59,688 nt of DNA, from assembly GCA_039587445.1 (NCBI GenBank), contig JBDHIM010000004.1, positions 1 to 59,688 of the forward strand, in the 5' to 3' direction. This stretch comes from Gemmatimonadota bacterium (GTDB lineage Bacteria; Gemmatimonadota; Gemmatimonadetes; Palauibacterales; Palauibacteraceae). Below, piece after piece: positions 1 through 59,688 of the stretch. Within the stretch, counting starts at the first letter, position 1. The number at the start of each line of letters is the position of its first letter. Under the pieces are notes generated by a model. The model was not told the origin of the DNA. It saw only the letters and a list, made by a program, of their open reading frames with translations, and did not search any database. The translations under genes were made by a program, and so were the position numbers.

Positions 1-1194
1 CCGCCGCCGGCCGGACCCTCGGCCGCAACGCCCATCGACGAGCTCATCACCTCGGAGCCGTTGATTCGCGTCGGGATCGAAGTCGGCATGCCGTCGGCGG
101 TGATCATGTCGACGGCGGGTCTGAGAGTGCGCGACGGCGCCAGCGGCGAGGAGCTGGTATCGGCGGGCGAAGAGATCGTCCGCTTCGAGCCGAGCTCCGG
201 AGGAGCGTCCCTGGTGGAGCCCGCCGGCCGAGTCGACCGGGCTCTGCCGAGCTTCATCGTTGAGCCGTTGGAGCGCGGAGCCGACGTCGTCATTGCCAGC
301 AAGACCTACAGGGGTGCTGCCGAGGTCGTTGCGGATCGCTCGCGAGGGCTGATCGTGATTAACCGTTTGGGCCTCGAGGACTACCTGCTCGGCGTCGTGC
401 CTGCCGAGATCGGACGGCGCACGCCCGAAGAGTTCGCGGCGGTGCGGGCGCAGGCGGTGGCCGCCCGTACCTATACGATCTCCCACCTAGGGAGGCGCGA
501 CTCGCTGGGATTCGATCTGTTCGCGACGGTGGAAGATCAGGTCTACGGAGGCCTGGAGGTGGAGAGAAGGGACGTGGAGCGAGCGATCAGCGAGACGAGA
601 GGTGAGATCCTCATCTTCGATGGCCAGCCGGTATCTGCTTTCTACCACTCCACTTGCGGAGGGCGAACAGCGACTCGCGAGGAAGTTTGGGGAGAGCCGA
701 ACCTTCCCTATCTTCGGTCGGTGCGAGATGGCGGTGGAGGTGAGGACTATTGTGCGATCTCGCCACGCTACCGCTGGCGCGAGAGCTGGACCGCCGACGA
801 GATGAACGGATTCGTTCGTGCCGAGCTGGCGTCACGGCTGGGCACCTCGCCTTCATCGGTCGGCCGCATCTCCGGTATCCGGGTCCTCAGCCGGACGGAG
901 CATGATCGCGTGGACCAACTCGAGGTGGAGGCCTCGGGAAGACGCTACGTGCTCCGGAAGAACGAGATCCGTTGGGTTCTTCAGCCGGCCGAGGGGCGCA
1001 TCCTCGGCTCCACCGACTTCGTGGTCCGTCAGGGTCGACTGGAAGACGGAGATATCGTCGTCGAGGGCCGCGGCTTCGGGCACGGCATCGGGATGTGCCA
1101 ATGGGGGGCGATCGGCCGGGCGAGGGCGGGCCAGGGCTATCGGGAGATCCTGGCCGCCTATTACCAGGATGCGGCCGTTCAGAGGCTTTACTGA
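1..1194 (+). CDS. SpoIID/LytB domain protein (lytic transglycosylase-like), 5' end outside window
   Basis: Motifs LEDYLLGVVPAE, AQAVAARTY, DQVYGG, YHSTCGG, GFGHGIGMCQWGA; frame is open back to base 1. Confidence 0.9.
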   Translation, partial: PPPAGPSAATPIDELITSEPLIRVGIEVGMPSAVIMSTAGLRVRDGASGEELVSAGEEIVRFEPSSGGASLVEPAGRVDRALPSFIVEPLERGADVVIASKTYRGAAEVVADRSRGLIVINRLGLEDYLLGVVPAEIGRRTPEEFAAVRAQAVAARTYTISHLGRRDSLGFDLFATVEDQVYGGLEVERRDVERAISETRGEILIFDGQPVSAFYHSTCGGRTATREEVWGEPNLPYLRSVRDGGGGEDYCAISPRYRWRESWTADEMNGFVRAELASRLGTSPSSVGRISGIRVLSRTEHDRVDQLEVEASGRRYVLRKNEIRWVLQPAEGRILGSTDFVVRQGRLEDGDIVVEGRGFGHGIGMCQWGAIGRARAGQGYREILAAYYQDAAVQRLY

Positions 1195-1250
1195 GCGAGA
1201 ACGACGACTCTGTAGGACTCCGGCAACAACGATCACAAGGAGGCACGCGG

Positions 1251-2252
1251 GTGGCGAGGGATGTCAGCATAGGAGTCATCGGAGTGGGCGGCGTGGCGCA
1301 GATCGTCCACCTCCCGATCCTGAAACGGCTACCGGATGTGAAGGTGACCGCGATCATCGACGCCCAGCAGGAGAAGGCTCGTACGATTGCGGAGCGCTTC
1401 GACGTGCCGGTGACGGCTCGATCTCTTGCGGAGCTGCCTGAGGACACCCCTCTGGACGCGGTGCTCGTGTCCACGCCGAACGACTCACATGCCGCGGTGG
1501 TTCTGGACGCACTCGGGAAGGGGTGGCACGTCCTCTGCGAGCGCCCGCTCGCGCCGACGAGCGAGGCAACGGAGGAGCTGATAGGAGCTGCCGAGGCTGC
1601 GAAGCGCCAGCTGATGGTCGCGATGAACCAGCGGTACCGCCTGGATGTCAGGGCCATTCGCCAGTTCGTGGCGAGCGGTGAGCTGGGAGATGTGATCCTG
1701 ATTCGCTCGGTCTGGCACACCCGCGTCGACCGCAGGCCCAAACGGGGGTGGCGGCTCGATCCCGAGAGCGCCGGCGGCGGCGTGCTGATGGATCTTGGAG
1801 TACAAGCTCTGGACGTGGCGCTCTGGTTGCTTGGCTATCCGGCCATCGAGCGCGTGAGCGCCAGCGCCCACCCCGATTCAGCGGTTGAAGACACGGCGGT
1901 TGCGTTCCTCGCACTTGCCGGCGGCGCGACCCTGCAGCTCGAGGTAAGCTGGGAACTCCGGGACGAGCGTGATCGACATGCGTTGCGTGTTCTGGGGACC
2001 CTGGGCTCGGCCGGGACCTCGCCCTTCCGCGTGCGAACGGAGATGGAGACGGGACTCTCCGACGTGACTCCTCCCCTGGACGTCGACGAGTCCGGGCTCT
2101 ACACGTCATCGTATCGACAGGAATGGGCGGAGTTCTTGCGCATCGTGCGCGGAGAGAAACCGCTGGAGGTGCAGGCCGAGCAGGTGCGGCTTATGCAGGC
2201 CGTCGAGGCGTGCTACCGATCGGCGCGCGAGGGGCGTGAGGTCACTGCCTAG
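1251..2252 (+). CDS. Gfo/Idh/MocA family oxidoreductase
   Basis: IGVIGVGGVA Rossmann motif, VLCERP (usually EKP), GGGVLMDLGVQALD; GTG at 1251 after AGGAGG (1238-1243). Confidence 0.88.
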   Translation: MARDVSIGVIGVGGVAQIVHLPILKRLPDVKVTAIIDAQQEKARTIAERFDVPVTARSLAELPEDTPLDAVLVSTPNDSHAAVVLDALGKGWHVLCERPLAPTSEATEELIGAAEAAKRQLMVAMNQRYRLDVRAIRQFVASGELGDVILIRSVWHTRVDRRPKRGWRLDPESAGGGVLMDLGVQALDVALWLLGYPAIERVSASAHPDSAVEDTAVAFLALAGGATLQLEVSWELRDERDRHALRVLGTLGSAGTSPFRVRTEMETGLSDVTPPLDVDESGLYTSSYRQEWAEFLRIVRGEKPLEVQAEQVRLMQAVEACYRSAREGREVTA

Positions 2253-3846
2253 CGTTCGTTTCCCGGCGCCGCCTCCGGGAGCCAGCTGGATTGCGGTCAG
2301 CGGCCTCATTCTCGGTCTCGCGCACCCGCCGTTTCATTTCCTCCTCCCATCCTTCCTGGGTCTGGTGCCTTTCGGAATCTGGCTCGCTCGGCTGCCGGAA
2401 GCGGATGAGGGTCGCGGGCTGGCGTTCCGGGGCGGTCTCTGGCTCGGGATCGTCTACTACACGTTGGTGCTCTACTGGCTCGCCACCGCTCTCATCTTCT
2501 ACTCCCTGCTGGCGCTGCTCGCGTTCGTTTTTGCCGTGGGGCTGCTGAGTCTCTTTCTGGCCGTCGCGACGACCGGGATGCACCACGTCCGGCACCGGCT
2601 CGGCTGGCCCCTGTGGATCGCCCTGCCTGTCTTCTGGACCGCGGCGGAGTGGTTCCGAGCGCACCTCGGTCCGATCTCCTTCCCGTGGCAGGAGCTCGGA
2701 TACACGCTCACGGGCTTCCCGAGACTGATCGGCGTCGCCGATCTCGTCGGAGCTCGCGGTCTCAGCTTCTGGTTGGCCATGCTGAGCGGCCTCCTGGCCA
2801 CCGCCTTCGTGGCGTGGCAGCGAGGCCATCGCGGTCGGGCGTGGCTGGCTCTCGGAGGTTGGCTCGCTGGCGTGGCCGTGCCGGTGGGTTATTCCCTCTG
2901 GCGCTGGCAGAGCCTGGAGATGCGACCGATCGTCACCGTCACCGCGGTGCAGCCGAACGTCCCCGAGAAGATCAAGCTGGAGGACCCGGTGGCGGCGTTC
3001 GACAGCGCAAGGAGCTCGATCGAGATCCTCCTGGCCGGCCACGAACCCGCGGAGGACGTCGATCTTCTGATTCTCCCCGAGACGGTGATTCCGCGGCCCA
3101 TCGATCCGATCCTGGCGCAAGGGTTCATGGGACGGCCCGACATCTACCACTGGGTCAGGGGTCTGGTCCGCTCCACGGGCGCCCCCGTGCTTTTCGGCTC
3201 GATCGGGATCGAGAACCGAAGCCAGGACGAATGGGACTACTACAACTCGGCGTTCCTGATCGACAACCGAGGGGCGAACCGAGCGCGCTACGACAAGCAT
3301 CATCTCGTACCGGTCGTGGAGCGCGTTCCCTTCCTCGACCCCGACTGGTTCACTTGGGCCGAGTTTTTCGGCGGGTTCTCGGTGGGAGGGAACCTGGACG
3401 TCCTGGCTCTCGATGAGAGCCGCTTCGGGGTGTTGATCTGCTACGAGTCGATCTTCTCCGGTCTCAGCCGAGGCTACCGCTTACAGGGCGCCGACTTCCT
3501 GGTCAACATCACCAACGACGCCTGGTTCGGACGAGAAGGGCCGTGGTGGAGCCGGAGCGGCGCACTCTGGCAGCACCCCTCTCATCTCGTGCTTCGCGCG
3601 ATCGAGAATCGCATCGGGATTGCCCGCGTGGGCAACACGGGCATCTCCGGGACCCTGGATCCTCTGGGCCGGGTGCACGACGCCACTCGGCTCTTCCGGC
3701 CCGCGATCTTCACGGCAGACGTGCTGACCACGGATGGGCGCACCCTGTTCGCGCGCACGGGTGATGTGGTGGGGTGGATCGCGGCCCTCGCCGCCGCGAT
3801 CGGGATCGTCCTGCCGCCTCTCGGCCGGAGAAGCCGCCGGGACTAA
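2236..3846 (+). CDS. lnt: Apolipoprotein N-acyltransferase
   Basis: Multi-TM N-terminus, FPW motif, QPNV, nitrilase-fold triad E (LPET), K (YDKHHLVP), C (ICYES), NITNDAWF, RAIENR, NTGIS. Confidence 0.95.
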   Translation: MRSLPSVRFPAPPPGASWIAVSGLILGLAHPPFHFLLPSFLGLVPFGIWLARLPEADEGRGLAFRGGLWLGIVYYTLVLYWLATALIFYSLLALLAFVFAVGLLSLFLAVATTGMHHVRHRLGWPLWIALPVFWTAAEWFRAHLGPISFPWQELGYTLTGFPRLIGVADLVGARGLSFWLAMLSGLLATAFVAWQRGHRGRAWLALGGWLAGVAVPVGYSLWRWQSLEMRPIVTVTAVQPNVPEKIKLEDPVAAFDSARSSIEILLAGHEPAEDVDLLILPETVIPRPIDPILAQGFMGRPDIYHWVRGLVRSTGAPVLFGSIGIENRSQDEWDYYNSAFLIDNRGANRARYDKHHLVPVVERVPFLDPDWFTWAEFFGGFSVGGNLDVLALDESRFGVLICYESIFSGLSRGYRLQGADFLVNITNDAWFGREGPWWSRSGALWQHPSHLVLRAIENRIGIARVGNTGISGTLDPLGRVHDATRLFRPAIFTADVLTTDGRTLFARTGDVVGWIAALAAAIGIVLPPLGRRSRRD

Positions 3847-3870
3847 CCCGAGCGACTGTGGGAGAGAGGC

Positions 3871-5713
3871 CTACGCCTGCTCATCTTCCCGCAGGCGTTG
3901 CTCCAAGAGCATGCTGGCCACCCGAAGGAAGTCGTGTTCCGTGACGACGCCGACCAATCTCTGCTCGACCGTTATAGGCAGGCATCCGACTCGCTTCGTC
4001 TTCATCAGCTCGATCGCTTCCAGTGTCGGCGTGTTCGGCCTGATCGTGATCAGGTCGCGCTGCATGATCTGACCCACGGGCGTCGGCCTATCCGCCTTCG
4101 CGTGCTCCCGCGAGGCCATGTGGCGGAGGAGCGAGCGATGCGACATGAGGCCGAGCAGGACGTGCTGCTCGTCTTCGACGGGGATGTGGTGGATGTTGTG
4201 CCAGTCCATGAGACGGGCAACGAGCTCGATCGGCTCGTTCACTCCCACCGTGATGAGGTCGGTGGTCATGTACTGCTCGACGCGGCGGTAACTCGGCGTC
4301 CAGTCACCGGCTTCCTCGAACTCGGCCAGGGACCACCGATGGACGGGCTCTCCGGTCCGCTCCCGCTCCGCCAGCGCGGCGGTGAGGGCGGTCAGGCGCT
4401 CCAGCGTGCTGCCCCGATCCTTCATGCGCGCGTAGGAGCGAAGGAGCCACGCCGCCGGCGTCTGCTTCGACTCGACCCGATCCGCGATGATGCCCAGATA
4501 CCGGTCGATATCCGCCTGGTCCAGGTTCCCGGCTTCGAGGCCCTCGCGGGCAAGCGGAAGGAGCGTCTCGGTGATCAGCTGCCGGGCACCCTGGGTTTCG
4601 CCCTTGCCGCACCAATAGAGACGGGAGTCGAGGCCGAGACGGGCCGCGGCCACGAAGTTGGCGCGAGCGTCGTCGAAGTCCATCGACTGGCGCACGTCGC
4701 TTTCCGCGTGGGCCAGCGCGCTGACCAGACCGAACCAGAACGCCGCGTTGGCGATCTCGTCCTGCAGCGTGGGGCCGGAGCCGAGCACCCGGTTCTCGAT
4801 GCGCAAGTGCGGCTTCCCGTTGCTGATCCCGTAGCAGGGTCGGTTCCAGCGCCAGATCGTGCTGTTGTGAAGCTGGAGTGCCTTCAGTAGCGGCACGCGA
4901 CCCTCGGCCAGTTCCTCCAGCGGATCCTCTTCGATCTCGCGGCCGAGGATGACGCGGAAGCGCGCGATATCCTCTCGATAGATCTCGAGGACCGAATCGT
5001 CCACCCAGTGCGTGCCGAAGTGAACCCGCGGCTTGATGTCCCGCATCTCGGGCCTGGCGCTCCGAGTGTCGATGGACTGCTGAAAGAGCGCGATGCGCGT
5101 CTCCCGCCACAGTCGCTTCCCGAACAGAAGCGGCGAGCCGGCCGCCGCTGCCAGCACCGGAGCGGCCGCCACGAGAGCGATGTTGTAGAGTCGAGCGAAC
5201 TCCTCCGCGCCGACCTGAAAGTGCACCTGGAAGCTCGTGTTCGCCGCCTCGAGCATCACGTTGTCGTGCTCGACCAGCAGCTCGTCCACGCCCTTGAGGT
5301 AGAACTTGTAAGCGCCGCCGCGCAGACGATTGAGGGCGCAGGACCACGTCAGCGCCAACCTCGAGCGCTGCCTCCCGCACGGTCTCGAGAACCTCTCGCA
5401 GCCCATGCTCCATGCGGCTCAGGCAATCACCGCCGAAGGGTAGGGGATCGAGGTTGGCCTCGAGGTTGAAAAGCGCCAGCTCGTGGGTGATCCGCGGGTC
5501 GTCGAGGCGGTCGAGAATCTCGATGGCCTTGGGGGCGGGCTGCCATTCGTCGTCGACCAGGAACATCTCCTGCTCGACGCCGATGCGCCTGACGTCGGCC
5601 TCGATCGCGCCGGATTCCAGCATCTGTTCCAGCGCTTGCACATCGCGCAGGAGATGCCTGGTGAACAGGCGAAGATGCTCGGAGTCGCCGCCGCGAACTT
5701 CCTTGTCACCCAT
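3871..5713 (-). pseudogene. Glutamate-cysteine ligase (GCS2)-like protein with C-terminal CBS pair, split across two frames at ~5339
   Basis: N-part from ATG 5713 (RRIGVEQEMFLVD, HELALFNLEANL) ends at ...ADVVL; C-part in another frame (ALNRLRGG, NTSFQVH, WRWNRP, HLRIENR, two CBS repeats) ends at 3871. May be an assembly artefact rather than a true pseudogene. Confidence 0.8.
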
Positions 5714-5755
5714 GGTCGAAAGCTAACCGGTGATCCATGTGCGGCAAAAGGAAGG

Positions 5756-6865
5756 TCAGAGGACCGCAGCCGCCACGAAACGTCGTGCCACATCCTCCCA
5801 GGCGTGCTGGTGAGCTCTTCGCCTTCCCGCCTCGCCCATCCGTTGCCGGAGGGGCGGATCTCTCAGGAGACAGATCAGTGCGCGGCTCAGTGCCGCCGGA
5901 TCCTCGGGTGGGACGAGGAGACCAGCCTCGCCGTCCGGGATGACCTCGGGGACCGCAGCGCTCCGATAGGCCACGATCGGGAGGCCGCTCGCCATCGCCT
6001 CGAGAAACGCGATTCCGAAACCCTCCTGCAAGGATGGAAGGCAGAAGACGTCGGCCGCCCGGTACTCGTCCCTGACGGCGTCCGTATCCGGGACCTGTCC
6101 GGTGATCACGACCGATCCCGCCAGGCCGAGAGAGCGCCGCTCGTGCTCGAGCCGATGCAGTTCGGGGCCGCCTCCCACGATCCGAAGCCGCGCGTTCGGC
6201 ACCGCCGCACGGATCGAGGGCATCGCCCGAAGCAGGGCCGAGGTGTTCTTTCTCCGGTACTGCCGGGCGACGCTGAGGATGACCGGTCCGGCCGCGTCTG
6301 CCGATGGCAGGCGGCTGCTCCCGTCGCCGGGCACTGATCCCTGCGCTTCTGGCACGTCGGTCGCCTCCGCAGCGCCGCTCCAACGCGCCAGGTCTATCCC
6401 CTCCGGAACGATTCTGACTCGAGCGGGATCCAGGCCGTACGCCTCGATGGCAATTCCTCGGCTGTATTCGCTCGTCACCATCACGACATCGGCCGATCGG
6501 GCGTTGGCACCCTCGAGGCGTGAGAGGAGGCGGAATCTCAACTGGGGCCAGCCCCGCTCGAAGCGAAGCTCGTCGGCCATGACCCCCTTCAGGCACACGA
6601 CGTAGCGCGTGTCCCGTGGGCGGAACGCGAACCCGTCCAGGTCGAAGCCTACGATGAGAGCCGAATCGGCCAGAACGGCGTCGCCCGCGCGGGCCAGCGT
6701 CAGGTTGTAGCGGATCCTCTGAAAGGAATCGACCCGATCGGGGAGCGGCCCGACGTGATGGACGGAATGCCCGAGCGCCTCCAGCCCTCCAGCCAGGCCG
6801 GTGATCGCCACTCCCGAGCCACTGCCCAGATGTGGCTCGATGGGCCAGGAATTGAGAAAGATCGC
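5756..6865 (-). CDS. Glycosyltransferase family 4 (GT-B); true start codon missing
   Basis: RRKN and EGFGIAFLEAMASGLP (Ex7E) motifs; frame extends upstream of GTG 6811 as AIFLNSWPIEPHLGSGSG with no start codon before the in-frame TGA. Confidence 0.85.
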   Translation of the reverse strand, partial: AIFLNSWPIEPHLGSGSGVAITGLAGGLEALGHSVHHVGPLPDRVDSFQRIRYNLTLARAGDAVLADSALIVGFDLDGFAFRPRDTRYVVCLKGVMADELRFERGWPQLRFRLLSRLEGANARSADVVMVTSEYSRGIAIEAYGLDPARVRIVPEGIDLARWSGAAEATDVPEAQGSVPGDGSSRLPSADAAGPVILSVARQYRRKNTSALLRAMPSIRAAVPNARLRIVGGGPELHRLEHERRSLGLAGSVVITGQVPDTDAVRDEYRAADVFCLPSLQEGFGIAFLEAMASGLPIVAYRSAAVPEVIPDGEAGLLVPPEDPAALSRALICLLRDPPLRQRMGEAGRRRAHQHAWEDVARRFVAAAVL

Positions 6866-7157
6866 TTTCGGTGAGGCCGTCGATCTTGTGCGTCCAGATC
6901 TGGGTCCGCACGTGGCCCCAGCTCAGGTAGATGTCCGGGTGGTGCCCCTGCTCTTCGGCCAGCTCGCCGACACGGTTCGTGAAGTCGAGCGCCGATCGGA
7001 AGTCCTCGAAGCCGAACTCCTTCTCGAGATGGTGCTCGTCCACGGCCTGCCAACCGCCACCGAGCGCCGCCTGCAGGTCGGCCAGTTCCCGACCGGCGAG
7101 CGGCGGGACCCCGCCTCGGCATGGCACGCATGCTTTCCGCGCGAGATCGCTCGACAT
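6861..7157 (-). pseudogene. phhB: Pterin-4-alpha-carbinolamine dehydratase, C-terminally truncated (no stop codon of its own)
   Basis: CVPCRGG, AEEQGHHPDI, WTHKIDGLTESD; the usual final helix is absent and the frame runs out of register over the GT gene. Confidence 0.8.
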
Positions 7158-7257
7158 GATTCGAAACCTCCGGGTCCAAGATGCTGAGTCTCAACCGCTC
7201 CGGAGGGTGTGGGGGAGGGTGGCGCGCCGCAAGGGCGAGGCGCCGTTCGTGAGGCGT

Positions 7258-8817
7258 CTAGCCGCCGGGCACGGAGAGCTCGACCCGCACGCGACGTTTG
7301 AGCGGTTCGTCGATCTGCGATCGGCGGGCGGGCGCTACGGAGATCTCGTTTCGCCCGCGGGCCTTCGCGTTGTAGAGGGCCAGGTCGGCAGCTCTCAGCA
7401 GCGCCTTCGAGTCCGATGCGTCGTCCGGGAAGAGCGCGATGCCTGCCGAACAGCTGATCTCGATCGCTTCGCCGCTCTCCGAGGCCAGAACGGCTTCGCA
7501 GAGCTGCTCCTTCAAGCGGCGAGCGATTCCGACGGCCAGCGGCTCATCGGCCTGGAGCAACAGAACCGCAAACTCGTCGCCGCCGATTCGTGCCACTTCG
7601 TCGGAGTCCCGGAGGATTCCGCGGAGTGCCACCGCTATCCTCTGCAGCACACGGTCGCCGGCGTGATGCCCGTGCCGGTCGTTCACCGCCTTCAGGTGAT
7701 CGCTGTCAAGAAGCAGGAGGCCGAGCTTCTCGCCGTAGCGCTCTGCCCTCGCCAGGTGCTCCTCGAGCCGGTCGACGAAGTATCGTCTGTTGTGGAGCCC
7801 GGTGAGCGGATCGGTGATCGCGAGCCGCCGAGTCTCTTCTTGGAGCTTCGCCGAGCGCAGCACTACCGCCGCCTGTTGGGCGACGACGGAGAGGGTGCGG
7901 ACGTGTCTCTCTCGGTATGCCCCGAGCCGGGTGGATTCCGCATTCAGGACGCCGATCACCCGACCTTCGACGAGGAGGGGGACGGCGATCTCGCTGCGCG
8001 CACCGGTCACGCCCGAGATATAGCTGTCGTCGAGCTCCAGATCGGCGACCACGATCGTTTCCCCCCTGCTCGCGCTGCGGCCCGTGATCCCAAGGCCGAG
8101 AGGAATCGTCATATCCTGGACACCTTCCGCGTAGCCGTTGGAGGCACGGACGCGCAGGACCCTTCGGTCCTCGTCGACGAGGAGGATGGCGCACTGTCCG
8201 CGAGGAATGGTGTTCTGGGCGACTTCGAGGATCGCGTCGAGCGTGGAGCCGAGGTCCTTGCCTTCGCTGGCCAGCTGGCTGATCCGGTAGAGCGCATCCA
8301 GCAGGCTGATCCTGGACTCGAGGCGCTCCCGCGCCTGCGAAGCCACGATGGCCAGTGCCGCCTGGGCGCCGAGCACCGTGAGCAGCTTCTCGTGCCCCTC
8401 CGTGAAGGCGTCCTCGCGGTCGGACTCGACGTTCACGACGCCGGCCACCTCGTTCCGGACGATCAGAGGCACCGCCAGATTGGAGCGCGCCTCTCGCAGG
8501 CCCACGACGTAACGCGGGTCCTTCCTCACATCGCCGACCCGAAGGGCCTGGCGATTCGCCGCGGCCCAGCCCGAGATGCCTTGGCCCTCGGGAAGCGACA
8601 GCCGGAGAACGTCGCTGGCTCGCTCGGCGTAGCCGAGTACGCTCCGAACCGAGAGCGTGCGGCTCTCGGCGTCGTACAGCATCAGCGCGCAGTGGTCGAA
8701 GCCGATGAGCTCCTGCGCACGTGCCAGGACTTTCTCGAGCAAACGGTCCAGGTCGTCGCTCAGGCCGATCTCCCGCGTCGCTTCATACACAGCTGCAAGA
8801 GATGCAAGCTCGTTCAT
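7258..8817 (-). CDS. Diguanylate cyclase with two GAF domains
   Basis: Two GAF repeats (SNLAVPL...GVVNVES; SEIAVPL...GVLNAES), DPLTGLHNRR, RxxD I-site (RDSD), intact RIGGDEF. Confidence 0.93.
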   Translation of the reverse strand: MNELASLAAVYEATREIGLSDDLDRLLEKVLARAQELIGFDHCALMLYDAESRTLSVRSVLGYAERASDVLRLSLPEGQGISGWAAANRQALRVGDVRKDPRYVVGLREARSNLAVPLIVRNEVAGVVNVESDREDAFTEGHEKLLTVLGAQAALAIVASQARERLESRISLLDALYRISQLASEGKDLGSTLDAILEVAQNTIPRGQCAILLVDEDRRVLRVRASNGYAEGVQDMTIPLGLGITGRSASRGETIVVADLELDDSYISGVTGARSEIAVPLLVEGRVIGVLNAESTRLGAYRERHVRTLSVVAQQAAVVLRSAKLQEETRRLAITDPLTGLHNRRYFVDRLEEHLARAERYGEKLGLLLLDSDHLKAVNDRHGHHAGDRVLQRIAVALRGILRDSDEVARIGGDEFAVLLLQADEPLAVGIARRLKEQLCEAVLASESGEAIEISCSAGIALFPDDASDSKALLRAADLALYNAKARGRNEISVAPARRSQIDEPLKRRVRVELSVPGG

Positions 8818-9081
8818 TCCGCGCTATCGCTCCGAGGAGGTCTCCGCCGGCATCCGGCGCTCGAAAGACAGCGCGGTGTGCCGGGCGTTAAGTCGTAATA
8901 GACTTGTGCAGCGTGACTTAGGAGGGGTCGGACAGGCTCAACCTTCGTTGCCGGCGGTCCCGGAGTCCTCCCCCATCGGGTTCATCTTCTCCGCGACTTA
9001 TCGCAAGAAGGGTTCCGCGCCCCGGGGGCGGGCCGGGAGGAAGGGGTGGCTGGTCCGCCGGAGGTGGTTCGCCGGACGGGG

Positions 9082-9549
9082 TCAGGCGGCTTCCACCGCC
9101 CGTTTGATCGCCTCGTAGTCGGGCTCCACGCCGGAATCTTCGGAGACCCAGTCGTAGACCACGGTGCCGCTGCGGTCGATGACGAATGCGGAGCGCTTTG
9201 CGACGCCCTTGAGCCCCACGAGCTCTTCGTACAGGACGCCGTATTCGGCGGCTACCGTCTTATTGAAGTCCGAGAGAAGCGGAAACCCGATGCCCTCTTC
9301 CTCACGGAAGCGCTTCACGACGAAGGGGCTGTCGATGCTGATGCCGAACACGCGGGCGTCCAGCTCGTCCCACTCGACCCAGTCGCTCGTGATCTTGCAG
9401 AGCTCGGCGGTGCAGACCGAGCTGAACGCCAGCGGAAAGAACAGGAGCACGACCTTGTCCCGCCCGATGTGCTCGGCGAGGTCCACGACCTCTCCAGGCC
9501 CCTCGGGAAGTTGGAAGGCCGGGGCCCTGTCTCCCATGCGTATCGTCAT
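9082..9549 (-). CDS. Peroxiredoxin (AhpC/TSA, AhpE-like)
   Basis: GDRAPAFQL, FFPLAFSSVCTAE peroxidatic Cys motif, GISIDS, LLSDFN, KRSAFVID. Confidence 0.92.
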   Translation of the reverse strand: MTIRMGDRAPAFQLPEGPGEVVDLAEHIGRDKVVLLFFPLAFSSVCTAELCKITSDWVEWDELDARVFGISIDSPFVVKRFREEEGIGFPLLSDFNKTVAAEYGVLYEELVGLKGVAKRSAFVIDRSGTVVYDWVSEDSGVEPDYEAIKRAVEAA

Positions 9550-9612
9550 GACAGCCTCCTTGGCCGTTTTCGTCAGAGTTCTATCGCTCCAGGAACCGCG
9601 GACTACGGTCCT

Positions 9613-11505
9613 TCAGAACGCACCTCCACCCCCACCCCCGAAGCCTCCGCCGGAGAAGCCCCCGCCCCCGCTGAACCCGGAGCCACCCGAGCTTCGCGGA
9701 CGCGAAGCCATGGTCTGCGACGTGGAGGTGGCCATGCGGGACAGGTCGCTCACGAACAGGCCGGTTCGGAACCCGTGCGGGTTCGAGCCGCGGTACCACC
9801 TGGGCGGCTCACGGTAGATCTCCTCGAACGCCGCCGCCCACCTGCTCTCCACGCCTAGGGCCATCGCGAACGGGAGGTACTTCTCGAACATCTCGGGGCC
9901 CGTGATCATCCGCTTGAATCGGTCGCTCTCGACCCGCTGCAGGAACTCCTCGAAGCCGCGAACCTTGGCGAAAACCCGTGTTCCACGAACGGTCCGGGCC
10001 GGCATGACGAGGCCAAAACCGGCGACGATCGCTCCGGTGAGGATCCCCGCGACGATCACGCTGGCCGGCGACTCTCCGAGCAAGGCCGCGATGACGTTGC
10101 CAGCGACCAGGGTGAGGACCGTGACAACGACGGCCACGCCGATGTACACGGCCTTCACCTTGTCGGGCCGGCGCTCGTAGTAGCGCTCCTCCAGAAGGTG
10201 CTTGAACATCCCATCCCGGATGGCGGGCAGGTCGCGGTAAAACTCGTTCTGCAGGTCCGAGAGGCTTACCGACGTGCCGGAGGAGCCGAACAACGCGTCC
10301 AGGAGCGCGACCTCGTGCGCCCCCAGCTCGTCCCACTCCCATTCCGCCCGTGGCCGCTCGACGCGGAAGATGTAGTCCGTGTCCGAGAGCAGCCCCAGCA
10401 GCATCTTCTTTTCCGTCTCCTCGATGCTCAGGTATCCGCGAACCGCCAGGTCTACCAGGGTGGCGGTGACGTCACGCATGTCGGGAGAGTGATCGGCGAG
10501 CACGCCTACCTCGCCCGGCGTAAGCCCTTCGGGAGGCTCGTACTGAGCGGCGATCGGCCCCGTCTCGGGATCTCTTCCGCGGGCGCGCCAGAGATTGAAC
10601 ATGAGAAAGAAGGCAGCGACCGGGAGGAACAGGGGCCAGTTTGCCCGCAGGAAACTCCCGACCTTGTCAGCCGCGCCCGGACGCTCGACCACGCCGGGAT
10701 CCCATGCGACGGCGACCGTCAGTCCCTCGCGGAACGCCAGCGCGCGGGTGGTCTCGATCCGAACATAGTTCTCGAGAACCTCGATGCTCGCGGCGGACTC
10801 GGTCGAGCCATAGGCGCCGGTGAACGCGCGTGCCCTGAGGCCCGTGATCTCGGCGGGAAGCACGATCTCCGCCGAGGCGTGCTCGATCGCCACGGGCCAC
10901 TCGTCGCCCGTCACGTTCCAATACAGCTCGTCCCAGGTCTCGAACTCGTCGCCGCCCTCGGGGAACCGGAGCCCGTTTTTCACGCTGTAGCGGATATGAA
11001 CCGTGCGCGTGGCATCGGAGGCGCCCGGCACCCAGATCTTTATCTTCTTGTACTGCCTCTCCCGGCTCTCCTCGTATCGAAGCTCGTTGCCCGAGCCGTC
11101 CGTCACCTCCTCGACGTCCAGAGCGAGCGCGTAGGTGAAGTTCTGCGCGTCGCGATAGCGGATAGGTATGGTTCGAAAGATGCCGTTGTAGGAGCCCGTG
11201 AAGCGCGGCCGGATCGTCTCGGTCACTTCGATACGTCCGCTCCGGCGCACACGCACCTGGACGTCGAAGCTCTCGATGACCCATTCGCGGAGGGCGGCCG
11301 TGGAGATCGCTTCGGCGCCCCGGGTTGCGCGCGGTGCACGCGGCACCGCAAGGCCGGCAGCGCCGGCGAACGCCAACGCCCCGACGGAAAGAACCAGCAG
11401 AACGGCCCGTCGCCCGCGGCGCGCCGCAGGCCCGTGCCTGGGCAGCGAACGAACCCTAGCCGGCCGTCCCGAAATCGACTTTTGGCGCCTCACGCTCCCG
11501 TTCAT
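9613..11505 (-). CDS. DUF2207 family membrane protein (start uncertain, probably downstream of 11505)
   Basis: DELYWNVTG, ATLVDLAVRGYL, FEKYLPFAMALGV, Gly/Ser-rich tail GGGFGGGGGGAF; typical neighbour of lemA. Confidence 0.88.
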   Translation of the reverse strand: MNGSVRRQKSISGRPARVRSLPRHGPAARRGRRAVLLVLSVGALAFAGAAGLAVPRAPRATRGAEAISTAALREWVIESFDVQVRVRRSGRIEVTETIRPRFTGSYNGIFRTIPIRYRDAQNFTYALALDVEEVTDGSGNELRYEESRERQYKKIKIWVPGASDATRTVHIRYSVKNGLRFPEGGDEFETWDELYWNVTGDEWPVAIEHASAEIVLPAEITGLRARAFTGAYGSTESAASIEVLENYVRIETTRALAFREGLTVAVAWDPGVVERPGAADKVGSFLRANWPLFLPVAAFFLMFNLWRARGRDPETGPIAAQYEPPEGLTPGEVGVLADHSPDMRDVTATLVDLAVRGYLSIEETEKKMLLGLLSDTDYIFRVERPRAEWEWDELGAHEVALLDALFGSSGTSVSLSDLQNEFYRDLPAIRDGMFKHLLEERYYERRPDKVKAVYIGVAVVVTVLTLVAGNVIAALLGESPASVIVAGILTGAIVAGFGLVMPARTVRGTRVFAKVRGFEEFLQRVESDRFKRMITGPEMFEKYLPFAMALGVESRWAAAFEEIYREPPRWYRGSNPHGFRTGLFVSDLSRMATSTSQTMASRPRSSGGSGFSGGGGFSGGGFGGGGGGAF

Positions 11506-12013
11506 CCTCGAGGCCGAAGAACTGGCGGCGTTGGAACCCGAACATGCCGGCCACCAGGTTTGACGGCACGGTGTGAATCTTCGTGTTGTAGTCGCGGACC
11601 ACAGCGTTGTAGTAGCGGCGCGCGTTCTGGACGGCGTCCTCGATCTCGTTCAAGGAGCCCTGCAGATCGGTGAAGCTCTCCACCGCCCGGAGCTGTGGGT
11701 ACGCCTCGGCCAGGGCGAAGAGCTGGCGGAGGGCTCCTGTCAGCACGTTTTCCGCCTGGGCCTTCGCTTCCGGATCCTGCACGCCCATCGCTCGGTTGCG
11801 GGCTTCGATCACCGCCTCGAGCGTGTCCTTCTCGTGGCTCGCGTAACCCTTTACCGTCTCGACGAGGTTGGGGATGAGGTCGTAGCGCCGCTTCAGCTGA
11901 ACGTCGATGTCCGCCCAGGAATTGTCGACGCGGACGCGAAGCTTGACGAGGCCGTTGTACATGCCGATGAAGGCCACGATCAATACGACCAGGATCAACA
12001 GGACGATCCACAT
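11456..12013 (-). CDS. lemA: LemA family protein
   Basis: N-terminal TM, WADIDVQLKRRYDLIPNLVETVKGYA, AEAYPQL, ARRYYN; ATG 12013 preceded by AAGGAG. Confidence 0.95.
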   Translation of the reverse strand: MWIVLLILVVLIVAFIGMYNGLVKLRVRVDNSWADIDVQLKRRYDLIPNLVETVKGYASHEKDTLEAVIEARNRAMGVQDPEAKAQAENVLTGALRQLFALAEAYPQLRAVESFTDLQGSLNEIEDAVQNARRYYNAVVRDYNTKIHTVPSNLVAGMFGFQRRQFFGLEDEREREAPKVDFGTAG

Positions 12014-12183
12014 GGTCAGCTCTCCTTGCTGGGGAAGCCTCCGGCGCGCCGCCATGTTCGCGCCGACGGCGCACAATAGGCAGCGGGAGGCCAGGCTGCC
12101 AGCGGCCGCTCCTGGGCCGGTCGCGCCCACGGATCGCGCCGTATCCGGCGGTGAGCCCGCTTGTCAGGCGGCGAGCCCGCGTC

Positions 12184-13089
12184 TCAGGCGGCAAGCCCGA
12201 AAGCGGCGCGGACGGTCGCCACGTGGATGGAGATCGTGTCGTCCGTGTTCAGGGCATAGCCGCCCGCGAGCACGATGGCCACGGGCACTCCCAGGTCGCG
12301 GAGCGTCTCGAGAACGAACGAGTCCCGCTCGGCCAGACCGTCCAGCGTCAGATCGAGTCCGCCCAGCTGATCCTCTCGATAAGGGTCGGCCCCGGCGAGG
12401 TAGAAGGCGAGCTCCGGTCGATGCTCTTCGAGCAACGCCGGAAGGCTCCGGCCGAGCAGATCGAGGTACTCCTGGTCATCGGTGCCGTCCCGAAGCCCGA
12501 CATCCACGTCGCTGGGCGGCTTGTCCATCGGGTAGTTCCACTCCTGATGCATGGAAAAGGTGGCGGTCCTGTCGTCGTCGGCGAAGATGGCTGCCGTCCC
12601 GTTTCCGTGGTGGACATCGAGGTCGACGACGACGGCCCGGCCCACCTCTCCACTCGCCTGGAGAGCCCGAATTGCCACGGCCACGTCGTTGATCAGGCAA
12701 AAGCCCTCGCCGTGATCAGGGAAGGCATGGTGAAAGCCTCCGCCGAGATGGACTCCCACGCCGGCTTCCAGAGCGAGCCGACCGGCCAGAATGGATCCGC
12801 CCGCGCAAAGACGTGAGGCGGCGGCGAGCTCGTCGGAGAACGGCACCTCGAGCTGGATGAGCTCCGCCATCGTCAGGTCGCCGCGCTCGATCTTCCGCAG
12901 GTACTCCGGCGAATGAACGAGCAACAGCTCCTCGTCCGACGCCGGTTGCGGCCGGATCAGGTCGTCCTTCGAGATCACATCTTCCGCGAGCAGTCGGTCG
13001 CGGATCAATCGGTACTTGAGGGTGGGGAAGACATGCGGGCCAATCTCTATCTCGTAGGATGGATCGAAAACCACGTGCGGCCGGCTCAT
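12184..13089 (-). CDS. Histone deacetylase family amidohydrolase (HDAC11-like)
   Basis: HVFP, GGGFHHA, GFC, DLDVHHGNGT, GADP...D, GGY; start taken at MSRPHVVF (13089). Confidence 0.92.
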   Translation of the reverse strand: MSRPHVVFDPSYEIEIGPHVFPTLKYRLIRDRLLAEDVISKDDLIRPQPASDEELLLVHSPEYLRKIERGDLTMAELIQLEVPFSDELAAASRLCAGGSILAGRLALEAGVGVHLGGGFHHAFPDHGEGFCLINDVAVAIRALQASGEVGRAVVVDLDVHHGNGTAAIFADDDRTATFSMHQEWNYPMDKPPSDVDVGLRDGTDDQEYLDLLGRSLPALLEEHRPELAFYLAGADPYREDQLGGLDLTLDGLAERDSFVLETLRDLGVPVAIVLAGGYALNTDDTISIHVATVRAAFGLAA

Positions 13090-13099
13090 GTCGTCCCGA

Positions 13100-14842
13100 T
13101 CAGGGTCGATCGATCCGCGGCAGCGATCCCCGGACGCGCCGTCCCAGCGCACGGCCCACGAACCGGAGGCGGTCCGCCCAGGGGAGGCGACCGAATGCCG
13201 TTCGCACGACACCCCTGGTGAAGTAGGTCTTTTCCGAGTAGTCGATGGCCACCTCGACCATCGCCGGTCGTCCCCCTTCGAGGGTGGACGCCGACCAATC
13301 GACCGCCCCTTCGACATCGGCGTTCGACCCGAGGTGCCGGTAATCGATCCCCACGGCCCTCGCCAGGGCGGAAAGGTCGTAGTCCGGCAGTTCGCTGCTG
13401 GTTCGGCGGCTCAGGGCGATGTCCTGAAACTGCGAGATCTGAGCGAGCTCCCGGTCACGCAGGACGAAAACGGCCGTGGCGGCTCCTTCCCGGGCGGCCG
13501 TGAGCAGCTCCAGGCCCGTCATGAGAAACGCTCCGTCTCCCGGCAGGGAGACCACCGGTACGCCGGGACGGGCGAGAGCCGCCCCGATAGAGGCAGGCAC
13601 GGCGTACCCCATGCACGAGTAGTCCACCGGCGCCAGGAATCGGCCTGGCGCCTCGAGGCGCAGCCACTCCATGGCGAGGAACGTCCCGTTGCCGCTGTCC
13701 GTGGCGTACACCGTCTCCGCCGGAAAGCGAGCCTGGAGGGCGCGGAAGAGGTTGGAGGGGGAGACGCCCGACTCTCCGTCCGCTCCGCGGGCACCCGCCA
13801 CCTCGGCGTGCCCGTCCGCGATGCGTCCACGCAACTCCTCGTCTTCGCTTCTCGGTCTCAGCTCGGCGAGAAGAGCCCGCACCACGGCACCCGCATCCCC
13901 GACGACCTCGACGGCCGCCTCGAAGTTGCGGCCCGGCACGGCCGGGTCGATGTCAACGTGGACCAGGGCGCCGGGTGGCTGAAGACCGTAGCTCCCGGTG
14001 CCCACCTCGGAGAAGCGACACCCGATGGCCAGCGTGCCGTCACAGCTCTCGGCCACCCGTCGGGCGAACGGCGGTGCCGCATCGCCGAACCCGGGCCAGA
14101 GGAAGAGCGGGTGGCTCTCCGGGAAGACCCCCTTGCCCTGGATCGTCGTCGCCACCGGAGCCTCCAGCCGTTCGGCCAGCTCCACGAGCGCCTCTGAGGC
14201 ACCGGCCGCTCCAAAGCCCACGTAGAGAAGGGGTCGGCCCGCTCCCTCGAGCGTCTCCAGGGCGCGCAGGATGGCGTCTCGTTCGAGCGTCGGACCGTCC
14301 TGGTGCTCCCCCTCCGCGGCCTTCTGCTCGACCGAGTCCTGCGCCAGGTAGTGGTCCGCCGGCACCTCCACCATCACCGGCCCCGGGACGCCCGCCCGAG
14401 CGATCGCACAGCCGCGCCGAACCGTCCGATAGACTTCGTCTCGGCGGCTGGCTCGAAGCGCTTTCTTCACGACCGGCGCGGCGATCGCCAGCTGGTCGAT
14501 GTCGTGCAGCTGGTAGGCGCGGTCGGTCTCGAGCCGGATGCCGCAAGCGAGCACGAGCATCGGGACGTTGTCGAGATAGGCTTCGGCGATCCCCGAAAGG
14601 GCGTGGGTGAGGCCGGCTCCGGGCACCACGTTGACGCACGCCATCCGGCCAGAGGCTCGCCAGTGTCCATCCGCCATGAAGGAAGCCGACTGCTCATCCG
14701 TCACCAGCACAGGCGAGACTCCTTCCGAAACCGCCAGCGCGTCGTAGAGCTCGATGTTGTGCGTGCCGGGGATGCCGAAGGCGTGAGCGATGCCCTCGTC
14801 TTCGAGCGCGCGCACGACAGCCTGCGCCGCGGTCAGCCTCAT
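13100..14842 (-). CDS. Thiamine-diphosphate-dependent enzyme (acetolactate synthase/decarboxylase-like)
   Basis: FGIPGTHN, DEQSASFMADG, GPVMVEVP, MGYAVPASIGA, GDGAFLM ThDP motif; ATG 14842 overlaps the GMC stop (ATGA). Confidence 0.9.
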   Translation of the reverse strand: MRLTAAQAVVRALEDEGIAHAFGIPGTHNIELYDALAVSEGVSPVLVTDEQSASFMADGHWRASGRMACVNVVPGAGLTHALSGIAEAYLDNVPMLVLACGIRLETDRAYQLHDIDQLAIAAPVVKKALRASRRDEVYRTVRRGCAIARAGVPGPVMVEVPADHYLAQDSVEQKAAEGEHQDGPTLERDAILRALETLEGAGRPLLYVGFGAAGASEALVELAERLEAPVATTIQGKGVFPESHPLFLWPGFGDAAPPFARRVAESCDGTLAIGCRFSEVGTGSYGLQPPGALVHVDIDPAVPGRNFEAAVEVVGDAGAVVRALLAELRPRSEDEELRGRIADGHAEVAGARGADGESGVSPSNLFRALQARFPAETVYATDSGNGTFLAMEWLRLEAPGRFLAPVDYSCMGYAVPASIGAALARPGVPVVSLPGDGAFLMTGLELLTAAREGAATAVFVLRDRELAQISQFQDIALSRRTSSELPDYDLSALARAVGIDYRHLGSNADVEGAVDWSASTLEGGRPAMVEVAIDYSEKTYFTRGVVRTAFGRLPWADRLRFVGRALGRRVRGSLPRIDRP

Positions 14843-16335
14843 CGAGTCGCGTCCTCTCGGATCGCCTCGGCCGCCCGATCGGCCAACGCCATGATCGTCA
14901 GGTAGGGGTTGATCTGGAGCGAGTCCGGGAAGAGGCTCGAGTCCGCCACTCGAAGCCATGGGTGCTTGTGCACGCGGCCCCAGGAGTCGGTCACCGAGTC
15001 ACCGGCGGAGCTGCCCATGCCGCAGCCGCCCATCAGGTGCGCGGCCGAGACCGGGACCGTGCCGGCGAGGAAATGCTCAGGCCGGATTCGCTCGTCGATC
15101 TCGCCCGCCTCGGTCGCACGAAGCTCTGGCGGGCTGGCCAGCGGCACGTGTACACGCGCGGCCCCGGCTCCGAAGAAGATCCTCGCCGACGCCCGGGTGC
15201 CCGCAGCGAGGGCCCGCACGACTTCATCCGTGAACCGATAGTGCACGACGGGTCCTCCTCCGGCGTCCACCGCGACCCGGTTCCCGGCTGTCGCCCGGTC
15301 GCAGGCCAACACGAGGATCATCTGGAGGCGGGGAAACGCACGCAGGAAGCTCTCGTTCGTCGCGCCGAAGCCGATGAGGCTCTTGGCGGTTACGAAGGGA
15401 AAGTACATGCAGGTCTCGAGCACATAGCCCTCCTCCACCGCTCGGTCGACGTAGTAGCTCTTCGGGTGGCCGACATCGTTGGTGATCTCGCGCGAGTGCT
15501 CCCCGACGAGGATGAAGGCGGGGTGGCAGGTGAACCCCTCTCCCAGCCGCGGCAGTCGCCTTCCGAAGCCGGAGCGAAGAAGGAGTGCCGGAGAGCCGAT
15601 CGCTCCTCCGGCCACGACGACGGTGCCCGCCCGAACGCGGTACTCGCCGGGCTCCCACTCCGACGGGCTTCCTTTCCCTCCTGCCGGTGCGACTGTCACC
15701 CGGACGACTACCAGCTTCTCCTCGATGCGCGTCGCTTCGGCGCGCGACACGACCTCGACGCCGCGTCTTTGCGCGGCCGGAAGCTGCACGCGATCCGTTC
15801 CCTGCTTGGCCGCGTTCGGGCAGCCGAGGTTGCAGAGGCTGGATCCTCGGCAGCCCTTCACATTGACCGGAAATTGTCGCGCCTCGAAACCGGCCTGCTC
15901 ACATCCCGCCGCGAACAGCGCGTTGTTCTCGTTGATCTCGACCGGCTCCAGCAGGTGAACGTTGTTCTGCCCGGCGAAGCGGCGGCATCGCTCCACCAGG
16001 TCCTCGTGGGAGAGCCCCGGAATCGCCCAGCTCTCGACGACCCGCGGCTCGGGGATGAGCGACGTGCCGGTGTAGACGGCGGTCGATCCACCGTAGACTC
16101 GGCCGAAGGCGAGCGTCATCGTTCCGTCGGCGGTGAGAAAGCCACCCGAGTCCGCGTACAGGGCCTCGGCCATCTCGATCTCTTCGCCGGTAAACTCCTC
16201 ATCGGTCAGTCTCGGGCCCTGCTCGATCAGCAGGATGCGGCGTCCCTGCTCCGCGAGAGGCGCGAGCCCCAGGGCGACCGTCCCTCCGCCCGCTCCGGAG
16301 CCGATGATCACGACGTCGTACTCGCGGTCTATCAC
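14839..16335 (-). CDS. GMC family FAD oxidoreductase
   Basis: DVVIIGSGAGG, GRVYGGST, CNLGCP, HLMGGC, VADSSLFP, NPYLTIMALA. Confidence 0.92.
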   Translation of the reverse strand: MIDREYDVVIIGSGAGGGTVALGLAPLAEQGRRILLIEQGPRLTDEEFTGEEIEMAEALYADSGGFLTADGTMTLAFGRVYGGSTAVYTGTSLIPEPRVVESWAIPGLSHEDLVERCRRFAGQNNVHLLEPVEINENNALFAAGCEQAGFEARQFPVNVKGCRGSSLCNLGCPNAAKQGTDRVQLPAAQRRGVEVVSRAEATRIEEKLVVVRVTVAPAGGKGSPSEWEPGEYRVRAGTVVVAGGAIGSPALLLRSGFGRRLPRLGEGFTCHPAFILVGEHSREITNDVGHPKSYYVDRAVEEGYVLETCMYFPFVTAKSLIGFGATNESFLRAFPRLQMILVLACDRATAGNRVAVDAGGGPVVHYRFTDEVVRALAAGTRASARIFFGAGAARVHVPLASPPELRATEAGEIDERIRPEHFLAGTVPVSAAHLMGGCGMGSSAGDSVTDSWGRVHKHPWLRVADSSLFPDSLQINPYLTIMALADRAAEAIREDATR

Positions 16336-16787
16336 GAGCCGCCGCCCTCGTTAGATCCGTTCGGAACATCGCCCATCAGGGCGGCCCAACCGCCAGGGTC
16401 GGCGCGGTACCCGACGCTGCGGCGGACCTCGGATCGTCCGTAGTAGCCGAGAAGAACGAGCGTCCGAAGGCCCCAGAAGCCACGGCGCAGGAGCAGAGCG
16501 GAGGAGCGCTGCATCCGCTCGAGGATCTCTTTCCGGCGATCGGCGTCCAGACGGCTGAAGCGTCGCCGGTGGCGGAGCAGCGAGCCCCACTCCAGAGCCA
16601 GGACGAGGAGACGAAGTCCCCGTCTGAGGCGAGGGGGGCGCGTGCGGAGCGCCGCCTCGATCCGGGCTTCGACATCCAGCCATCCTTCCGCATCCAGCCG
16701 AGCGGCGCCGGGGACGATCGTGACGGCGAGCGAGCGAAACGCGCGGCGCCCGGGCGGAGTCGGCGGAGCCAGTGGTGGCGAGGTCAC
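16332..16787 (-). CDS. Small partner protein resembling gluconate 2-dehydrogenase subunit 3
   Basis: Pattern RFSRLD...RRGFWGLRTLVLLGYY...VGY; stop overlaps the GMC start (GTGA). Confidence 0.65.
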   Translation of the reverse strand: MTSPPLAPPTPPGRRAFRSLAVTIVPGAARLDAEGWLDVEARIEAALRTRPPRLRRGLRLLVLALEWGSLLRHRRRFSRLDADRRKEILERMQRSSALLLRRGFWGLRTLVLLGYYGRSEVRRSVGYRADPGGWAALMGDVPNGSNEGGGS

Positions 16788-16895
16788 GTCGGGAACGATA
16801 GAGAGCTGGCGGAGGGGGGAGCAAGCCGACCCCGGTGTGGTAGGATCCGTCCGGGGCGAGAGGACTGTTGATCCGAGTACGACACGGAGGAGCGA

Positions 16896-17675
16896 ATGGA
16901 AGCGCCGCTATTTCAGGTCGACGCGTTCACCGACCGGATCTTTGCCGGCAACCCGGCGGCCGTGTGTCTGCTCGCGCGCTGGCCGGATGCCGGGGCGATG
17001 CAGGCGATCGCCTCCGAGAACAACCTCTCCGAGACGGCTTTCCTGGTCGGCGCCGGCTCCGTTTACGAGCTGCGCTGGTTCACGCCGGTCTCCGAGGTGG
17101 ATCTGTGCGGGCACGCCACGCTCGCCTCGGCCTTCGTGCTGTTCGAGCATTTCGGCGTTGACGGCGCCGTGATGTTCAACACCCGGAAAGGGGAGCTTTC
17201 GGTTCGGAGGAATGATGAGGGGCTCCTGCGGATGGACTTCCCGGCACTGCCGGCGAAGCTCGCCGACTCGCCCGACGGGATGCTGGAAGCGCTGGGCGGG
17301 TCACCGACCGAAATCCTGCTGGCGGACGACTATCTGGTCCGTTATTCGGAAGAGCGGGAGGTACGCGAGGTCGATCCCGACTTCGCCGCCCTCAGCGGCC
17401 TCGGGGCCCGGGGCGTCATCGTGACCGCGCCCGGTGACACGGTGGATTTCGTGTCCCGCTTTTTCGCTCCCGACTTGGGCGTCCCGGAGGACCCGGTCAC
17501 GGGTTCCGCTCACTGCACGCTCACGCCTTACTGGGCGGACCACCTCGGCAAGCGACGCCTGCACGCGCGCCAGGTCTCCCGGAGGGGCGGGGAACTCTGG
17601 TGCGAGCTCAGAGGCGACAGGGTGGAGATCTCGGGCAACGCCGTTCTCTATCTTTCGGGCTCGATCCGCTTCTGA
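16896..17675 (+). CDS. PhzF family isomerase
   Basis: QVDAFT, GNPAAV, NLSETAF, EVDLCGHATLA, EDPVTGSAH; GGAGG RBS. Confidence 0.93.
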   Translation: MEAPLFQVDAFTDRIFAGNPAAVCLLARWPDAGAMQAIASENNLSETAFLVGAGSVYELRWFTPVSEVDLCGHATLASAFVLFEHFGVDGAVMFNTRKGELSVRRNDEGLLRMDFPALPAKLADSPDGMLEALGGSPTEILLADDYLVRYSEEREVREVDPDFAALSGLGARGVIVTAPGDTVDFVSRFFAPDLGVPEDPVTGSAHCTLTPYWADHLGKRRLHARQVSRRGGELWCELRGDRVEISGNAVLYLSGSIRF

Positions 17676-17727
17676 GCGACGGCCCTGGCCCGCCAAGCCT
17701 CTGAGCCGTCACGAAACCTGACGGCCT

Positions 17728-19056
17728 TCAGCCCAGGACGCCCACGAAGCTTGATGGATCGACCCGGTAGCCGGGGAAGACTCGCTCGAGCTTTTCCGCG
17801 CCCAGGTGCCCGCTCACGACTTCAGCGAACACGTCCCGGAAATCGGTGGTGATCGCCAGGTCGCGCCCCTCGTACAGCTGCTCGCGCTCCAGGCCAGGCC
17901 AGCTCCCGAGCACGCGTCCGCCCGCGGTCGCTCCCCCGAGGATCAGCATGCAGTTCCCGTGGCCGTGGTCCGTTCCGCCCGAGCCGTTCTCCGCCGCGGT
18001 ACGGCCGAACTCCGACATCGTGACGACGACGACATCCTCGATCCGATCGCCCAGATCGTCATGGAACGCCCGGATGCCGCTCCCGAGCTCGGTCAGACGC
18101 TTGGCCAGCTGCCCCTGGGCACCCCCCTGGGCCAGGTGCGTGTCCCAGCCACTGATGTCCGTGAACGCCACCTCCAGCCCCACGTCGGCCTTGATCAGCT
18201 GAGCGATCTGCTGCAGCGAGCGGCCGAAGTCGCCGCGGGGATAGTCGATGCCGGCCCCCGGACGATACTGGAGCGGATCGGTCCGACGGATGAGCTCGAT
18301 CGCCTCGAAGGAGTCGCCGGCCGCGCCCGCGATGAGGTCGTTCTCCTCGCTTCTGTACATGCGCTCGAACACCGATTCGAGCTCCGGGCTGCGGCCGCCG
18401 GCGATCCCGAAGCGCTCCAGATCCGCGATCGCGACCGTCGGATACGAACCCCGAAGCGCCCGCGGCATCTCCGCCCCCACGGCCACGCCCCGCAACGGGG
18501 ACGACTCGGCCATGCTCACCTGGCCGCTCGCGTGATCCGCGCTGTGAGCGGCACCATCCGCCAGCGTCCGACCCGCGCACGAACAGGTGTTCTCGGTCAG
18601 CAGGCGGTTCATCCACCCGTCGCGCGTCGACTTGACCCCCGGCGTTCCCGACTCCATGAAGTCCTGTGCGTCGAAGTGCGAGCGTGTCGGATGGGGCGAG
18701 CCGGAGGCGTGCAGGATCGCCAGCTCTCCCTCCAGATAGAGGTCGTGAAGGCTCCGGAGCGACGGATGAAGCCCGAAGGACCCGTCCAGGTCGATCGCCG
18801 ACGCTCCGTCTCCCCGAGATGGCTGCGGCACGGCGATCGAGCGGCGAGCGCGGTAATAAGCCTTCTCTTCGAAGGGCACGACCATGTTCAACCCATCAAC
18901 CGCGCCGCGCTGGAAGATGAAGACGACCGTTTGCTGGCGGCCGTTGGATCTGGTCTCGGCCAGCAGGGTTCGGGTCAGAAAAGCGGGGGGCAGACCGATG
19001 GCCACGAGGCCCACCGCTCCCTGCTTGAGGAAGATCCGTCGGTTTATCGGTCGCAT
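17728..19056 (-). CDS. DUF1501 family protein, Tat-exported
   Basis: NRRIFLK twin-arginine signal, FQRGAVDGL, RSHFDAQ, GWDTH, SEFGRT, GTDHGHG. Confidence 0.9.
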   Translation of the reverse strand: MRPINRRIFLKQGAVGLVAIGLPPAFLTRTLLAETRSNGRQQTVVFIFQRGAVDGLNMVVPFEEKAYYRARRSIAVPQPSRGDGASAIDLDGSFGLHPSLRSLHDLYLEGELAILHASGSPHPTRSHFDAQDFMESGTPGVKSTRDGWMNRLLTENTCSCAGRTLADGAAHSADHASGQVSMAESSPLRGVAVGAEMPRALRGSYPTVAIADLERFGIAGGRSPELESVFERMYRSEENDLIAGAAGDSFEAIELIRRTDPLQYRPGAGIDYPRGDFGRSLQQIAQLIKADVGLEVAFTDISGWDTHLAQGGAQGQLAKRLTELGSGIRAFHDDLGDRIEDVVVVTMSEFGRTAAENGSGGTDHGHGNCMLILGGATAGGRVLGSWPGLEREQLYEGRDLAITTDFRDVFAEVVSGHLGAEKLERVFPGYRVDPSSFVGVLG

Positions 19057-19084
19057 CTCGACCTCCTTACGGCTCTCTCGCCGC

Positions 19085-20893
19085 TCAGCGGCGCTGGAAC
19101 TCGGGTGATCCGAGGGCGAGGCCGAGCGCGAGCTCGTTCGGTCCGGCCCCCCGGCGCAGCTCGGCGAGGGCCCCCTCGAGGCCCGCGAAGTCGCTCCGGA
19201 TCTCCGTCTGTATCACTTCCTGCAACGCGGCGGTCTCCGCGCCGGGCAGCAGATCGGCGAGCATCCGATCCACCGACTGTCGCGACAGTGATCCGGGGAC
19301 CCGAACGTTCTGGATCCCTCCCGTCGCCATCGCGAGGCCCAGATTCATGCGCTGGAGGAGCGCCGCCCCGCTCGCCCATTCCTCGGACTCCGCCGGATAG
19401 CCGGTCGGGGGCGACGACATGTAGGGTATCTGGTCGAGGGCGCGCAGCTGCTCCGCTAGCCCGCGCGAGGGGCCGAACTCGGCGCCCGTCACCCTGAGCG
19501 CGCTGGCGACGAGCTCGAACGGGGTCTTCAGCTTCGCGCCGATGTTCTCCGGATCGTAGAAGTGCTCCGACGTGAACAGAGCCCGCGTGACCTCGCGCAG
19601 GTCGCCGCGGGTCTCGAGGAAGACCGCTGCCAGTTCATCCACGAGCGCCGGAGGCGGATCGTCCGCGACGAAGGCCCCCGCCAGCTTGGTCACGACGTGC
19701 CTGGCGGTCGACGGGTGCACGGCCAACATCCTGAGCACGTCGAGCCCGTCCTCGATTCCTCTCCCCGCAGAGAGCTCTCGTCCCAGCACCGTCTTCTCGC
19801 CCGGGTCGTGCCACTCGGGCCGGAAGACGAACTGACCGGCCGACGCGTTGCCGTCCGAAACCATCCTGCTGGCGCGATCCCTACCGCCACTGCGGCCGGG
19901 CAGCTGCATGGTCCAGCCCGTGAAGGCGCGCGCCACCTCGATCACGTCCTCCTGCGTGTATCCACCGTCGACCCCCAGCGTGTGAAGCTCCAGAAGCTCC
20001 CGGGCGTAGTTCTCGTTGAGGCCCCGCTGGCGCCCGGTTTGCCGCTTCATCGCATCCTCGATCCGGGCGATCTGTTCCTCCGGCACGCCGCGCATCCGAA
20101 GCACGACTTCGCGCTCCCGCGCCGACATGTTCTGGAAGCGGGTCCGAGCCCTCTGCTGCCGGGCCGCTCGCGGGTTCAGGGAGTCCGGCACCTGGCTCTG
20201 CCAGTTGTCCAGGTACACGAGCATCGCAGGGTGCGAGGCGGTGGCGATGAGCATGTCCTCGAACTCGCCGAACACGTTGGGCCGTATCGCCTCGCGCTCG
20301 TAGTCGCCGACGAACCAGCGATCCGGCCCTTTGGCGAAGAAGACGTTGAAGTGGTTGAACCAGAAGTCGGTCATCACCTCTTCGAGCTGGCGTTCCGAGT
20401 CCACCGCTCGCACCAGCTTGGCGCCGGCGAGGTCGAAGAGGATTCGGTTCGGGCTCTGGATGCCGAGTTCTCGCCGCATGCGGCGCATCTCGTCGCGAGA
20501 GACGGAATCCGGTTTGCCGAGGCGTGCCCGTGCGACCCGAGGAGGCGGGTAGGCCGCGTAGAGCTCCGATACCGACATCTCGGCGGCAGGGAAGGTAGTC
20601 AGCCGCTCTTCGAGCTCGGAGTCGTCGATTCGCTCCGGTGAGAGCTGCCGTTCGAGCCACGCTTCGAGACCGAGGTCCAGAGCCCCGGCCAGATCCTGCG
20701 GGCGCACGCCGTAGGTGGCCCGCCTCAGGAGATGGAGCGCTCGGGTGGTGTCACCCTCGGCCCCATCCGGGATCGGTGCCTGCGCCCTGGCGGGCGCCTC
20801 GAGAGCGGTGAGAATCATGCTGGCGGCGAACGCTCTCGCGAAGGTCCTCCGACCCCTGTGCCAGTCCCTCGAAGTGTGCGCCACGGTCCTCAT
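19085..20893 (-). CDS. DUF1800 family protein
   Basis: HLLRRATYG, EVMTDFWFNHFNV, MLVYLDN, NENYARELLELHTLG, ARAFTGW, SPEFQRR; usual partner of DUF1501. Start uncertain (20893 or 20926). Confidence 0.9.
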   Translation of the reverse strand: MRTVAHTSRDWHRGRRTFARAFAASMILTALEAPARAQAPIPDGAEGDTTRALHLLRRATYGVRPQDLAGALDLGLEAWLERQLSPERIDDSELEERLTTFPAAEMSVSELYAAYPPPRVARARLGKPDSVSRDEMRRMRRELGIQSPNRILFDLAGAKLVRAVDSERQLEEVMTDFWFNHFNVFFAKGPDRWFVGDYEREAIRPNVFGEFEDMLIATASHPAMLVYLDNWQSQVPDSLNPRAARQQRARTRFQNMSAREREVVLRMRGVPEEQIARIEDAMKRQTGRQRGLNENYARELLELHTLGVDGGYTQEDVIEVARAFTGWTMQLPGRSGGRDRASRMVSDGNASAGQFVFRPEWHDPGEKTVLGRELSAGRGIEDGLDVLRMLAVHPSTARHVVTKLAGAFVADDPPPALVDELAAVFLETRGDLREVTRALFTSEHFYDPENIGAKLKTPFELVASALRVTGAEFGPSRGLAEQLRALDQIPYMSSPPTGYPAESEEWASGAALLQRMNLGLAMATGGIQNVRVPGSLSRQSVDRMLADLLPGAETAALQEVIQTEIRSDFAGLEGALAELRRGAGPNELALGLALGSPEFQRR

Positions 20894-21005
20894 CCTCCCA
20901 CCTCTCCTGCCTGCACCCTTCCACAAGCGGCCGCGGTCACCTTCACGGCCGGTCTTCGTTCGTGGTGACGCGGGGGATGGATGCTTCGTTAACCGGTCCG
21001 GCCGG

Positions 21006-22202
21006 TCAGGGTGCTCGAACCAGCCTCACGACACGTCCGTTATCCGATAGGATGTACAGCTCTCCTGCTGCATCCCGGCCGAAGGAGAGCACCGAGCCCA
21101 ACCCATCGACATTCCACTCCGTCCGCTCGGTGGCGTCCGCGCCATCGAAGCGGAAGCTGCGCAGGAAGGCGGTGCAGAAGTCCGAGTAGAAGTAGTGCCC
21201 GACGACCTCAGGGATGGCACTACCGCGGTACACGAGGCCGCCCGTCACCGAGCAGCCCTCTCCGTGGTCGTACTCCAGCGCGGGAAGCACGAGGCCCGTG
21301 TCGTTGCAACCTCCACCCCCGAAGCAGCTGCTGCCCTCCATGATCCGCCAGCCGTAGTTGAGGCCGCTCTCGTCGTCGCCGACGACGTTGACCTCCTCCA
21401 GGCTGTTCTGGCCGACATCGGCGATGTAGAGCGTAGAGGTCGTCGGGTCAAAGGCGATCCGCCACGGGTTCCGGAGTCCGATCGCCCAGATCTCGTTCCC
21501 GAACGGGTTGTCGCTCGGAATCGCATAGGGGTCCCCGCCGTCGACGTCCAGCCGCAGCAGTGAGCCCAGCAGGTTTCCCGAGTTCTGCCCGTTGTTAAAC
21601 GGATCTCCGGCGCCGCCTCCGTCGCCGAGCGCGATGAAGAGATTGCCGTCGGGCCCGAATAGGATGTGGCCGCCGTTGTGGTTCGAGAAAGGCTGAGGCA
21701 CGGTGAGAATCAGCTTCGCCGACCCGCCGTTCGCGACATCCGGATCGGCGCTCACGGCGTACCGCTCGACTCGGGTGTCGCCATCAACGTCCGTGTAATC
21801 GACGTAGAACAGCCCATTCGCGCCGTAATCGGGATGAAAGGCCAAGCTCAGCAGACCCTGCTCAGTGCTGCCGCTCAGCTTGGACGAGATGTCGAGGAAG
21901 GGTGCGGTCAACACGACCCCGTTCTTCACGATACGGATCCGCCCCATCTGCTCCACGATGAAGAGTCGGTCGTCACCCGCGGGCGCGGTCAGGTAGAGGG
22001 GCCTAGTGAGGCCAGTAGCGACGGTCTCGGTGGTCAGCGAGAACTCGCCAGCGGGGGGAGGTGGTGGCGGAGCGGGTGGAGGTGCCGGATTGGTGCCCGT
22101 GTCGGATGCGCATGCCGAAATGGCCAGCATCACGGCGCCGGCGCTGCACCTCCGGCGTGGAAGATCGCTAGATGAAAGCGGTCGCGATCGGAACACTGTC
22201 AC
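21006..22202 (-). CDS. Glucose/sorbosone (PQQ-dependent) dehydrogenase family lipoprotein
   Basis: Lipobox ISAC, Pro-rich linker, EQGLLSLAFHP, NHNGG, GDGGG, GLRNPWR, DVGQ, NYGW; start uncertain. Confidence 0.88.
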   Translation of the reverse strand: MTVFRSRPLSSSDLPRRRCSAGAVMLAISACASDTGTNPAPPPAPPPPPPAGEFSLTTETVATGLTRPLYLTAPAGDDRLFIVEQMGRIRIVKNGVVLTAPFLDISSKLSGSTEQGLLSLAFHPDYGANGLFYVDYTDVDGDTRVERYAVSADPDVANGGSAKLILTVPQPFSNHNGGHILFGPDGNLFIALGDGGGAGDPFNNGQNSGNLLGSLLRLDVDGGDPYAIPSDNPFGNEIWAIGLRNPWRIAFDPTTSTLYIADVGQNSLEEVNVVGDDESGLNYGWRIMEGSSCFGGGGCNDTGLVLPALEYDHGEGCSVTGGLVYRGSAIPEVVGHYFYSDFCTAFLRSFRFDGADATERTEWNVDGLGSVLSFGRDAAGELYILSDNGRVVRLVRAP

Positions 22203-22443
22203 CGTAACCTCTATTATTTTAATAGCTTGCCGTCACTCACGGTCCGGGCCATCGCCCGCCGGAGTTGGAAGGCATAACGACGGCGCCGTCGGAAGTGCCG
22301 GTGTAGAGACAGGGTGGATCTGCCGGGCGTCACGATTCACGCCCGGCATCCGTTTCTTCGTCAAGACGGGAGGTGATGGTGCGTTCCAATGGGTCCTGAC
22401 GAAGGCCGCACGGCCAGGCGCGCCCACCATACCCCACCGTTTG

Positions 22444-22472
22444 TTGACAAAGCGTGCCTCACACCACAGGAT
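22444..22472 (+). promoter_or_regulatory. Possible sigma70 promoter for the susC-like gene
   Basis: TTGACA (22444-22449), 17-nt spacer, weak -10 CAGGAT. Confidence 0.35.
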
Positions 22473-22577
22473 TTCGGAGTTTTCGTGGGGAGCGGAACGG
22501 CCGGGAGACCGCGAACGGCTGCCGCTTCGGTGTGGATGGGTTTCATGACATTTACTGTCGCGGTTGGGAGGGGCCCC

Positions 22578-25500
22578 ATGAGGAAACTCGGTTTGCTCAC
22601 CACCCTATTCCTCCTTGTCTTCAGCACATCCGCTATGGCCCAGCAGAGAACCGTCACGGGTCAGGTGCGCGATGACGTGACGAACGAGGAGATCTCGTTC
22701 CCCCAGATCACGGTCGACGGCACCACGGTCGGCACGGTGGGGGGCGAGGACGGTCGGTTCGCGCTTCAGGTTTCAGGCGTGGTGCGTCTCATCGTCCAGC
22801 GGATCGGCTACCGCTCGTCGATCATCGACGTGGCGGCCGATCAGCAGGTTGTCGATGTGACGCTGACTGTCGACTACCTGCGGGTGGAGGAGCTGGTGGT
22901 GACCGGGCGCGCCACTGAGACGAGGCGCGCGAACCTGCCCAACTCCGTGGGCACGATCGATGGGACGGAGATCAACCAGGTTCCGCAGGAGACGATCGAC
23001 AAGGCCATTGCGGGCCGGGTCGCGGGAGCCGTGATCGCGCAGAACTCGGGCGCGCCGGGCGGTGGGATCCAGCTGAATATCCGTGGCTCTTCCTCGATCA
23101 ACGCCCAGGCTGAGCCGCTCTACGTAATAGACGGCGTGATCGCGAGCAACGCTGGAATCGCGTCAGCCCAGAACGAGCTTACGAATGCTGCGGGCGGTTC
23201 CGCGACGTCCGGCTCGGCGTTCGATCAGGACGTGGTCCAGAACCGGATCGCCGACATCAACCCGGCGGACATCGAGACGATCGAGGTGCTGAAGGGAGCC
23301 TCGGCGTCCGCGATCTACGGCTCGAAGGCGAGCAACGGCGTCGTGATTATCACGACCAAGAAGGGCTCCGGCCCGAATACGGTCCGCCTCGCCTTCCAGG
23401 GCGGCGCCTTCGACCTGTCCAACAAACTCGGATCGCGCGAGTTCGCCTCTGCGGACGATGCCTCTAGCGCCTTCGGTACGACGGCAGCTGACTTCTGTAC
23501 GTCGAGTCCCTGCCAGATCTTCGACAACGAGCAGGAGCTGGCGGGCCGCAACGCCTTTTCCTGGCAAGGCGACATCCAGGTCAGCGGCGGGCAGCCCGGC
23601 AGCACTACCTACTTCGGCTCGGGCCAGTGGCGCGACGACGAGGGGATCATCCGAAACACAGGCTTCGACCGGCAGTCGGGCCGCCTGAACGTGAACACCG
23701 TCGTCGGCGGCGTGGCCGACTTCAGCTTCAACACGAACCTGATTCGCACGAACGCCCGCCGCGGGATCACCAACAACGGCAACAACACGATCAGCTACTA
23801 CATGGTGTTTCCGAATACACCCAACTTCATCGACCTCCAGTCCACCGTGGACGCCAACGGAAACGAGATCTTTCCGCAAAACGTGTTCGTCCAGGCTGGC
23901 AGCAATCCGCTGCAAACGGCTGCATTGGTCGACAACAACGAGACCGTGTGGCGTCTGCTCGGGTCGATGAACATGGATCTGTCGCTCGTAAACACCGACA
24001 AGAACAGGTTCCAGATCATCGCGCCGGTGGGGGTCGACTACTTCGACCAGAACAATCGCCTCTTCGCGCCTCCGGAGACCTTCTGGGAGAGCGTCGACGG
24101 GCTTCCCGGCACTGTGGTGGAAAGCACCACGGGTGCATTGAACATCAATGCTGGAGCGAACGCCGTCTGGGCGCATCAGTTTTCCGGCAGTCAGCTGACG
24201 TCGTCGGTCGGTCTCGGATACGAGCTTCGCGACGTCAAGACCAACCGGATCATCGGGCGGGACCTGACGGCCGGCAAGAACAAAGCCGATGCAGCGACTC
24301 AGGTCGACATTCGTGAGAATCAAAGCAAAATCGAAGACTTCGGCTTCTACATCCAGGAGGAGTGGATCGGGGTGGACGACCGGCTGCTCCTCACCGGTAT
24401 GGTGCGCTTCGACCAAACCAGTTCGCAGGGCGATCCTGGGAAGCTCTACATATTTCCGAAGGGTGCGGCCTCCTACCGGATCATCGGCAGCGATCCTGGC
24501 AACTTCTTCAGCGAGGTCAAGCTGCGAGCCGCGTACGGTCAGAGCGGAAACCAGCCGCTGTGCGATCTCCGGGATGGCTGTCAGAAGTTCACCAGCCTGC
24601 TGATCAACCGGAACATCGAAGGCGAGGCGGGAACGATCCTAGAGGGCACGGCGGGCTCGCCGGTGTTGGCTCCCGAGCGGATGGCGGAGTTCGAGGCAGG
24701 GATTGACATCACCGGTCTCAACGACCGCGTCACGCTAGAGCTGACGGGATACCTGCAAAACGTCACGGATGTCATTCTGCAGCGGACGCTCTCCCCGTCG
24801 ACCGGTTTCGGGAACCAGATCGCAAACTCCGCCAAACTCCGCAACTGGGGAATCGAAACCACGATCGGCTGGACGCCATTTGTCTCCAGCAGCTTCACTT
24901 GGCTGTCGCGGACCGTCTTCTTCTTCAACAAGAGCCAGGTACGAGACCTCGCGGGCCTGCCTCCGTTCTCTGCCGACCCCGGCTTCGGCCTGATCCTGGG
25001 CGAGTTCCTGATCCAGGAGGGTGAATCCCTCACCCAGATGGTGGGGACGGACACTTCCTGCACGGGCAATCCTGCTGTCGACGAGCCGGTGAACGGGGCG
25101 GAGGCCTGCCTCGTTACGTCCGAGTTCGGCGGCACGGGGCAGGCGGCCCTGCGAAAGAACGGGGACTCGGAGCCTACGTTCACGATGTCGTTCGTGAACG
25201 ACTTCACGATCGTCCGAAACCTGAACCTCTATACGATGTTCGAGTGGAGGTACGGGCAGGACATCATCAACCTGACGGAGCTGCTGTACGACTTCGGCCA
25301 GAACTCGGCCGACTGGAACGCCGAGGACGGGGTCGTCGACAACTGGGTCGACTGCAATCCGAACTGCGCGGGCGAAGAGAGGCTTCCGGGCTTCGGGAGT
25401 GTCACGTACCCATGGACACAGGCCGCCTCCTTCTTCAAGGCGCGGGACATCTCGCTCACGTACAGCCTGCCGTCCAGCTGGGCGAGGTCCTTCTTCAACT

Positions 25501-25673
25501 CTCAGCAGATCCGCTTCCGGCTTGCCATGCGCAACCTGTTCACGATCACCAATTACAAGGGCCTCGATCCCGAAGTGAGCAACTTCGGAAACCAGCAGAT
25601 AGGACGGAGCATCGACGTGGCGCCGTTCCCCCCAAGCCGCAGTGTATGGCTGGGCTTCGATATCGCGCTGTAG
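22578..25673 (+). CDS. SusC/RagA family TonB-dependent outer membrane receptor
   Basis: Signal peptide (AMA/QQ), N-terminal extension domain, EELVVTG, plug motifs PLYVIDG and DINPADIETIEVLKGASASAIYGSKASNGVVIITTK, YKGLDPE near the C-terminus; ATG 22578 after GGAGG. Confidence 0.95.
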   Translation: MRKLGLLTTLFLLVFSTSAMAQQRTVTGQVRDDVTNEEISFPQITVDGTTVGTVGGEDGRFALQVSGVVRLIVQRIGYRSSIIDVAADQQVVDVTLTVDYLRVEELVVTGRATETRRANLPNSVGTIDGTEINQVPQETIDKAIAGRVAGAVIAQNSGAPGGGIQLNIRGSSSINAQAEPLYVIDGVIASNAGIASAQNELTNAAGGSATSGSAFDQDVVQNRIADINPADIETIEVLKGASASAIYGSKASNGVVIITTKKGSGPNTVRLAFQGGAFDLSNKLGSREFASADDASSAFGTTAADFCTSSPCQIFDNEQELAGRNAFSWQGDIQVSGGQPGSTTYFGSGQWRDDEGIIRNTGFDRQSGRLNVNTVVGGVADFSFNTNLIRTNARRGITNNGNNTISYYMVFPNTPNFIDLQSTVDANGNEIFPQNVFVQAGSNPLQTAALVDNNETVWRLLGSMNMDLSLVNTDKNRFQIIAPVGVDYFDQNNRLFAPPETFWESVDGLPGTVVESTTGALNINAGANAVWAHQFSGSQLTSSVGLGYELRDVKTNRIIGRDLTAGKNKADAATQVDIRENQSKIEDFGFYIQEEWIGVDDRLLLTGMVRFDQTSSQGDPGKLYIFPKGAASYRIIGSDPGNFFSEVKLRAAYGQSGNQPLCDLRDGCQKFTSLLINRNIEGEAGTILEGTAGSPVLAPERMAEFEAGIDITGLNDRVTLELTGYLQNVTDVILQRTLSPSTGFGNQIANSAKLRNWGIETTIGWTPFVSSSFTWLSRTVFFFNKSQVRDLAGLPPFSADPGFGLILGEFLIQEGESLTQMVGTDTSCTGNPAVDEPVNGAEACLVTSEFGGTGQAALRKNGDSEPTFTMSFVNDFTIVRNLNLYTMFEWRYGQDIINLTELLYDFGQNSADWNAEDGVVDNWVDCNPNCAGEERLPGFGSVTYPWTQAASFFKARDISLTYSLPSSWARSFFNSQQIRFRLAMRNLFTITNYKGLDPEVSNFGNQQIGRSIDVAPFPPSRSVWLGFDIAL

Positions 25674-25731
25674 CCCGCTGATGGACATGAGGAGCGAAGA
25701 GAATCGGCCTATTCACAGGAGAAATAGAGCG

Positions 25732-27192
25732 ATGACGCGAAAGCTGAGCTTCCTGGTCCTCGCGGGCGCACTGTTCGTGGGGATGAGCAGCTGTCAAAAC
25801 CTGACTTCACCGAACTTCAACTTCGAGGACCTCCAGAACCTAGTCGACAACCCGACCCCGACCGGCCTGTTCACGGCCGCGCAGGGCATGCTGGTTACCC
25901 GTCGCGACATGGACGCGAACGGTCCGAACGACCAGTACGCCCAGACCGGAATCATGGGTCGGGAGAGCTACAACCTTGACGTGAACGACCCGCGCTTCGG
26001 CGTGGAGATGCTGAACGCGACGCTGGACGCCGAGAGCCCGGCGTTCGGCGCCAACTACTGGTCGGAGCCGTACGAGAACGTTCGCGTGGCGGACATCATT
26101 CTGACCGGCATCCCTAACTCGACGCCGCCGCTCTCGGACAACGAGGCGCAGTGGCTTCAGGGCTTCGTCAAGACGATGGTGGCCTACGACTTCATGACGA
26201 TCGCGTTGCTCCGGGATACGCAGTGCGGTTGTCCGATCACGGTCTCGGAGAATCTGACGGAACCCGCGCCCGCCGTGAGCGTCGATCAGGTATGGGCGCA
26301 CCTCATCGGACTATTGGAGGAGGCGAAGGGCCACCTCCAGCAGGCGAGTGGTCCATCCCCGATTGCGCTATCGACGGGGTTCGACGGGATCACCGGTGTC
26401 GTCGAGGTGGGCTTCTTCCGGGACGCGGAGGGCTTTCTCCAGTTCAACCGTGCGATCCGGGCGCGGGCGGCCATGTATAACGAGGACTGGGCCGGCGTGC
26501 TCCAGGCGTTGTCCGAGTCGTTCATCAACGACGCGGCGTCGCTGGATCTGGGCGTCTACCACGCTTTCAGCTCGCAGTCGGGCGATGTTCTCAACGGGTT
26601 CGCTCAGTTCGGCGACAACCCGAACCTTCGTGCCCACCCGTACTACAAAGCGGATGCGGAGCTCAAGGCCGACGGGAGCCCCGACGATCGTTTCACGCGC
26701 AAGACTCGCCCCGCGACGACTCGGCCATACAATGGCCAGTTGTGCCTGGGCGACGCGAGCCCCACGCCCTGGGCGGCGGATCCGCGATACGTAGAGGATC
26801 CTGGGGGCAGTGGCAACCAGCGGGACTGCGACGTCGCATTCGACCTCTACCCGACGACGACGACGCCCCTGCCGGTCATCCGAAACGAGGAGCTGATCCT
26901 GATGCGGGCGGAGGCCAACATCCGGGGGGGCAACCTTGGCGCCGCGCAGACCGACATCAACCTGGTGCGGGACCTGAGCGGCGGACTGGAGCCGGTCACG
27001 TTGAGCAGCCAAGACCAAGCGATCGACCAGCTGCTCTACGAGCGGCGCTACTCCCTGTGGTGGGAGTACGGTCACCGCTGGCTCGACATGCGGCGCTACG
27101 ACCGTCTGGACGAGCTACCGGTGGATGACGCCGGAATGGGCGTGGCCAGCTTTTATCCGATTCCGGGGGACGAGACCAGAGGTCGCTTGTAA
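25732..27192 (+). CDS. SusD/RagB family nutrient-binding lipoprotein
   Basis: Lipobox MSSC, IRNEELILMRAEA, YERRYSLWWEYGHRWLDMRRY, YPIP..E; directly after the SusC-like gene. Confidence 0.92.
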   Translation: MTRKLSFLVLAGALFVGMSSCQNLTSPNFNFEDLQNLVDNPTPTGLFTAAQGMLVTRRDMDANGPNDQYAQTGIMGRESYNLDVNDPRFGVEMLNATLDAESPAFGANYWSEPYENVRVADIILTGIPNSTPPLSDNEAQWLQGFVKTMVAYDFMTIALLRDTQCGCPITVSENLTEPAPAVSVDQVWAHLIGLLEEAKGHLQQASGPSPIALSTGFDGITGVVEVGFFRDAEGFLQFNRAIRARAAMYNEDWAGVLQALSESFINDAASLDLGVYHAFSSQSGDVLNGFAQFGDNPNLRAHPYYKADAELKADGSPDDRFTRKTRPATTRPYNGQLCLGDASPTPWAADPRYVEDPGGSGNQRDCDVAFDLYPTTTTPLPVIRNEELILMRAEANIRGGNLGAAQTDINLVRDLSGGLEPVTLSSQDQAIDQLLYERRYSLWWEYGHRWLDMRRYDRLDELPVDDAGMGVASFYPIPGDETRGRL

Positions 27193-27225
27193 GCGGTCTC
27201 AACCCCTGTTAGTAGCAGAAAAGGC

Positions 27226-27261
27226 GAAAGCCGGCGGCTCTCGGTCGCCGGCTTTCTCTTG
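27226..27261. terminator. Intrinsic terminator between convergent genes, probably bidirectional
   Basis: GAAAGCCGGCGGC...GTCGCCGGCTTTC hairpin followed by TCTT and preceded by an A-run. Confidence 0.75.
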
Positions 27262-27320
27262 TCGTCGAATCCCGACCGCGCCGCCGTCGGCGCGCCCCGC
27301 GAACCACGCGGGAACGACCC

Positions 27321-28391
27321 TCAGACGTGCTCCTTTTCTCTCCCCCTGCGAAGCGCATCTTCGGCGACCCGACGGGCGCCGTGCACGGGAGACTCTCCGC
27401 GCTCCTTCGCCGCGGAGAAGATCCGGTCGAGCGTGTTTTCGATCTCGCCCACGCGCCCGCGCATGGCCTCCTCGTTCGATTCGCCGAGGTGCATCATGCC
27501 GAAGGCGATCGCGCCGCCGGCGTTCACGACATAGTCGGGCGCGTAGAGGACTCCCCGCTCGTGCAGCGACTCGGCGTCCTCCGCCCTGTCCAGCTGGTTG
27601 TTGGCGGAGCCAGCGACGATCCGACAGGCCAGATGGGGGATCGTCTCCCGGTTGAGGATCGCGCCGACGGCGCACGGGGCGAAGACATCGCACGGCGTCC
27701 TGTATGTTTCGGAGACGGGAATCGCACGCCCGTCGAGCTCGGAGGCAAAGCGGTGCGCGAGGGCGTCATCGATATCGGCGACGAGAACCTCGGCGCCGGC
27801 ATCGGCTAACATCCGGGCCAGCGGCGCGCCCACGTCTCCGGCGCCCTGGATCAACACGGCTTTTCCGGCGACGTCGGCACTGCCGTCCGCGGCCTTCAGA
27901 CTCGACCGAATCCCGGCGAGGACGCCGAGAGCGGTGTACGGTCCCGGGTCTTCTGTGCCAGACCCCGAAACGCCGTGTCCCATGACGTACTGCGATGATT
28001 CCGCCAGGACATCCATGTCCTCCGGCGTGGTTCCGAGATCGACGCCGGTGGCGTATCCACCGTGCAGCGACTCGAGCAGGCGGCCGAATCGGCGGAGCAA
28101 GCCCCGCCTCTCTTCTCCCTCCAGAGGCCGCGGAATTGCCAGCACGGACTTTCCACCGCCGAATGGAAAATCGATCGCGGCCCATTTGTAGGTCATGCCC
28201 TGAGCGAGCCGCATCGCGTCCCGGGCCCCGTCCTCGGGGGCCGGATATGGCTGCATCCGACATCCGCCCACCATCGGGCCCAACGTCGCGTCATGGAGGG
28301 CGATGAACATCCATGTGCCCGTATCGTGGTCGTAGCCCTGGACCACGCCCAAGCCGTTCCATTCCGTCAGTAGCTCCCTCATCCCGTTCAT
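27321..28391 (-). CDS. Leu/Phe/Val family amino acid dehydrogenase
   Basis: LGPMVGGCR, GMTYK, GGGKSV, DLGT, QGAGDVG, GSANNQL, YAPDYVVNAGG. Confidence 0.92.
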   Translation of the reverse strand: MNGMRELLTEWNGLGVVQGYDHDTGTWMFIALHDATLGPMVGGCRMQPYPAPEDGARDAMRLAQGMTYKWAAIDFPFGGGKSVLAIPRPLEGEERRGLLRRFGRLLESLHGGYATGVDLGTTPEDMDVLAESSQYVMGHGVSGSGTEDPGPYTALGVLAGIRSSLKAADGSADVAGKAVLIQGAGDVGAPLARMLADAGAEVLVADIDDALAHRFASELDGRAIPVSETYRTPCDVFAPCAVGAILNRETIPHLACRIVAGSANNQLDRAEDAESLHERGVLYAPDYVVNAGGAIAFGMMHLGESNEEAMRGRVGEIENTLDRIFSAAKERGESPVHGARRVAEDALRRGREKEHV

Positions 28392-28423
28392 CCCGTCACC
28401 ACCTCGCGATCTCGGTTACCTCA

Positions 28424-29461
28424 TCAGTCGGCGGCCCACTCCCCGCGTGACCCGCCCCTCAAGTATGTCGCCACAAACCTAACCGCCTCGGCCTCCGCCC
28501 AGAAGAATGGCTTCAGCGGCGTAGCCCCTCCGACAAAGCCGACGTGCCCGCCGCGCTCCACGAACCCGGCATGAAGCCAGGGATTCTCCCTCACAGCGCC
28601 ATTCTCCTCGGCAGATGTGGGGTGGAAGGGATCGTCCTTTGCCTGGAGTAGCAGCGTCGGAACCCTGATCGCGGCGAGATAGCGCAGGGAGCTGGATCGC
28701 TCGTAGTACTCCGCCGCGCTCTGGAAACCGTGAAGGGGAGCCGTGACGACCTCGTCGAAGTCACGAAGCGTGCGAGCCTCGAGGGCGGCAGCAGGATCGT
28801 AGGAAAGCGGTCCGTTTTCCGCTTTCGCGCGAACCCCGTCCCGCAACGATCGGAGGAAGAAGCGGGTGTACAGAAGACCCATGCCGCGCTCCATCCTCGC
28901 CGTTGCGGCTGCGAGATCGAAGGGCACCGAGATCCCCGCGGCCGCCGTCAGCCGTGTGCTGCCTTGGGAGCCTTGCTCACCGAGATACTTGAGCAACACG
29001 TTGCCCCCCAGCGAGAACCCGATCGCGGCGAGCGGGGCCTTGGGAGCGCGATCGTGCAGCGCGCTCAGGATGAAGTCGAGATCGCCCGTCTCACCGGCGT
29101 GGTACGCCCGGGGCCGCCGATTCGGCGAGCCGCTCCTGCCACGGAAGTTGAGCGCCGCGGCTCGAAGCCCATGTCGCTCGCACCACCGGCCGGCCTCCAC
29201 CATGTATCCCGACGCCGAGCACCCCTCCAGTCCGTGCAGCAGCAGGACGACAGGCACGAAATCCCGAGATCCCCCGGAGAGCGGCTCGCTGAAGTCGACA
29301 TCCAGGAAATCGCCGTCCGGTGTCGTGAATCTCTCGCGTATCCATGAAAGATCCCGCATACGCCGCAGCGTGCGTCCACCGATCGTCTGGCCGTGGGCTC
29401 CCGGCAGCCACCAGGCGGGTCGGAAGGGTCGGAGCGAGAACTGTCGTTCAGAAGTGTTCAA
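28424..29461 (-). CDS. YheT-like alpha/beta hydrolase
   Basis: WWLPGAHGQT, DGDFLD, HGLEG, GFSLGG nucleophile, DDPF, GGHVGF; start estimated at TTG 29461. Confidence 0.85.
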   Translation of the reverse strand: MNTSERQFSLRPFRPAWWLPGAHGQTIGGRTLRRMRDLSWIRERFTTPDGDFLDVDFSEPLSGGSRDFVPVVLLLHGLEGCSASGYMVEAGRWCERHGLRAAALNFRGRSGSPNRRPRAYHAGETGDLDFILSALHDRAPKAPLAAIGFSLGGNVLLKYLGEQGSQGSTRLTAAAGISVPFDLAAATARMERGMGLLYTRFFLRSLRDGVRAKAENGPLSYDPAAALEARTLRDFDEVVTAPLHGFQSAAEYYERSSSLRYLAAIRVPTLLLQAKDDPFHPTSAEENGAVRENPWLHAGFVERGGHVGFVGGATPLKPFFWAEAEAVRFVATYLRGGSRGEWAAD

Positions 29462-29545
29462 GTCGGCGGTCCGTTTGGTATGTTTGTCGGTCCGGAGATC
29501 CCGGCGCGTGAATCTCGGCCAGGAAACTTGCGGAATAGGGGAGCG

Positions 29546-30418
29546 ATGTCGAGCCGACGGCTCTTGCACTACGACCGGATCGAGGCCGCTGGATGGGAGG
29601 GGAGCGATGGGTATCCGGCTGGCGAGGGGACGTCGCCCGCCACTCCGCCATGGCTGTACATGTTGCACGGGATCTTCGGAGCCGGAAGGAACTGGCGCAG
29701 CATCGCGAGCAGGATCGTACGGGCCCGTCCGCCTTGGGGAGCCGTGCTGATCGATCTTCGCATGCACGGAGAATCGCAAGGCTTCGAGCCGCCTCACACG
29801 CTGGATGCGTGTGCCGCGGACCTAAAGGCGCTCGCCGAAGGCACCGCTCTCCCTCCGGCAGCCGTGTTGGGGCACTCCTTCGGCGGCAAGGTCGCTCTCT
29901 CCTACCTCTCCCGAGCCTCGACCGGGGATGAGTTGCCGCACCAGGTATGGATCATGGACTCCCCGCCGTCGGCCAGGGACGCTGTGGGCGATGCGGAGCG
30001 GATGCTTGGGACCGTGCGTTCACTCCCTTCGCGGTTCTCCTCCCGGGCCGCCGCGATCGACGACGTGAGACAGGCAGGCTTCCCCGATCGGGTCGCCAAC
30101 TGGATGTCGGCGAACCTTGCGCGCTCGGAGGAGGGCTACGGCTGGAAGCTCGATTTCGATGCTCTCGAGCTCCTGCTGCACGATTTCTTCCGCCTCGACA
30201 TGTGGCCCATCGTGGAGGATCCACCCGCGGGAACCGAGCTGCACTTCGTCAAGGCCACCAGGTCGAACGTCATGACGGAGGGGGAAGCGGAACGGATCCG
30301 GGTGATCGGTCGCGCCCGACCCGTTCATCTGCACGAGGTGGAGGGGGGGCACTGGCTGAACGCCGACAATCCGGACGCCGTCCTCTCCCTCCTGGAGCGG
30401 CACCTGCCGGCGGGCTAG
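29546..30418 (+). CDS. Alpha/beta hydrolase (YbfF/ABHD11-like esterase)
   Basis: LHGIFGAGRNW, DLRMHGES, GHSFGGK, GHWLNADNP; ATG 29546 after GGGGAG. Confidence 0.87.
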   Translation: MSSRRLLHYDRIEAAGWEGSDGYPAGEGTSPATPPWLYMLHGIFGAGRNWRSIASRIVRARPPWGAVLIDLRMHGESQGFEPPHTLDACAADLKALAEGTALPPAAVLGHSFGGKVALSYLSRASTGDELPHQVWIMDSPPSARDAVGDAERMLGTVRSLPSRFSSRAAAIDDVRQAGFPDRVANWMSANLARSEEGYGWKLDFDALELLLHDFFRLDMWPIVEDPPAGTELHFVKATRSNVMTEGEAERIRVIGRARPVHLHEVEGGHWLNADNPDAVLSLLERHLPAG

Positions 30419-31467
30419 AAGACCTCGAACCATCCTCCGGGGCGGCGAATCGGTCCGCGGGCCAGTCTCGCCGCCGCGCCGGCGACCGCACAACCGTCGA
30501 ATCGGATATCCACCGCGCCGGAGAGGTTCGATCGAGCCGTCATGGCGCCACCATCGGCGTCCAGGCCAACGGCGACGGCGCCCTCCACGTCAAGCTGGCC
30601 CGAAACGGTTAGAGAGCCTGCGACGAGAACCAATCCCGTCCATCGAAGCTCGCCCGTGACCACAAGGTCACCGCTGACGATGAGGGTGCCCTTGCCCGTG
30701 ACGGTTCCGGTGAGGGGAGAGGCGGAGGGGAGGGCATACGTCACCGGCCATGCATCCGGATCGGTGGCCGGTTGAGGCAACCACGCCGCCGAGATCAGAT
30801 ACTCCGGTTCCACGAACTCCTGTCGGCTGACATTCCTCCAATCCACTCCGGAGGAGGATAGAGGGGACCCGATCGCTGGCAGGCTCAGAAGGGGAGGACG
30901 ACCCGAGAGGGCCGCCGTGTCGCCCAGAAAGCCACCCGGCTGCACAGCGAGCCCGGCGACCGCATTCGTCCCGGAGCATTCCCCTCCCCGGCTGTCCAGT
31001 CCCGAGATCTGCGCGGCGCTTCCCAGCAGAGCGGTATCTGCGGAAACGAACGCGGCAGTTGTCCTGAAGAGCAGTGGAGCGAGCACCAGCTGGCCGACGG
31101 TTCTTTGCGCAGATCCCTCACGGCCCGGCTCGTAGACGCCCTCGGCGGTGAGCAAGCGGATCTCTCGGGCCGGATCCAACCTCAGAAGCCGGCGTGAATC
31201 CACCACGACGGTCCCCCCCTCGATCTCATAGGACCTTGTCGAGCTCGCGGCCGTGTCGGTCCCGCTCGTAGCAAGGGCGTGGTTCAGGCCGGCCTCGGCC
31301 ACATAGAAGGACCGAACGGCGGCCGCGTGGTTCTCGGTGGTTCTGGAGTCCAGAAACGCACGAAGGAAGCCGGCCGCGGCAAGGGCGGAGGCGGCCAGCA
31401 GTACCAGCAGAACGACCGGAAGCGCGGTGCCTTTCCGATCCAGCTCCACTACTCGTATGTCGTGCAT
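30415..31467 (-). CDS. PilX N-terminal-like minor pilin family protein
   Basis: RKG/TALPVVLLVLL prepilin-like start, SFYVAEAG, C-terminal G-x-L-x-V-x-G repeats. Confidence 0.6.
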   Translation of the reverse strand: MHDIRVVELDRKGTALPVVLLVLLAASALAAAGFLRAFLDSRTTENHAAAVRSFYVAEAGLNHALATSGTDTAASSTRSYEIEGGTVVVDSRRLLRLDPAREIRLLTAEGVYEPGREGSAQRTVGQLVLAPLLFRTTAAFVSADTALLGSAAQISGLDSRGGECSGTNAVAGLAVQPGGFLGDTAALSGRPPLLSLPAIGSPLSSSGVDWRNVSRQEFVEPEYLISAAWLPQPATDPDAWPVTYALPSASPLTGTVTGKGTLIVSGDLVVTGELRWTGLVLVAGSLTVSGQLDVEGAVAVGLDADGGAMTARSNLSGAVDIRFDGCAVAGAAARLARGPIRRPGGWFEVF

Positions 31468-31581
31468 ACCATGCCCGGAGATTTAGGACGCTCAATCACG
31501 ACCCAAGTTGCCGGCGGGCCGTCAACGAACGATCAACCAGCTCCCGTATGCGCTCAGGTACGGGCATGCTATGTTTAAAAA

Positions 31582-32058
31582 TTGGGCCTCGACATCGACG
31601 TGAGGAGGTGCAGGGTGATCAAGGGACCGCGGAGGCGACGAGAGCGACACGGAGGTTTCGGAGCGCTGGTGGTTGGCGTCGGCATCCTGCTGTTCGGGCC
31701 GTTGCTTTCCGCCTGCGCGAGCGGAGGAGGGGGTGCCTCGGCTGATCCAGAGCTCGACGCGCTCACGCACGTGCCGGACACCGTCTTCGTCGTCGTGAAA
31801 AACCGATATCGTCTGGATGTGAATGTCTATGCGATGTACATGTCCACGCGGCAGTTCCTGGGCGTCGTCACGACGAACCGTACCTCGGAGTACGCGCTGA
31901 GGGGAAGCGTCGCGGTCGGCAGCAACTTCCGAGTCCTGGCGGATCCGATCGGCGGCAGTGGGAGCTACGTGACGGACCAGATCCTCGTCAGGAAGGGGGA
32001 TGTCGTCGAGGTGACGATCCAGGATCCCCTGGCCCAGTCTTTCTTCAGCGTCTTCTGA
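31582..32058 (+). CDS. Hypothetical lipoprotein (start uncertain)
   Basis: Hydrophobic stretch then lipobox LSAC; beta-rich mature part. Confidence 0.6.
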   Translation: MGLDIDVRRCRVIKGPRRRRERHGGFGALVVGVGILLFGPLLSACASGGGGASADPELDALTHVPDTVFVVVKNRYRLDVNVYAMYMSTRQFLGVVTTNRTSEYALRGSVAVGSNFRVLADPIGGSGSYVTDQILVRKGDVVEVTIQDPLAQSFFSVF

Positions 32059-32104
32059 CCCCACGGCATCTGGTGCCTCGACGGCTGCCGGGCCCGGTGC
32101 GCAG

Positions 32105-33913
32105 CTAGCTGCCGGAGGCTTCCTCCGCCAGCCACTCCTCGATGAGGGTCGCCAGCACCGCGAGGCTCACGGCACCGTTCTCCAGCACCCGATCGTGGAA
32201 CGTCTTGATCTCGAAGCCCGAGCCCAAGACTTCTTGGGCCTGGTCTCTCAGCCGCAGGATCTCCCGTTGTCCAAGCTTGTACGCCAAGGCTTGGCCGGGC
32301 CACGAGATATACCGATCCACCTCGTTCTCCACGTTGTTCTCTGCCAGCAGCGTGTTCTCGAGCATGTACTCGATCGCTTGCTTTCGCGTCCAGCCGAAGG
32401 CGTGAATGCCGGTATCCACGACCAGCCGGCTCGCACGCCAGGCGTCGAACGAGAGAACGCCAAGCCGGTCCCGATCGTCGGTGTAGAGGCCCATCTCATC
32501 GGCCAGCCGCTCGGTGTATAGCGCCCACCCCTCAACGAACGCCGTGGCGCCCTGGTATTTCCGGAACTCCGGGATCTCCGTCAGCTCCTGTGCGATCGCC
32601 AGCTGGAGGTGGTGACCGGGAATCCCCTCGTGGTACGCGAGGACCTCGGCGTCGTACCTCGGCCGCGTCTCCGGAGCGTACGTGTTGATGAAGTACGTGC
32701 CGGGCCGCGTCCCATCCGCGGCCGGCCTCCGGTAGTAGGCGATCGTCGTGAAGGGGGCCTCGTACTCCGGGATCTCCTGCACCACGATGGGAGTCTCGGG
32801 AAGGCGTCCGAACCATTGTGGAATCGCTGCCTGCGCCCGTGCCGTGGCCTGTTCAGCCTTCGCCTTGACCTCTTCGGCCGTCGAGAAATGCAGGGCCGGA
32901 TCGGTGCGAAGTCTGCGCTGGATCTCGCTCACGTCCGAGGTGCCGAACACCGGCTCGCCGAGCGTGGTCATCTCGGCGCGGATCCGGGCATTCTCTTGCA
33001 GGCCGATCTCGTGGATCTCCTCTGCCGTCAGGCCGAGCGTCGTGTAGGAGTGCCGGAGGATCCGGTAGCATTCTTCACCGCCCGCCAGTCCGACCATCCC
33101 GACCTGATCGCCCGTCCGGCCCGCCGGCAGAAGCTCCTCCTCGAAGAACCCCAGCAGCCGTTCGAAGGCTGGCCGCACGCTCTCCCCGATGGCCGCCAAC
33201 AGGGCAGTTCCGAATTCCTCGTGCTCCTCCTCCGACCATCCCTCTCGCCTCACTGCGGCGGGCTCGGCGAGGGGCCATGCGGCGTCGGGCTTCTCCAGCT
33301 GCATCCGAAGCTGCTCGATCGCGTACTCCACGGAGAGTCGATTGGAGACCAGGCCATCCGCGAGGCCGAGTCGGAGGTTCTCGATGTAGGCGTCCACGTA
33401 GGGCCCCATCGCGCGCCACCGCCTGACCATCTTATCGCCATCGGCGGGAGTCTCGACGCGCTGAATGTCCGCTATGTTCAGGAGGCTCACCTGGGGTCCG
33501 CTGCGGTGGTCCACGCGCCACTCGGCGAGCCGGCAGATGCGACGGTCGAGATCATCCTGCAACTCCTCCTCGAGCGCCAGGTAGCTGATCAGATCCTGTC
33601 CGGTCAGGTTCTCGCGCCCGATCGCGGTCAGTTCGGCGAGGAACGTCTCGATCTCCCCGTACCGTCGCTCCCGGCCCGCCGGCGTGATGTTGGCGAGGCG
33701 GTCATCGTATCGGCGGTCGCCGATGCTGGTGGCCGACCTGGGACTCACCTCTAGGTGCCACTCCCAGTACCGATCGGTGAGCGCCGCCAGGGCCTCCGAG
33801 CCGGAGCCGGCGTCGGTACCGCCCTGTCCGTCTTGGTCAGGGCCATCGCCGGCGGTGCAGGCCGCGGAAAGCAGCGTGAGGGCGATCGGGAGGATCTTCA
33901 AAGAAAAGCGCAT
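32105..33913 (-). CDS. DUF885 family lipoprotein
   Basis: Lipobox SAAC, YHEGIPGHHLQ, AFVEGWALYTE, RLVVDTGIH, EVDRY, PGQALAYKLG; ATG 33913. Confidence 0.92.
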   Translation of the reverse strand: MRFSLKILPIALTLLSAACTAGDGPDQDGQGGTDAGSGSEALAALTDRYWEWHLEVSPRSATSIGDRRYDDRLANITPAGRERRYGEIETFLAELTAIGRENLTGQDLISYLALEEELQDDLDRRICRLAEWRVDHRSGPQVSLLNIADIQRVETPADGDKMVRRWRAMGPYVDAYIENLRLGLADGLVSNRLSVEYAIEQLRMQLEKPDAAWPLAEPAAVRREGWSEEEHEEFGTALLAAIGESVRPAFERLLGFFEEELLPAGRTGDQVGMVGLAGGEECYRILRHSYTTLGLTAEEIHEIGLQENARIRAEMTTLGEPVFGTSDVSEIQRRLRTDPALHFSTAEEVKAKAEQATARAQAAIPQWFGRLPETPIVVQEIPEYEAPFTTIAYYRRPAADGTRPGTYFINTYAPETRPRYDAEVLAYHEGIPGHHLQLAIAQELTEIPEFRKYQGATAFVEGWALYTERLADEMGLYTDDRDRLGVLSFDAWRASRLVVDTGIHAFGWTRKQAIEYMLENTLLAENNVENEVDRYISWPGQALAYKLGQREILRLRDQAQEVLGSGFEIKTFHDRVLENGAVSLAVLATLIEEWLAEEASGS

Positions 33914-34306
33914 GTCGGACCTCTTGCGCACGTGGTATCGGGCCGGGTCTACCTGGTCGGTTCGATCCGCGCGTTGCCCCGCACGTCCAGACCCTTCGCC
34001 GGCCCTGCGTCGAGTGGATGCAATGCGAAAGTAGTGTACCGTCGCAGAAGTCACACTGGCATTCGGGGGCCGATTCATTCCGCTCGGCGGCGCTGCTCGT
34101 CCTCGACCTTGCGCTGCTGCGCCTTCGTCGTCGCGCCTTGCCGAGGCGGACAACTGGGCCCCCTCGGTGCCTACCGTACTTCTGAGACGGTACACTAGGC
34201 GGCGACTCGAAGGGCCAGCAAGGGAGAGACGTTCAGGCTCCAGCCGCTCTGGCAGGATTCCCGGTCAGGCCGCACACTGTTCCGGAGTTGAAACGAGGAG
34301 GATGAC

Positions 34307-34777
34307 GTGACCGAACCCTTCTATGTCTCCCGCGCGCAAGTGTGGAAGGTCGAGGGTGTCCATCGAAGGGCCCGGCTCGAGACCGGGACCGAGTTCGACA
34401 TGGGCGTTCACGGCCCGATCAAGGAGCACTACCGGATCGAGGCGCAGGATCAGCCGCTCCCCGTCGATTACATGGTGGCCCTCACCGGCGGGTGAATGCT
34501 GGGAACTCTCAACGGCGCGCTGGAGGCGCGCGAGGTCAGGCTCGATCCGGGGGCGATGACGGCGTCCGTCACGGGCTTCAACGAGATCGTGGACCGAACC
34601 CCGGTGCTCACCCGCATCGAGATCGAATACCGGTTACGCATCCCGGAGGGCACGCGGGATGTGGTCGACTGGGCTCTGGAGCTGCATCAGTCCAAGTGCC
34701 CGACGGTGGCGACGCTACGCGGCGCGGTCGACGTCACCTGGATGGCGGAGATCGAGGAGGAGCCTTCCCGCGCCTGA
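34307..34777 (+). CDS. OsmC/Ohr-like protein with in-frame UGA at 34493-34495 (probable selenocysteine)
   Basis: ORFs 34307-34495 and 34496-34777 are in the same frame, separated only by TGA. Joined they read ...DYMVALTGG-U-MLGTLNGAL...HQSKCPTVATL, the two-Cys layout of OsmC. RBS GAGGAGG at 34295-34301. Confidence 0.82.
34508..34534 (+). promoter_or_regulatory. Candidate bacterial SECIS hairpin
   Basis: CTC-(AACG bulge)-GCGCGC-[TGGAG loop]-GCGCGC-GAG; loop begins 25 nt after the UGA, with G at loop position 2. Confidence 0.65.
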
Positions 34778-34817
34778 ACCGGTGCGAGCCGACCGCCGTC
34801 CTCCGCAGTCCGTGCGT

Positions 34818-35702
34818 CTACTCCACGGCGGCGGGCGGCAGACGCGGCCGCTGCAGGCGCAGCCATAGGACCCCGCTCAGCAAGACGACCCCACCGGCAT
34901 ACTGCAGGATCGAGATTCTTTCCCCCAGGAGGAGAGAAGCCAGAAGGACCGTAAGCAGGGGCTCAACGGTGGCGTATACGGCCGCCTGACCTGGCCCGAT
35001 ATCCCGGATGCCGACGAGCAGCAGTGTGACCGGCACGGCCGTGGAGATCACGCCCATCAGACCTACCAGCAAGGCCGCACGAAGCCCCCCGCCGAGCGCC
35101 AGACCTCCGAAAAGGGCCGCGGCCAGCGCCGCGACGGCACCGGTAGCCAAGAGGCTAACGGCGGCCGCTCCATGGGCCGGCGCGTCCTCGAGGAGCGTCT
35201 TCCCCCAGAGGATGTAGATCGCGACGAAGGCGACGGCGATCAAGATCAGCAGGAGGCCGAGCGGGTCCGCTCGGTGCCCATCGGAGCCCACGATCAAGGC
35301 GCACCCCGAGATCGCGATCAACGTGGCCAGCACCCGCGGTCGACTCAGCCGTTCACCGAGAAAGACGGCGGCCAGCACGATCACGACGGCCGGATAGGTG
35401 AAGAACACGAGCGAGGCGAGTGAGGCGGAGACCCACTGCAGCGCGGCGAGGTAGGCCGTCGCGTTCACGGCGTAGAGGACCCCCAACACGAGCAGGGAAG
35501 GCCATCGCGTCCGAGGTGGAACCTGCCTTCGGCTAAGAGCGATGAGCAGCCAAATCGCCGCCGTCGCCACCAGGAACCGCCAGGCGACCATCGGCAATAC
35601 CCGCACTCCCTCGGCGAGGGCGAGCTTGGCCAGGATCGGGAGGGTGCTGTAGCCGACGGCGGAGCCGAACACGGCCGCCGTGCCCCGAGCCTCTTTGGTC
35701 AT
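34818..35702 (-). CDS. DMT/EamA family transporter
   Basis: About 10 TM segments in two repeats, each with an LGER motif; FTYP and EPL motifs. Confidence 0.9.
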   Translation of the reverse strand: MTKEARGTAAVFGSAVGYSTLPILAKLALAEGVRVLPMVAWRFLVATAAIWLLIALSRRQVPPRTRWPSLLVLGVLYAVNATAYLAALQWVSASLASLVFFTYPAVVIVLAAVFLGERLSRPRVLATLIAISGCALIVGSDGHRADPLGLLLILIAVAFVAIYILWGKTLLEDAPAHGAAAVSLLATGAVAALAAALFGGLALGGGLRAALLVGLMGVISTAVPVTLLLVGIRDIGPGQAAVYATVEPLLTVLLASLLLGERISILQYAGGVVLLSGVLWLRLQRPRLPPAAVE

Positions 35703-35821
35703 CCTTCCGCGCTCCCCGCGACGTCCAGCACGCTTTCTCCACCCTCGGTTCTCGTCGGTAAGCGGATGTCGCGGTAAGATCCACCCCCTGGCCGCCCACG
35801 CCATACCGCCGAGGTGATCAC

Positions 35822-36637
35822 ATGTTCAAGAATCGATTCTCGAGATGGCTTCTCTCGCTGCCGGTCGCCGGGGTGTGCCTCATCCCGGCCTGGGCGTCCG
35901 CTCAGTCCCTGGACCTGGACTCGTCGCGTCTGGTCGACCTCACCCATCCCTTCAACGAGCGCACCGTGTACTGGCCGACGTCGCCGTCGGCGTTCGAGCT
36001 CGACACGCTGGCGTGGGGCCGAACGGATGCCGGCTACTTCTATGCGGCCGCGAGCCTGGCGACACCCGAGCACGGCGGCACCCACTTGGATGCCCCGATC
36101 CACTTCGGGGAGGGAAGACGGACGGCGGACCAGATACCGCTCGACCAGCTGGTCGGCCCGGGCGTGGTCATCGATGTCTCCGACCGGGCTGCGCGCGATG
36201 TCGACTATCGTCTCACCCGCAACGACGTTCTGGCTTTCGAGGCTCGCCACGGCAGGATCCGTCCCGGCACGATCGTTCTGCTGCGCACCGGCTGGGACGA
36301 GTACTGGCCCGACCGGGCCTCATATCTCGGTGATGACACTCCGGGAGACGCGAGCAATCTGCACTTTCCGAGCTATGGCGAGGACGCCGCCCGGCTGCTC
36401 GTCCAGGAGAGGGAAGTGGCGGTGCTTGGAGTGGACGCAGCTTCGATCGACTACGGAGCCTCGGGGGATTTCGTCGTGCACAGAGTGGCGGCGGAAGCCG
36501 ACGTGCCCGGTCTCGAGAACCTCACCCGCCTGGGTGAGGTTCCCGAGACCGGATTCCTGGTGATCGCGTTGCCGATGAAGATCGAAGGGGGAACGGGCGG
36601 CCCGCTGCGGGCGATCGCCGTCGTTCCCCGAGACTGA
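35822..36637 (+). CDS. Cyclase family metal hydrolase (kynurenine formamidase-like) with signal peptide
   Basis: DLTH, EHGGTHLDAPIHF, LLRTGW, ENL, LPMKIEGGTGGPLRAIA; N-terminal ASA/Q signal. Confidence 0.9.
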   Translation: MFKNRFSRWLLSLPVAGVCLIPAWASAQSLDLDSSRLVDLTHPFNERTVYWPTSPSAFELDTLAWGRTDAGYFYAAASLATPEHGGTHLDAPIHFGEGRRTADQIPLDQLVGPGVVIDVSDRAARDVDYRLTRNDVLAFEARHGRIRPGTIVLLRTGWDEYWPDRASYLGDDTPGDASNLHFPSYGEDAARLLVQEREVAVLGVDAASIDYGASGDFVVHRVAAEADVPGLENLTRLGEVPETGFLVIALPMKIEGGTGGPLRAIAVVPRD

Positions 36638-36640
36638 GCT

Positions 36641-37504
36641 TCAGCTGCTCGCCCTTTTCAGATTGATGCTTCCGTTCACGGTCTGGAGCGAGAGATCCGG
36701 CCCGCCGCCTCCGATCGTACCCTTCGCGCTCCGCATGCCGAACCGTCCCTGCACGGTGATTGGGAAGTCGGTGTTGATCGAGCCGTTGACGGTCTGGGCC
36801 GCGACGTCGGCGGCCGCGTCTCCGGGGAGCTCGACCGTGATACTGCCGTTGACTGTCTGGAAGCTGAGGGGGCCCTCCGCGCGGCCCATGGAGACCGAGA
36901 CGGATCCGTTGACGGTTTGACCCTCGGCCGTGCCCGTCGCTGACACCTTGACGCCGCCGTTGACCGTGTGGGCGCGGACGTCGCCGTCAATCGACCGGGC
37001 CTCGATGCCGCCGTTCACCGTCTGCGCCGAGAGGTTCACGCCTCTGGGCACGCGCACGGTAAACTTCACCGACACGTCGCTGTCCTTCGCCCCGAGCTTG
37101 CCGCCTTTTCCCGGGGCGCACTCGTAGGGCTCCTTGCCCGGCTTCCTGGGATGCACGGCGCAGATCGTCACACCGCTGGCATGCTCCACCACCTCGATCC
37201 GGACCTCCGAGGGGTCGTCGTCCCTGCCTTTCTTGACCGCCACGACCTCGGCTTGACCGCCGGAGATGCCCTCGGCCTTCACCTCGCCGTTGATTCCCTT
37301 GATCTCGAGCGTCGAGCCCGGCTGCATGGCGCCGCTCCAGCTGAACTCCTCGCCCTCCTGGGCGAGGATCGGGGCTGCCCCCTCCGGTCCACCGGTCGGT
37401 GACGGTGCGGTCGCCGTGCCACTCCACAGCGCCAGGCCGGCGAGACCGGCCGCCAGCGATACGCCCAGCGGATTCTTCATCCTCCATTCAAACACGTCCA
37501 CCAC
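36641..37504 (-). CDS. DUF4097 beta-strand repeat protein (exported; start uncertain)
   Basis: Repeated (Q/H)TVNG(S/G) motifs; signal-like N-terminus. Confidence 0.85.
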   Translation of the reverse strand: MVDVFEWRMKNPLGVSLAAGLAGLALWSGTATAPSPTGGPEGAAPILAQEGEEFSWSGAMQPGSTLEIKGINGEVKAEGISGGQAEVVAVKKGRDDDPSEVRIEVVEHASGVTICAVHPRKPGKEPYECAPGKGGKLGAKDSDVSVKFTVRVPRGVNLSAQTVNGGIEARSIDGDVRAHTVNGGVKVSATGTAEGQTVNGSVSVSMGRAEGPLSFQTVNGSITVELPGDAAADVAAQTVNGSINTDFPITVQGRFGMRSAKGTIGGGGPDLSLQTVNGSINLKRASS

Positions 37505-37546
37505 CTCCAGATCATGCGTTTCTCGACTGACGGGCGATCCTCTTCG

Positions 37547-38422
37547 CTACTCCTCGAGCTCCTCGGCGAGGTACCCTCGCCGCGTCACGTGAATGGAGCC
37601 GTCGAACGACTCGAGCTCCATGCGCGCGCTTCCGCTTCCCAGGACGAAGCTGAACCGCTTGGATTCCTGCTTGCCGGGCTCCAGGCGGACCTCGATGTCG
37701 ATCTCGAAGTCGGCGTCGAAGCTCGCGACGGAGACCTTGGCGTTCGCTCCAGGCTGTACGCCGACGACGACGTCGCCGTCGTGGGTCACGAAGCTGTAGC
37801 GTCCGCCGTCCCGGATATCCCCGTCCCACATGATGTCCCCATCCACACTCGCCGCCTGCACGTTGTCGGACGCCGCATCCCTCAGGATGACGTCTCCGTC
37901 CACGGTCTGGGCTTCGATGCCACCGGAGACGTCGGTGAGCGTCACGTCACCGTCCACCGACGCGGCCTGCACCGTCGCTTCGGAGCCGAAGACCATGACG
38001 TCTCCGTCCACGGCGTGAAGGTCGACCTGTCCACGACCACCCTCGACGTGGATGTCGCCCTCCACCGTCTGTACGGAGATGTCCCCCTGCGTGCCGGTGA
38101 TCCGCACGTCCGCGAACGGTGCGGAGATCTCCACTGCGGCGGACACAGGGACCGTGAGCTCGAAGTCCACGATCGCCATTCCGGTGTTCGAGTGCGCGCT
38201 GATCGACAGCTCGTTGCCGTCGAGCTCGTAATCGATTGTGTCGTCGGAGCCGTGGTCGGCCAGCACCCGTACCTGACTCTGGCTCCAGGTGGTGACGGTG
38301 ACGTCTCCGGCGACCTGCTCTACCGTGATGCGGACGTCGCCAGGCACCGCGATCAGCGTATCCGTCTCTTGCGGGACACTCATCAGCGTGCTCAGGGCGG
38401 CCGCCAGTATCGTTGCGTTCAC
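37547..38422 (-). CDS. DUF4097 beta-strand repeat protein (exported)
   Basis: Repeated (S/T)V(D/E)GD(V/I) motifs; signal peptide. Confidence 0.85.
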   Translation of the reverse strand: MNATILAAALSTLMSVPQETDTLIAVPGDVRITVEQVAGDVTVTTWSQSQVRVLADHGSDDTIDYELDGNELSISAHSNTGMAIVDFELTVPVSAAVEISAPFADVRITGTQGDISVQTVEGDIHVEGGRGQVDLHAVDGDVMVFGSEATVQAASVDGDVTLTDVSGGIEAQTVDGDVILRDAASDNVQAASVDGDIMWDGDIRDGGRYSFVTHDGDVVVGVQPGANAKVSVASFDADFEIDIEVRLEPGKQESKRFSFVLGSGSARMELESFDGSIHVTRRGYLAEELEE

Positions 38423-38470
38423 AGTCCTATCCCCTCTTCTTCGTCGTTTGGTTCACGCGATCACAAGAAA

Positions 38471-39190
38471 TCACAATTCAGTCAGCGCGGCGGTGCGACG
38501 CAGAAGGTCGAGCTTCCGCCGCATGGTTCCGGCGAGATGCCGGTTCAGGTAGGCATTGGATGGATCGGTGGAGAGAGCCTGCCGCGCCTCGTCGATCGCC
38601 TTGTCGATCAGCGCCAGCTTCTCCTCCACCTTGCGCACGGTAGCCGTGTCGAGCCTCTCCCGTCCGACCTCCAGCACGCGTTCGAGCTGCGCGATCGCAG
38701 ATTCGTAGTCGTTGTTGGCGATCCGCGAAGCCAGCAGCAGATCGGCCTTCGCCGGCGCCTGTGCGACCGGAGCAGCCGGCTCGGCCTGCCGCGCCGAGAA
38801 TCCGCCGGCGATCTGCCAGGCGACTCCGGATGACAGGGCGACGAGGGTGACGGCCGCTGCCGCCAGCTGGGGCATGCTGAAGGTGAAGCTCTTGCCGCGG
38901 CGTCCGGCGAGCGAGGTACCGCCTTTTGCGTTAACCGCTCTCGCGTCGTGGCGCTCGCCTTCCTTCGTCTCGCGAATTCGGTAGGCGATTTCCGGCCAGA
39001 GGTCGCGCGCGGGCGGCGCGTCGGCGAGCCTCCCGGCTCGCGCGACCACCTCCCGGAGATCTGCGAGCGTCTCCCGGCACTCCTCGCACCCCTCCAGGTG
39101 CTCTTCGAGCTCGGATCGCTCCGAGACCTCGAGCGCATCGTCGAGGTAGTCGGACAACCGGTCTCGCCAGGTATCCGCGCTGTCGCTCAT
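38471..39190 (-). CDS. Zinc-finger (zf-HC2/ZAS) anti-sigma factor
   Basis: LSDYLD, HLEGCEEC, DLWPEI, one TM segment; directly downstream of the ECF sigma. Confidence 0.88.
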   Translation of the reverse strand: MSDSADTWRDRLSDYLDDALEVSERSELEEHLEGCEECRETLADLREVVARAGRLADAPPARDLWPEIAYRIRETKEGERHDARAVNAKGGTSLAGRRGKSFTFSMPQLAAAAVTLVALSSGVAWQIAGGFSARQAEPAAPVAQAPAKADLLLASRIANNDYESAIAQLERVLEVGRERLDTATVRKVEEKLALIDKAIDEARQALSTDPSNAYLNRHLAGTMRRKLDLLRRTAALTEL

Positions 39191-39239
39191 CTCTATGCCA
39201 TCCCTCTCCGTTTCGCCGGGGCGCCCGTACCGGGGGCGC

Positions 39240-39818
39240 TCAAGCCAGAGTCGCGCGCAGGAGCATCCGCGCCCTGTGCAACTGCGACTTCGACGTTCCG
39301 GCGGTGATCTTCAGCATCCGCGCGATCTCGTGGTGCTTGTATCCTTCCACGTCGTGCAGGACGAACACGTGCCGGGCCCGGGCGGGCAGTCGCTCGATCG
39401 CGGTGTCGAAATCCATTCCGATCTCCGAGCTCCTCTCGTGCGACGGTCTACCCTCTCGATTCCATTCCTCGGGTGCCATGCGCTCCCGGTGTATGGCGAG
39501 GCGCCGACGATGTCCGAGAATCACGCTGATCGCCACGCGGTAGAGCCAGGAACCGAACGCGGCCTCGCCGCGGAACTGCGCGATCTTCTGCCAGGCTCGA
39601 ACGAATGCGTCCTGTGTCAGCTCGTCGGCGTCATCGGGACCCGCCATCCGTCGCGCCAGGCCGTATATCCTGGTCACGTGACGCCGGTAAAGTCGCTCGA
39701 ACGCTCCGGAATCTCCCTCTGCGGCGAGGACGGCGTCGTGGAAATCCAGATCCGTGTCCGGCACCAACGCGTGTTCGATCAGCTTCGATCTCTCTCTTGG
39801 TGTTTTCTTTTCTCGCAC
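39240..39818 (-). CDS. ECF RNA polymerase sigma factor
   Basis: AFERLYRRH, ELTQDAFVRAW, FGSWLYR, VFVLHDVEGYKHHEIA, GTSKSQLHRAR. Confidence 0.95.
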   Translation of the reverse strand: MREKKTPRERSKLIEHALVPDTDLDFHDAVLAAEGDSGAFERLYRRHVTRIYGLARRMAGPDDADELTQDAFVRAWQKIAQFRGEAAFGSWLYRVAISVILGHRRRLAIHRERMAPEEWNREGRPSHERSSEIGMDFDTAIERLPARARHVFVLHDVEGYKHHEIARMLKITAGTSKSQLHRARMLLRATLA

Positions 39819-39823
39819 GTTAA

Positions 39824-39850
39824 GACGGTGCTAATCCATGAATGGTTGGA
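39824..39850 (-). promoter_or_regulatory. Candidate autoregulatory ECF promoter
   Basis: Minus strand TCCAACC-N16-CGTC immediately upstream of the sigma gene. Confidence 0.55.
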
Positions 39851-39942
39851 AGATGTGCTCCCCGCGTCGCTACCTTTGAACGACGCCGATTGAAGATAGC
39901 TGTGAGTCGGGTGGACCGAACGACCCGACAGGAGGCTGAATC

Positions 39943-40884
39943 CTGGCACCCTCGACTGCTCGAGCGTCAACGCCCGCCCTGGTGATCGCGAATCCCGGCT
40001 CCGTACATGATATCTCGGCTCCCCTGATCGAGAGGCTGCTCGCCCCGATCTCGGAGGTCGAGGTGCGCTGGACCAACGGACCTGGCCACGCGCGCGAGCT
40101 GGCCCGCGAAGCCTTGGCGAGCGGCATGCGCTTCTTCGTTGCGGCGGGTGGCGACGGGACGGTGAGCGAGGTCGCCTCCGGACTGGCGTCGGCCTCCGAG
40201 GGCACGTCGCTGGGAATCCTACCGTTCGGGACGGGAAACGATCTGGCGCGCTCACTGGGGCTCCCGCTCGATCTGGATCGCGCGGCGGAGGTTCTCGTCA
40301 CAGGTCGAGCGAGGCCGATGGACCTCGTGCGTGTGCATCCCACGAGGCCGGCCAGGATGGCGATCAGCTCGATCGCCGGTCTGGGCGGCGACGTGGCGGC
40401 GGGCCTCGACCAGGAGCTCAAGCGGACGTGGGGCTCCGCCGCGTACCTGCGCATGGCGCTCGACAACGTCGCCTCCGCCGCGACCTTCCGCACCGAGATC
40501 ACGCTGGACGATGAGCGTCTGACGTTGGATCTGGCGAACGTCGTGGTGGCGAATGGCAAGTTCCTGGGCGGCGGGATTCCGGTGGCGCCCCTGGCCGAGG
40601 TCGATGACGGCCTCCTCGACGTGATGGTGCTGCCGGCTCTCTCCGCTGCGAGGCTGTTCGGCCTCGTTCCCCACGTCCTGATGGGACGCCATCACCGAAG
40701 CCGGCACGTCATTCATCGTCGGTCGCGGTGCGTGCACGTGGAGGCGGATTCTCCCATGCCCGTGACGATCGACGGGGAGCCGGCAGGGTCAGGTCCCCTC
40801 GCCTATGAGGTCGAGCCGGGCGCCCTGAGCGTGATCCGTCCCTCGACCGAGCCGCGGGGCTCGCTACGCTACCGGATCTCCTAG
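39943..40884 (+). CDS. Diacylglycerol/lipid kinase family protein (YegS-like)
   Basis: VIANPGS, AAGGDGTVSEV, PFGTGNDLAR, DDGLLD, IDGE; start proposed at CTG 39943 (ORF track uses GTG 39982). Confidence 0.88.
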   Translation: MAPSTARASTPALVIANPGSVHDISAPLIERLLAPISEVEVRWTNGPGHARELAREALASGMRFFVAAGGDGTVSEVASGLASASEGTSLGILPFGTGNDLARSLGLPLDLDRAAEVLVTGRARPMDLVRVHPTRPARMAISSIAGLGGDVAAGLDQELKRTWGSAAYLRMALDNVASAATFRTEITLDDERLTLDLANVVVANGKFLGGGIPVAPLAEVDDGLLDVMVLPALSAARLFGLVPHVLMGRHHRSRHVIHRRSRCVHVEADSPMPVTIDGEPAGSGPLAYEVEPGALSVIRPSTEPRGSLRYRIS

Positions 40885-41038
40885 GGCAGTCCGGACAACG
40901 GTCGCCGCGCGCCAGCTGTCCATCATGCGACGGCCGAGGTGACGGGGCGTGTGGAGTGCGGGGACGGTCGCTCGCCCATGGCCGCCATGATCGTCGATAT
41001 CCATACATGTTCGGCATAGAACCTCAACGGAGACGGAA

Positions 41039-42343
41039 GTGATGATGCGGCTTCAGATTGCAGCACTACTCGGATCGTTCTTCCTGCTGGGCGCGCCCTA
41101 CGGGGTGCAGGCGCAGGAACCGGAGGATGAGCGGGAGCGGGCCGAGGCGAGGCAGGAGGCCGAGGCACGCCAGGAGGCGCGGGTGCGCGAGCGGATCGTG
41201 CGCGCCCAGGTGGCCGGCTCGGGAGCGTATCTGGGCGTATCCCTCAGCGATGTGTCGGAGGAGGACGTCGCCCGCCTCGGTCTGCGAGATGAGCATGGCG
41301 CCCTCATCGAGAGCGTGAGTGACGAGAGCCCGGCCGAGGAAGCGGGCCTGCAGGAGGGTGACATAATCTCGACCTGGAACGGCGAGCGTGTTGAGAGCGT
41401 CGCGATGCTCTCCCGTTTCGTTCGCGAGACGCCTCCCGGCCGCAACGTGAGCCTCGGCGTATTCCGCGGCGGATCGCAGCAGACGATCGCCGTGAAGCTG
41501 GGCGAGCGTTCGCGGGCGGCGAGAACGCTGGCCTACTCTATCGGGCCGGAGATGCGTGAACAGATGGAGGAGCTGCGCGAGCACCTGCGCGAGTCCCGTG
41601 ACGAGATGCGCCTCTCCGAGGAGGAGCTTCGCGAGATGCGGGAGAAGATGCGTCTTTCCGAGGATCAGATGCGCGAGGCTCGCGAGCACATGCGGGCGGC
41701 TCGCACGCGCGCGCTCGAGTGCAGGGTCGAGGTCGAGGTAGACGAGGAGGGCGAGGGCGGCGAGCGCCGGGTGGTGATCGTGCGTGGCGGACGGGGCCGG
41801 TTGGGCGTGCGCCTGCAGGGCCTAACCGATCAACTCGGAGACTACTTCGGGATCGAAGGCGGTGAAGGCGCTCTCGTCACTTCCGTGACGGAAGATTCGC
41901 CGGCGGCGGCCGCCGGCATCCAGGCCGGGGACGTGATCGTCGCCGTTGGCTCCAAGCCGGTAGAGGGTCCGGGTGACGTGGCCCGCGCGGTTCGCGGCGC
42001 GGAGGCCGGTCCCGCCGAGGTGACGGTCATCAGGGATGGCCAGCGTCGCAGCTTCACCGTAACGCTCGAAGAGCCTGCCGAGGGCGACTGTGAGAACATG
42101 CTCGTCGCTCCCGAGGGCGGCCCCCACTCTTTCCAGTGGCATTCGGACGACGGCGAGGTTCATGTCCTGCCGCACCCCGCGGTGGCCCCGCACATCAGGG
42201 CCTTCGTGCTGCCTGCCGTGCCGCCGGCTCTGCACGTCCTGCCGCACGGCGCGCTGGCCCCGCTGGCACCGTTGGCGCCGGGCGAAGTGAAGAGCGCGCC
42301 GGCTCCTCCCGCACCGCCGTTGCCCCCGGCGCACACCGTCTGA
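41039..42343 (+). CDS. Exported tandem-PDZ protein with central coiled coil
   Basis: Signal peptide, YLGV...SPAEEAGLQEGDII and RLGV...SPAAAAGIQAGDVI, E/R/M-rich linker, Pro-rich tail. Confidence 0.88.
   Translation: MMMRLQIAALLGSFFLLGAPYGVQAQEPEDERERAEARQEAEARQEARVRERIVRAQVAGSGAYLGVSLSDVSEEDVARLGLRDEHGALIESVSDESPAEEAGLQEGDIISTWNGERVESVAMLSRFVRETPPGRNVSLGVFRGGSQQTIAVKLGERSRAARTLAYSIGPEMREQMEELREHLRESRDEMRLSEEELREMREKMRLSEDQMREAREHMRAARTRALECRVEVEVDEEGEGGERRVVIVRGGRGRLGVRLQGLTDQLGDYFGIEGGEGALVTSVTEDSPAAAAGIQAGDVIVAVGSKPVEGPGDVARAVRGAEAGPAEVTVIRDGQRRSFTVTLEEPAEGDCENMLVAPEGGPHSFQWHSDDGEVHVLPHPAVAPHIRAFVLPAVPPALHVLPHGALAPLAPLAPGEVKSAPAPPAPPLPPAHTV
41606..41689 (+). repeat. Imperfect 42-nt coding tandem repeat (MRLSEEELREMREK / MRLSEDQMREAREH)
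   Basis: Two adjacent 14-codon units, each beginning ATGCG(C/T)CT(C/T)TCCGAGGA. Confidence 0.7.
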
Positions 42344-42468
42344 CCGCCGCCGGCCGGACGCTTCCGGCCCTGATCACGCGTAGAGGTGGCCCGGCCAATC
42401 GGTCGGGCCTCTTCGTCGTCTATCAGCCGTGGGTCGAGGGAGGGCAGCTGCGCTTCGGAGCTCTCCGC

Positions 42469-42495
42469 TGCAACCGTGTCCTCGGTATTCGCGTA
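42469..42495 (+). promoter_or_regulatory. Candidate ECF promoter
   Basis: TGCAACC-N16-CGTA about 40 nt upstream of the 42535 ORF; same spacing as the site at 39824-39850. Confidence 0.55.
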
Positions 42496-42534
42496 CGGTA
42501 AGGGTGAGCACAACACTGCAAGGAAGGACGACGC

Positions 42535-42837
42535 ATGCCTCTCGACGACGCCGAAATGGTATACAGTCTAATCGTGATGCTCCTCATCGGCGGTTTCGTC
42601 CTGGCGTATCCGATCACGAAGCGGTTGGGGCGGTTCCTGGAGGAGTGGATCACCCTGAGGAAGAGCTCACTTCCCGAACAGGAAGCGCTGACCCGCATCG
42701 AAAGCGCCTTCGGCGGGATGCAGACGCAAATCGGATCCCTGGAGCAAAGGGTGGATCTGATCAGCGAACGCCAGGAGTTTACCGAGTCTCTTCTCCAGCG
42801 CCGAGATCCAGTGCTGCCACCATCGATCGACGATTGA
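42535..42837 (+). CDS. Small single-pass membrane protein with coiled coil
   Basis: One TM then heptad region ending ERQEFTESLL; AAGGA RBS. Confidence 0.7.
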   Translation: MPLDDAEMVYSLIVMLLIGGFVLAYPITKRLGRFLEEWITLRKSSLPEQEALTRIESAFGGMQTQIGSLEQRVDLISERQEFTESLLQRRDPVLPPSIDD

Positions 42838-42880
42838 AAGCCCGCCGTCGATCGGTTCGATCCGCATGTGGTCCAGGACC

Positions 42881-45568
42881 TCAGTCGAAGGGCAGCCAGT
42901 AGGTGAGCTTCACCGACAGCACGTTGTCGCCCGGCGAGCTGAAGGCATCGAATAGCGAGCCCGGGTTTACCGGCGTCCCGTCGTCCAGGTGGTCCGAGCG
43001 GTTCGTCTGCCACACTACGAACAGGGTCGACCCGGGCCGCCACTCCCAGCGCAGCACGAGATTGCTCCGGAATGAGAGGCTGTTGAAGTCCGGATTGTCG
43101 ATCGTGAACCGGTCCTCACCGTCGGTGATGTTGTAGTCGCCCTCCTCGTCGCGTTCGATCGTCGTGCCGTCCGTGCCGTACAGCCGCAGATCGAAGGTCT
43201 CGGGCGCGGCGAGCTCGCCGATGTCGGAGTAGAGTCCGCTGGAGGCGAAGGGCTCGGCATAGATCTCCAGGCTGAGGTCAGGCGTGAAGGAGTAGTTGAC
43301 GCGGATCGGTGCGGCGAGCTCGCTTCTCTCGATGAAGCCGAAGACGTAGCGCTCGCCGTAGGTGACATCGCTTCCCCCGCTCTCGGTTGCCAGATACTGC
43401 CTTGGATCCGAGCGCCGGACGTAGCGGGGCTCCACACCGATGATGATACGATCGTTGGGCTGCACGCTGAATTCCGCCTCGCCCCAGTAAAGGTAGCCGC
43501 CGAGCTCATCCCCGCCGTGCCGGAGCTGGAGGCCCCAGTTGGTGGAGTTGGCGCGGTTGCCTCCGAGACCGGCCGACACACGCCACCACTGCGGCCTCTG
43601 CATCAGCGGACCGCCTCTGGTCTGCGATTGGCTCTGGGAGCGGATGCCGGAGTTCACGTTGAACCACGTCCACCAGAAGTTCTTCCACGTCACGCGGCCC
43701 CATCCGCCGAAGTTGGAGTTCTGACGGATGCCGCCGAAGTTCCAGCGCTGGTTCGTCCAAACGCCGCCTCGCCAGTCCCTGAGCACACGTCCTGGCTGGG
43801 TTTGGTTGTACCAGAGACCCGCCCACCCCTCGATGAAATCCGCTTGATTCTGACGGCCGGCGTCGTTGATCTGAAAGCCCGGGGATTCGACGTAGGTCCC
43901 GGCGTCCCAGCGCCAGCTGCCGCTCAGCTTCTCGGCCCGCAGCGAGGCCGTCCAGCCGGATAGCGATCTCCGGGTCGGGTCCAGGGTCACATGGTCCTGG
44001 TCGGGTCGCTGGAAGTAGTGCGTACTGCTTTTCTGAAGCTCTTCCAGGGCCGTCGAGTCTCCCGCCACGTGGCTAAAGCCGACGTGGCCCAGCAGCTCAA
44101 AGGCGCCACTGCCGAAGCGCTTGTTCCAGTCGGCGCCGCCGGCGTACGCCTGCCTGACCAGTTGGTTCGCCAGGGCATCGGTTCCCAGGTTTCGGCGCAC
44201 CCCAGTGAACATGAGTCCGGCCGTCGAAGCTTCAGCGCCGAACTCCTGCTCGAGTCTGAGAACGCCGTAGCTCGTCATCGGCTCCACCTTCGCCTTGCCG
44301 AACTCGCCGCTCTCGAGATCGAACGTCTGCCCGTACTCACGGTCGGTGAGAGCTCCGAGCGCGCCGATGGAGAGTCCCGAGGAGAGCCGACCCGTGACCT
44401 TGGCAGCCCCCAGGATAGTTGTGACGTTGGGCAGCGCCGTGTAGTCGCCATCCACGTCGCCGTGGGGGGCGGCCCCGATGCGCCGCGAGTAGAAGTAGTC
44501 GGGGCCGTTGCCCATCAGGGACTGCCGGCTCTCGGTGAAGAACGGCCGCCGCTCCGGGAAGAAGGTCTCGAAGGCGCTCAGGTTCACCACGGCCGGATCC
44601 GCCTCCAGCTGGCCGAAGTCCGGATTCACGGTGGCGTCCAAGGACAGGCTGGAGCCCAGGCCCATCGAGAAGTCGAACCCGAAGCGCGCGTCCAGGTCCG
44701 CGGCACCATGGAAGGGGTCGGCGGCTTCCACAAGCGAGGAGCTCGTGAAGGTCGCTTGGCTGGCTACGTAGGGGAGGAACTCGATCCGCTTCGGAGAGCC
44801 GATGTTCTGTATGCCGTGCAGCTCACCGAAATGGGATGACCAGCCGGATTCATCCTTCGGCACGTAGACCCAGAACACATCCTCGTTGGTCGCGGGGATG
44901 AACCGGTTCACGTTCATGCCCCAAACCTGCTCGACGCCGCCGTTGAAGCGCAGTTGGGAGAACGGGATTCTCATCTCGGCCGTCCACCCATCCTCGGTGA
45001 CCTGTGCAGCGGCGTTCCAGATAGGATCGTACGTCCGGTCTCGGTTGAATTCATTGTCCTCCGGGTGGTACCAGTCGAGGCGGACGCCGGCCGCCGTGAC
45101 CCCGAAGCTGTACGCGGTACGTCGGTCCAGGTAGGTGTCGAAGGAGACGATCAACCGATCGGCCGTGCCGGCGTCGTCGCGCCTGGTCATCAGCGCTTCG
45201 ATGGCCTCCGGGTCCGAGCTGTGCATCCGGGCGCCGATGTAGATAGCGTTGCCGTCGTATACGATGGCGATCTCGGTGAGCTGCGTGGCGGGCTCGCCCT
45301 CGTTCGGCTCCTTCTGCATGAAATCGGAGATGAAGACCGCGTCCTGCCACACCTGCTCATCCAGGACGCCATCGATGCCGGGTCCCTGCAGGACGAGGCT
45401 GGCTTCGATCCTCTTCGGCGGTGCGTTCTCCGGGTCCGGGTCAGGATCGGGAGGGTCGGCGAGGAGGCCGGGGCCGGTCAGCGACAGCACACAGGCCCCG
45501 CAGGCGGCTACGGCCCGCGCGAAAGCCCTGCCTGGAGGCTGCTGCCTGTTTGAATATGCTACCAGCAC
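42881..45568 (-). CDS. CBM9-like/DUF5916 domain outer-membrane protein
   Basis: IDGVLDEQVW, GWTAEMRIPFSQLRF, TVNPDFGQLEADP, FFPERRPFF, SRRIG, NLVLRWEWRPGS, C-terminal KLTYW. Confidence 0.88.
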   Translation of the reverse strand: MLVAYSNRQQPPGRAFARAVAACGACVLSLTGPGLLADPPDPDPDPENAPPKRIEASLVLQGPGIDGVLDEQVWQDAVFISDFMQKEPNEGEPATQLTEIAIVYDGNAIYIGARMHSSDPEAIEALMTRRDDAGTADRLIVSFDTYLDRRTAYSFGVTAAGVRLDWYHPEDNEFNRDRTYDPIWNAAAQVTEDGWTAEMRIPFSQLRFNGGVEQVWGMNVNRFIPATNEDVFWVYVPKDESGWSSHFGELHGIQNIGSPKRIEFLPYVASQATFTSSSLVEAADPFHGAADLDARFGFDFSMGLGSSLSLDATVNPDFGQLEADPAVVNLSAFETFFPERRPFFTESRQSLMGNGPDYFYSRRIGAAPHGDVDGDYTALPNVTTILGAAKVTGRLSSGLSIGALGALTDREYGQTFDLESGEFGKAKVEPMTSYGVLRLEQEFGAEASTAGLMFTGVRRNLGTDALANQLVRQAYAGGADWNKRFGSGAFELLGHVGFSHVAGDSTALEELQKSSTHYFQRPDQDHVTLDPTRRSLSGWTASLRAEKLSGSWRWDAGTYVESPGFQINDAGRQNQADFIEGWAGLWYNQTQPGRVLRDWRGGVWTNQRWNFGGIRQNSNFGGWGRVTWKNFWWTWFNVNSGIRSQSQSQTRGGPLMQRPQWWRVSAGLGGNRANSTNWGLQLRHGGDELGGYLYWGEAEFSVQPNDRIIIGVEPRYVRRSDPRQYLATESGGSDVTYGERYVFGFIERSELAAPIRVNYSFTPDLSLEIYAEPFASSGLYSDIGELAAPETFDLRLYGTDGTTIERDEEGDYNITDGEDRFTIDNPDFNSLSFRSNLVLRWEWRPGSTLFVVWQTNRSDHLDDGTPVNPGSLFDAFSSPGDNVLSVKLTYWLPFD

Positions 45569-45623
45569 TTCGTCCAGCCCATCCGCCCCATCCCTGCCCC
45601 TTCTACACGAGCGCTAAGAGCCC

Positions 45624-47030
45624 CTAGACCTGATCTTCAGTTCGATTCGGTTCTTCGACGCCGAGACGCGCGAGGTCCGACAAGATGACCGGGAGCTTCG
45701 GTGCCGGTCGTTTCTGCACCTTCTGCAGCGATAGACGACCCGCTCGGCCGGACACCCGCGAGGATTCGGCCTCCTCCACGCGCCTGGCCCCCGGCGGATC
45801 GGCGAACCGGACGGGGCACCATCCCCGTCGTGTGGATATCAGCGAACCGCCTCTGGCGACCGCTTCCGGAAGACGAAAGTGCGAGGGCTCGGCGAAGTAC
45901 GTCTCCACGATGTCCCCGGTCGCAAAGCTCGCCGTTACCCTTGGCGCCGCAGCCTCGCCGGCGCACTCGCTCGACGTCGTCGAGGACGCCCTCGGGCTAA
46001 GGGCTGCCAGCGGCAGCACCAGCGTTCCGGCCGCGACGTAAACCGGGACGGCGACCCACCGTCCCAGTGAGCCGTGCGGCCGATCCGCGTCCAGGAGGGC
46101 GGCCACGCGCCGGACGAACTTGGGCCCGCGGGCGAACGCGACGCTCGCGCGGGCCATCGGCGCCCTTCCGCGAAGTGCGCGCGCCACCATCAGCAGGTGA
46201 GTGGCGTACTCGGACGGCGGAGAGCCGGCGCGAAGGACCTCGTCATCGCACGCACGCTCACGCTGTTGGCGGATCTCGGCGGCCGCCAGCCACACGAGCG
46301 GATTAAACCAGTAGAGCGCGCAGGCAGCGCGTACGACGTTCTGGATCAGGTAATCCTGGCGTTTCACGTGCGCCAGCTCGTGCAGCAGAACGTCACGTCT
46401 CAAGCCCGCATCCCAGGAATCCGCGGTTGCTGGGAGTAAGATGGTGGGCCTCAGCGCACCCCAGGTCATCGGGACCACTACCTCCTCGCTCTGAACCAGA
46501 CGGATGCTGCGCTGCAGATGCAGCCTGCGGCGAGCTGCGGAGGCTGCTTCGAGCCAGTCCGCGTTGGTAACCCGCCGCGCTCTGCGCGAGATGCGGTGGA
46601 GGTGAGTGCTGCCGAATCCGAAGTACAAGAGGACCGCCGCGAAGCCCACCGTCCAGCCCAACAGGAGCAGAGCCCCCGTCGCCCACAGGCCGCGCCGGAG
46701 CGCCGGGGGCGTCGCCGGCTGTGACGTGGCCTCGGACGCGTCGACCGGTTGTCCTTCCAGATAAAGACTACCGGGCAGGTCCGACACCGCCGGAAGCACC
46801 GCGATCTCCCAGCTCGGAACGACCGGCTGAAGAAGGGGCAGGGCCAGAAGGCAGCCGAAGGTCACCCCCAGGACGAGGTGTCGGGTCGAGGCGGTCGCGC
46901 CCCGCAGGGCCTTCGCGGCCAGGATCCCGCCCATCAGCAGCGCCGTTCCCTTGGCGGCCAGATCGAGCAGCGCCAGCAGCGCCGGGCCCGACAGCGCCGC
47001 CAAAGTCGCGAAGTCGGAAGCTGGGTCCAT
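45624..47030 (-). CDS. M56 family (BlaR1/MecR1-like) metallopeptidase
   Basis: TM segments, PMTWG, HELAHVKRQD, YWFNPLVW, RERACDDEV. Confidence 0.9.
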   Translation of the reverse strand: MDPASDFATLAALSGPALLALLDLAAKGTALLMGGILAAKALRGATASTRHLVLGVTFGCLLALPLLQPVVPSWEIAVLPAVSDLPGSLYLEGQPVDASEATSQPATPPALRRGLWATGALLLLGWTVGFAAVLLYFGFGSTHLHRISRRARRVTNADWLEAASAARRRLHLQRSIRLVQSEEVVVPMTWGALRPTILLPATADSWDAGLRRDVLLHELAHVKRQDYLIQNVVRAACALYWFNPLVWLAAAEIRQQRERACDDEVLRAGSPPSEYATHLLMVARALRGRAPMARASVAFARGPKFVRRVAALLDADRPHGSLGRWVAVPVYVAAGTLVLPLAALSPRASSTTSSECAGEAAAPRVTASFATGDIVETYFAEPSHFRLPEAVARGGSLISTRRGWCPVRFADPPGARRVEEAESSRVSGRAGRLSLQKVQKRPAPKLPVILSDLARLGVEEPNRTEDQV

Positions 47031-47416
47031 CAGCGGCCCTCTCGACGAGCCCTGTCGATCAGGTCGGCGAGCTCAGCGAGTTCCTCCTCGGAGAGGTGTG
47101 CGGACTCGTCGAGAAGGGTTGCCACGGCCTGAGCCGCGGAACCCTCGAAGAACGTGTCCAGAAGGCGCCGCGTGGCCGATCGGCGAGCTCGATCTCGCGG
47201 CACCGTCGGACCGTAGACGTAACGCGGCCCATCCTGCCTGTGCCTCAGGTGCCCCTTCTCCTCCAACAGCCTGAGCATCGCTCGTACGGCCGAATAGCTC
47301 GGCGGATCGGGGAGGTCACGCTGCACGTCGGCTGCGGACGCGCTCCCCTGCTGGTAGACGATGTCCATGATCTGGCGCTCGCGTCGCGTCAGATGGATGT
47401 GGGGCTGTGTCTGCAT
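47030..47416 (-). CDS. BlaI/MecI/CopY family transcriptional repressor
   Basis: LTRRERQIMDIVY, SYSAVRAMLRLLEEKG, RYVY, FFEGS; stop overlaps the M56 start. Confidence 0.93.
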   Translation of the reverse strand: MQTQPHIHLTRRERQIMDIVYQQGSASAADVQRDLPDPPSYSAVRAMLRLLEEKGHLRHRQDGPRYVYGPTVPRDRARRSATRRLLDTFFEGSAAQAVATLLDESAHLSEEELAELADLIDRARREGR

Positions 47417-47469
47417 CGAATTCTCCCGGCCGCGGGGATGGCTGGCTGTTCCCGTCGTTCCCACCAGAC

Positions 47470-47523
47470 TGTTAGTAAGCTAGCAGTCTGCTATAAAAGT
47501 AGCACTACCCCGTAGTGTGTCAA
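47470..47523 (-). promoter_or_regulatory. Sigma70 promoter overlapped by tandem palindromic operators
   Basis: Minus strand TTGACA (47523-47518)-N16-TACTTT (47501-47496) with extended TG; palindromes TGTTA-N6-TAGCA (47470-47485) and TGCTA-N6-TAGCA (47489-47504). Confidence 0.7.
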
Positions 47524-47635
47524 CGTGCCGTCTGGGCGACCGTTAAACCCGAGCTACGAATAGGACACCCGAGCTCCGCGGATGGTTGGAAGAGAAGCGG
47601 CGGCTTCGGAGCTGCTTAGGAGATTCTTCGAAGAT

Positions 47636-47675
47636 GCCAAACAGGCCCGGGACGGTCATCCCGGGCCTGTTTGGC
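47636..47675. terminator. Strong hairpin downstream of the DUF1579 gene (probable terminator)
   Basis: Perfect 17-bp stem GCCAAACAGGCCCGGGA / TCCCGGGCCTGTTTGGC with a 6-nt loop; U-tail weak. Confidence 0.65.
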
Positions 47676-47709
47676 TCTCACGTTCTCATGGCCCCCGCGG
47701 GCGCACAGC

Positions 47710-48300
47710 TTATTGTCGAATCGACACGATCTCCATCGTCTTTCGAGCCTCGTCCGCGCCCTCGGCCTTCTCGTACCAGATAAAGACCGTCTTGTCCGGC
47801 CCCTCCATCCGGCTGACCGTCTTGACTTTCGTCTTCGTGCCGGTGATCGGATCCGCGTAGCTCCCGTGCATGACGATGCCGCCCGCTTCGTCGTCCCACT
47901 GGCCGTGGCTAGTGAAGATGCCCGTGCCGAAGTTGTCGATCCAGGTCGCCTCGTACCGCTCCGACACGTTGTTGTAGCCCGTCCAGCCCAAACCGTTGAA
48001 CGGCATCCCCATGGCGGTGCCCTCGACGGAGTCGTACAGGTACCGGCCGCCCATCACCATCTTGCTGGTGCTGGTGGCCTCCGTGACGATCGGATCGGCT
48101 CCGGGCTGCATCCAGGAGGTGACCGTCATCGCCCATGTGCCCTCGAGCTCGGTGAGCTTCGCATGGTGTTCGCCGGGCGTCATCGCCTTCTCGTAGGCGG
48201 CCATTGCCGCTGCCTCGTCGTACTCCTGAGCGAGCGCGGGATAGGCCGCCGCCAGGCTCAGGCTCAGGGCGAGCCCGACTCCGAAGTTCCTAGGTCTCAT
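47710..48300 (-). CDS. DUF1579 family exported protein
   Basis: Signal peptide (ALA/QE), TPGEHHAKL, MGGRYL, MGMPFNGLG, WIDNFGTG; ATG 48300 after AGGAG. Confidence 0.85.
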   Translation of the reverse strand: MRPRNFGVGLALSLSLAAAYPALAQEYDEAAAMAAYEKAMTPGEHHAKLTELEGTWAMTVTSWMQPGADPIVTEATSTSKMVMGGRYLYDSVEGTAMGMPFNGLGWTGYNNVSERYEATWIDNFGTGIFTSHGQWDDEAGGIVMHGSYADPITGTKTKVKTVSRMEGPDKTVFIWYEKAEGADEARKTMEIVSIRQ

Positions 48301-48461
48301 GCTACATCTCCTGCTCAGCGCTGCGAGATTCCACCCTCCGCGGGCGGCAAACTTTTCATCATAACCCGCTCTCGACGGGTGCGACAACCGGAGGGGTGGG
48401 GCCTCGAGCGGACGATTCGCCGGAAGGCTCAGGGAGTCAACGTCTGCCGGCATTGTCCACC

Positions 48462-49184
48462 TTATTCGTCCTCGGCGTTGAAGCGCTTCAGGTCCTCCCG
48501 GATGATCTTCACGGCATCGTTCACGGTAGGAGCGCAGTAGGGAATGTCCAGGTCCTGCGGTCCGGCGAGGTTCCGCTCTCCGCCCAGCATGTGCTCGCGG
48601 GCCCAGACCCTCAGCTCTTCCCACATCTCGCCCAACAGAATCAACGGGATGCCCGAGACGTGCTTCACCTGGCACAGCTGCCAGATCATCGCCGTCTCCA
48701 GCAACGTGCCGAGGCCGCCCGGCACCACGATGAACGCGCTCGAGAGGCGAACGAAGTGGTGAAGGCGGGAGAAGAACGTGCGATGCCGATAGATCTTCTC
48801 CACGAACGGGTTTGGCTCCTCCTCCGAGCTGAGCTCGATCGGCAGGCCGAACGATCGCGTGACGTTGTTCGGATCGCCGAGCTTCGCCCCCTCGTTGGCG
48901 GCCTCCATGAGTCCCGGGCCGCCGCCCGTCACGATGTCGCACCCCATGTAGGAGAGCTGTTCGGCCAGCGATCGCACATCCTCGAAGAGTTGATCGCCCC
49001 GTCTCATGCGAGAGGAGCCGAACACGGTGACCCGATAGTACTTCGGCTTCGGAGGACGAATGCGGGCAAGGTCGTTGACCACAGACCACAGATCGACGAG
49101 CGCTTCCTCCACGACCTCGAAGGTCTCCTCGCCGACCAAGACTCGAGTGTTGCGGTTGGCGACCCCGGAGCTGGAGTCCGTCAC
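48462..49184 (-). CDS. LOG family phosphoribohydrolase
   Basis: VTVFGSSR, TGGGPGLMEAANEGA, FFSR, PGGLGTLLE. Confidence 0.92.
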   Translation of the reverse strand: MTDSSSGVANRNTRVLVGEETFEVVEEALVDLWSVVNDLARIRPPKPKYYRVTVFGSSRMRRGDQLFEDVRSLAEQLSYMGCDIVTGGGPGLMEAANEGAKLGDPNNVTRSFGLPIELSSEEEPNPFVEKIYRHRTFFSRLHHFVRLSSAFIVVPGGLGTLLETAMIWQLCQVKHVSGIPLILLGEMWEELRVWAREHMLGGERNLAGPQDLDIPYCAPTVNDAVKIIREDLKRFNAEDE

Positions 49185-49556
49185 GTCATGCTCCTTTCAT
49201 AGCTCATCCGTTCTCGGCCGGCCGCGCCCTCGCGGGCGTGCCGTGCCCGCCTCACGACGCCGGCCTCGCCTCGCACGCGCTCGGCCGGAAAGACCGGAAG
49301 ATACGCTCGCGGCGACCCGAGCGGGCGGGTGTCGAAGGCCAACGACGCTGCCAGGGCCTTGCGTGTCGCTACAACTGCGCGCCCGGAATGTGGCTCGGCG
49401 GCCACAATCGGCCGCCTCGAGCCAGGCCATCGCACCTCCAGTAATCTGTGAGCGTGATTCCATATAATGTTATCACATAAATCGTTACGTTTTACATGAG
49501 ACGGAATGAACAAGAAGGGCCTGGTCGCGTACACCTCGTGCAATTCCGCCTTCCCG

Positions 49557-50582
49557 ATGACTCAGTATGCGATTCAGACCCAAGAGCTTACGCGCGAGTA
49601 CTCCACGCTCCGCGCCCTCGATCGACTCTCGCTGGACGGCTTTCTCGGATCCAACGGGGCCGGCAAGACCACGACGATCCACCTGCTGCTCGGACTTCTG
49701 CGTCCCACGGCGGGGCAGGCCGCCGTTCTCGGCTTCGACGTTGCCACCGAGATCGACGAGGTCCGCCGCCGCACCGGAGCGTTGCTCGATAAGGCGGGGC
49801 TTTACGCGAGGCTCGGAGTTCGAGACAACCTGGAGTTCTACGGCCGGATCTGGCACATGCCGCGACGAGAGCGCCGGGCCCGGTCGGAAGAGCTTCTTCG
49901 TCAGTTCGGTCTGTGGGACCGGCGGAAGGAGCCGGCGGGTCGCCTCAGCTTCGGCATGAGGCGGAAGCTGGCCGTGGCGCGTGCCCTCTTCCACCGGCCC
50001 GACCTGGTCTTCCTGGACGAGCCCACGGCCGGACTCGATCCCGTCTCGGCCGAGTCGCTGCGACGCTCGCTCGTGGACCTGGTCGCCCAGGAGGGCGTCA
50101 CCGTCTTCCTCACCACCCACAACGTGCCGGAAGCCGGCAAGGTCTGCGATCAGATCGGGATCATCCGATCCGGTCAGCTGCTTGCGAGCGGCTCGCCCGA
50201 GGAGCTCCGTGCATCGGCCGGCTCGAACCGGATCGTTGTGCGAGGTTCGCGATTCACCGAGGAGGCTTTCACGTTGCTCGCGCTTCGCCCGGAAGTCGAG
50301 AGAGCGGAGACGAGGGGAGGGACGCTCCATGTCTGGCTGGTGCCTGGTTCCTCCGTTGCCCCGATCATCAGCCTCCTCGCCGGCTGCGGCGTGCAGATGG
50401 AAGAGGTGGTCAGGGAGACGACGTTCGAGGATGCCTTTCTTTCCGTTCTAGGCGCGGAGGGTCACGAGCCGGAGCCCGCACGTGTGGCCCGCGGGCGATT
50501 CGGAGCGGTGCGAGCCGATGAGGCGTTCGCGCTGCACGTGCCTGGCCGGGATAACTCCAACCTCTCCGCGAGTGTCGCATGA
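49557..50582 (+). CDS. ABC transporter ATP-binding protein (short in-frame gap before Walker A)
   Basis: GSNGAGKT, LSFGM signature, FLDEPT, TTHN; start 49557 or 49506. Confidence 0.9.
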   Translation: MTQYAIQTQELTREYSTLRALDRLSLDGFLGSNGAGKTTTIHLLLGLLRPTAGQAAVLGFDVATEIDEVRRRTGALLDKAGLYARLGVRDNLEFYGRIWHMPRRERRARSEELLRQFGLWDRRKEPAGRLSFGMRRKLAVARALFHRPDLVFLDEPTAGLDPVSAESLRRSLVDLVAQEGVTVFLTTHNVPEAGKVCDQIGIIRSGQLLASGSPEELRASAGSNRIVVRGSRFTEEAFTLLALRPEVERAETRGGTLHVWLVPGSSVAPIISLLAGCGVQMEEVVRETTFEDAFLSVLGAEGHEPEPARVARGRFGAVRADEAFALHVPGRDNSNLSASVA

Positions 50583-51310
50583 TTCGGGACGTGGCGTCGG
50601 TGACCTGGAAGGAGTGGCGCGAGCTAACGGCGGCTGAGGGCCGGGAATCCGGCCTGCTCGGTCTCATCCTCTTCGTCGGCCTGCTCGGTCTCTTTCTTCC
50701 GTATCAGGTGGGGAGGAGCTGGCTGGAGGCGCCCTGGGTCATGCTGTTCTGGATCTGGATCCCGATCTTTCTCATGACGACGGTGACGGCGGACACGTTT
50801 GCAGGTGAACGCGAGCGGGGGACCCTGGGGAGCCTGCTCGCAACTCGGCTTCCGGACAGGGCGATTCTGGCGGGTAAGATCGCCGCCGCGGTCACCTACG
50901 TCTGGGGAGCGACGCTCTTGAGCGTGCCGCTGAGCCTGATCGCGATCAACCTCAAGGTGCCCGGTCCGCTCGCCTACTATACGTCCGGCCAACTGGGCAC
51001 GGTCGCCATGCTCGCCCTGCTCTCATCCATATTCGGGGCGGCGCTGGGGGTGCTGGTCTCCCTGCGCTCCCCGACGGTACGCCACGCACAGCAGACTTTC
51101 AGCCTGGGCGTTCTGGTGGTCTTCGTGTTTCCCGTATTCGGGCTTCAGATGCTCCCTGCCGCTACCAAGACGGGACTGATCCAAGCGATGGTGTTCGGTC
51201 AGGCCGGGCGGGTCGCCCTCGTCTTGGCCGCGGTCTTCATCGTGTTGGATGTGCTGCTCGTCGCCGCCGCCATGGCTCGGTTTCGCAGGGGCCGCCTCCT
51301 TCTGGATTAG
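50579..51310 (+). CDS. ABC-2 type exporter permease
   Basis: About 6 TM segments, FAGERERGTLGSLLAT, ILAGK; ATGA overlap with the ATPase gene. Confidence 0.9.
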   Translation: MIRDVASVTWKEWRELTAAEGRESGLLGLILFVGLLGLFLPYQVGRSWLEAPWVMLFWIWIPIFLMTTVTADTFAGERERGTLGSLLATRLPDRAILAGKIAAAVTYVWGATLLSVPLSLIAINLKVPGPLAYYTSGQLGTVAMLALLSSIFGAALGVLVSLRSPTVRHAQQTFSLGVLVVFVFPVFGLQMLPAATKTGLIQAMVFGQAGRVALVLAAVFIVLDVLLVAAAMARFRRGRLLLD

Positions 51311-51355
51311 AGTCGGACCGTCGTAACGGCAGTACGGCAGTAAGGAGTTGAAGTA

Positions 51356-51748
51356 ATGTCGACGTGGGACCGGCGCCGCGTTGCCCATCAGGCGACGCGA
51401 AACAACGGATGGCAGGATCCGGAGCTCGCGGCGCTCCTCGCCCGCGGACACTCTCTGCTCGCGGTCAACTGGCGCAAACGGGTTCGAGGCTATAGCCGGT
51501 TTCCGTTGCGGCCCCTGGGCGTCGAGCTGCCGATCCCTTCCCTCAACGGGGATCCGGAGATAGCGGACGTCGAAACCCGCGGGTCCACGAACGGGACCGC
51601 TCCGCGCCAAGAAACGCGCGGCGAGAACCGAGACCAGAAGGACGCCGAGGCTGGCGTCCTGGCGTTCCCTGAGATCGTACTTCCGCTGCCAGACAAGCCC
51701 GTGAGAGGTCCTCTCTCGTGGGCCTACTGGTCGGCCCGCCGCAAGTAG
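51356..51748 (+). CDS. Hypothetical protein, no recognisable family
   Basis: TAAGGAG RBS shortly upstream of ATG; fills the gap between co-oriented genes. Confidence 0.5.
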   Translation: MSTWDRRRVAHQATRNNGWQDPELAALLARGHSLLAVNWRKRVRGYSRFPLRPLGVELPIPSLNGDPEIADVETRGSTNGTAPRQETRGENRDQKDAEAGVLAFPEIVLPLPDKPVRGPLSWAYWSARRK

Positions 51749-51830
51749 GCCGAACCCCGAAGCTGTCCTCGCGGCACACGCACGAGCGCCATGGTCGTGC
51801 CACATCGTCTCGACCCTTAGATTCCGGGCC

Positions 51831-52217
51831 ATGCAGGGATGTCCGTTTTGCGAGCTGCCCGAGGATCGGATCCGCATCGAGGGAGAGCACGGTCTCGTCG
51901 TCCGAGACGGCTACCCGGTCGCGGCAGGGCATCTTCTCGTCGTTCCTCGTCGCCATGTCGAGAGCGTCTTCCACCTCTCTCAGCCTGAGCAAGACGAGCT
52001 CTGGGAGCTCACGGCGCGCGCGCGAGGTCTGCTGATTCGGGACGCCCGGCCGGAGGGTTTCACGATCGGCATCAACGACGGCCTCGCCGCCGGCCAGACG
52101 GTGCCTCATGCCCACATCCACGTGATCCCCAGACACATCGGTGACGTGGCGGACCCGACTGGGGGCATCCGGGCGATCGTCAGCCCGCGGAAGGCGCGCT
52201 ACTGGGAGCATTCCTGA
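51831..52217 (+). CDS. HIT family nucleotide hydrolase
   Basis: CPFC, GHLLVVPRRH, AGQTVPHAHIHVIPR. Confidence 0.93.
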   Translation: MQGCPFCELPEDRIRIEGEHGLVVRDGYPVAAGHLLVVPRRHVESVFHLSQPEQDELWELTARARGLLIRDARPEGFTIGINDGLAAGQTVPHAHIHVIPRHIGDVADPTGGIRAIVSPRKARYWEHS

Positions 52218-52220
52218 CCG

Positions 52221-53843
52221 ATGCGCCTGATCCGCGAGCTTGAGAGATTGCAGGCGGAGCGAGGTCATCTGGACGAGGCATGCCTCCGAGAGCTGGGTTC
52301 CCGCCTGGGCGTTCCGCTCTACCGTCTGGAAGGCCTGGTTTCCTTCTATCCCCACTTCAGGACCGAGCCGGCGCCTCCCGTCACGATCTCGGTTTGCCGC
52401 GACATGAGCTGCCACCTGGCCGGTGCTGCGCCCGTGGCCGACGCGCTGAAGGAGGGGCTGACCGGCAGGGAGCGTCCCGCTGTTGAGGAAGCATCTTGCC
52501 TCGGATGCTGCGAGCTGGCCCCCGCCGCGAGGGTGAATGGACATCCGTGCCGGCTGCAGGACGCGTTGGAGCTTGCCTCCTCGATGCCGAAGGGCGACCC
52601 CGGGTTTGGTGGCGATGAGCGGGAGTGGAGGAGCGACCCATATGGCGAGGATGAACGCTACGGCGTTCTGCGAGCCGCACTGGAGTCCACGTCGCCGACC
52701 GACGAAGCCGAACGGATCGTGGAGGCGCTAAAGGAATCGGAGCTTCGCGGCATGGGCGGAGCTGGGTTCCCGACCGGACTGAAGTGGAAGCTCGTCCGGA
52801 GCGAGGAAGCGCGGCCGAAGTACGTGGTGTGCAATGCCGATGAGAGCGAGCCGGGCACCTTCAAGGATCGCGTGATCATGGAGGAGCTTCCACACCTTAT
52901 CGTGGAGGGGATCGCTCTCGGCGCCTTCGTCGTGGGGGCGGAGAAGGGCATCATCTACCTCCGGCACGAGTATGGACGTGCGAAGGCGGCGCTGGAGGCC
53001 GAGCTCGACAAGGCCCGGGCTGCCGGGCTGCTCGGCAGCGATGTTCTCGGGAGCGATTTCAGTCTGGAGATAGAGATCTTCATCTCGCCGGGCGGATACA
53101 TCCTGGGAGAGGAGACCGCACTGCTCGAGGCCCTGGAGGATCGGCGCGGCGAGCCGCGTAACAAGCCGCCCTTCCCGGGTCAGGTGGGCCTTCGCGGCCG
53201 TCCCACGCTGATGAACAACGTGGAGACGCTGGCGCTGGTACCGGGAATACTGCGCCGGGGCGTCCCTTGGTGGGAGTCGGCCGGGAGAAACGGGCACGCG
53301 GGGCTGAAGTTCATCTCGGTCTCGGGTCACGTGGAGAGACCGGGTGTCTACGAGATCCCGACGGGAACGACGGTCGCCGAGCTGATCGATCTCGCGGGCG
53401 GCGTCTCGGGTAGTCGGGCGCTGAAGGCCTTCGCGCCCGGTGGGGCCTCATCAAACCTTCTCCCCGCCGATCACGCGGACGTCCCGATCGATTTCGCGAC
53501 GATCGAAGAGAGAGGCAGCATGATGGGGTCGGGTGCGCTCGTCGTGGTGGCCGAGGGCACGCCCTTGCTGCCCCTCGCGGCCAACGTGGTTCGCTTCTTC
53601 CGCAACGAGTCCTGCGGGAAATGCGTTCCCTGTCGTCTCGGCACTCAGAAGGCCACGGAGATGATCGAGGCGACGCTGGAGAGCGGGGTACCCCTCGACT
53701 GGTCCGTGATCCGGAAGCTGAATCTCCTGCTTGGCGAGACATCGATCTGCGGTCTCGGATACGTGGCGTTGAACCCGCTCATCTCGGTAGCCGAACACTG
53801 GCCCGAGGAGGTCCCCGGGTGTTCCGTCGAAGCTCCAGGATAG
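52221..53843 (+). CDS. Fused NuoE/NuoF-like (FdsG/FdsB-like) diaphorase subunit
   Basis: SFYPHF, CxxxxC...CLGCC 2Fe-2S ligands, GMGGAGFPTG, NADESEPGTFKDR, GEETAL, ESCGKCVPC...SICGLG. Confidence 0.92.
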   Translation: MRLIRELERLQAERGHLDEACLRELGSRLGVPLYRLEGLVSFYPHFRTEPAPPVTISVCRDMSCHLAGAAPVADALKEGLTGRERPAVEEASCLGCCELAPAARVNGHPCRLQDALELASSMPKGDPGFGGDEREWRSDPYGEDERYGVLRAALESTSPTDEAERIVEALKESELRGMGGAGFPTGLKWKLVRSEEARPKYVVCNADESEPGTFKDRVIMEELPHLIVEGIALGAFVVGAEKGIIYLRHEYGRAKAALEAELDKARAAGLLGSDVLGSDFSLEIEIFISPGGYILGEETALLEALEDRRGEPRNKPPFPGQVGLRGRPTLMNNVETLALVPGILRRGVPWWESAGRNGHAGLKFISVSGHVERPGVYEIPTGTTVAELIDLAGGVSGSRALKAFAPGGASSNLLPADHADVPIDFATIEERGSMMGSGALVVVAEGTPLLPLAANVVRFFRNESCGKCVPCRLGTQKATEMIEATLESGVPLDWSVIRKLNLLLGETSICGLGYVALNPLISVAEHWPEEVPGCSVEAPG

Positions 53844-53860
53844 GGTCGGGCTAGGGTATC

Positions 53861-54625
53861 ATGGCGACACGGGGCAGCGGCGAGCCGATGATCGACCTGA
53901 CTATCGATGGGCGGGCGGTCCAGGTCCCGCCGGGGGCGACGATTTGGGAAGCGGCCCGGTTGCTGGGTATTGATCTTCCGGTCCTCTGTCACGACCCGAG
54001 GCTGGAGCCCGTCGGCGTATGTCGATTGTGCCTCGTGGAGGTCGGCGAGCCCAAGCTGACGGCCGCCTGCATCCGGGGCGCGGAGGACGGGATGGAGGTG
54101 CGCACGTCCTCGGAGCGGCTCGTGGCCTGCAGGCGTGGCCTGGTGGAGCTCCTCCTGTCGGACTACCCGGTCGACGCTTCGGGCCTTCCCAAGACGGGGT
54201 CGGATGCCCTGGTTGAGTTGGCGTCAGAGTTGGACGCGGATTGGCCCGCTCGACGTCGGAGCGACGAGGCGGGCGTGGCGCCGGGATCGCAGACCGTGCC
54301 AGCGGGCGGGATTCCGGCCGGCGACGGCCGACCGCTCGACCACACGTCGAAGGTGATCTTCGTCGACCACCAGGCGTGCATCCTATGCGACCGCTGCATC
54401 CGCGGCTGCGACGACCTGCAGGTCAACGAGGTCATGGGCCGCACCGGAAAGGGCTACCAGACGCGGATCGCCTTCGATCTGGACGTGCCGATGGGAGAGA
54501 GCACCTGCGTATCCTGCGGGGAGTGCGAAAAGGTCTGTCCGACCGGCGCCCTGTCGCTCCGGGGATGGGAGGAGCCGTCAGAAGATGCGACCGAGCCGGG
54601 CAACGTCGGCTGGGAGGTCCTGTGA
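53861..54625 (+). CDS. Fe-S subunit equivalent to the N-terminal domains of FdsA/NuoG
   Basis: LCH...CRLC...AAC 2Fe-2S ligands; CILCDRCIRGC and CVSCGECEKVCP 4Fe-4S motifs; acidic C-terminal tail. Confidence 0.9.
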   Translation: MATRGSGEPMIDLTIDGRAVQVPPGATIWEAARLLGIDLPVLCHDPRLEPVGVCRLCLVEVGEPKLTAACIRGAEDGMEVRTSSERLVACRRGLVELLLSDYPVDASGLPKTGSDALVELASELDADWPARRRSDEAGVAPGSQTVPAGGIPAGDGRPLDHTSKVIFVDHQACILCDRCIRGCDDLQVNEVMGRTGKGYQTRIAFDLDVPMGESTCVSCGECEKVCPTGALSLRGWEEPSEDATEPGNVGWEVL

Positions 54626-56931
54626 CCACCACGACGCTGCTCGGCGAGCTGAAAAAACGCGGCGTGAAGGTGCGCCGGAAAGGTGAACGGCTACTGCTCA
54701 GCGATCTGCACGGTGCTCTGACGCCGGAGCTTCGAGCGGCGATCGACGCGCACCGCGAGGAGCTGCTCGCGACGCTCGACGGGGCCGAGCGATCGACGGT
54801 GAGCTCCGTCGACTCGGTCTGTCCGTACTGCGGTGTGGGGTGTGCGATCCGGTATGTCGTGGACGAGGCGGAGAACCGGATCCGGTACGCCGATGGTCGG
54901 GAGAGTCCGGTCAATCACGAGCGCCTGTGCGTGAAGGGGAGGTTCGGGTTCGACTACACGAGCCATCCCGAGAGACTGCAGGCCCCACTGATCCGGAAAG
55001 AGTCCTCCTACCCGAAGGGGCCGCTCTCCACGGAGGTGCGCGGCGAGCGCAAGCGGCGACCCGGTGGGCTCGTCGACTACGACGAAGTGCTGCCACACTT
55101 CCGCGAGGCGACGTGGGAGGAGGCGCTGGATCTCGCGGCGTCGCGGCTCGTCGAGATTCGTGACCGAGACGGATCCGGCGCGCTCGCCGGCTTCGGTAGC
55201 GCGAAGTGCAGCAACGAGGAGGCTTATCTGTTTCAGAAGCTGGTGCGTGCGGCGTTCGGGACGAACAACGTCGACCATTGCACGCGGCTATGTCATGCCT
55301 CTTCGGTCGCCGCCCTCCTCGAGACGATCGGCTCGGGGGCGGTCACGAACGTCTTCGGCGACGTGCGAAACGCGGACGTCGCGTTGATTGCCGGTTCCAA
55401 CACGACCGGCAACCACCCGGTCGCGGCCACCTTCATCAAGCAGGCGCGTAAGAGCGGGCGCACCAAGCTCATCGTCGTCGAGCCGCGACGGATCGAGATG
55501 GCCGACCACGCGGACTACTTCCTCCAGATCAACTCCGGCACCGACGTCGCGCTCTACAACTCCTGGATGCACGTCCTGATCGAGGAGGGTCTCATCGACG
55601 AGGCGTACATCGCGGAGCGCACCGAGGGCTTCGAGGCACTGAAGGCCGTGGTGGAGGGCTACTCCCCGGAGGTCGCCGCGGGGATCTGCGGGGTGGAGCC
55701 GCGCCTGATCAGGGAGGCGGCACGCACCTTCGGCCGCGCGGAGCGGGCGATGGTCTTCTGGGGCATGGGCATCTCGCAGCATACGCATGGCACGGACAAC
55801 GCCAGGTGCCTCATATCTCTCGCCCTGATGACCGGAAACATAGGCCGCGAGGGCACCGGGCTTCATCCGCTGCGCGGACAGAACAACGTCCAGGGGGCGT
55901 CCGACGCCGGCGTCATCCCGATGGTTTACCCCGACTACCAGAGCGTCGCGGATCCGGCGGTACGCGAGAGGTTCGAGCAGGCCTGGGGCGTGGAGCTTGA
56001 CCCGCAGCCGGGTCTCACGGTGGTCGAGATCATGGGTGGGGCGCTCGACGGCGTGATCAGGGGCATGTACATGATGGGAGAGAACCCCTTCCTTTCAGAT
56101 CCCAACGTAAACAAGGTGCGCAAGGCTCTTGCGAACCTCGAGTTCCTTGTCGTCCAGGACATCTTCCTCACCGAGACCGCCGAGTTCGCCGATGTGATCC
56201 TCCCCGCGACCAGCTTTTTCGAGAAAAGCGGCACGTACACCAACACCGACCGTCGCGTGCAGGTGGGTCGCAAGGCTCTGCAGCCGCCGGGCGGAGCTCG
56301 TACCGATTGGGAGATCACGTGTGAGATCGGTGCCCGGATGGGCTATCCGATGGATTACGGCTCGCCCGAAGATGTGTTCTCGGAGTTCACCGCCCTCGCT
56401 CCCTCGTATGCCGGGCTCACCTACGACAACCTCGGGCTGACCGGAAAGCTGTGGCCGTGCCCGGATCCGAGCGAAGACGGCATCCAGGTTCTGTTCGGAG
56501 ACAGCTTCCCGACGGCTAGCGGCAGGGGGAAGTTCGTGCCCGCCGAGTTCGCGCCGGCGAAGGAGCTACCGGACGAAGAGTATCCGTTCGTGCTCAACAC
56601 GGGTCGGAGACTCGAGCACTGGCACACGGGCACCATGACACGCCGATCGCGCGCACTTCACGCGATCCGGCCGGGGCCGGTGGTCGACATGCATCCCGCG
56701 GACCTGGAGGCTCTCGGGGTGGGGGACGGAGAGCTGGTGGAGGTGGCGTCCCGGCGGGGGTCCATCGTACTGCCCGCCGCGCGCTCGGAGCGCATGCTGC
56801 GCGGCGCCGTGTTCATCCCGTTTCATTTCAGGGAAGCGGCCGCCAACCTGCTGACCATCGATGAGCTTGATCCGGCGGGGAAGATCCCGGAGTACAAGTT
56901 CTGCGCCGTGCGAGTCTCGCCGGCGTCTTGA
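54622..56931 (+). CDS. fdhF: Formate dehydrogenase catalytic (Mo/W-bisPGD) subunit, Cys type, with extra N-terminal domain
   Basis: CPYCGVGC, LCVKGRFG, NNVDHCTRLCHASS, PLRGQNNVQG, NTGR...HWHTGTMTRR, KIPEYK; GTG 54622 overlaps the upstream TGA, GGAGG at 54613-54617. Confidence 0.93.
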   Translation: MTTTTLLGELKKRGVKVRRKGERLLLSDLHGALTPELRAAIDAHREELLATLDGAERSTVSSVDSVCPYCGVGCAIRYVVDEAENRIRYADGRESPVNHERLCVKGRFGFDYTSHPERLQAPLIRKESSYPKGPLSTEVRGERKRRPGGLVDYDEVLPHFREATWEEALDLAASRLVEIRDRDGSGALAGFGSAKCSNEEAYLFQKLVRAAFGTNNVDHCTRLCHASSVAALLETIGSGAVTNVFGDVRNADVALIAGSNTTGNHPVAATFIKQARKSGRTKLIVVEPRRIEMADHADYFLQINSGTDVALYNSWMHVLIEEGLIDEAYIAERTEGFEALKAVVEGYSPEVAAGICGVEPRLIREAARTFGRAERAMVFWGMGISQHTHGTDNARCLISLALMTGNIGREGTGLHPLRGQNNVQGASDAGVIPMVYPDYQSVADPAVRERFEQAWGVELDPQPGLTVVEIMGGALDGVIRGMYMMGENPFLSDPNVNKVRKALANLEFLVVQDIFLTETAEFADVILPATSFFEKSGTYTNTDRRVQVGRKALQPPGGARTDWEITCEIGARMGYPMDYGSPEDVFSEFTALAPSYAGLTYDNLGLTGKLWPCPDPSEDGIQVLFGDSFPTASGRGKFVPAEFAPAKELPDEEYPFVLNTGRRLEHWHTGTMTRRSRALHAIRPGPVVDMHPADLEALGVGDGELVEVASRRGSIVLPAARSERMLRGAVFIPFHFREAAANLLTIDELDPAGKIPEYKFCAVRVSPAS

Positions 56932-56941
56932 GCGCAGGCGT

Positions 56942-57787
56942 CTATTCCGTGGGCGAAGAGGATTCGCCGATGGAGGAGAACGCCCGTTGCGCGAGCGCCG
57001 TCAACGTCTGAGGAGGCAGGTCTCCGACCAGGGCGTGCTCGAAGACGGCGTCCCGCCAGCTGACGATGCTGATCCCCCGCTCCGACGACGAGCGAAACTC
57101 AGGCTCCCCGACGACCGGCGCTTCGCGCGTCGGTACGCGGTAATGGGCAATCGTGTGCTCGCCGATGGCGTATTCGACCATCGCCGCCTGCCGGTCCTCC
57201 AGCAGGCACACCATCGCGCGCGTCACCCGGCCCTCAACCAGCGTGACGGGGCGTACGCCGACGCCCATCTCCTGCAGGAAGAAGCGCGAGACCGCGGCCG
57301 GGTCCGGCGAATGGATGGCGTGGTCCTGGACGGCCCGGTTCAAGTAGTCCTGCGCGTAGGCCTCCCGGATATCACCAGGGGCGCTCGTGCGAACGATCGC
57401 CCCGGCTGCCAGAAGAACGAGGACGGCGGCAGCGACCGCCGTGCCCTCTCGGCGAACGCGCGCGGGAAGGCGCGTCAGTCGAAGAACATCGCCCGCTTCC
57501 AGCGGCTCGTGCCGCGATCCCGTTCCGCTCCCCGCCGCTTCGAGTCTCGCCTCGCGAGCGATCGCTTCGCGGATTTTCTTGCGCAGGCTCTCAGGCGCAC
57601 GCGCTCCCGTTCCATAGGTGGACACGGCGCGGACCAATGCCGCGTCCCGGGCGAAGAACTCGCGGCATTCGGCGCAGTGGCCCAGGTGCATGCGAGCCGC
57701 TTCATCCTCCTCCGAGTACGCTCTCGGCTGTTCCAGGGGCCAAAGCGTCTCTCGCACCGCCTCGCAGTTCAGGGCGTCGCGATACAC
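56942..57787 (-). CDS. Zinc-finger anti-sigma factor-like membrane protein
   Basis: N-terminal Cys and HLGHCAEC (HxxxCxxC), single TM segment, extracytoplasmic C-terminal domain. Confidence 0.72.
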   Translation of the reverse strand: MYRDALNCEAVRETLWPLEQPRAYSEEDEAARMHLGHCAECREFFARDAALVRAVSTYGTGARAPESLRKKIREAIAREARLEAAGSGTGSRHEPLEAGDVLRLTRLPARVRREGTAVAAAVLVLLAAGAIVRTSAPGDIREAYAQDYLNRAVQDHAIHSPDPAAVSRFFLQEMGVGVRPVTLVEGRVTRAMVCLLEDRQAAMVEYAIGEHTIAHYRVPTREAPVVGEPEFRSSSERGISIVSWRDAVFEHALVGDLPPQTLTALAQRAFSSIGESSSPTE

Positions 57788-57897
57788 AGCGCCCCTCCCC
57801 TGTAGTACGATGGCAACTTACTATAACACAATGACATAGACCTGTTCTGTCGATTCTCTCTCACCCGGTAGCTTCGATTTCCAACTCAATAACGCAG

Positions 57898-57915
57898 GAA
57901 CCGCCTTCGCGGTTC
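57898..57915. terminator. Short hairpin just after the SLC13 gene stop
   Basis: GAACCGC-CTTC-GCGGTTC. Confidence 0.4.
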
Positions 57916-57918
57916 ACA

Positions 57919-59688
57919 TCAGCTGGGCCAGAAGATCGGAACGAGAAGAGTGGTGAGGATTCCGAGGAGGATGGTGAGCGGCGTACCGACCTTGAGGTAA
58001 TCGGTAAAGCGGTATCCGCCCGGTCCGTAGATGAGGACGTTGGTCTGGTAGCCCATCGGCGTCATGAAGGACGCCGACGCGGCGAACATGACCGTGATGA
58101 GCAACGCGTAGGGGTTCATTCCGAGCTGTGCGGCGACGAAAAGGGCGATGGGGGCCACGACCACCGCCGTGGCGACGTTCGACATCACGGCCGTGAGCAG
58201 CGCGGTGATCAGGTAGATGCCGGCGATCACGGCGCCGGGCGCCACCTGGCCGAGGTTCTGGCTGACGGCGGTGACGAGCCATGCGGCCGCTCCGGTCGTC
58301 TCCATCGCGATGCCCAGGGGCAGCAAGCCGGCCAGCAGGAAGACCACCATCCAATCCATCTCCGAGTAGATCTCGTCCAGCCGCACGCAGCGCGTGAAGA
58401 CCATGAGAACGACTCCGATCAATGCGGCAGGCATGATCGCCAGCAGGCCCGTGGTCGCGGCGGCCACGACGCTCAGGAGGATTCCCACCGAAACCAGGGC
58501 CCGAGGTCGATCCCGCACTGGCAGTCCAACCATGCGAAGCGGCACGAAGCCCGGCTCCTCGGCGAGCGCATCCAGGGCCGACACGGGGCCGTGGACCAGC
58601 AGCAGGTCGCCGAAGGCAAGCCGTAGGCTCTCCAGCTTGTCCCGGATCGTGACGCCGTGGCGTTGAATGGCGAGGACCATGGCGCCGTGGCGTTGCTGGA
58701 ACCGGGCCTCACCCAGCGTGTGCTCGGCGAGCGTGCAATGAGGCCCGATCATGACCTCCATGAGCCGGGCATTCTCCGAGATGAAGTCGATGGCGCTCTT
58801 GGCACGACGAGCCGGCGGGTCCAGGCGCTCGCTCCGGGACAGGGTCAGTAGCTGCTGAGGCGTGCCCTGGGCGTAAAGGATATCCCCCTCGACGACGTGT
58901 CGCTCCGAGCCCGGCGCCCACACCGAGCGGTCGCCTCGTCCCAGTCCGAGGATCGAGACGCCGTAGCGCTCTCGCCACTTCAGCTCGCCGAGCGACTTGC
59001 CGATGGCGGCCGAGCCCGACTGGACGGCGAGCTCCGCCAGGAACTGACGGACCTGGTACTTGCCCGAGAGATCGGCCGCTCCCATCCGTCGTGGGATAAT
59101 CCAGCGGCCGATCGTGAACAGGTAGAGCATCCCCGCGGCGAGGCAGACGAGGCCGAGCGGGGCGATCGAGAACATCGTCAACTTGTTCAGGCCGTGGCTC
59201 TCGGCGATGCCGTACACGACGAGGTTGGTGGACGTGCCGACCAGGGTCACGGTTCCACCCAGGATGGCGGCGAAGGAGAGCGGCATGAGATAGCGCGACG
59301 GAGCCTCGCCCTCCTGATAGGCCAGCGAGAGAAACACCGGCAGGAAGACCACGACGACGGCCGTGTTGTTCAGGAACGGCGAGGTCCCGGCGACGACCAG
59401 ACAGAGGATGGCGAGCCGCATCTGGGGAGGGCCGAGAGGCGCGGTGAGCGCCCACCTCGCGATCGCCGCGATCACGCCCGTCTTTACGAGGCCGAGACCG
59501 AGGATCAGCATCGCGGCCACCGTGACCGTCGCCGTGTTGCTGAAACCGGAGACCGCTTCGGCGGGCGAGATGATGCCTCCCACCAGGAGAACCACGGGGA
59601 TAGCCAAGGCGACCTGGTCGATCGGGTAGCGTTCGCTCACGAACAGCGCGAGCGCCACCGCGATAACGACGAAAACGAAGGCGATTTC
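57919..59688 (-). CDS. SLC13/DASS family permease with two TrkA-C domains, 5' end outside window
   Basis: SGFSN, FLNNT, GGTVTLVGTSTN, two RCK-C repeats (GDIL, GDLLLV), MSNVATA, SFMTPMGYQTN. Confidence 0.92.
   Translation of the reverse strand, partial: EIAFVFVVIAVALALFVSERYPIDQVALAIPVVLLVGGIISPAEAVSGFSNTATVTVAAMLILGLGLVKTGVIAAIARWALTAPLGPPQMRLAILCLVVAGTSPFLNNTAVVVVFLPVFLSLAYQEGEAPSRYLMPLSFAAILGGTVTLVGTSTNLVVYGIAESHGLNKLTMFSIAPLGLVCLAAGMLYLFTIGRWIIPRRMGAADLSGKYQVRQFLAELAVQSGSAAIGKSLGELKWRERYGVSILGLGRGDRSVWAPGSERHVVEGDILYAQGTPQQLLTLSRSERLDPPARRAKSAIDFISENARLMEVMIGPHCTLAEHTLGEARFQQRHGAMVLAIQRHGVTIRDKLESLRLAFGDLLLVHGPVSALDALAEEPGFVPLRMVGLPVRDRPRALVSVGILLSVVAAATTGLLAIMPAALIGVVLMVFTRCVRLDEIYSEMDWMVVFLLAGLLPLGIAMETTGAAAWLVTAVSQNLGQVAPGAVIAGIYLITALLTAVMSNVATAVVVAPIALFVAAQLGMNPYALLITVMFAASASFMTPMGYQTNVLIYGPGGYRFTDYLKVGTPLTILLGILTTLLVPIFWPS

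Follow-up and report, generated by a model that had tools for sequence, protein, structure and literature searches.

The window, meaning the whole stretch of 59,688 nucleotides that was analysed, carries a gene of the OsmC type at 34307-34777 on its forward strand. This locus was confirmed as one real gene, unannotated, with an internal TGA. Its neighbours are encoded on the opposite strand and include a DUF885 gene upstream and an EamA transporter followed by a putative cyclase downstream. Because the flanking genes lie on the other strand and are unrelated, the gene at 34307-34777 stands alone. The neighbours (DUF885, EamA transporter and putative cyclase) provided no functional link, and a scan of 34100-34900 for promoters and terminators found nothing. 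The features of the gene were assigned as follows.

34307-34777, + strand: whole gene of the predicted selenoprotein, 156 codons plus a TGA stop, encoding an OsmC-family protein with Sec63 and Cys131 (translation, PF02566, AlphaFold/Foldseek and family profile)
34295-34301, + strand: Shine-Dalgarno-like GAGGAGG, 5 nt 5' of the GTG start (read from the sequence)
34493-34495, + strand: in-frame TGA, predicted to encode selenocysteine as residue 63, where OsmC/Ohr proteins have their first conserved Cys
34697-34699, + strand: TGC codon of Cys131 (SKCPT), second Cys of the OsmC/Ohr pair, invariant in alignment A5 and aligned to the CP-motif Cys of 1UKK
34775-34777, + strand: terminal TGA, the true stop, where the homologues end and where four orthologues also end in TGA

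The OsmC-type reading frame and its product

The start codon of the gene is the GTG at 34307, and the N-termini of homologues line up with this start in the alignment. The frame contains exactly one internal stop, the TGA at 34493-34495, which is codon 63. Under table 11 the locus gives two ORFs, at 34307-34495 (62 aa) and 34496-34777 (93 aa). The read-through product has 156 residues, with ...VALTGG-U-MLGT... around the TGA and the second Cys in SKCPT at codon 131. The fuller context of residue 63 is ...DYMVALTGG-U-MLGTLNGALEAR. The original prediction described a single TGA parting two halves of a 156-codon OsmC-type protein, and this was seen both in the frame and in the PF02566 match given below. 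The second Cys, in the KCP motif, was also intact as predicted, since its TGC codon (34697-34699, codon 131) is invariant in the 57 sequences of A5.

It had further been anticipated that standard gene callers would split the gene. This was the case under table 11, and the databases mostly hold fragments. Gene finders would divide this OsmC-type gene in the same manner throughout the phylum because the key Cys is replaced by a TGA-encoded, predicted Sec. A TGC or TGT in reads had been named in advance as an outcome that would speak against the prediction. Contigs of three other sequencing runs (X1, X3 and X8) span 34493-34495 and show zero differences there.

The family assignment was supported by profile and structure comparisons. 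The read-through product scored 38.4 bits with PF02566 (OsmC), whose gathering score is 27.5, and covered profile positions 4-99 of 100. Our own family profile scored 267 bits over positions 1-156, with one TGA inside the match. An AlphaFold2 model built from the A5 alignment of 57 sequences had a mean pLDDT of 97.1 and a pTM of 0.89, and residue 63 sits within its long helix 52-74. Foldseek against the PDB returned 67 matches at E <= 0.001, and all of those listed were OsmC, Ohr or YhfA-type proteins. The top matches were YhfA 1ml8, E. coli OsmC 1nye/1qwi, OhrB 6eb4, 1UKK and Ta0195 2onf (TMq 0.79); E values among them ranged from 1e-9 to 1e-7, TMq from 0.64 to 0.79 and sequence identity from 10 to 21%. 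A search of the PDB by the single protein sequence placed designer PPR repeat proteins at the top; these were summed sub-threshold repeats without any significant single stretch and were rejected.

When T. thermophilus OsmC (1UKK) is aligned through the family profile, its helix-motif Cys corresponds to residue 63 and its CP-motif Cys to Cys131. Both residues are invariant in the 57 sequences of A5 when TGA is read as C. The TGA had been placed in the helix of the first catalytic Cys, and both the first conserved Cys in the 1UKK alignment and helix 52-74 of the model agree with this placement. The protein thus has the fold and the same two redox positions (helix and CP motif) as the OsmC/Ohr reductases (1nye/1qwi, 1ukk, Ohr 1n2f and OhrB 6eb4). 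It differs from them in the predicted Sec where they carry the first Cys, and its identity to them is only 10-21%. The established subfamily models TIGR03562 (OsmC) and TIGR03561 (Ohr) were weakly matched, by 26 and 3 of the 57 A5 members, respectively.

Codon 63 across homologous loci and proteins

Codon 63 was then compared among homologous loci at the nucleotide level. In a set of GTDB species representatives, 80 loci were kept, of which 79 were found by pattern and one (L035) by direct translation. All 80 have TGA at codon 63, with identities of 59-95%, and almost all are labelled Gemmatimonadota. Among 80 metagenome loci, which were fetched using Cys-form queries, codon 63 is TGA in 77 and TGC in 3. 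The combined count is TGA in 158 of 161 aligned loci, TGC in 3 and TGG in none, at 53-95% identity and with both halves conserved in frame.

The distribution in the phylum was examined with the family profile on an even sample of genomes. A match at E <= 1e-20 was obtained in 113 of 401 Gemmatimonadota genomes. The TGA was carried by 150 of 150 among the matches listed, and 30 further matches exist. Some matches were labelled as having two TGAs, and a second Sec at Cys131 was considered for them; the second TGA proved to be the stop codon.

Protein databases give a fragmented picture of the same family. With a word-indexed protein search, 103 homologues were obtained, mostly of 89-93 aa and starting exactly at Met64, and a few full-length proteins in this search show C or W at column 63. 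Together with an exhaustive HMMER search, 250 homologous proteins were collected, including 120 C-terminal fragments beginning at residue 64 or 65 and 30 N-terminal fragments reaching residues 60-62. Residue 63 is spanned by 76 of the 250 proteins and is C in 58, W in 4, S in 4, G in 3, A in 3, D in 2 and R in 2. With a residue other than Cys in 18 of these 76 spanning homologues, position 63 would be dispensable in some distant relatives, although some of the 18 may instead have been called under another genetic code. An alignment of the read-through product had been proposed as a check for Cys or UGA at codon 63. The answer was TGA in 80/80 genome loci and 77/80 metagenome loci, TGC in the remaining three, and Cys in 58/76 proteins.

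The downstream hairpin and the selenocysteine machinery

A hairpin lies inside the coding sequence downstream of the TGA.

34515-34531, + strand: core hairpin of the candidate SECIS, with the 5' arm at 34515-34521, the GGA apical loop at 34522-34524 and the 3' arm at 34525-34531

The sequence GCGCGC-TGGAG-GCGCGC, counted with its U-G closing pair, forms a 7-bp stem with a GGA loop. The hairpin begins 19 nt past the UGA, the loop lies 26 nt past it, and the folding energy of the 17-nt hairpin is -11.2 kcal/mol. Counted as 5 nt, the loop is U-GGA-G and fits the pattern N1-G-[G/U]-N-N2.

The published bacterial SECIS consensus was used for comparison. It describes an apical loop of 3-9 nt and an upper stem of 4-16 bp (PMC13188914, Fig. 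2), a G at loop position 1 or 2, commonly with G or U next to it, a UGA-to-loop distance of 16-37 nt and an MFE no higher than -7.5 kcal/mol (PMC13188914). A check against a bacterial SECIS model had been recommended for this locus, and the hairpin agrees with all four constraints as that source sets them out (3-nt loop on 7 bp, GGA, 26 nt and -11.2 kcal/mol). Scanned against Rfam at E <= 10, the segment 34300-34800 matched no SECIS family and gave only two chance snoRNA-like matches.

Taken by itself, such a hairpin is common in this DNA. Its single-sequence fold z-score is -0.64, which is not unusual in G+C-rich DNA. Of the 1316 TGA triplets in the window, a hairpin within the bSECIS constraints follows 151 (11.5%), and one at least as stable follows 42 (3.2%). 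On its own the hairpin does not exceed chance expectation. The case for a SECIS element rests on comparative data, namely the retention of the TGA, the pairing and covariation of the stem, and the frozen synonymous sites.

For the comparison, the TGA and the following 63 nt were aligned without gaps for 81 loci (74 distinct sequences). The RNAalifold consensus contained one helix, pairing columns 23-29 with columns 33-39, which correspond to 34515-34521 and 34525-34531. The GGA loop (columns 30-32) is invariant in all 81 sequences. In the 74 distinct sequences, 100% of the cells in the seven stem pairs are standard-paired. Pair 27-35 is AU in 47, GC in 23 and GU in 4, and pair 26-36 is CG in 73 and UA in 1. 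The covariation score of the stem was matched by 0 of 500 shuffles, and pairing fell from 95% to 22-67% when the partner was shifted by 1-3 columns. The switch between G-C and A-U is a synonymous change of an Ala codon (GCG/GCA), with an Ala/Val change (GCG/GTG) opposite it in the stem. In metagenome loci, a change from G-C to C-G at 23-39 (GGC...CGC compared with GCC...CGG) and further cases of C-G to U-A at 26-36 were read by eye.

Thus the core GCGCGC-TGGAG-GCGCGC that had been pointed out 3' of the TGA is conserved with covariation, but its proposed CTC/GAG extension is not conserved. In the extension (columns 16-18 with 40-42), 83% of the cells are paired and compensatory support is almost nil.

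Codon usage in the stem and loop was compared with the rest of the gene in 148 distinct Sec forms.

Gly codon in stem/loop: GGC in 135 of 137, entropy 0.11 (Gly elsewhere in the gene 1.0-1.8)
Leu codon in stem/loop: CTG in 146 of 147, entropy 0.06 (Leu elsewhere in the gene 1.3-2.0)
Val codon in stem/loop: GTG in 111 of 112, entropy 0.07 (Val elsewhere in the gene 1.3-1.6)

Elsewhere in the gene, 4-6 codons are in use for Gly, Leu and Val among the same 148 forms. The Leu CTG codon provides the first G of the loop. All three natural Cys forms have CTC at this site, with loss of the first loop G, and two of the three keep only five of the seven stem pairs.

At the protein level, the segment is conserved as GALEAR/GALEVR, and this amino-acid conservation accounts for part of the nucleotide conservation of the hairpin.

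The assembly consists of 251 contigs and is 88.8% complete. It contains selA at 519 bits (cut-off 268) and selB at 339 bits (cut-off 242), neither with internal stops. A tRNA-Sec was detected at 61 bits (cut-off 47) on the same contig as selB, and ARAGORN also called it as tRNA-SeC with the anticodon TCA. The search of the genome with TIGR00476 (selD) returned only sub-threshold relatives of the AIR-synthase type. The best of these adjoins a HypD-like ORF and was set aside as probably HypE. Using the selD of a same-genus genome as the tblastn and blastn query located the first 40 codons of selD, 97.5% identical to the query, where contig C50 breaks off. Because this stub ends at the edge of the contig, selD is present and was cut by the assembly. 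In relatives, selD was above the cut-off in 20 of the 20 searched, full in length and each time with one in-frame TGA. The stub has its own in-frame TGA, in GAG-U-ACKLG. The prediction that selA, selB, selC and selD would be found elsewhere in the genome thus held for selA, selB and tRNA-Sec, which exceed their cut-offs, but selD is represented by the 40-codon stub only.

The genome contains a second OsmC-like paralogue on the minus strand at C38:19133-19606. Its TGA (19412-19414) is at the same position as codon 63. In the selD stub, the TGA is followed by a GGGUCC-GGA-GGACCU hairpin, and most orthologues of the second paralogue share a GGCGCGCUGGAGGCGCGC hairpin. The copies of the second paralogue in the genus of this genome have GGGC-GGA-GCCC instead, 18 nt past the UGA. 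From the hairpins of the OsmC gene, its paralogue and selD, all three candidate SECIS elements of the genome show a GGA triloop. This agreement among their sequences suggests that the GGA triloop is a lineage-specific recognition motif of SelB.

A predicted Sec/Cys peroxidase and its place among OsmC-like selenoproteins

The best explanation, to which we give a probability of about 0.93, is that one gene at 34307-34777 encodes a selenoprotein of 156 residues within the OsmC/Ohr thiol-peroxidase superfamily, in which the UGA at 34493-34495 would be read as Sec by means of SelB and the hairpin and Sec63 and Cys131 would form the active pair of a peroxidase. The original interpretation of the locus is therefore supported. 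In the proposed mechanism, SelB loaded with Sec-tRNA(Sec) would bind the 7-bp, GGA-loop hairpin at 34515-34531 inside the coding sequence and deliver Sec to the ribosome at the UGA. The second UGA (34775-34777), without such a hairpin, would terminate translation. Following the OsmC/Ohr literature, we take the position of residue 63 to be that of the peroxidatic Cys and Cys131 to be the resolving Cys. By analogy with these enzymes, Sec63 on the long central helix would replace the peroxidatic Cys and attack the hydroperoxide to give a selenenic acid, which Cys131 in SKCPT would resolve to a selenenylsulfide, and a thiol reductant would return the enzyme to its starting state. Ohr/OsmC enzymes are recycled by a lipoylated protein or thioredoxin.

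Other readings of the internal TGA were weighed against these data. Very unlikely, in our view, is a read-through of the UGA without Sec, either by near-cognate Trp or Cys insertion or through a reassignment as in codes 4 and 25. This reading draws on the W (4) or G (3) in a few database homologues. The nearest loci have TGA where these proteins have W or G, which may have arisen when genes were called with code 4 or 25, and TGG was found in 0 of 161 loci. Moreover, TGA is not globally reassigned, as the gene and four orthologues end in a TGA exactly at the end of homology and selA and selB are free of internal stops. The clade has a complete Sec system, the TGA of selD is at a known Sec/Cys site, and the conserved GGA hairpin fits a SelB-dependent model.

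Slightly less probable still is a split gene, in which the halves would be made separately through stop-start coupling at TGAATG and would assemble into an OsmC-like fold without residue 63. An ATG (34496) does follow the TGA directly, and the 93-aa ORF is called by gene callers, with 120 such fragments in the databases. However, the Met after the TGA is a residue of the family that is also present in contiguous Cys forms (CMLGT). The next codon is Leu CTG or CTA, a poor start, in L032, L033, L051, L072, L079 and others and in the whole group of the second paralogue, where the codon after the TGA was non-ATG in 22 of the 22 copies examined, mostly Leu CTG/CTA. Furthermore, 34496 has no Shine-Dalgarno sequence upstream, the catalytic residue would be absent from such a protein, and the conserved hairpin and the frozen synonymous sites would be left unexplained.

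A pseudogene, produced by a nonsense mutation or an assembly error in an ordinary Cys-type OsmC gene, would need only the one base change from TGC to TGA and would give the observed 62-aa and 93-aa ORFs under table 11, but it is excluded, since 158 of 161 loci from independent assemblies retain the TGA with both halves conserved in frame and the three other runs agree at this codon, and the second paralogue with TGA at the same position also argues against it.

The selenoprotein reading places the gene in a known kind of system, and neither OsmC-like selenoproteins nor such SECIS elements are new. OsmC-like selenoproteins were reported in 2005 from the Sargasso Sea, where the account describes three Sec sequences and more Cys homologues of the COG1765/YhfA type with a UxxT motif (Zhang, Fomenko & Gladyshev, PMC1088965), and they also appear in the reviews PMC9312934 and PMC13188914. 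As far as those descriptions go, the window protein shares with the OsmC-like selenoproteins of the Sargasso Sea and GOS data, and with the NCBIfam model NF041052 (OsmC_like_Se), the OsmC superfamily PF02566, the UGA-encoded Sec (predicted here) at the first conserved Cys, a downstream bacterial SECIS whose small apical loop contains a G, and Cys homologues.

It differs from them in several respects. The window protein scored 24.6 bits with NF041052, far below the cut-off of 95, and the window gene was not among the matches when the genome was searched with this model at E <= 0.001. Of the A5 members, 44 of 57 matched it, weakly, with a best E of 1e-9. The motif around residue 63 is U-M-L-G-T (UxxxT), in contrast to the UxxT of the Sargasso family as described in the 2005 paper. 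In addition, the family of the window protein is mostly from Gemmatimonadota and has 158 Sec and 3 Cys forms among the loci fetched, whereas the Sargasso family as reported there has more Cys than Sec. Thus, the workings are the same, but the score below the NF041052 cut-off and the different motif place the protein outside the modelled OsmC_like_Se family. The earlier statement that OsmC-like selenoproteins have been predicted from environmental data is correct for the kind, within what those sources describe, but the modelled family does not include this protein (24.6 vs 95 bits). On its sequence, it probably belongs to a separate OsmC subfamily outside NF041052, one that would be new within a kind of selenoprotein already known.

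The hairpin was compared with known elements in the same way. Like the E. coli fdhF-type SECIS and the bSECIS elements as published, it is a stem-loop inside the coding sequence 3' of the UGA, with a small loop starting with GG and comparable spacing and MFE. It differs from the fdhF type in its GGA triloop on a G+C-rich 7-bp stem.

Among the papers listed in full-text searches on OsmC-like selenoproteins and on selenocysteine or selenoproteins in Gemmatimonadota, none describes this family in its title or abstract opening, and supplementary selenoprotein lists may hold members. We put the odds a little above even that it is a distinct and uncatalogued selenoprotein family of the OsmC superfamily, found mainly in Gemmatimonadota. 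In such a family the Sec form would be the rule, often with two Sec paralogues per genome, with a lineage-typical GGA-triloop SECIS in common with selD and with only the 62-aa and 93-aa fragments in public databases. If this is true, selenium-dependent peroxide defence would be a phylum-wide trait of Gemmatimonadota that is masked by current annotation. An environmentally abundant phylum has one or two predicted Sec-dependent enzymes of the OsmC type together with a Sec-containing SelD, which matters for how much selenium is needed in soils, sediments and sponge symbionts.

The family also offers a natural experiment on the constraints that a SECIS within a coding sequence would impose, as its synonymous sites are frozen, an Ala/Val change covaries with a synonymous change, and the loop G is lost in the Cys forms. 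To our knowledge, the hairpin has no primary-sequence likeness to the E. coli fdhF element.

The reading also corrects a systematic annotation error, since the databases searched hold mostly truncated fragments and no NCBIfam model captures the family. The proteins are named there as 'hypothetical protein', 'uncharacterized OsmC-like protein' or 'OsmC family protein'.

Sec machinery genes and SelD

The genome from which the window was taken (G000) contains the following Sec-related genes, together with the highest-scoring sub-threshold match to selD.

C242:45908-47788, minus strand, selB
C242:39392-39485, minus strand, tRNA-Sec gene
C50:1-120, minus strand, selD stub of 40 codons, cut by the contig end
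C36:1622-4465, top sub-threshold selD match, 74 bits (L001)

The selB and tRNA-Sec genes share one strand of C242 and are separated by about 6.4 kb, and selA was found on a separate contig, C66. The selD stub has a TGA in frame (GAG-U-ACKLG), which is followed by a GGGUCC-GGA-GGACCU hairpin. Because selD carried one in-frame TGA in all 20 relatives searched, SelD is itself a predicted selenoprotein in the clade of the window organism. The match at L001 is an AIR-synthase-type ORF adjoining a HypD-like ORF; it probably encodes HypE, as part of a cluster for hydrogenase maturation.

OsmC-like genes outside the window

Five further OsmC-like genes were detected in the same genome.

C38:19133-19606, minus strand, second OsmC-like paralogue, 151 bits on the profile of the window gene's family
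C161:1931-2299, OsmC-like gene without internal stops
C206:6024-6407, OsmC-like gene without internal stops
C172:5357-5725, OsmC-like gene without internal stops
C31:3930-4262, OsmC-like gene without internal stops

The C38 paralogue exhibited an in-frame TGA at 19412-19414, matching the TGA position of the window gene (GG-U-LTGT). Both paralogues occur together in many genomes of the phylum. The four stop-free genes scored 36-67 bits on the NCBIfam model OsmC_like_Se (NF041052), all below its cut-off of 95 bits, and they outscored both Sec paralogues of the genome on this model.

Conservation of the TGA and the hairpin

A GGA apical triloop was present in all three candidate SECIS elements of the genome, those of the two OsmC paralogues and selD, at different spacings: 26 nt in the window gene (34522-34524), and 17-18 and 18 nt in the C50 selD and the C38 paralogue. 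The triloop may serve as a motif for recognition by SelB that is specific to this lineage. Contigs from other runs showed strain-level differences from the window gene at 34507, 34546-34600, and 34675-34761, and none within the TGA or the 17-nt hairpin (34515-34531).

Cys forms and apparent Trp or Gly at position 63

Among 161 loci, Cys (TGC) forms were limited to three metagenome loci (L107, L151, and L158). At the Leu codon providing the first G of the loop, all three had CTC in place of CTG, and the stem was weakened in two of them. Full-length homologues in protein collections displayed W (P0005, P0008, P0056, and P0134) or G (P0108, P0135, and P0225) at position 63. In the nearest loci, TGA aligned to these residues, which suggests that genes on short contigs had been called with code 4 or 25 and that the Trp and Gly are not genuine.

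What the first reader, a model, noticed from the sequence alone, without database searches (positions are those of the whole stretch)
54560..54783. Split formate dehydrogenase with an NRPS-like beta-hairpin docking domain and an acidic partner tail
Seen: the catalytic subunit begins with MTTTTLLGELKKRGVKVRRKGERLLLSDLHGALTPELRAAIDAHREELLATLDG before the normal CPYCGVGC. The upstream Fe-S gene overlaps it by GTGA and extends past its last Cys motif as ...GWEEPSEDATEPGNVGWEVL. Known: in FdsA/NuoG-type enzymes these two parts are usually one polypeptide. The pattern GVx(L/V)xxxGERL...G..TPEL...(I/L)...R.EL(I/L)A.L matches, from memory, the TubC N-terminal beta-hairpin docking domain, which binds short C-terminal motifs of the upstream subunit in NRPS/PKS lines. 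Inference: the gene was split and a basic docking domain plus an acidic tail now re-associate the halves, a use outside secondary metabolism that I do not know to be described.
Basis: partly seen in the sequence, partly recalled or inferred. Interest (0 to 1): 0.85.

Follow-up and report, generated by a model that had tools for sequence, protein, structure and literature searches.

The report
Split formate dehydrogenase with NRPS docking domain
In one lineage of Gemmatimonadota a normally single-chain formate dehydrogenase has been cut into two genes exactly where a docking domain otherwise known only from antibiotic assembly lines was inserted, apparently to hold the two halves together.

Summary
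FdhA (54622-56931) starts with a 54-residue domain that passes Pfam TubC_N (PF18563; 37.6 bits in the whole protein, 43.0 alone, cut-off 26). It aligns end to end with EpoB, AerJ, TubC and Bamb_5915 docking domains, folds as alpha-beta-beta-alpha-alpha, and its ten best PDB matches are all beta-hairpin docking domains. The upstream Fe-S gene overlaps it by GTGA.

The domain tracks the split. All 13 split loci among 30 relatives carry it. None of 17 fused relatives does, and none of 80 metagenomic homologues (79 fused). In all 14 split genomes the Fe-S tail ends W-E-x-(L/V/I) after a variable linker. The domain is under purifying selection (dN/dS 0.235, against 0.86 for the linker after it).

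NRPS junctions in the same phylum have the same layout: short tail motif, TGA/NTG overlap, docking domain.

Caveats: binding is inferred, not shown, and the one complex prediction gave no verdict. The invariant W-E codons (TGGGAG) also form a Shine-Dalgarno site for fdhA.

Five literature searches found no description of this. I class it as a new variant of a known kind, interest about 0.7.

The parts
51831..52217 (+). HIT-family gene, 3 bases upstream of the NuoEF-like gene. It may be the first gene of the operon.
   Evidence: PF01230 HIT, 68.1 bits; ORF coordinates.
52221..53843 (+). NuoE-NuoF fusion protein (540 aa). This is the NAD(H)/FMN diaphorase module of the formate dehydrogenase.
   Evidence: PF01257 2Fe-2S_thioredx, PF01512 Complex1_51K, SLBB and NADH_4Fe-4S. 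TIGR01959 nuoF_fam scores 425 bits, below its cut-off of 558.
53861..54625 (+). Fe-S subunit (254 aa, P0002). It corresponds to the N-terminal NuoG/HoxU-like part of fused FdsA-type enzymes: one 2Fe-2S domain and a 2x[4Fe-4S] ferredoxin domain.
   Evidence: PF13510 Fer2_4 at residues 10-84 and Fer4_7 at residues 173-230. It is the same frame as the Mo domain in 17 fused relatives.
54560..54607 (+). Variable, acidic linker of the Fe-S subunit tail (R234-V249, RGWEEPSEDATEPGNV).
   Evidence: Its length and sequence vary among the 13 split loci (alignment A3). The dN/dS ratio for the 10 codons before the motif is about 1 (ungapped, so approximate).
54608..54622 (+). Conserved C-terminal motif G-W-E-V-L-COOH, the proposed short linear docking motif.
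   Evidence: W (TGG) in 14 of 14. E in 14 of 14 (13 GAG, 1 GAA). Position -2 is V in 10 (four codons), R in 2, Y in 1, L in 1. Position -1 is L in 10 (four codons), V in 3, I in 1. It is the only credible frame in the genome that ends WE.[LVI].
54612..54617 (+). GGGAGG, a Shine-Dalgarno-like site for fdhA that lies inside the W-E-V codons, 4 bases before the GTG start.
   Evidence: Sequence. GGAG/GAGG is enriched at -12 to -9 before 1517 long frames of this genome: 240 per 4-base bin against about 95 background.
54622..54625 (+). GTGA start/stop overlap, which implies translational coupling.
   Evidence: An NTGA overlap is present in 14 of 14 split loci.
54622..54783 (+). Beta-hairpin docking domain (TubC_N), residues 1-54 of FdhA.
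   Evidence: PF18563 scores 37.6 and 43.0 bits against a cut-off of 26. phmmer against PDB finds 5t7z, 8aqq, 2jug and 6cgo. The AF2 model has pLDDT 79.5 with H3-12, E16-20, E23-27, H35-43, H45-58. The ten best Foldseek matches are all docking domains, TMq 0.52-0.82. dN/dS is 0.235.
54784..54819 (+). Short variable linker (residues 55-66) between the docking domain and the first Cys of the Mo-domain [4Fe-4S] motif.
   Evidence: dN/dS is 0.86 over 11 codons. Its last residues (V/L-D-S-V) align with the end of the linker in fused relatives.
54820..56931 (+). Catalytic Mo/W-bis-PGD part of FdhA.
   Evidence: TIGR01591 Fdh-alpha scores 786.5 bits against a cut-off of 666.25. PF04879, PF00384 and PF01568 match. 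dN/dS is 0.129.

Best explanation
An ancestral single-chain FdsA-type formate dehydrogenase alpha subunit was split at the linker between its last ferredoxin domain and its Mo-domain. The ancestral layout was 2Fe-2S, 2x[4Fe-4S], a linker of about 20-30 residues, then the Mo-bisPGD domain. The split happened in one lineage of Gemmatimonadota: three genera of one family in the genomes searched. At that exact point the split forms carry about 180 bases that the fused forms lack. These bases encode a C-terminal W-E-x-(L/V/I) motif, an NTGA stop/start overlap with a Shine-Dalgarno site, and a 54-residue beta-hairpin docking domain of the TubC_N family. I propose the following mechanism. The disordered tail of the Fe-S subunit ends in a short linear motif. 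This motif adds a strand to the hairpin of the docking domain on FdhA, as SLiM-betaHD pairs do between NRPS/PKS subunits. The non-covalent tether replaces the lost peptide bond, so the Fe-S relay and the Mo-domain assemble 1:1 with the NuoEF-like diaphorase. What is shown: the identity of the domain, its restriction to split forms, purifying selection on it, and conservation of the tail end. What is inferred: the binding, and that the junction came in one piece from an NRPS gene boundary.
For: Domain identity:
- PF18563 matches above the cut-off.
- Gap-free alignments to the EpoB, AerJ, TubC and Bamb_5915 docking domains.
- The predicted fold is alpha-beta-beta-alpha-alpha.
- All ten best PDB matches are betaHD domains, including the Kj12 domains.

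Split and domain go together:
- 13 of 13 split loci have the domain and 0 of 17 fused relatives do.
- 0 of 80 metagenomic FDH loci have it, and 79 of those are fused with linkers of 20-31 residues.
- Fused relatives have Fer2_4 + Fer4 + Molybdop_Fe4S4 + Molybdopterin + Molydop_binding and no TubC_N.
- In the family, the domain was found in 14 of 114 genomes: genus g1 12 of 12 including the window's own genome, g6 1 of 1, g7 1 of 2, and none in 17 other genera.
- A single origin is not excluded by the tree.

Constraint:
- dN/dS is 0.235 for the domain, 0.86 for the linker after it and 0.129 for the Mo part.
- The tail keeps W and E in 14 of 14 loci and an aliphatic last residue encoded by six different codons. 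The preceding linker varies in length and sequence.

Specificity:
- This is the only TubC_N in the genome.
- It is the only credible frame ending WE.[LVI].

Precedent:
- In betaHD systems only the last five residues of a disordered tail bind, as a strand against beta-2, with Kd of 8-100 uM (Hacker 2018, PMC6195595, passages read; review PMC9113145, passages read).
- 28 NRPS-type junctions from the same phylum show the same anatomy.
Against: No binding evidence exists.

The invariant W-E codons TGGGAG form a Shine-Dalgarno site at the position where this genome places such sites. So part of the tail's conservation may be selection on the RNA rather than on the protein.

The motif W-E-x-phi does not match the register of the commonest NRPS tails seen here (E-E-phi-x-phi) or of Kj12B (L-R-G-E-I).

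In fused enzymes the Fe-S and Mo parts already pack against each other, so a tether may not be needed for assembly.

The tree resolves the split forms as two lineages in a polytomy with the four nearest fused forms, not as a supported clade.
Confidence: 0.6

Rival explanations
1. The docking domain is functional, but the Fe-S tail is not its partner. It might dimerise FdhA, as the TubC docking domain dimerises. Or it might recruit another protein such as a maturation factor or the NuoEF module. On this view the W-E-x-phi end of the Fe-S gene is conserved because it carries the ribosome-binding site and the coupled stop/start for fdhA.
For: TGGGAG(G) sits 4-5 bases before the start codon, where GGAG/GAGG is enriched in this genome. 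E uses GAG in 13 of 14 loci. Hacker 2018 notes that the TubC N-terminal docking domain is a dimer whose interface overlaps the peptide-binding site of the Kj12 domains.
Against: The last residue is always aliphatic although it is encoded by six different codons. Position -2 is Val through four synonymous codons in the close relatives, which a ribosome-binding site does not explain. One locus keeps Glu as GAA, which weakens the site. No other frame in the genome carries a comparable tail in a related context; the [DE][DE]-phi-x-phi ends found belong to SSB, an anti-sigma factor and unassigned frames. The NuoEF protein ends ...SVEAPG, which is unlike a docking tail.
Confidence: 0.2
2. The domain is a passenger. 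A fragment of an NRPS gene boundary landed in the linker and split the gene. The two halves assemble through their pre-existing interface, and the domain persists without a docking role, for example as a folding or solubility cap.
For: In fused FdsA-type enzymes the Fe-S and Mo parts form one compact unit (established knowledge of FdsA/NuoG structures, recalled). Split FDH/Fe-S arrangements without docking domains exist in other bacteria (recalled, not tested here).
Against: dN/dS of 0.235 over 53 codons, against 0.86 in the adjacent linker, shows selection on the domain's own sequence across three genera. It still scores 36-43 bits against PF18563 in the genomes scanned with that family. The most divergent copies (L013, L014) still match the window's own domain and my domain profile (L013). 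The tail end is conserved at the protein level.
Confidence: 0.1
3. Annotation artefact: translation of fdhA starts after the domain (for example at the GTG in ...STVSS...), and the TubC_N-like frame is not made.
For: An in-frame GTG exists near 54808. Long spurious open frames are common in this GC-rich DNA.
Against: The region is conserved as protein in 14 genomes with dN/dS 0.235. It matches a curated profile and known structures. The start codon with NTGA overlap and an upstream Shine-Dalgarno site is conserved in 14 of 14 loci.
Confidence: 0.03

Closest known systems
SLiM / beta-hairpin docking (betaHD, TubC_N, PF18563) pairs between NRPS and PKS-NRPS subunits (TubB-TubC, EpoA-EpoB, Kj12A/B/C, Bamb_5917-Bamb_5915, AerJ)
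   Same: The domain family, fold and size are the same. It sits at the N-terminus of the downstream-encoded subunit, followed by a short flexible linker. The upstream gene ends in a disordered linker plus a short conserved acidic/hydrophobic end. The stop and start overlap (review PMC9113145).
   Different: The carrier here is a primary-metabolism redox enzyme, not a condensation, cyclisation, epimerisation, thioesterase, methyltransferase, reductase or halogenase domain, which is the list in the review. The genome has no other TubC_N. The tail motif is W-E-x-phi rather than E-E-phi-x-phi or L-R-G-E-I. The partner is an Fe-S protein, not a carrier protein. No substrate is handed over; the tether would position an electron relay.
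Fused NAD-dependent Mo/W formate dehydrogenase alpha subunits (FdsA of FdsABG/FdsGBACD type)
   Same: The order of cofactor domains is the same and there is a NuoE/NuoF-like diaphorase partner. FdhA passes TIGR01591. The nearest relatives are fused in one frame.
   Different: Here the alpha subunit is two genes with an inserted docking pair. NuoE and NuoF are fused into one protein. The His-ligated [4Fe-4S] motif of NuoG-type proteins (PF10588) was not detected in the Fe-S subunit or in the 2 fused relatives tested.
Artificial splitting of enzymes with natural docking domains (Kegler and Bode 2020, PMC7496407; abstract and review passages seen)
   Same: One polypeptide is cut at a linker and re-associated by inserting a SLiM-betaHD pair.
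   Different: That was an engineered NRPS. This is a natural event, in a non-NRPS enzyme, kept across three genera.
Naturally split FDH / Fe-S partner arrangements such as FdhF with HylA-type or HoxU-type Fe-S subunits (recalled, not examined here)
   Same: The Mo subunit is separate from a NuoG-N-terminal-like Fe-S subunit.
   Different: No docking domain is known to me in those. I did not test them.

Membership tests
Beta-hairpin docking domain (TubC_N, PF18563) | Matches the family profile above the curated cut-off | tested here: met
   37.6 bits in the whole protein and 43.0 bits for residues 1-58, cut-off 26. 41.7 bits in the six-frame genome search.
Beta-hairpin docking domain (TubC_N, PF18563) | [quoted passage not shown] | tested here: met
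   AF2 model with pLDDT 79.5: H3-12, E16-20, E23-27, H35-43, H45-58. The ten best Foldseek matches are EpoB, Bamb_5915, TubC, AerJ and Kj12A/B/C, with TMq 0.52-0.82. Rmsd is 0.8-2.0 A for all except TubC 2jug (3.4 A). E-values are only 1e-3 to 0.2 because the domain is short.
Beta-hairpin docking domain (TubC_N, PF18563) | N-terminal position on the downstream subunit, joined to the catalytic domain by a flexible linker | tested here: met
   The domain is residues 1-54 and is followed by a 12-residue linker with dN/dS 0.86. The review gives about 20 residues for such linkers.
Beta-hairpin docking domain (TubC_N, PF18563) | The upstream-encoded partner ends in a short conserved linear motif after a disordered stretch | tested here: met
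   W-E-x-(L/V/I)-COOH in 14 of 14 loci after a linker that varies in length and sequence. Disorder could not be judged because the Fe-S subunit model was poor (pLDDT 45.2).
Beta-hairpin docking domain (TubC_N, PF18563) | The tail motif binds the hairpin by strand addition | not testable with these tools
   The single complex job gave no verdict. This needs ITC, NMR or a structure.
Beta-hairpin docking domain (TubC_N, PF18563) | Occurs within an NRPS/PKS assembly line | tested here: not met
   It is the only TubC_N in the 3.19-Mb genome, which is 88.8% complete. It is fused to a TIGR01591 formate dehydrogenase. Elsewhere in the phylum, 25 of 28 other TubC_N frames carry Condensation or Thioesterase domains.
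Metal-dependent formate dehydrogenase alpha subunit (TIGR01591; FdsA-type NAD-linked complex) | Equivalog profile above the cut-off, with Molybdop_Fe4S4 + Molybdopterin + Molydop_binding domains | tested here: met
   786.5 bits against 666.25. PF04879, PF00384 and PF01568 match.
Metal-dependent formate dehydrogenase alpha subunit (TIGR01591; FdsA-type NAD-linked complex) | NuoE/NuoF-like diaphorase encoded alongside | tested here: met
   52221-53843 has 2Fe-2S_thioredx + Complex1_51K + SLBB + NADH_4Fe-4S.
Metal-dependent formate dehydrogenase alpha subunit (TIGR01591; FdsA-type NAD-linked complex) | N-terminal NuoG-like Fe-S domains on the same polypeptide as the Mo domain | tested here: not met
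   Here they are in separate frames with a GTGA overlap. They are fused in 17 of 30 relatives and 79 of 80 metagenomic loci.
Metal-dependent formate dehydrogenase alpha subunit (TIGR01591; FdsA-type NAD-linked complex) | Active-site Cys/Sec followed by His | not tested
   The sequence reads ...CTRLCHASS.... Assigning this as the active-site Cys-His rests on my recall of FdhF and was not aligned here.

The most novel reading that the evidence does not exclude
A ready-made gene-splitting cassette. One fragment of about 180 bases, copied from the boundary between two NRPS genes, was inserted into the inter-domain linker of a fused formate dehydrogenase. The fragment carried the last few tail codons that double as a ribosome-binding site, an overlapping stop/start, and the beta-hairpin docking domain. 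In one step it produced two translationally coupled genes whose products already had a matched docking pair. If true, NRPS subunit junctions are portable modules that can fission unrelated enzymes in nature. This would also be the first natural docking-domain-assembled redox enzyme.
Probability: 0.3. Interest if true: 0.85.

Novelty: new variant of a known kind. Interest (0 to 1): 0.7.

Why it matters
Docking domains of the SLiM/beta-hairpin type are treated as a speciality of NRPS and PKS assembly lines. A review I read in passages lists them only on assembly-line domains and tailoring enzymes. Engineers insert them to split megasynthases.

Here the same device sits at a natural fission point of a primary-metabolism, CO2/formate-converting metalloenzyme, and fused sister forms are available as built-in controls. 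That gives three things:
- a rare case where the molecular event behind a gene fission can be read from the sequence;
- a natural precedent for using these pairs to assemble multi-subunit redox enzymes, which is relevant to the heterologous production of oxygen-tolerant NAD-linked formate dehydrogenases;
- a small, testable system (a 54-residue domain and a 5-residue tail) for asking how portable such pairs are.

It also shows that a coding tail motif and a ribosome-binding site can share the same six bases, both here and in NRPS junctions.

Tried and rejected
Complex prediction. The docking domain (alignment A2, 58 rows) was folded with the last 40 residues of the Fe-S subunit (alignment A3, 13 rows). 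The result was no verdict, score 0.04 and 0.02 against a mark of 0.32, and the controls were not run. It counts neither for nor against binding.

Fe-S subunit structure. The model built from 11 sequences was poor (mean pLDDT 45.2), so it says nothing about tail disorder.

First dN/dS pass. It used ungapped windows. The 'Mo_first200' figure is invalid because of indels. Two rows of the Fe-S control (L007, L009) ran off their loci. I replaced this with a protein-guided codon alignment. The figures for the last five tail codons (0.23) and the ten codons before them (about 1) come only and are approximate.

Metagenome scan for more split loci. The patterns from the Mo-domain dominated. The 80 loci kept were ordinary fused FDHs with no new docking-domain loci, so I used them as a control set instead.

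Other candidate partners. The genome-wide scan for C-terminal motifs found SSB, a zf-HC2 anti-sigma protein and unassigned frames. I rejected them as unrelated.

Charge covariation. The tail V-to-R change at position -2 in L009 and L012 coincides with K-to-E in strand 1 of the domain. But E also occurs there with V or L tails (L013, L014). There are too few lineages to count.

Promoter and terminator scan: nothing relevant.

Papers. Passages were read in PMC9113145 and PMC6195595. All other papers were seen only as search listings or abstracts. Kosol 2019, Richter 2008 and Dowling 2016 are cited only through the review and PDB titles. No supplements were requested; Hacker's supplementary figures of predicted docking pairs might bear on the tail-motif comparison.


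Full report
**What is there**

The window carries a four-gene run on the + strand:
- a HIT-family gene, 51831-52217;
- a NuoE-NuoF fusion, 52221-53843;
- a 254-residue Fe-S protein, 53861-54625, with one 2Fe-2S domain and a 2x[4Fe-4S] ferredoxin domain;
- a 769-residue formate dehydrogenase alpha subunit, 54622-56931. It passes the equivalog model TIGR01591 (786.5 bits, cut-off 666.25).

The last two genes overlap as GTGA. Sources name near-identical proteins as coming from Gemmatimonadota metagenome-assembled genomes.

**The N-terminal domain**

Residues 1-54 of FdhA precede the normal CPYCGVGC motif.
- They match Pfam TubC_N (PF18563) with 37.6 bits in the whole protein and 43.0 bits alone, against a cut-off of 26.
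- phmmer against all PDB sequences returns only four chains, all beta-hairpin docking domains: EpoB 5t7z, AerJ 8aqq, TubC 2jug and Bamb_5915 6cgo. All four alignments are gap-free over about 50 residues.
- An AlphaFold2 model from a 58-row alignment (pLDDT 79.5) has helix 3-12, strands 16-20 and 23-27, and helices 35-43 and 45-58.
- The ten best Foldseek matches in the PDB are all docking domains of this family. TMq is 0.75-0.82 for all but TubC (0.52). E-values are no better than 1e-3 because the domain is so short.

**The domain is out of its usual context**

This is the only TubC_N in the 3.19-Mb genome, which is 88.8% complete. A phmmer search of the 58 residues against 1.84 billion representatives gave 79 hits. 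After the two FDH fragments, the nearest are 36-59% identical. Of those 79, 78 carry TubC_N, 12 carry Condensation and 2 carry Molybdop_Fe4S4. Most are short fragments.

In 301 genomes of the phylum, 27 have a TubC_N. Of 28 non-FDH frames examined, 16 carry Condensation, 9 carry Thioesterase and 3 are small proteins with no other domain.

**The domain tracks the split**

I fetched the FDH locus from 30 genomes of the same order.
- In 13 loci (L002-L014; genera g1, g6, g7) the Fe-S part and the Mo part are in different frames. The end of the Fe-S match coincides with the first base of FdhA, and all 13 have the docking domain.
- In the other 17 (L015-L031) the two parts are in one frame, joined by ...CPTGALT-(10 to about 30 residues)-L-K-x-V-D-S-V-CPYCG. 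The match to FdhA starts only at about residue 46-63, or later in one frameshifted locus.
- Two fused proteins scanned with Pfam have Fer2_4 + Fer4 + Molybdop_Fe4S4 + Molybdopterin + Molydop_binding and no TubC_N.
- As a wider control, 80 metagenomic FDH loci were taken. 79 are fused, with 20-31 residues between the ferredoxin CP and the first Mo-domain Cys. One (L080) has a broken motif. None matches a docking-domain HMM built here at E<=1. Positive controls L002, L013 and L053 did match, and the fused control L021 did not.
- Within the family, the FDH-type domain was found in 14 of 114 genomes: g1 12 of 12 including the window's own genome, g6 1 of 1, g7 1 of 2, and none in 17 other genera. 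Completeness varies from 70 to 98%, so absence is 'not found'.
- On a maximum-likelihood tree of the Mo parts (quick search, SH-aLRT only), the family forms a polytomy of L014 (split), four fused forms and twelve split forms. The split label needs two changes on that tree, but well-supported branches force only one.

**Where the insert lies**

I compared the nearest fused linkers (for example L017...CPTGALSLVGLAEALTAPASGAGATPKSGLRAVDSVCPYCG) with split L013 (...CPTGALWLAPSSELGAGAATDGWELV-stop, then M...LLALLDGGAGMKPLTRVDSVCPYCG). Both flanks of the old linker appear to be still present. The new material runs from about G-W-E to the end of the docking domain, roughly 60 codons. This is read by eye; the linkers are too variable for a formal alignment.

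**The tail**

In all 14 split genomes the Fe-S protein ends W-E-x-aliphatic:
- W is TGG in 14.
- E is GAG in 13 and GAA in 1.
- Position -2 is Val in 10 (codons GTC, GTA, GTT, GTG), Arg in 2, Tyr in 1 and Leu in 1.
- The last residue is Leu in 10 (CTG, TTG, CTA, CTT), Val in 3 and Ile in 1.

The 10-20 residues between CPTGAL(S/T)L and this motif vary in length and sequence. They are acidic in the window's genus. Among 15,674 stop-to-stop frames of at least 100 codons in the genome, only this one and a 107-codon Arg-rich frame end WE.[LVI].

The docking domain itself has dN/dS 0.235 (53 codons, 78 of 78 pairs). The 11 linker codons after it give 0.86, and 679 Mo-domain codons give 0.129. The domain is therefore translated and selected.

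**A confound that must be stated**

The W-E(-V) codons read TGGGAGG. That is a Shine-Dalgarno sequence ending 4 bases before the GTG start. This genome does place GGAG/GAGG at -12 to -9: 240 per 4-base bin against about 95 background, upstream of 1517 long frames. The invariance of W and E may therefore owe something to the RNA.

The synonymous variation at -2 and the six different codons for an always-aliphatic last residue are not explained that way. These point to selection on the peptide.

**Comparison with real NRPS junctions**

In 28 TubC_N-bearing frames from the phylum, the upstream frame typically ends in a short acidic/hydrophobic motif. Examples are REEIAL, REEIEL, REEVPL, VEEFEV, HWEVLTL, VWEEGSL and AWIEGEI. 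By my reading of the printout, 13 of 28 fit [DE][DE]-phi-x-phi. The TGA overlaps the NTG start in 15 of 28.

The FDH junction has the same anatomy, and GAGGAG in those tails would likewise serve as a ribosome-binding site. The upstream frames look like carrier-protein ends to me, but I did not test that.

According to passages I read, only the last five residues of such tails bind. They form a strand against beta-2, with two salt bridges and burial of the first and last hydrophobic side chains, and Kd is 8-100 uM (Hacker 2018; review). The review lists docking domains on C, E, Cy, TE, MT, reductase and halogenase partners, all within secondary metabolism.

**Mechanism proposed**

The tail motif of the Fe-S subunit docks on the hairpin domain of FdhA. 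This replaces the lost covalent linker and keeps the electron relay next to the Mo-domain [4Fe-4S] cluster. The overlapping stop/start gives coupled, near-equimolar synthesis.

The domain identity, the fission, the co-occurrence and the selection are shown. The binding is inferred. I put this at 0.6. The rivals are a different partner or dimerisation (0.2), a passenger domain (0.1) and a mis-called start (0.03).

**Novelty**

Five full-text searches found nothing that links this domain family to formate dehydrogenases or to any primary-metabolism enzyme:
- TubC / docking domain / formate dehydrogenase;
- hairpin docking / short linear motif;
- TubC_N / PF18563 / IPR041464;
- 'hairpin docking' alone;
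- docking domain / gene fission.

A sixth search, on Gemmatimonadota / FdsA, gave only general FDH papers. The library lacks most subscription journals, so this is 'not found', not 'absent'. Precomputed Pfam labels in the protein database already show PF18563 on these proteins, so the architecture is visible to databases but, as far as I could find, not discussed.

I class it as a new variant of a known kind: a known docking device in a new setting, with a legible fission event.

Noticed in passing
window 53861-54625 (about residues 104-160 of the Fe-S subunit); also L021 and L016: The His-ligated [4Fe-4S] motif of NuoG/HoxU-type proteins (PF10588) was not detected between the 2Fe-2S and the 2x[4Fe-4S] domains. 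A variable insert sits there instead, including a 30-residue expansion in L014. The same holds for the 2 fused relatives tested (2 of 2). One cluster of the usual electron relay may be missing in this whole clade.
   Followed up: partly
window 52221-53843: NuoE-like and NuoF-like modules are fused in one 540-residue protein. It scores below the curated cut-offs of the NuoF and NuoE equivalogs.
   Followed up: no
proteins P0115, P0120, P0122, P0125: Four database proteins of 297-729 residues combine TubC_N with HEAT-repeat families (PF13646, PF03130, PF02985) and no NRPS domain. This is a second possible non-assembly-line context for the docking domain.
   Followed up: no
L048 (G275:C12) and L055 (G334:C15): These are small proteins (about 99-118 residues) made of TubC_N plus a Cys-rich, zinc-ribbon-like end. 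In L048 the upstream frame ends in a canonical tail (DDDREEVPL) with a TGA/ATG overlap. Several short hits look similar, and Zn_ribbon families were hit in 2 of 79.
   Followed up: no
window 54560-54622 and L003-L008: In the window's genus the tail linker begins with a second G/V/A-W-E (LRGWEEP...) about 15 residues before the terminal GWEVL. This could be an internal repeat of the motif or chance.
   Followed up: no
NRPS junction loci L032-L057: The acidic core of NRPS docking tails (R-E-E, typically GAGGAG) lies where a Shine-Dalgarno site for the next gene would be. The stop overlaps the start in 15 of 28. Tail motif and ribosome-binding site may be co-encoded in general.
   Followed up: partly
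G035:C45, G020:C24, G013:C27, G012:C116, G014:C242, G019:C27: A second, more distant FDH paralogue (42-49% identity) in relatives has exactly one in-frame TGA. This is consistent with a selenocysteine enzyme.
   Followed up: no
L027 (G025:C81) and L031 (G038:C23): The fused FDH of G025 has one TGA and one TAG inside the match. That of G038 changes frame near residue 140. These are possible pseudogenes or assembly errors.
   Followed up: no
window 56942-57787 (-): This 281-residue ORF converges on fdhA and has no Pfam match at E<=0.001. Its N-terminus has an H-x3-C-x2-C pattern that reminds me of anti-sigma zinc fingers (recall only).
   Followed up: no
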